NCBI GenBank assembly: GCA_964645535.1
Contig: CAZYCQ010000063.1
Location: forward strand, 1-15,883
Length of the DNA stretch: 15,883 nt
From: an uncultured archaeon
Lineage (GTDB): Archaea; Asgardarchaeota; Heimdallarchaeia; Heimdallarchaeales; Kariarchaeaceae
Direction: 5' to 3'
The notes below the pieces were generated by a model. The model saw nothing but the letters and a program-made list of their open reading frames with translations. It searched no databases and had not been told where the DNA came from. Positions 1 through 15,883 of the stretch are shown here, piece by piece. Numbering within the stretch: position 1 is the first letter of the stretch; each line of letters opens with the position of its first letter. Made by a program: the position numbers and the translations under genes.

Positions 1-17
1 CTTTCGAATTCACTCTT

Positions 18-962
18 ATGGGATATGTCCTGACGTTTGAAAATGGGAAACCGTTGGATATTCATGAGCTGATTGACGTTCGGGATTTTGACTATTCAAA
101 CCTTCAATGGATCTCTTATGTCAGGACAGAAACCATTGTGGAAAAATTGCCTGAATTTATCCAAAAATCCCGAAGATTTACTGAAGATCTATTAGAAGAT
201 CAACGGCCCCGTTTCCAAGATTATTCATCCTTGGCACCTGGTAAGGATCGGTTTAAGGTTGCGATTTTCAAGTTCATTACTCGTTCGATTTTTGAAACTG
301 ACGAATTTGAACTCCAACTTTCCATTCTTCTTACCGAAGAAACAATAATTACCATTACAAACAAAGAAACGCCTGTCCTCCTCGATATTATGAGCAAAAT
401 CCGTCTTCGAAATGAGAGCATGAACAGAAACCGTATTCTTAGTTTAATATTGGACGAACTTGTAGAGGAAGGTATTGAAATCATTGAACGTCTTGAAAAC
501 GAATTGGAATTAATGGAAAAAAGACAACTGTCATGGGATTTTGACCCAAATTGGCTTCCGCGCTTGACGGATCTCAAGGGAAGGGTGTATACTGCTAACC
601 GAAGTGTTAGAGCGGATGTTGAGGTAATTCGGGATATGCAGAAAGATATCGAATTACGGAACACATCTTTTGAGCATACTGAGGATCGATTGTTATTTCT
701 GCTAGACCTTCTTGATTTCCAACGAGATAACATGAACAATATTGTCAACCTACATCTTACTTTATCCAGTCAAAAAAGAGCAGAGGCAATGGATCGGTTG
801 ACTATCATCGGTTCACTCTTGGTCATTCCCACAGTGATAGCAGGATTGTTTGGAATGAATGTTCCTTTGCCGCCTCTGGATTTTTATGATATTCTTTGGT
901 TGACTCTGGCCTTAATGGTTGTCACAGCATTTGGGATAAGATTAATCTTACCAAAGGTTTGA
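18..962 (+). CDS. corA: CorA-family divalent cation (Mg2+/Co2+) transporter
   Basis: 314 aa. Large soluble N-terminal domain with long acidic helices, then two C-terminal TM helices. The GMN signature ends TM1 (LTIIGSLLVIPTVIAGLFGMNV). Confidence 0.93.
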   Translation: MGYVLTFENGKPLDIHELIDVRDFDYSNLQWISYVRTETIVEKLPEFIQKSRRFTEDLLEDQRPRFQDYSSLAPGKDRFKVAIFKFITRSIFETDEFELQLSILLTEETIITITNKETPVLLDIMSKIRLRNESMNRNRILSLILDELVEEGIEIIERLENELELMEKRQLSWDFDPNWLPRLTDLKGRVYTANRSVRADVEVIRDMQKDIELRNTSFEHTEDRLLFLLDLLDFQRDNMNNIVNLHLTLSSQKRAEAMDRLTIIGSLLVIPTVIAGLFGMNVPLPPLDFYDILWLTLALMVVTAFGIRLILPKV

Positions 963-969
963 ACTGATG

Positions 970-996
970 CTCAATTTTTCGAATTTCGAAAATGAG
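970..996. terminator. Inverted repeat between convergent genes (possible terminator)
   Basis: ctca-at-ttttcgaa-t-ttcgaaaa-tgag, with perfect 8-bp arms at 976-983 and 985-992. It lies just after the corA stop and just beyond the stop of the small minus-strand ORF. Confidence 0.3.
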
Positions 997-1005
997 ATGG
1001 CTTTT

Positions 1006-1155
1006 TCAAGGCTCTTCTTTTATTCTTTGTAATATTGGGATATTACTCTTATCTTCTTCAACAAATGGTAAACTCCATCTTGAATTTGGGTCTGATGGGG
1101 CTGAAACTGCTATTTTTTTCGTTTCATTGATCTTTTCGAGAGCTTTATCGTCCAT
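1006..1155 (-). CDS. Putative small hydrophilic protein (49 aa), not in ORF track
   Basis: Manual translation: MDDKALEKINETKKIAVSAPSDPNSRWSLPFVEEDKSNIPILQRIKEEP*. ATG start, fills an otherwise empty 235-bp gap, E/K-rich composition like neighbouring genes. No recognisable motif. Confidence 0.5.
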   Translation of the reverse strand: MDDKALEKINETKKIAVSAPSDPNSRWSLPFVEEDKSNIPILQRIKEEP

Positions 1156-1196
1156 CAGAATAGTTTAAGTAGTCAGTAGTCGTAAAACGACTTGCC

Positions 1197-1511
1197 TTGT
1201 CCTCCGAAATTCATACCTATCGAGAAAGAATTGCATCAAAACTTTCCGATTATGATATTTACAATGAGGTTCTCATTAATATTTTGCAGCTACGTGCATC
1301 GTTGGAGGACAAAATTGACTTAATTACCCAAGCGATGCCAAATTTGCAAAAAGCTTTGACGCATCTGCATTATTGCTACCAAAATGGATTGCTTTCTGAT
1401 CATGATTATAGGATTGTACTTAATCAAGTTCTTCTCCGAAAAACTCTGAAATCCGAAAAAATGGCAAAAAAAATTGGATTGTATCAATCAGGGACTAATA
1501 ACATCAAATGA
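1197..1511 (+). CDS. Hypothetical alpha-helical protein (SHOCT/steadiness-box-like hairpin)
   Basis: 104 aa, TTG start, TATA-like tttaagta at 1164-1171. Amphipathic helices. The segment LHYCYQNGLLSDHDY fits an L-x3-(Y/L)-x2-G-x-(I/L)-(S/T)-x2-(D/E)-(Y/F) hairpin pattern. Confidence 0.6.
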   Translation: MSSEIHTYRERIASKLSDYDIYNEVLINILQLRASLEDKIDLITQAMPNLQKALTHLHYCYQNGLLSDHDYRIVLNQVLLRKTLKSEKMAKKIGLYQSGTNNIK

Positions 1512-2433
1512 ATTGTTTTGCTTCTTCAATTCCTTTTTTGACATGTTCGAAAGAGACCTTGAGTGCTTCTTTTTCTTTTGGATCAAGATCGATCTCCAAG
1601 ACTTCTTCAACACCATTCTTCCCAAGAATTGCAGGAACGCCTGCGTAAATGTCACTAAAACCATACTGTCCATCAAGATAGGCGACGGTAGGCAGGACTC
1701 TTCTTTGATTTCTAAGAATGGCTTCCACCATTTCAGCCGCAGCCATTCCTGGTGCATAATACCCTGAATAACCAAGAATGTTGACAATTTCTCCTCCGCC
1801 TTTCCGTGTCCTTTCAACGATTTTCTCAAGCTGTTCATCTGAGAGGAAATGTTGTACCGGCACCCCTCCAACAGTGGTTTTGCTTACCAAGGGTACCATA
1901 GAATCTCCATGTCCTCCAAGTACCATTGCTGAAATGTCTTTGACTGATACATTTGCCTCCATGGAAATAAATGTTCTATACCTAGCTGTATCCAAGACCC
2001 CTGCCATTCCGAAAACTCTATTGGTCGGGAATCCACTGATTTTCCATGATGCATAAGTAAGGACATCAACTGGATTTGCAATATAAAGGATCATTGCATC
2101 AGGAGCATATTCAACTATATTGTTTGTGACTGATTTGCAAATGTTAAGATTTACTTTAAGAAGATCCATCCGATCCATTCCTGGTTTTCTGGGTGAACCT
2201 GCTGGAACTACGACGATATCTGCCCCTGCAATAATGCTTGGATCTGTTGACCCTTCAATTACTGTATCAACTCCAATCACTGGGGTTGCTTCGTACATAT
2301 CGAGGCCTTTACCTTTTGCGACTCCCTCAATGATGTCATTGAGGACTATTTTATTTGCAACTTCTTTAGTTGCGAGACCGAAGGCGACGATTTCGCCAAC
2401 CTTTCCGGCACCAATGACTGCTACTTTGCTCAT
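1504..2433 (-). CDS. mdh: Malate dehydrogenase (LDH-like MDH, NAD-dependent)
   Basis: Rossmann motif KVAVIGAGKVG, Arg-containing substrate loop AGSPRKPGMDRMDLL, NPVD, LDTAR and catalytic GGHGD. Start reassigned to ATG 2433 (MSKVAV), which is preceded by an SD (aaaaggtgataca-ATG). 309 aa. Confidence 0.96.
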   Translation of the reverse strand: MSKVAVIGAGKVGEIVAFGLATKEVANKIVLNDIIEGVAKGKGLDMYEATPVIGVDTVIEGSTDPSIIAGADIVVVPAGSPRKPGMDRMDLLKVNLNICKSVTNNIVEYAPDAMILYIANPVDVLTYASWKISGFPTNRVFGMAGVLDTARYRTFISMEANVSVKDISAMVLGGHGDSMVPLVSKTTVGGVPVQHFLSDEQLEKIVERTRKGGGEIVNILGYSGYYAPGMAAAEMVEAILRNQRRVLPTVAYLDGQYGFSDIYAGVPAILGKNGVEEVLEIDLDPKEKEALKVSFEHVKKGIEEAKQFI

Positions 2434-2437
2434 TGTA

Positions 2438-2443
2438 TCACCT
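2438..2443 (-). promoter_or_regulatory. Shine-Dalgarno (AGGTGA) of mdh
   Basis: Plus-strand tcacct reads AGGTGA on the minus strand, 4 nt upstream of ATG 2433. This is the typical archaeal GGTGA SD. Confidence 0.7.
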
Positions 2444-2659
2444 TTTTGGTTGGATGAACATGCAATCGACGGGAATAAAATGTTCTGTTTCTTATTTGGA
2501 TTAATGATTATAATTCCCAAAAAATGTCCATTAATAGTGCAATAATACGAAGAGCTCTTCTTCAACAAGATTCATTGCATGCAATAACTATGATATTCTG
2601 CAATTTTGGAATTCCACCAATTTCCATAGGTTTATTAAACCCGCTGAGATTGTTCTGGT

Positions 2660-3733
2660 GTGAGTCTTCGTCCATTTTTGTTCTTATTTGCTTCCTTCCT
2701 TCTTGTTTCCCACATTCTCTATCCTACCCTTGCAATTACAAAGCAGGAAAGTGTTGAAAAGTTTCTTGAAACTGTAAGAATCAACGACAAAGGGTTTGCA
2801 AATGTCCCTGGTGGAGAAGTAACAATCTCCCACACATCTATGGCACTCCAGATTTCCAATTACCTTGGTTTTGAGGTAAACAATACGCTTGACATTTTAC
2901 TTTTCTTCCAGGAATCGCAAAATGAAGATGGAGGCTTTGGCTCAAAACCATTCACCAATTCCTCCTGGGATGAAACCTATCATGCCATAAAGGGTTTGGC
3001 TCTGTTGGATCTCAATTCTTCCAAACTTGCAGAGTGGAACATCTACAATTATGTTAACACGACTGCAACAGCTGTCCTGTACGAAGAAAAAATCAATGGA
3101 AACGAAACAGCTCTAGTTCCACGAGAACTTACTGTCGGATTGATCTGGAAATGGATCCAGTTTATTGAAATGACGATTGGGATTGGGGTTGTTCCTGCCC
3201 TACCTTTTCAAAGCTTGACCCAATGGTTAACTGACATGCAATTCAATAACGGTTCCTATATTGACTTGAAGACCGCAATCTTTTCGAATATTCTTCTTTC
3301 AATGCTTGGGCGATCCCCTCGTGATTTGGAATTGGCAAGCAAATATATTCGGGCTCATCAAACCAGCAATGGCGCCTTTGCATGGGACGAAAATGGATCT
3401 GCTACCTTGAATGCCACTTATTACGCAATATTGGCACTTGACAATATGGGACAGATTGGGAAACTTGAGTACAAGGAATCGATCGTGAATTTTATCATCA
3501 ACTTGCAAAAACCGAGAAGCGGATTTGGAGAAGTTGGCAAAGAGGCCAATGTGGAAGATACTTTGAAGGCTATTGAAATTTTACGCATTCTTGATAAGAT
3601 ATCGGAATTAATCGCACCTGAAGTGTTGTTGACTGAAGGTTTTGTTTCCTTCCAAATATCTCCTCTATTTCTGGCAATGGGTTTTCTTGTGATGTTTAAA
3701 TTCCATCGGAAATTCCCGAAGAATAGTAAATGA
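2660..3733 (+). CDS. Secreted, C-terminally anchored prenyltransferase/squalene-oxidase-repeat (alpha/alpha toroid) protein
   Basis: N-terminal signal peptide. Repeats QNEDGGFG, QFNNGSY, QTSNGAFAW and LQKPRSGFG, most followed by TYxAI-type helices. C-terminal hydrophobic helix plus basic tail. GTG start with TATA-like tttattaa at 2631-2638. Confidence 0.8.
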   Translation: MSLRPFLFLFASFLLVSHILYPTLAITKQESVEKFLETVRINDKGFANVPGGEVTISHTSMALQISNYLGFEVNNTLDILLFFQESQNEDGGFGSKPFTNSSWDETYHAIKGLALLDLNSSKLAEWNIYNYVNTTATAVLYEEKINGNETALVPRELTVGLIWKWIQFIEMTIGIGVVPALPFQSLTQWLTDMQFNNGSYIDLKTAIFSNILLSMLGRSPRDLELASKYIRAHQTSNGAFAWDENGSATLNATYYAILALDNMGQIGKLEYKESIVNFIINLQKPRSGFGEVGKEANVEDTLKAIEILRILDKISELIAPEVLLTEGFVSFQISPLFLAMGFLVMFKFHRKFPKNSK

Positions 3734-3842
3734 CAAAAATAACAAGCAAAACAATCAGGAATTTCACGATTGCCTGTTTTTGCTCTTGTGCACGGATTTC
3801 TGTTTCAGAAGGTTCTTGTGGTTGTGTATCAACTTCTGCCAT
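3696..3842 (-). CDS. Putative single-pass membrane microprotein (48 aa), not in ORF track
   Basis: Manual translation: MAEVDTQPQEPSETEIRAQEQKQAIVKFLIVLLVIFVIYYSSGISDGI*. Acidic N-terminus, one clean TM helix and a short tail. Convergent 38-nt overlap with the 3' end of the 2660-3733 gene. Confidence 0.65.
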   Translation of the reverse strand: MAEVDTQPQEPSETEIRAQEQKQAIVKFLIVLLVIFVIYYSSGISDGI

Positions 3843-3938
3843 AATTGAAATCTTATTTTCCCCTAAAAAAAGCTGTCAGTTTGCCCACAAATGTTTGCGG
3901 TTCTGTCCGATATCACATTCAATTGCGTCTTCCATTAC

Positions 3939-3948
3939 TATTATAATA
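3939..3948. promoter_or_regulatory. Palindromic TATA-like element upstream of helicase
   Basis: tattataata is a perfect 10-bp palindrome ending 26 nt before ATG 3975, the spacing expected for a leaderless archaeal transcript. Confidence 0.5.
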
Positions 3949-3974
3949 CGAAAGACCCATTGAGCATTGTCATC

Positions 3975-5378
3975 ATGGAACTAAAACCAAGGGAATACCA
4001 GAAAAAAATCCTCAATTTGGTGCTGGAAAATGAACAGTCCGGATATAATTCAATAATCGAGCTGGATTGCGGTGCAGGTAAAAGGTTCCTACAACATCAG
4101 ATAGTGTCCGAGGTATTTCCCGACAAAAAAATCATCATGATCATGCAAGCTTCAACCAGTCTCTATGAAACCTTCAGGTTTTTCAGAGAAGTCTACAATT
4201 TCAGAGATGTTGAACTTATCGACAGTAGAAAACCGTCTAGCTACAGAAAGCATATTCTGGAAACAAGCAGGGTTGTTATTACTTTACCTCAAACACTCTA
4301 TAATTCCATTTCAAAGCATCCTTTAATTCTGAAGCAATTTGATATAATCATCATAAATGAAATTGATCAAATAGTTAGGAGAACTGGTCTGGGAAGTTCA
4401 ATCAAGCAACCTTATATCAAACTTTTGCCTCTATTCCAACATGCTCGAATAATTGGAATGTCTGGGACACTGCGGGATGATCACTATGTTCTGGATTCTG
4501 CCCAAATGAAAATAAAAAGGGAGCTGGAATCTCTTCAAGAACATATTCCCCACAGCCAATTGATCTCCATGGATGAATTGGTTGAAGATACTGATTTTCA
4601 AGAATATGTAAACACCACAAAACTGGTTTTGACTGGTGTTCGCGATGATTCAATTTCCTCCTTGACCATGGAACTTGAGGCTCATATTGAAGAGATAAAA
4701 AATTCAATCATTGAAGATCTTGCAGACAGCAATTTACAAAATCGCGCCAAGGAGGACATTCAACTCCTATTGTCGGGAACTTTAAATGTGGATGAACAAA
4801 AACAAAAGAAGTTTTCACAAGGATTTCTGGTCAGAAAATACTTATGGGCATTGCCTGGAGAGGACGCGAAAATTCATCTGTTCCGATATGGTTTAGATCC
4901 AAAATGGGTAAATCAAACTATTAGGGCAATGCCTGCCAAATTCAGAGCCATTGAACAAATTGTTGAAACTTCGAAAAAAACAGTCATTCTTTGTTCTTTT
5001 CTTGCGACCTGTGATTTTTTAGAACAGATGTTCCGGGTAAAAGGAGTGGAAACGGTTAAAATAACAGGAAAAGTAAATCAACACCAAAGAGACGATTTTC
5101 TCCAGCAGTATCGGAAGACTGACCGAAAAATGGTGGCGATAATTTCAAATGTCGGTGAAAGAGATCTAGACCTTCCTGAAGCGGATTCTTTAATTATCTT
5201 TGATGTAATTCGCACCACAAAGACAGTTTATCAAAAATTGAAACGAATCCGTGGAGGAACATGCCGTATACTTTACTATGCTGGGACTTCCGAAGAAAGG
5301 AAGGCAAGACAAGTTGCCAACTCGATCCTTTCAAGATATCCATGGTCAATCAAACTTGAGTATATTGAAACCCTCTAA
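3975..5378 (+). CDS. SF2 DEAD/DEAH-type helicase-like protein (Hef/FANCM/Mph1-like) with degenerate motifs
   Basis: Q-motif PREYQ, motif I LDCGAGKR, Ib TLPQTL, II IINEID, III GMSGT, V NVGERDLDLPEAD, VI YQKLKRIRG. Two RecA-like domains with a helical insert. Start reassigned to ATG 3975 (MELKPREYQ), 467 aa. No ERCC4 nuclease domain. Confidence 0.85.
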   Translation: MELKPREYQKKILNLVLENEQSGYNSIIELDCGAGKRFLQHQIVSEVFPDKKIIMIMQASTSLYETFRFFREVYNFRDVELIDSRKPSSYRKHILETSRVVITLPQTLYNSISKHPLILKQFDIIIINEIDQIVRRTGLGSSIKQPYIKLLPLFQHARIIGMSGTLRDDHYVLDSAQMKIKRELESLQEHIPHSQLISMDELVEDTDFQEYVNTTKLVLTGVRDDSISSLTMELEAHIEEIKNSIIEDLADSNLQNRAKEDIQLLLSGTLNVDEQKQKKFSQGFLVRKYLWALPGEDAKIHLFRYGLDPKWVNQTIRAMPAKFRAIEQIVETSKKTVILCSFLATCDFLEQMFRVKGVETVKITGKVNQHQRDDFLQQYRKTDRKMVAIISNVGERDLDLPEADSLIIFDVIRTTKTVYQKLKRIRGGTCRILYYAGTSEERKARQVANSILSRYPWSIKLEYIETL

Positions 5379-5455
5379 AATTTTAAGGTAAAAGATCTAA
5401 AACATGAAAAAAGAAATTTTAAACCTTTATAGGAATGCCAGATTGATTAGTTCCT

Positions 5456-6472
5456 TTGACTGCAAATGAAGATTTTGGGAATTCTTGGTTCATTACGGGT
5501 GCAACTGGACTTGTGGGAAGTTCTATCGCCAAGGAGTTGCGAAATGAGGACATTCCGGTTGTTGGCTTAGTTCGTCCTTCTAGTTCCAAAGAAATGAAAG
5601 ATCACTTACGATCATTAGGAATAACGCTTGTAGAGGGAGACCTATTGGATTCAAGTTCATATGAAGAACATCTCAAAGGTATCAAGGGTGTAATCCATGC
5701 AGCTGCCCTTATAGAACCATTTGACCAAAGAGATTTACATTTTCGCATCAATGCCGATGGAACAAAATACCTTCTTGATGCAATGGAAAAAAATAATATC
5801 TCGCGCCTGATCTTCATTTCCACTTGCGGTGTTTATGGAACAAGATCTCTTCAACCAATAACCGAAGATTTCCCTACCAATCCCAAAAGCGCTTACTCCA
5901 AATCAAAACTGTTGGCAGAGAATCATATTTTGAAAAGATCATCGATCAGTGCCACTATTGTTCGCTGTCCTTTCATTATTGGGCCAAATGATAGACGTTT
6001 TATCCCAACTTTAGTGAAACGGCTACCAAAGAAATTTTTTCCTAGACCATTTGGACCGGAAGCAAAAAATGCCATTCTGCATGTTCGTGACCTTAACAAT
6101 TTCATTTTATTGGCCGCTGCCCGAGATCGGACTCCACATGTCATTTATAATCTTCAATCTACTGAGCTTTCATTTTCAGAGATCGCTTCGGCGGTTTATA
6201 GGGGAATGGGAATAGAACCGAAAACCATTCCCATCCCTAGTTTCATTTTCGAAATCATAGGGTCTATTGGCAACACTTTCCAATGGCTTATCCGAAGGGA
6301 AAAATCCTTCAAAAGGAGAATGCAACTGATGACGAAGAATTGGATATTTTCAACAGAAAGGGCACAATCAGATCTCGGATGGCAACCTGAAATCAATGCA
6401 GATTATCTTATCGAAAAAATTGAACGATTAACAAGGAGTTATGTGGAAAGAACAAATTATCTCCAAAATTGA
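5456..6472 (+). CDS. Extended SDR: NAD(P)-dependent epimerase/dehydratase (3-beta-HSD-like)
   Basis: TGATGLVG, HAAA, N-x-x-GT, FISTCGVYG and catalytic YSKSK (YxxxK). TTG start. Confidence 0.9.
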   Translation: MTANEDFGNSWFITGATGLVGSSIAKELRNEDIPVVGLVRPSSSKEMKDHLRSLGITLVEGDLLDSSSYEEHLKGIKGVIHAAALIEPFDQRDLHFRINADGTKYLLDAMEKNNISRLIFISTCGVYGTRSLQPITEDFPTNPKSAYSKSKLLAENHILKRSSISATIVRCPFIIGPNDRRFIPTLVKRLPKKFFPRPFGPEAKNAILHVRDLNNFILLAAARDRTPHVIYNLQSTELSFSEIASAVYRGMGIEPKTIPIPSFIFEIIGSIGNTFQWLIRREKSFKRRMQLMTKNWIFSTERAQSDLGWQPEINADYLIEKIERLTRSYVERTNYLQN

Positions 6473-6537
6473 AGATTCTTTGGAAGAAGCCCGTTAATTA
6501 TATTAATTATTAAATAATGCAACAATAGATTCACCAC

Positions 6538-7773
6538 ATGGAAAAAATCAAGGTAGAGAATCCTGTGGTCGAACTTGATGGAGATGAGATGACCCGAGTC
6601 ATTTGGAAATGGATCAAAGACAAGCTCATTCTTCCGTATTTGGACATTGAATTGATATATTATGATCTTGGGATTGAAAACCGTGACAAAACTGATGATC
6701 AAGTCACTATAGAGGCCGCAAACGCAATCAAGAAATACAATGTTGGTGTCAAATGTGCAACCATCACTCCTGACGAAGCAAGGGTGAAGGAATTCAATCT
6801 GAAGAAAATGTGGAAGAGTCCCAACGGTACAATTCGTAATATCCTTGGTGGAACCGTTTTTCGGGCTCCCATTATCTGCAAGAATATTCCGCGACTCGTT
6901 CCTGCTTGGCAGAAACCCATCATCGTAGGAAGGCATGCGCATGCTGACCAATATAAAGCGACCGACGTCAGAATCCCTGGAAAAGGTCACCTGAAATTGG
7001 TCTTCGAGGGTGAAGATGGTTCAACACAGGAATGGGGTGTTGCTGATTTCCCTGAGAATGGTGGAGTTGCAATGGGGATGTTCAACTTTGACAACAGCAT
7101 CCGAGATTTTGCACGGGCGTGCTTCCAAGTCGGTCTCAACGAAAACTATTCCGTATATTTCTCCACTAAAAACACCATCTTGAAAACCTATGATGGAAGA
7201 TTCAAGGACATATTTGAAGAAGTCTACACCAATGAATTCAAAGAAGAGTTCGAAAAGAGAGGTCTTACTTATGAACACAGACTAATTGATGACATGGTTG
7301 CCCAAGTCTTGAAATGGGAAGGTGGATTTGTATGGGCACTAAAGAACTATGATGGTGATGTTCAATCCGATACTATTGCACAAGGGTTCGGATCTCTTGG
7401 CATGATGACTTCACAACTTGTTTGTCCTGATGGCAAGACATTGGAGGCAGAAGCTGCACACGGGACGGTCACCCGTCACTATCGACTCTGGCAAAAGGGA
7501 GAAGAAACAAGCACAAATCCGGTGGCTTCCATTTTTGCATGGACAATTGGACTTGCCCACCGTGGAAAGCTTGATGGAAACGAAGAATTGATCAAATTTG
7601 CCAAAACTCTTGAAAGAGCTTGTGTCGAGGCCATTGAAGATGGAAAAATGACCAAGGATCTCGCAAGAACAATATACAAAACCATGAACCCGCCAAGAGA
7701 GAGTTGGTTGACAACCATGGAATATCTTGATGAAGTTGAATCTAGGCTCCGTAAAGCTTTAGGTGCCAATTAA
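6538..7773 (+). CDS. icd: NADP-dependent isocitrate dehydrogenase, homodimeric subfamily II (IDH1/IDH2-like)
   Basis: [83 protein letters not shown] and [12 protein letters not shown]. Confidence 0.98.
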
Positions 7774-7806
7774 TAGATTTTTAATTAGACCTTATCACCC
7801 AACACT

Positions 7807-8352
7807 ATGATAGAAATAGAGTTGAAATTTAGACTTGAAAATCCAATGGAGTTTATAAAAAGCATACTTGCAAATGGATACCACAAGACAGAAACAATTC
7901 ATCAAATTGATACCTACCTAAACTCTCCCTTCCATAATTTTCACAAAACGGATGAGGCACTGAGAATCCGAGAAACGGATAACCTAAAGGAACTTACCTA
8001 CAAGGGACCAAAAACCTCGAAAAAAAGCAAAATGAGGGAAGAAATATCTGTCTCCATTAATTCATCTACAGAAATGCTTTTGATTTTCAATCGCCTCGGA
8101 TTTGAAAAAGTAGCCCAAGTCAAAAAAACAAGGCAGGTTTTTGAAAAGGATGGAACCTTGGAAATAACTGTTGATGAAGTGGAGGGTCTTGGCTTTTTCT
8201 CGGAATTCGAAATAACCATTGAAGATGAAAAAGATAAAGAGGATCGAGAAGACTACTTGAGAATGATTTGCCAACAATTCGGTCTCAATCCTGACAATCA
8301 GATCAGAACTTCCTATCTTGAACTTTTGCTTTCTAAGGAAAGAAATCCATAA
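7807..8352 (+). CDS. cyaB: CYTH-domain protein (class IV adenylate cyclase CyaB-like / triphosphate tunnel metalloenzyme)
   Basis: N-terminal ExExK (EIELKF), QIDTY, ALRIR, LTYKGP, VKKTR, DEVEGLGFFSEFE and C-terminal SYLELL. Confidence 0.92.
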   Translation: MIEIELKFRLENPMEFIKSILANGYHKTETIHQIDTYLNSPFHNFHKTDEALRIRETDNLKELTYKGPKTSKKSKMREEISVSINSSTEMLLIFNRLGFEKVAQVKKTRQVFEKDGTLEITVDEVEGLGFFSEFEITIEDEKDKEDREDYLRMICQQFGLNPDNQIRTSYLELLLSKERNP

Positions 8353-9742
8353 ATGTTGACCAAAAGGGGTTCAAAACTATGATTAGGGCCGCTATGATTG
8401 TAGATGACAAGATAAAAAACCTCAACAGCCAATATGTTTCTATGGACGGAATTTTTGGAAGCCTATTGATCCGGTTTCCAGCCCTAAAAATAAAGAAACT
8501 TCCGACAATTCCCAACACTGCAATTCCTGTACTCCAATTTGTATTGAATGGATAAATCAGATCAATTACCGTGATTGAGGCAAAAATGAACCCAATGGTT
8601 ATCAGATAACGGATCTTTTGTCTCCTTTTTTTTTCCACCTTCATTATTTCCCGAGTAAAATTTATGAGATTGGTCTTCCTCCTCCCATTTAATTTCCATG
8701 AAAATATGGCAAGCTGAGGATCTAGACCATAATCCTTGCAAATCAACGCAATAAGTCTTAGGGGACCGGCTCTTTGCTCTCCTTCAACAAAGTCTTTAAT
8801 TGCAAAATGGAGTACAAGATCGGGATCCCAACTTTCATTGATGTTCTTCCTTATTTTTTTGAAATCATTGACGTGCTCAGCTGTTGCATCATACTTATCT
8901 TTCGAACTTCTTTGGAAACGCAGATCCTCATGGAATTCCTCTTCATAGTCTCCCAACTCGTTGAAATGATCCTTTAGGAACTCATAAGTTGATTGTTGGT
9001 CAATTGTAGGAACAAAAGAGACATCTCCCTGTGGCGTATCCGTGTTGATGATCTCTTGGAAATATGCGAGACTTGGATTAGATATTTTCCCGACAAGTAG
9101 TTTTCCAATGGAAGTGAGATACGCGAAATACTCTTCATTTGATTGAATTGGATTTTCTACAAGGAGAAAGCTTGCTTTTCCATATTCCTTCAGTTTTGAT
9201 ATCTTGTGGGTGGAAAAATCAAACATGTAAAGATCATTATTCGTTCCAAGTCCGATTATAGTATTCTCGTCTACCATTCGAATTTTCTTGAGTAATCCTC
9301 TTTTGCCAAGTTCAAAATATCCTGATCTAGAATGGAATTTTGGTGTCCATCGCGAAATATACCCATCCTCTGTCAAAATGGCTATGTCCCCAGTGTTTGA
9401 ATCTACATCACCAAACACTAACGGTTCCTCAAGTGGAATCTCCGCAATCTTTTCCATCGTTGCCACATTCAGACAGATTGCCCCGATCTTTGTAAAAGCA
9501 TAAACCTGTTCAAAATCTTGAGAAAATGCGATATTTCTGATTGGTGTTTCAATTTTGCTCAACTCACCAAATTCATCCATTTCAAAAAAACCTTCCCTGT
9601 GAATTATCTCGCGGTATTGAAGGTTTCCCACCAATAATTCTCCTTTTTTTGTTCCAAGAAAGATCAATGGGAACACGGGATGAAGTTTATATTGTATGAT
9701 CTCTTCCCCCGTTAAGCCATTCAAAGCCTCAGATGTTCCCAT
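8333..9742 (-). CDS. Hypothetical membrane protein: N-terminal WD40-like beta-propeller, helical linker, three C-terminal TM helices
   Basis: aa ~10-230 contain blade-like units of about 40 aa (LHPVFPLIFLGTKKGELLVGNL, IAFSQDFEQVYAF, IAILTEDGYISRW, IIGLGTNNDLYMFDF, FAYLTSIGKLLVGKI). Three hydrophobic helices follow KKRRQKIR. No signal peptide. Confidence 0.7.
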   Translation of the reverse strand: MGTSEALNGLTGEEIIQYKLHPVFPLIFLGTKKGELLVGNLQYREIIHREGFFEMDEFGELSKIETPIRNIAFSQDFEQVYAFTKIGAICLNVATMEKIAEIPLEEPLVFGDVDSNTGDIAILTEDGYISRWTPKFHSRSGYFELGKRGLLKKIRMVDENTIIGLGTNNDLYMFDFSTHKISKLKEYGKASFLLVENPIQSNEEYFAYLTSIGKLLVGKISNPSLAYFQEIINTDTPQGDVSFVPTIDQQSTYEFLKDHFNELGDYEEEFHEDLRFQRSSKDKYDATAEHVNDFKKIRKNINESWDPDLVLHFAIKDFVEGEQRAGPLRLIALICKDYGLDPQLAIFSWKLNGRRKTNLINFTREIMKVEKKRRQKIRYLITIGFIFASITVIDLIYPFNTNWSTGIAVLGIVGSFFIFRAGNRINRLPKIPSIETYWLLRFFILSSTIIAALIIVLNPFWSTFMDFFP

Positions 9743-9787
9743 ATCATTACAATTTGAATGGGATATAAAATTGTTACAGATTTCCCA

Positions 9788-11404
9788 TCAAATCAGTCCC
9801 ATTGCCAATCCATCTGCCCTAGGATCTGATCCTCCTTCAAGAACCCCACTTTGAGGATCTCGTCGAATGATCTGTCCTCTGCCAAAAATTGCCCGGCCTG
9901 TACCGACCATGGGTCTTATCATATGTCCCATTGCAGCAAGACCTGCCATTGTTTCTATAGCAATCCCATCTTCAAGAGCAATTATCCCGTTGGCGGTTCC
10001 ATCCATGATGCAAAATCTAGGGGCATCTAGTGCCTCTTGAGCATTCATTCCAAAATCAATCATATTCGAAATCACCTGTACATGACCTTGGGGTTGCATA
10101 AATCCTCCCATAACTCCGAAGGAAGCATATAGTTCTCCATCTTTGGTAGCCATTCCCGGAATGATGGTATGATAGGGACGTTTGTTTGGCGCTAATGCAT
10201 TAGGATGGTTCGGATCAAGACTGAAATTATGTCCTCGATTCTGAAGCGTAAATCCAGTTCCTTTGGGTATTTTTCCTGTTCCGAACCCCATGTAGTTTGA
10301 ATTGATGAACGAACAAGCATTTCCATATCTGTCTGCAACTGAAAAATAGACCGTATCTGAAGATGTAACAGGACTTCCCTTTTGCACATCTGCGGTTGCT
10401 CGTTCCATGGAAATCAGTTGTGCGCGTTCCTTTGCGTAATCCTTCGAAATCAATTCATTTATTGGGACATCAACCACTTCAGGATCTGCGACATACCATC
10501 TAGTATCTGCAAATGCCAACCTCATGGCTTCAATAAGCACATGTAAATGTTCAACCGAATTATGGGCCATCGAACTCACATCGAAATTTTCCAAAATATT
10601 CAATCCAATGAGTGCAGTTATTCCTTGACCATTGGGGGGTATTTCATAGATATCAATTCCTCTATAATTAACTGAAATTGGATCATCAAAGGTTGATCGA
10701 TGATTTTTCAAATCATCAAGTGTCATCAATCCTCCCTCCTGAGAGATTCTTTCAACAATTGCTTCTGCCACCCATCCCTCATAGAAACCATCTTTACCAT
10801 TTTCCGCCAATTCCCTAAAAGTTCTAGCCAAGTTTGGATTTCGCATGATCTCTCCTGCACGGGGGGGTCTGCCATTAAGTAAAAGTTCACCGGCATTTGG
10901 TCCCTTCAATTGGTTCATTGCTCCTCTAGCCCAGGCCAAGGAAGTTATTGGAGCCACAGGAAATCCTTGTTCTGCCAAATTAATTGCAGGTTCCAGAACT
11001 TCTTTCAATTCCATGGTTCCCCATCGTTCAACAGTGTCTACCCAACATGCTGCTGCTCCAGGAACGGTAATGGTGTGAACACTGTACGGATGAAGGTCTT
11101 CAATTCCTAATTCTCTAAGTTTTTCAATTGAAAGATTTGCAGGTGCTCGTCCACTTCCATTAATTCCCTCTACCCTTCCTTGATCCACAGAATAGTATAA
11201 AGCAAAGGCATCCCCTCCAATTCCCGTTGAAGTGGGCTCTGTCACATTTAAAGCTGCTGCCGTTGCTACAGCCGCATCTGCCGCGTTTCCTCCTTTTTCA
11301 AGAATCTTCAAGCCTGCTGCTGTCGCCAAAGGTTGGGACGAGGCAACCATTCCTCCCTTGGCATACACTTCTGACCTTCGCGAGTTAAATTTTATTGAAA
11401 CCAT
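9788..11404 (-). CDS. ggt: Gamma-glutamyltransferase family Ntn-hydrolase (cytoplasmic, YwrD/HpxW-like)
   Basis: GMVASSQPLA, GGNAADAAVA, GIGGDAF, PPNGQG, autoprocessing Thr in SSD-TVYFSV, LQNRG, KRPYHTIIP, GVMGGFMQPQG and GGSDPRADG. Start probably ATG 11404 (alternative TTG 11419). No signal peptide. Confidence 0.93.
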   Translation of the reverse strand: MVSIKFNSRRSEVYAKGGMVASSQPLATAAGLKILEKGGNAADAAVATAAALNVTEPTSTGIGGDAFALYYSVDQGRVEGINGSGRAPANLSIEKLRELGIEDLHPYSVHTITVPGAAACWVDTVERWGTMELKEVLEPAINLAEQGFPVAPITSLAWARGAMNQLKGPNAGELLLNGRPPRAGEIMRNPNLARTFRELAENGKDGFYEGWVAEAIVERISQEGGLMTLDDLKNHRSTFDDPISVNYRGIDIYEIPPNGQGITALIGLNILENFDVSSMAHNSVEHLHVLIEAMRLAFADTRWYVADPEVVDVPINELISKDYAKERAQLISMERATADVQKGSPVTSSDTVYFSVADRYGNACSFINSNYMGFGTGKIPKGTGFTLQNRGHNFSLDPNHPNALAPNKRPYHTIIPGMATKDGELYASFGVMGGFMQPQGHVQVISNMIDFGMNAQEALDAPRFCIMDGTANGIIALEDGIAIETMAGLAAMGHMIRPMVGTGRAIFGRGQIIRRDPQSGVLEGGSDPRADGLAMGLI

Positions 11405-11452
11405 GAACGAGAAAGACAACTATACAATTTGAACTTAATCGTAAGGGAGAAA

Positions 11453-12838
11453 TCAATTTGTTATGGTAGGCGTTTCCTGATATTTTTCAACATCAGGTCT
11501 TCCAATGACAAGACGATAGAATTTTACATCAGGTGCCCTTTCGATCTCAATTACATCTCCGATTCTTGCATCGATTGCTACCACCCCGGGATCATCCTCA
11601 TAAATTTTAGGTAATTGATGGAGTTTGCAGTTGTACTTCTTTAGAACTTCCCTGACTTCCTTTTTGGAGAGGATACGGTGTTCTGGAACGAGGAAATGAT
11701 TGAAAATATTGAATACCGGATGGTTTTTTCTTATTGGAATAATTCCTAATGCTCGGCATTCCCTTTCAGCAGTATAGGTGAAACGTTTGAGAGCAATCAT
11801 CATCCCTTCTTCGATACCCAAAGCCTCCATCTGCTCTTTGAATGAACGAACAGTAGCCACTCGGACTACCTCTTCATTAGGCAGAAGGATTAACATTTTC
11901 TTATCATCCGTTCCATCTTTCTTTCGTGCAATGATGTAAGTCCCAAGCTTTTCGCTTCCTGCAACCAACGTGGTATATTGGGCATCACTTTCCCTGACAA
12001 TTTCATAACCTCGGTGTTCAATAATCTCAATTGCACCTTCTGCCAGTCGTTCCATATATTCCTTCTTTTCCTCGCTTCCCTCGGTTTCTGCCTCCTCTTT
12101 TAGAGAAATGAGATTGATCCCATGTTCATTTGCCTCTTTTTTTGCAGAGGGGGTAAACTTATCTCTTCCAATTATGGCGGCTGGAACCTTTTTTGTATCA
12201 CCCAAATCCTCGACAAACTTTCGAACCTCCTTGACACCTATTGTTGCTTTATCTATTGTTCTGTAAATAATCAGTGGATCGTTTGTTGAGGAATATCCTT
12301 TGATGTCATAAATTCCTTGCTCTTCATCGATAGGAGTCACTTTAACGATTTCCGGTTCCCTTTTGTTTGCTAGCATTACTGCTTTTTTGTTTATTTCTGA
12401 CTGTTCTTCAGATATTGCGAAATCATCGTCGATTGTGATTTCTTGTTTATGCTTGGTGACCTTCTTTTTCCTTTTCTTTTTCTTTTCTTTCGTTTTAACC
12501 GACTTGAGATCCTTAACAATGTCAATTCCGCTTTCCTTCAAAATCTTCTTTCCAGCGGCTGTCGTTCCTTCTTTTGCTATTAATACCATGTCGACTCGTT
12601 GGTTTTCCTTTCTTGCTTGCATTTTCTTGACATCTTCGATGTACGCCCTTTTGTTGCCGAAAAACCAAGCAATTCCTTTCAATCGTGCATCAGGGGTGAA
12701 AACCTTAATTTCTAGGAAATCTGTTTTTTCTCCACTCCTTTCCTCATAGGATAATCTTCCTTCATCAATCCCGAAAATCGCCAAGATTTTATCCTCGTTC
12801 TCCTCGACCTGTTCTTTGAGAATGGATAGCGCGCTCAT
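11453..12838 (-). CDS. rpo5: RNA polymerase subunit Rpo5/RpoH (RPB5) with extended N-terminus of three restriction-endonuclease-fold (jaw-like) domains
   Basis: C-terminal aa ~375-445 (FNIFNHFLVPEHRILSKKEVREVLKKY..QLPKIYEDDP..IGDVIEIER..YRLVI) is the RPB5 assembly domain. aa ~256-370 resemble the eukaryotic RPB5 N-terminal domain. Two further related units lie at aa ~1-110 and ~145-247. Confidence 0.9.
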   Translation of the reverse strand: MSALSILKEQVEENEDKILAIFGIDEGRLSYEERSGEKTDFLEIKVFTPDARLKGIAWFFGNKRAYIEDVKKMQARKENQRVDMVLIAKEGTTAAGKKILKESGIDIVKDLKSVKTKEKKKKRKKKVTKHKQEITIDDDFAISEEQSEINKKAVMLANKREPEIVKVTPIDEEQGIYDIKGYSSTNDPLIIYRTIDKATIGVKEVRKFVEDLGDTKKVPAAIIGRDKFTPSAKKEANEHGINLISLKEEAETEGSEEKKEYMERLAEGAIEIIEHRGYEIVRESDAQYTTLVAGSEKLGTYIIARKKDGTDDKKMLILLPNEEVVRVATVRSFKEQMEALGIEEGMMIALKRFTYTAERECRALGIIPIRKNHPVFNIFNHFLVPEHRILSKKEVREVLKKYNCKLHQLPKIYEDDPGVVAIDARIGDVIEIERAPDVKFYRLVIGRPDVEKYQETPTITN

Positions 12839-12955
12839 ATTTTTTCCCTTCTATATCCTTTTGACCCTTTCCTCATTTAACTTATACTATGCTGACCTCG
12901 GACTGCTCCATTCAGAGAGGATTGAGTTCCGAAATGCAACCAATTTTGGAAAGCA

Positions 12956-12981
12956 TTTTATAGAAAAACGCGATTTTTCTA
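12956..12981 (+). promoter_or_regulatory. TATA-like box plus overlapping inverted repeat before the HEAT-DUF2797-mutS cluster
   Basis: ttttata at 12956-12962, about 25 nt before ATG 12985. Perfect IR tagaaaaa-cgcga-tttttcta at 12961-12981. Confidence 0.5.
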
Positions 12982-12984
12982 ATT

Positions 12985-13380
12985 ATGGTCAGTAAACTCC
13001 CTCGAGAGGAGATACAAGAGCTATTTAATGACATCAAATCTGGAAACAGTTCCGCGAAAATTCGCGCCTGTCAGCGCCTTGGTCGGATCCGACGGGATGA
13101 ATGTGTTGAACCGCTTATTTATGCTTTGAATGATGATTATTATTTGACCCGAATGGTTGCGATCCAAAGCCTTTCATGGATTGGAGACCCTCGTATGATA
13201 GAACCGATCATCAATGTTTTCACTTCAGATCCTGACCCTAGAGTTCGATTCCAAGCGGCAGAAGTACTTGCACCCTTGATTCATGACCATCCTGAAATTC
13301 GAAATGCCTTTGAAAAGGCTTTGCAGAACGGTATAGAAAGCAAAGAGATGCATGATCTAATCAAAACTGTCTTATCCTAA
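12985..13380 (+). CDS. HEAT-repeat (PBS lyase-type) protein
   Basis: 131 aa with repeats KIRACQRLGRI..VEPLIYALND, TRMVAIQSLSWIGDPRMIEPII and DPDPRVRFQAAEVL. Confidence 0.88.
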   Translation: MVSKLPREEIQELFNDIKSGNSSAKIRACQRLGRIRRDECVEPLIYALNDDYYLTRMVAIQSLSWIGDPRMIEPIINVFTSDPDPRVRFQAAEVLAPLIHDHPEIRNAFEKALQNGIESKEMHDLIKTVLS

Positions 13381-13399
13381 AAAGAAAAGCAAACCTCAG

Positions 13400-14329
13400 A
13401 TGAAATTTTTTTTGAAGCTTGTATGGTCTGGTGATCCACTTCAACCGTATATCCTCATTAGTGATGAAGAAGGTTCAATAGAAAAATCCTTGCTTGAATT
13501 TGGCTCTCCCTTCAATTTAAGAATCCTAGAAACCGGTTTTTGTATTGGAACGGAACCCGAAAAGGGAAAATGGATTTCCTGCATTGAAAACAAAAAACGA
13601 GTGGGACAAGATGCGCAATTACCAAATCTAGCAATTCAAGGAAAACAATGTGCTCTCTGCATAAAAGAAGAATACTTTGCTTGCAGAAAGACCTGTACTG
13701 GGAAATATTGTACCCCCTCTTCTCAAATGGCTTACAATCTTTGTCAACCAGCAGAAACCGCAGTCTATCTCACTCGAATAGGGTCAAAAAATAAAGTCGG
13801 TGTCTCCCTCAATCCCCTTAGGAGATGGGTCGAACAAGGCAGTGATTTTGCAACTTGGATTGTCAAGCTTCCTGGACTCGAAGCACGAGCTGTAGAACAA
13901 GAAGTTGCTAAATCTTTTTCTTTCAATTTGCAAATAGGTTCAAAACAAAAAATGTCTGAGGCACACACAAAACCAACCCCTGATTCAATTGAAGAGCTGA
14001 ACCAAGCAATTTATGCAATTCAGCAGATTGCAGAGGAAATTGCAGGTCAAAGAAACAAACCCCTCCAAAAAAACCAAGATGCCGATTTCATCGATTTGCA
14101 TAATTATTACGGAGATTTAAAACGAATCAATCGTCCATTGCAAGAAATCGACATCAAGGAAGGGGTTGAATTTGGAGGAACTTTGGTTGCAGTAAAAGGG
14201 GCGATCATCATTCTCGAAAAGGACAGCTATTATTATGGTGTAAATGCCAAAAAATTAAGTGGATGTTCATTTGAATTCATCACAAATGCAAAAATGGAAA
14301 CACAGTTATCTTTGGATGATTGGTTTTGA
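13400..14329 (+). CDS. DUF2797-family protein (Cys-rich, GIY-YIG-like core, C-terminal PIP box)
   Basis: FCIG..C..QCALC..C..C..C..C cluster, VYL..KVGVS..RRWVEQG, ARAVEQEV, GTLVAVKGAIIIL, and C-terminal QLSLDDWF. Confidence 0.82.
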   Translation: MKFFLKLVWSGDPLQPYILISDEEGSIEKSLLEFGSPFNLRILETGFCIGTEPEKGKWISCIENKKRVGQDAQLPNLAIQGKQCALCIKEEYFACRKTCTGKYCTPSSQMAYNLCQPAETAVYLTRIGSKNKVGVSLNPLRRWVEQGSDFATWIVKLPGLEARAVEQEVAKSFSFNLQIGSKQKMSEAHTKPTPDSIEELNQAIYAIQQIAEEIAGQRNKPLQKNQDADFIDLHNYYGDLKRINRPLQEIDIKEGVEFGGTLVAVKGAIIILEKDSYYYGVNAKKLSGCSFEFITNAKMETQLSLDDWF

Positions 14330-14375
14330 GAAAATACAAAGCTCTTTTAATGGTTCTTAAGTACCTGAACATGGA

Positions 14376-15883
14376 ATGGAAAAAAAATGGATCAGCCACA
14401 CCCCAATGATGAAACAATGGGTCAAAATGAAAACTGAATTGGGGGAGGATGTTATTCTTTTTTGCCGCATTGGTGATTTCTATGAGCTATTCTATGAGGA
14501 TGCAATTGTAGGCGCAAAAGAGCTTGACATAGCCCTGACCTCCCGAAAAATCGGTAATACCCAACATCCTTTGGCAGGGGTTCCTGTAAGAAGCGTAGAT
14601 TCCTATGTAAGCAGACTTGTTTCAAAAGGATATAAAGTTGCAATCGCAGATCAGCTAGAGGATCCTAAAGCCGTAAAAGGTGTGGTTAAACGAGGCATCA
14701 CCCGAATTGTCACTCAAGGTACACTTGTTGACGATACACTTCTTAATGCAGGAAAGAACAATTACATTGCAGCCTTAGTCAAAGATAAATCCAGAGGAAA
14801 TCTTTCCTTTGGTTTGGCAATTGCTGATCTGTCTGTTGGGGATTTCTTTGTGAAAGAATTCATGGGGGATGAGGCAGAATCCCTGTTAAAATATTCCCTT
14901 GACATAACCTCGCCTGTTGAGTACATTTTTCCGGAAAGTTTGGAAGATACGGTAGAGGAACTTATCAAGGATGAAGTAGGGCGAAAGATTACCCTTACGC
15001 CTAAGCCGGATTTTTGGTTTGATTTACAGGAGGCAACAGAGGTTCTTCATGAACATTTTGAGGTTCGGTCATTGAAAGGCTTTGGAATTGCAGATAAAAG
15101 CCTTGCAGCTGCATCAGCAGGTGCCCTCATTCGCTACTTGATGGAAACCCAAATGAGAAAAATATCCAACATCACCCGACTCCAAATTCTGAATCTCAAC
15201 AATGTCATGATGTTGGACAAATCGGTCATTAGGTCATTAGAGATTTTTGAAAATACTTTTGATCATTCTGAAACCGGAACCCTAGTATCACTTCTTGATC
15301 AGACAATGACCCCCATGGGGAGCAGAATGCTACGAAAATGGCTTTCGGCTCCGCTTGTTGATCCAAAGGAGATCCAAAAAAGATGGTCCATCGTAGAAAC
15401 TTTGCTTAATGAAGAGTTATGGCAGAATAATCTTAGAGCTGCACTTGAAACCATACACGACATTGAACGTATTGCAACTCGAATATCATTGGAATTGGCA
15501 AAACCTCCAGAGCTCATAAAGCTTAAGGATTCCCTTCAAAAACTTCCTGAAGTTATTGAACCGCTGAGACAGTTAACTACAAACGCAGAAATATCTGCCA
15601 TTTTAGATCAATTTGATACCCTTGATGATGTATTGGAATATCTGACAAAATGGATTCATCCCGAGCCGGCTTCATCCCCTGCTGATGGGTCTGTCATTGC
15701 GGTTGGGGTCAATTCACGGTTGGATGAATTACGAGGGATTTTACAGGAAGGTGAGACATGGGTTAAACGGTATCAGGAGGAACAAATACGGAAAACCGGG
15801 ATTTCCTCACTTAAAATAAAACAAAACAGACAACTTGGTTACTATATTGAAGTAACAAGAAAGAACACCAATAAAGTTCCTCC
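14376..15883 (+). CDS. mutS: DNA mismatch repair protein MutS (MutS1), 3'-truncated by window edge
   Basis: Not in the ORF track because there is no stop in the window. Manual translation: MEKKWISHTPMMKQW..FCRIGDFYELFYEDA..LAGVP..GYKVAIADQLED..RIVTQGT..TPMGSRMLRKWL..DIERI..LGYYIEVT. Mismatch-binding F-x-E motif intact. The in-frame TAA at 14358 fixes the earliest ATG at 14376. Confidence 0.97.
   Translation, partial: MEKKWISHTPMMKQWVKMKTELGEDVILFCRIGDFYELFYEDAIVGAKELDIALTSRKIGNTQHPLAGVPVRSVDSYVSRLVSKGYKVAIADQLEDPKAVKGVVKRGITRIVTQGTLVDDTLLNAGKNNYIAALVKDKSRGNLSFGLAIADLSVGDFFVKEFMGDEAESLLKYSLDITSPVEYIFPESLEDTVEELIKDEVGRKITLTPKPDFWFDLQEATEVLHEHFEVRSLKGFGIADKSLAAASAGALIRYLMETQMRKISNITRLQILNLNNVMMLDKSVIRSLEIFENTFDHSETGTLVSLLDQTMTPMGSRMLRKWLSAPLVDPKEIQKRWSIVETLLNEELWQNNLRAALETIHDIERIATRISLELAKPPELIKLKDSLQKLPEVIEPLRQLTTNAEISAILDQFDTLDDVLEYLTKWIHPEPASSPADGSVIAVGVNSRLDELRGILQEGETWVKRYQEEQIRKTGISSLKIKQNRQLGYYIEVTRKNTNKVP

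Follow-up and report, generated by a model that had tools for sequence, protein, structure and literature searches.

Canonical archaeal Rpo5 (RpoH) is an RNA polymerase subunit of 75–85 residues (8cro_H, 4qiw_H, 4ayb_H) that consists of the assembly domain without an N-terminal domain, and its gene is usually the first of an rpoH-rpoB-rpoA cluster (PMC10833476). Eukaryotic RPB5/RPABC1 (PF03871 and PF01191; PDB 1dzf, 8uhd_E, 7vba_E) carries a jaw with a catalytically dead PD-(D/E)xK fold, followed by the assembly domain, and the motif TPSA contacts downstream DNA in human Pol II (PMC6690254). Structural papers and reviews call the RPB5 N-terminal domain eukaryote-specific, and the same works use it to argue that eukaryotes have their own way of holding downstream DNA. 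In Sulfolobales, the space of the RPB5 jaw beside Rpo5 is occupied by the small subunit Rpo13, which binds downstream dsDNA via a Lys-rich disordered tail (PMC3479171).

In this study, we analyzed a window of 15,883 nucleotides, meaning the whole stretch of DNA under study, from a Heimdall-group (Asgard) archaeon, and found an Rpo5 gene in which three jaw-type units precede the assembly domain. We consider it very probable that this 461-residue protein is the one and only Rpo5/RpoH of the cell and that its C-terminal assembly domain anchors on Rpo1'', as it does in every archaeal and eukaryotic polymerase. In the same reading, the eukaryotic RPB5 jaw has its archaeal orthologue in unit 3 (U3), an Mrr-type PD-(D/E)xK fold that is catalytically dead; units 2 and 1 (U2 and U1) are older copies of the jaw domain that were joined to its N-terminal side in an ancestor common to two families of a single Heimdallarchaeia order; and all three are kept under purifying selection. 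The jaw domain, a supposed eukaryotic invention, exists in archaea: most of the sampled Asgard families have it, and one Heimdall lineage has it in triplicate. Searches of the open full-text literature found no account of an archaeal Rpo5 with one or several jaws; as far as this literature shows, the three-jaw form is undescribed, as the first-pass annotation had supposed.

Gene, domain layout, and identity of the subunit

The open reading frame is uninterrupted. Its coordinates and product length had been given exactly in the first-pass annotation, to which the minus strand is added here (Table 1). A profile search of the contigs of this genome (GCA_964645535.1, a metagenome-type assembly of 176 contigs, 89% complete) found one Rpb5_C-encoding gene, with the PF01191 match at 11510–11713 on the minus strand. 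Similarly, among the other genomes of the family, the 10 with any PF01191 match have one long-frame match apiece. No rpoH is present upstream of rpoB in this genome, where rpoB lies on a separate contig and has a divergent gene upstream. Moreover, rpo5 is separate from rpoB in 5/5 Heimdallarchaeia genomes checked, including single-jaw ones; the first-gene position in an rpoH-rpoB-rpoA cluster is therefore not defining in Heimdallarchaeia. A tRNA scan found no tRNA genes in the window.

Table 1. Features of the rpo5/rpoH locus, in positions of the window
Feature	Coordinates	Strand	Remarks
Whole rpo5/rpoH gene	11453..12838	(-)	461 codons and stop codon; ORF list and translation
Unit 1 (U1), residues 1–112	12503..12838	(-)	Most diverged restriction-endonuclease-fold unit
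Lys-rich linker, residues 113–144	12407..12502	(-)	Predicted disordered; pLDDT <50 at 118–145 in both models
Unit 2 (U2), residues 145–252	12083..12406	(-)	Dead Mrr-type nuclease-fold unit
Unit 3 (U3), residues 253–372	11723..12082	(-)	The jaw itself; orthologue of the lone N-domain in other Asgard Rpo5 proteins
Rpb5_C assembly domain, residues 373–445	11504..11722	(-)	PF01191; shortened beta-hairpin loop
C-terminal tail, residues 446–461, and stop codon	11453..11503	(-)	Short, unstructured; pLDDT <50 at 450–461

Searched against Pfam, the whole protein matches Rpb5_C at residues 376–443 (E = 1.7e-20; 73 bits against the PF01191 cutoff of 23.5) and Mrr_cat in two stretches (E = 2e-10, 41 bits), together with NA-iREase1 at residues 303–361 and a sub-threshold Rpb5_N match at 269–337. 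On the AlphaFold model, VIA aligns the assembly domain to archaeal subunit H chains with Z 11–12, an rmsd of 2.2 Å, and 36–56% identity. The score against the NCBIfam RpoH equivalog NF007129 is 75.9 bits, under the cutoff of 83, and this shortfall fits the shortened hairpin loop of the assembly domain. The same shortening is common to both families that have the triple form. Rpb5_C scores for this form (57–77 bits) fall below the scores of the remaining Asgard copies. In alignment A1, the linker between U1 and U2 has a conserved K-run, with a net charge of +6 in this protein and a median of +4 in homologues, and some homologues end in long K/A/T-rich tails (columns 520–628).

To this we add a co-fold with the C-terminal extein of Rpo1'' (residues 566–890) from the same genome, a check proposed in the first-pass annotation. 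This pair scored an ipSAE of 0.75, whereas the best of three controls scored 0.00; among solved complexes, 58 of 80 reach the ipSAE mark, as do 2 of 110 mismatched pairs. The runs have at least 71% of contacts in common, with a partner pLDDT of at least 75, and the predicted interface comprises residues 374–442 and 260–267. Because solved complexes of similar type exist, the pass shows likeness rather than binding.

These results bear on whether the gene is what it appears to be. The lack of a second Rpb5_C gene in this genome and in the 10 other family genomes with a match, the separation of rpo5 from rpoB throughout the five Heimdallarchaeia genomes, and the predicted Rpo1'' co-fold, which passes its controls, make it very improbable that the protein is a specialized paralogue or moonlighting protein and not the stoichiometric core-enzyme Rpo5, even though the gene lies away from rpoB and outside an rpoH-rpoB-rpoA cluster, the assembly-domain hairpin is shortened, and the equivalog and Rpb5_C scores are low. 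We regard as negligible the chance that an assembly chimera or a gene-calling fusion of neighboring genes produced the long frame. A metagenome-type assembly of this many contigs would allow such an error, but the same architecture occurs in 32 full-length homologues of 450–540 residues from independent NCBI, JGI, ENA, and Logan assemblies, on contigs of up to 995 kb, as well as in 13 further species genomes (10 in the same family and 3 in the second family); the frame is continuous, and purifying selection acts on all parts.

The three nuclease-fold units and the RPB5 jaw

In two AlphaFold models, all units have an identical alpha-beta-beta-beta-alpha-beta-alpha-beta layout, and structure searches assign U1, U2, and U3 to the restriction-endonuclease fold with Z 8–10. 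For U1, modeled with a pLDDT of ~90, the matches in the VIA wide search include NucS (2vld_B; Z 8.4, rmsd 3.5, 96 aligned) and EcoT38I (Z 8.4). For U2, VIA returns AF1548 (1y88; Z 10.0), Can2 (Z 9.2), and RPB5 (7eu0_E; Z 7.2). U3 together with the C domain matches full-length RPB5: residues 255–445 of the AlphaFold model align to RPB5 residues 3–210 in Foldseek and VIA, with ~175 aligned positions, 23–25% identity, and Z 10–11.6; the rmsd of ~10 Å in this alignment is due to the domain hinge. The structural search thus agrees with the earlier description of a eukaryote-like Rpo5 with an RPB5-type jaw ahead of the assembly domain.

The first-pass annotation had also placed two further homologous units ahead of the jaw, and comparisons of sub-alignments with hhalign, along with the shared fold in the models, bear this out. 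U1 matches U2 (93%, E = 3e-7) and U2 matches U3 (89%, E = 2e-6); no significant direct match was obtained between U1 and U3, which are linked only via U2. Against the N-domain of single-jaw Asgard Rpo5, the match is 99.4% (E = 1.2e-21) for U3, 98.3% (E = 1.3e-14) for U2, and 78% (E = 1.7e-5) for U1. The Rpb5_C controls gave E values of 0.09–0.6 and probabilities below 1% with every unit.

Searches with single units grade these relationships further. Scanned alone against Mrr_cat, U2 scores 24.7 bits and U3 23.2 (cutoff 21), and U3 is closer by HMM score to Mrr_cat than to Rpb5_N (PF03871), where it reaches 15.5–16.4 bits, under the cutoff of 27; the eukaryotic control P0170 scores 91 bits. U1 scanned alone has no Pfam match, and its profile finds no match among PDB sequences at E up to 1. 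Of the Pfam families that had been expected, Rpb5_C and Mrr_cat were therefore recovered (in the whole protein and, for Mrr_cat, in U2 and U3), whereas Rpb5_N stayed under its threshold and U1 remained unmatched. Against the PDB, the U3 profile alone has RPB5 as all of its top seven matches, with marginal E values of 0.03–0.3, and the U2 profile has RPB5 as all of its top eight, also marginal (0.14–0.33). For the profile of the single-jaw Asgard N-domain, the top 11 PDB matches are all RPB5 jaws, with E values from 4.6e-10 to 1e-3.

The motif at the TPSA position is in register across all units in the profile alignments, as are the motifs quoted in the earlier annotation. U2 carries the exact TPSA (FTPSAKKEA), U3 has an invariant F-T-Y-T-A, and U1 has a conserved T-x-x-G-K-K at the beta4/alpha3 junction.

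Compared with eukaryotic RPB5, the protein has the same two-domain core of a dead PD-(D/E)xK jaw and an assembly domain, the VGV/VRV and T-x-x-A motifs are common to both, and the predicted Rpo1 interface is the same. In contrast, there are three jaw-type units here instead of one, together with the Lys-rich linker; most of the insert that the eukaryotic jaw has between strands 1 and 2 is missing from U3; the hairpin of the assembly domain is shorter; and the host is an archaeon with a single polymerase. The single-jaw Asgard Rpo5 (~185–220 residues) is orthologous to U3 and the C domain (E = 1e-21 and 6e-34), also has a dead Mrr-type domain (Mrr_cat in 17/17), and is likewise the sole copy in most genomes; it has one N-domain only, to which the triple form adds ~250 residues. 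Finally, Mrr/NucS/AF1548-type PD-(D/E)xK nucleases and inactive REase domains (PF04471, PF22722) have the fold and HMM matches in common with the units, which differ from them in having lost the catalytic (D/E/Q)xK and in being fused to a polymerase subunit.

Distribution, selection, and origin

To place the triple form, Rpo5 frames were surveyed over 28 Asgard families. The triple form occurs in two of them, both in one Heimdallarchaeia order, while frames of single-jaw length occur in 20 and the classical form of 81–125 residues in six. The belief, stated in the first-pass annotation, that single-jaw archaeal Rpo5 proteins exist in some lineages is thereby confirmed, and by frame length they are the majority among the families sampled. 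Three families with divergent C domains (f20, f23, and f25) were checked for long forms and have frames of 210–234 residues.

Frames of 272–364 residues in another family (f2) were considered as two-jaw intermediates and rejected: five examples (217–298 residues as read) are all single-jaw proteins with long K/P/A-rich C-terminal tails. Long K/P/A-rich tails also occur in sister-family Rpo5 proteins and in some members of the own family.

The domains have pN values of 0.06–0.15, and the linker, with a pN of 0.31, is the least constrained segment. Synonymous sites are saturated (pS at least 0.7), and the comparison is accordingly given as pN and pS without dN/dS. Judged from these substitutions, all three units are under purifying selection. 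In the domain tree, which is built on 117 columns and in which most deep branches are weak, the U3 domains of the two triple-form families group together within the single jaws (SH-aLRT 100%), and eukaryotic jaws nest weakly among Heimdall single jaws. Collectively, the presence of the long form in these two families only, their U3 clade, and their shared hairpin indicate that the tripling is old and has a single origin. Of the tandem amplification proposed earlier, the homology of the units stands; a recent event does not, because the tripling is old, lineage-restricted, and common to two families of one order.

On a broader scale, we tentatively suggest, as a reading that we hold somewhat less probable than its negation, that the RPB5 jaw is not a eukaryotic invention but originated in archaea through fusion of a dead Mrr-type nuclease domain to Rpo5, that the eukaryotic jaw descends from the Heimdallarchaeia version, and that tripling of the domain in one Heimdall lineage produced a flexible arm in front of the polymerase, facing DNA and chromatin. 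If true, the triple form would be an independent archaeal trial of a larger downstream face for the polymerase, comparable to what eukaryotes achieved with other subunits and factors. The occurrence of the domain in most of the sampled Asgard families, and its tripling in one lineage, would move the origin of the jaw to before eukaryogenesis and tie that origin to an Mrr-type nuclease. Polymerases that naturally have one jaw or three also offer material for testing the role of the jaw.

Function of the added units

Catalysis is not expected from any unit, because all three units, and all 20 aligned homologues, lack the (D/E)xK motif of the third core strand, in agreement with the earlier statement that no unit has an intact catalytic motif. 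In every unit, this strand consists of hydrophobic residues or reads Y-R-T. An acid at the first catalytic position is retained only in U1 (E43, invariant) and U2 (D/E178), with a Lys two residues on in the same strand (K45 and K180), and the fold relatives include the active nucleases NucS, Can2, and EcoT38I. One of these two units might on that basis still be an enzyme whose activity, of a non-canonical kind and linked to transcription, is that of a nuclease or of another nucleic-acid-processing protein, but the state of core strand 3 in every homologue and the membership of the matching Pfam family NA-iREase1 in an inactive REase class leave this highly unlikely.

The extra units most likely form an extended arm for downstream DNA or, alternatively, serve factor docking. 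In the former reading, U3 would lie beside the downstream DNA channel, like the "guard rail" of RPB5. U2 and U1, tethered by a short acidic hinge and the Lys-rich linker of ~30 residues, which is predicted to be disordered, could together act as a flexible, non-catalytic arm that reaches further along the downstream DNA. DNA contact would be made by the conserved T-x-x-(A/G)-(K/E)-(K/R) at the start of helix 3 in each unit, together with the basic linker. We give an even chance to such a downstream-DNA arm built from U1 and U2. The reading draws on the exact TPSA in U2 and its register in all units, on the basic linker, on the K/P/A-rich tails of relatives, and on Rpo13, whose Lys-rich tail engages dsDNA at this same location on the polymerase; the likeness to Rpo13 is a functional analogy only, as that protein is a separate polypeptide of unrelated sequence and fold (a helical molten globule). 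Against the arm, the globular units are near neutral (median net charges of 0, −0.5, and +1), their placement relative to one another is a low-confidence prediction (pTM 0.36 and 0.49 in the two AlphaFold models), and U1 is tied to the jaw only indirectly.

The eukaryotic RPB5 jaw is also a known interaction hub for protein partners (PMC13257274, PMC6690254), and a docking role therefore fits equally well. U1 and U2 would then chiefly bring factors of transcription, chromatin, or repair to the polymerase front without DNA contact, as the eukaryotic jaw binds TFIIB, TFIIF/RAP30, URI/Bud27, RSC4, and HBx. We hold this rather unlikely as the chief role, although it is compatible with a DNA arm. 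The near-neutral globular units fit it, and every unit carries a distinct group of invariant residues of surface type, such as K17, F22, W58, and D69 in U1. A gene neighborhood of DUF2797, a HEAT-repeat gene, and mutS/mutL is kept across three genera; however, this synteny lies within one family and may be simple descent. Moreover, conservation within every unit is highest in the element that contacts DNA in Pol II. An extended arm on downstream DNA would be expected to steady or guide the DNA as it enters the polymerase, or to encounter proteins bound to the DNA in front.

Domain architecture of the long Rpo5

The rpo5 gene is a single unbroken ORF; the first-pass annotation had its coordinates and length right and omitted the strand, which is minus. 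The window has a G+C content of about 40%, and the neighbors of rpo5 are ordinary housekeeping genes. The order DUF2797, small HEAT-repeat gene, rpo5 around the long gene is kept across three genera (the window and the loci L031 and L032). Next to that block, the window has mutS and L031 has mutS-mutL, and the gamma-glutamyltranspeptidase gene is on the opposite side. For the protein, the NCBIfam RpoH equivalog scores 75.9, slightly short of its cut-off of 83. The assembly-domain β-hairpin is about 3 residues shorter than that of other Asgard and eukaryotic copies, which reads R-K-S-P-T-A-G-x4-Y-R; the short form is common to the source family (f1) and a second family of the same order (f4), and accompanies lower Rpb5_C scores.

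Features of the long rpo5, its product and related loci
Feature	Position	Observation
rpo5	window 11453-12838 (-)	461 codons
U1, nuclease-fold unit	residues 1-112	helix-3 element T-T-A-A-G-K-K; T92, T93, G96, K97 invariant
U2, nuclease-fold unit	residues 145-252 (profile 145-250)	helix-3 element F-T-P-S-A-K-K
U3, nuclease-fold unit	residues 253-372 (profile 255-372)	helix-3 element F-T-Y-T-A; all five invariant
Rpb5_C assembly domain	residues 376-443	Pfam, 73 bits (cut-off 23.5)
Mrr_cat	two stretches of the 461-aa protein	Pfam, E 2e-10
NA-iREase1	residues 303-361	Pfam
Rpb5_N	residues 269-337	Pfam, sub-threshold
Assembly-domain β-hairpin	window 11504-11560 (residues ~427-445)	R-x-x-D-x-x-x-Y-R
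Gamma-glutamyltranspeptidase gene		downstream of rpo5
Small HEAT-repeat gene, DUF2797 gene, mutS	window 12985-15883	opposite side of rpo5 from gamma-glutamyltranspeptidase
rpoA'' of the same genome (G000)	contig C9 (L035:4027-6696, +)	890 codons
Paired rpo5 genes, Asgard family f10	L030 (G087:C32) 690-1250, 1301-1882	187 and 194 aa
Tailed single-jaw rpo5, Asgard family f2 (genus g7)	L003:29-898(-), L013:1-870(-), L014:1127-2020(+)	terminal 90-150-residue repeat tails

To compare the N-terminal units, an alignment of 20 full-length homologues was split into U1, U2, U3 and the C domain, and the profiles were compared by hhalign. U1 matched U2 (probability 93%, E 3e-7) and U2 matched U3 (89%, E 2e-6), while U1 against U3 was not significant directly (E 0.17); as a control, any unit against Rpb5_C gave a probability below 1% (E 0.09-0.6). 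Two AlphaFold2 models (whole protein, pLDDT 76; residues 1-252, pLDDT 82) show an identical α-β-β-β-α-β-α-β order in every unit, with predicted disorder at residues 118-145. A structure search independent of Foldseek assigned the restriction-endonuclease fold to U1 and U2. U2 matched AF1548 (1y88; Z 10.0, rmsd 3.8, 101 aligned) and Can2 (Z 9.2), and also resembles RPB5 chains (7eu0_E, Z 7.2); U1 matched NucS (2vld_B; Z 8.4, rmsd 3.5, 96 aligned) and EcoT38I (Z 8.4). Though moderate, these Z values carry weight, because the hits belong to one fold class throughout, in accord with the sequence profiles. Collectively, the results bear out the proposal of three mutually related N-terminal units of nuclease fold.

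The unit next to the assembly domain had been proposed to be an RPB5-type jaw, which is supported by structure and profiles, whereas its Pfam assignment falls short. With the whole model, the best 36 Foldseek matches were full-length RPB5 chains of eukaryotes (and ASFV; best E 3e-13, identities of 22-24%). VIA-align placed residues 255-445 onto RPB5 residues 3-210 (about 175 aligned, Z 10-11.6), at an rmsd of about 10 Å because the hinge angle between the two domains differs. Plain phmmer aligned residues 300-437 with vertebrate-type RPB5 across the domain boundary. The U3 profile retrieved only RPB5 chains from the PDB, at marginal E (0.03-0.3); U3 matched the single-jaw Asgard N-domain at E 1e-21 (hhalign), and a profile of that domain from 17 proteins had RPB5 as its top 11 PDB matches (E 4.6e-10 to 1e-3). 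In contrast, U3 reached 16 bits against the Pfam Rpb5_N threshold of 27 (eukaryotic control, 91) and scored higher against Mrr_cat. On sequence grounds, this preference is consistent with a form lying midway from an Mrr-type nuclease to the jaw of eukaryotes.

Identity as the polymerase subunit

The source genome (89% complete) contains one Rpb5_C match; rpoB is on a separate contig, where the gene upstream of rpoB is divergent. A non-core paralogue in place of the core Rpo5 is unlikely: rpo5 is distant from rpoB in 5/5 Heimdallarchaeia genomes checked, single-jaw ones among them, and the "orphan" location is therefore a class trait rather than a sign of paralogy. Residues 255-461 were co-folded with the C-terminal extein of Rpo1'' from the same genome (residues 566-890) in three runs with three controls. 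The ipSAE was 0.75 in all three runs, a value attained by 58/80 solved complexes and 2/110 mismatched pairs, against 0.00 for the best control; the runs had at least 71% of contacts in common, with partner pLDDT of at least 75. The predicted interface involves assembly-domain residues 374-442 and U3 residues 260-267. As similar complexes have already been solved, the models show that the assembly domain, though derived, still resembles an Rpo1'' binder, a likeness rather than binding. Taken together, it is strongly supported that the protein is the sole Rpo5, anchored by its assembly domain and carrying a jaw of the RPB5 type together with another two, dead copies of that jaw.

The rpoA'' gene owes its length to an intein that interrupts Rpb1 domain 5 (residues ~115-565) and contains a LAGLIDADG homing-endonuclease domain; rpoA' (909 aa) is immediately upstream.

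Degenerate active sites and a possible DNA-contacting arm

Based on model strand positions and in-register profile alignments, the first PD-(D/E)xK catalytic acid is present as invariant E43 in U1 and as D/E178 in U2, and is absent from U3. On strand 3, no unit of any homologue has the (D/E/Q)xK, which is replaced by I-x-W in U1, by Y-R-T in U2 and by L-x-L in U3. Canonical catalysis by any unit is therefore very unlikely, in agreement with the earlier reading that no unit has an intact motif, and residual catalysis is also unlikely. In each unit, the most conserved element sits where strand 4 meets helix 3; its counterpart in human Pol II, the "TPSA" of RPB5, contacts downstream DNA (PMC6690254).

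We infer, giving the idea an even chance, that U2 and U1 lengthen a "guard rail" along downstream DNA. Both units would be tethered by a basic linker of about 30 residues, predicted to be disordered, together with an acidic hinge that is short; the helix-3 element and this Lys-rich linker would make the DNA contacts. This is supported by the role of TPSA at DNA in Pol II, by the basic low-complexity tails repeatedly added to Rpo5 in this order and by analogy with Sulfolobus Rpo13, which occupies the jaw position and binds dsDNA by a Lys-rich tail (PMC3479171). However, the globular units are near neutral in charge, and their mutual arrangement is predicted at low confidence, both of which count against a DNA arm. 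The main rival, compatible with such an arm, is that the units might form a factor-docking platform; the eukaryotic jaw serves likewise, and by this analogy we consider docking a tentative possibility.

Distribution, ancestry and selection

Archaea have been stated to be without the RPB5 N-terminal domain (PMC3479171; PMC6690254), and recent surveys of archaeal RNAP subunits treat Asgard Rpo5 with the jaw unmentioned (PMC13257274). In the open full-text literature, we found no description of a multi-jaw Rpo5; the first-pass annotation likewise knew of no described three-jaw form. The protein belongs to a known family of subunits and has a domain architecture that is undescribed, and its wider interest is that the origin of the jaw is placed in archaea.

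Word-indexed and exhaustive protein searches retrieved about 30 full-length relatives (450-540 aa), including a Heimdallarchaeota LC_2 protein, in only seven clusters (50% identity, E up to 1e-30). For the phylum, 201 species genomes were surveyed for PF01191 and open-frame lengths, and for the class, 83. The long, triple-jaw form occurs in f1 (the source genome and 10/11 others, 432-500 aa) and in its sister family f4 (3/3; 439 and 457 aa, and a third frame of 321 aa judged by length only). Twenty families have single-jaw lengths (181-251 aa, except longer f2 frames), and six have the classical short form (81-125 aa). An Mrr-type N-domain was present in 17/17 single-jaw representatives (1-3 each from 15 families), confirming the suspected single-jaw archaeal Rpo5. 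The f2 frames (272-364 aa) were considered as two-jaw proteins and rejected, as all five examples checked have one jaw and a long, K/P/A-rich tail at the C terminus. In genus g7, these tails are K/P/A/T-rich repeats resembling histone H1 tails; similar tails occur on some triple-jaw homologues (P0010, P0012, P0027).

An artefact is unlikely, and an assembly chimera is ruled out because many independent assemblies contain this architecture, on contigs as long as 995 kb, and its neighbors are conserved. Against the gene of a congener (80% protein identity), non-synonymous differences per site (pN) were 0.06 for the C domain, 0.10 for U1, 0.15 for U2, 0.12 for U3 and 0.31 for the linker; only pN and pS are given, with no ratio, since saturation is reached at synonymous sites (pS at least 0.7). 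By this sequence comparison, constraint on each of the three units is clear.

A tree with each domain entered separately (quick search over 117 columns; SH-aLRT support), with two eukaryotic jaws and without Mrr outgroups, united U3 of f1 and f4 in a single clade (100%), nested within a weakly supported group (87% and 82%) that includes both eukaryotic jaws and the single jaws from other Heimdallarchaeia families. U2 of f1 formed one clade (88%); the grouping of U1 from f1 and f4 was weak (69%), and the f4 branch was very long. U2 is nearest to the jaw (E 1e-14), with U1 in turn nearest to U2. The most parsimonious interpretation is a single tripling in an ancestor shared by f1 and f4. A jaw-like domain could also have been captured independently, for example from a tandem rpo5 copy like that of f10.

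In f10, two adjacent intact single-jaw genes each encode Mrr_cat and Rpb5_C, and at least 16 sampled genomes have two or more matches; multi-jaw fusions could arise by way of such a pair. One further homologue from the representative search, P0041 (470 aa), has about 315 extra in-frame residues ahead of U1 and is truncated within U2. Pfam gave no match on the extra part, which may be read-through from an upstream gene or an additional N-terminal extension.
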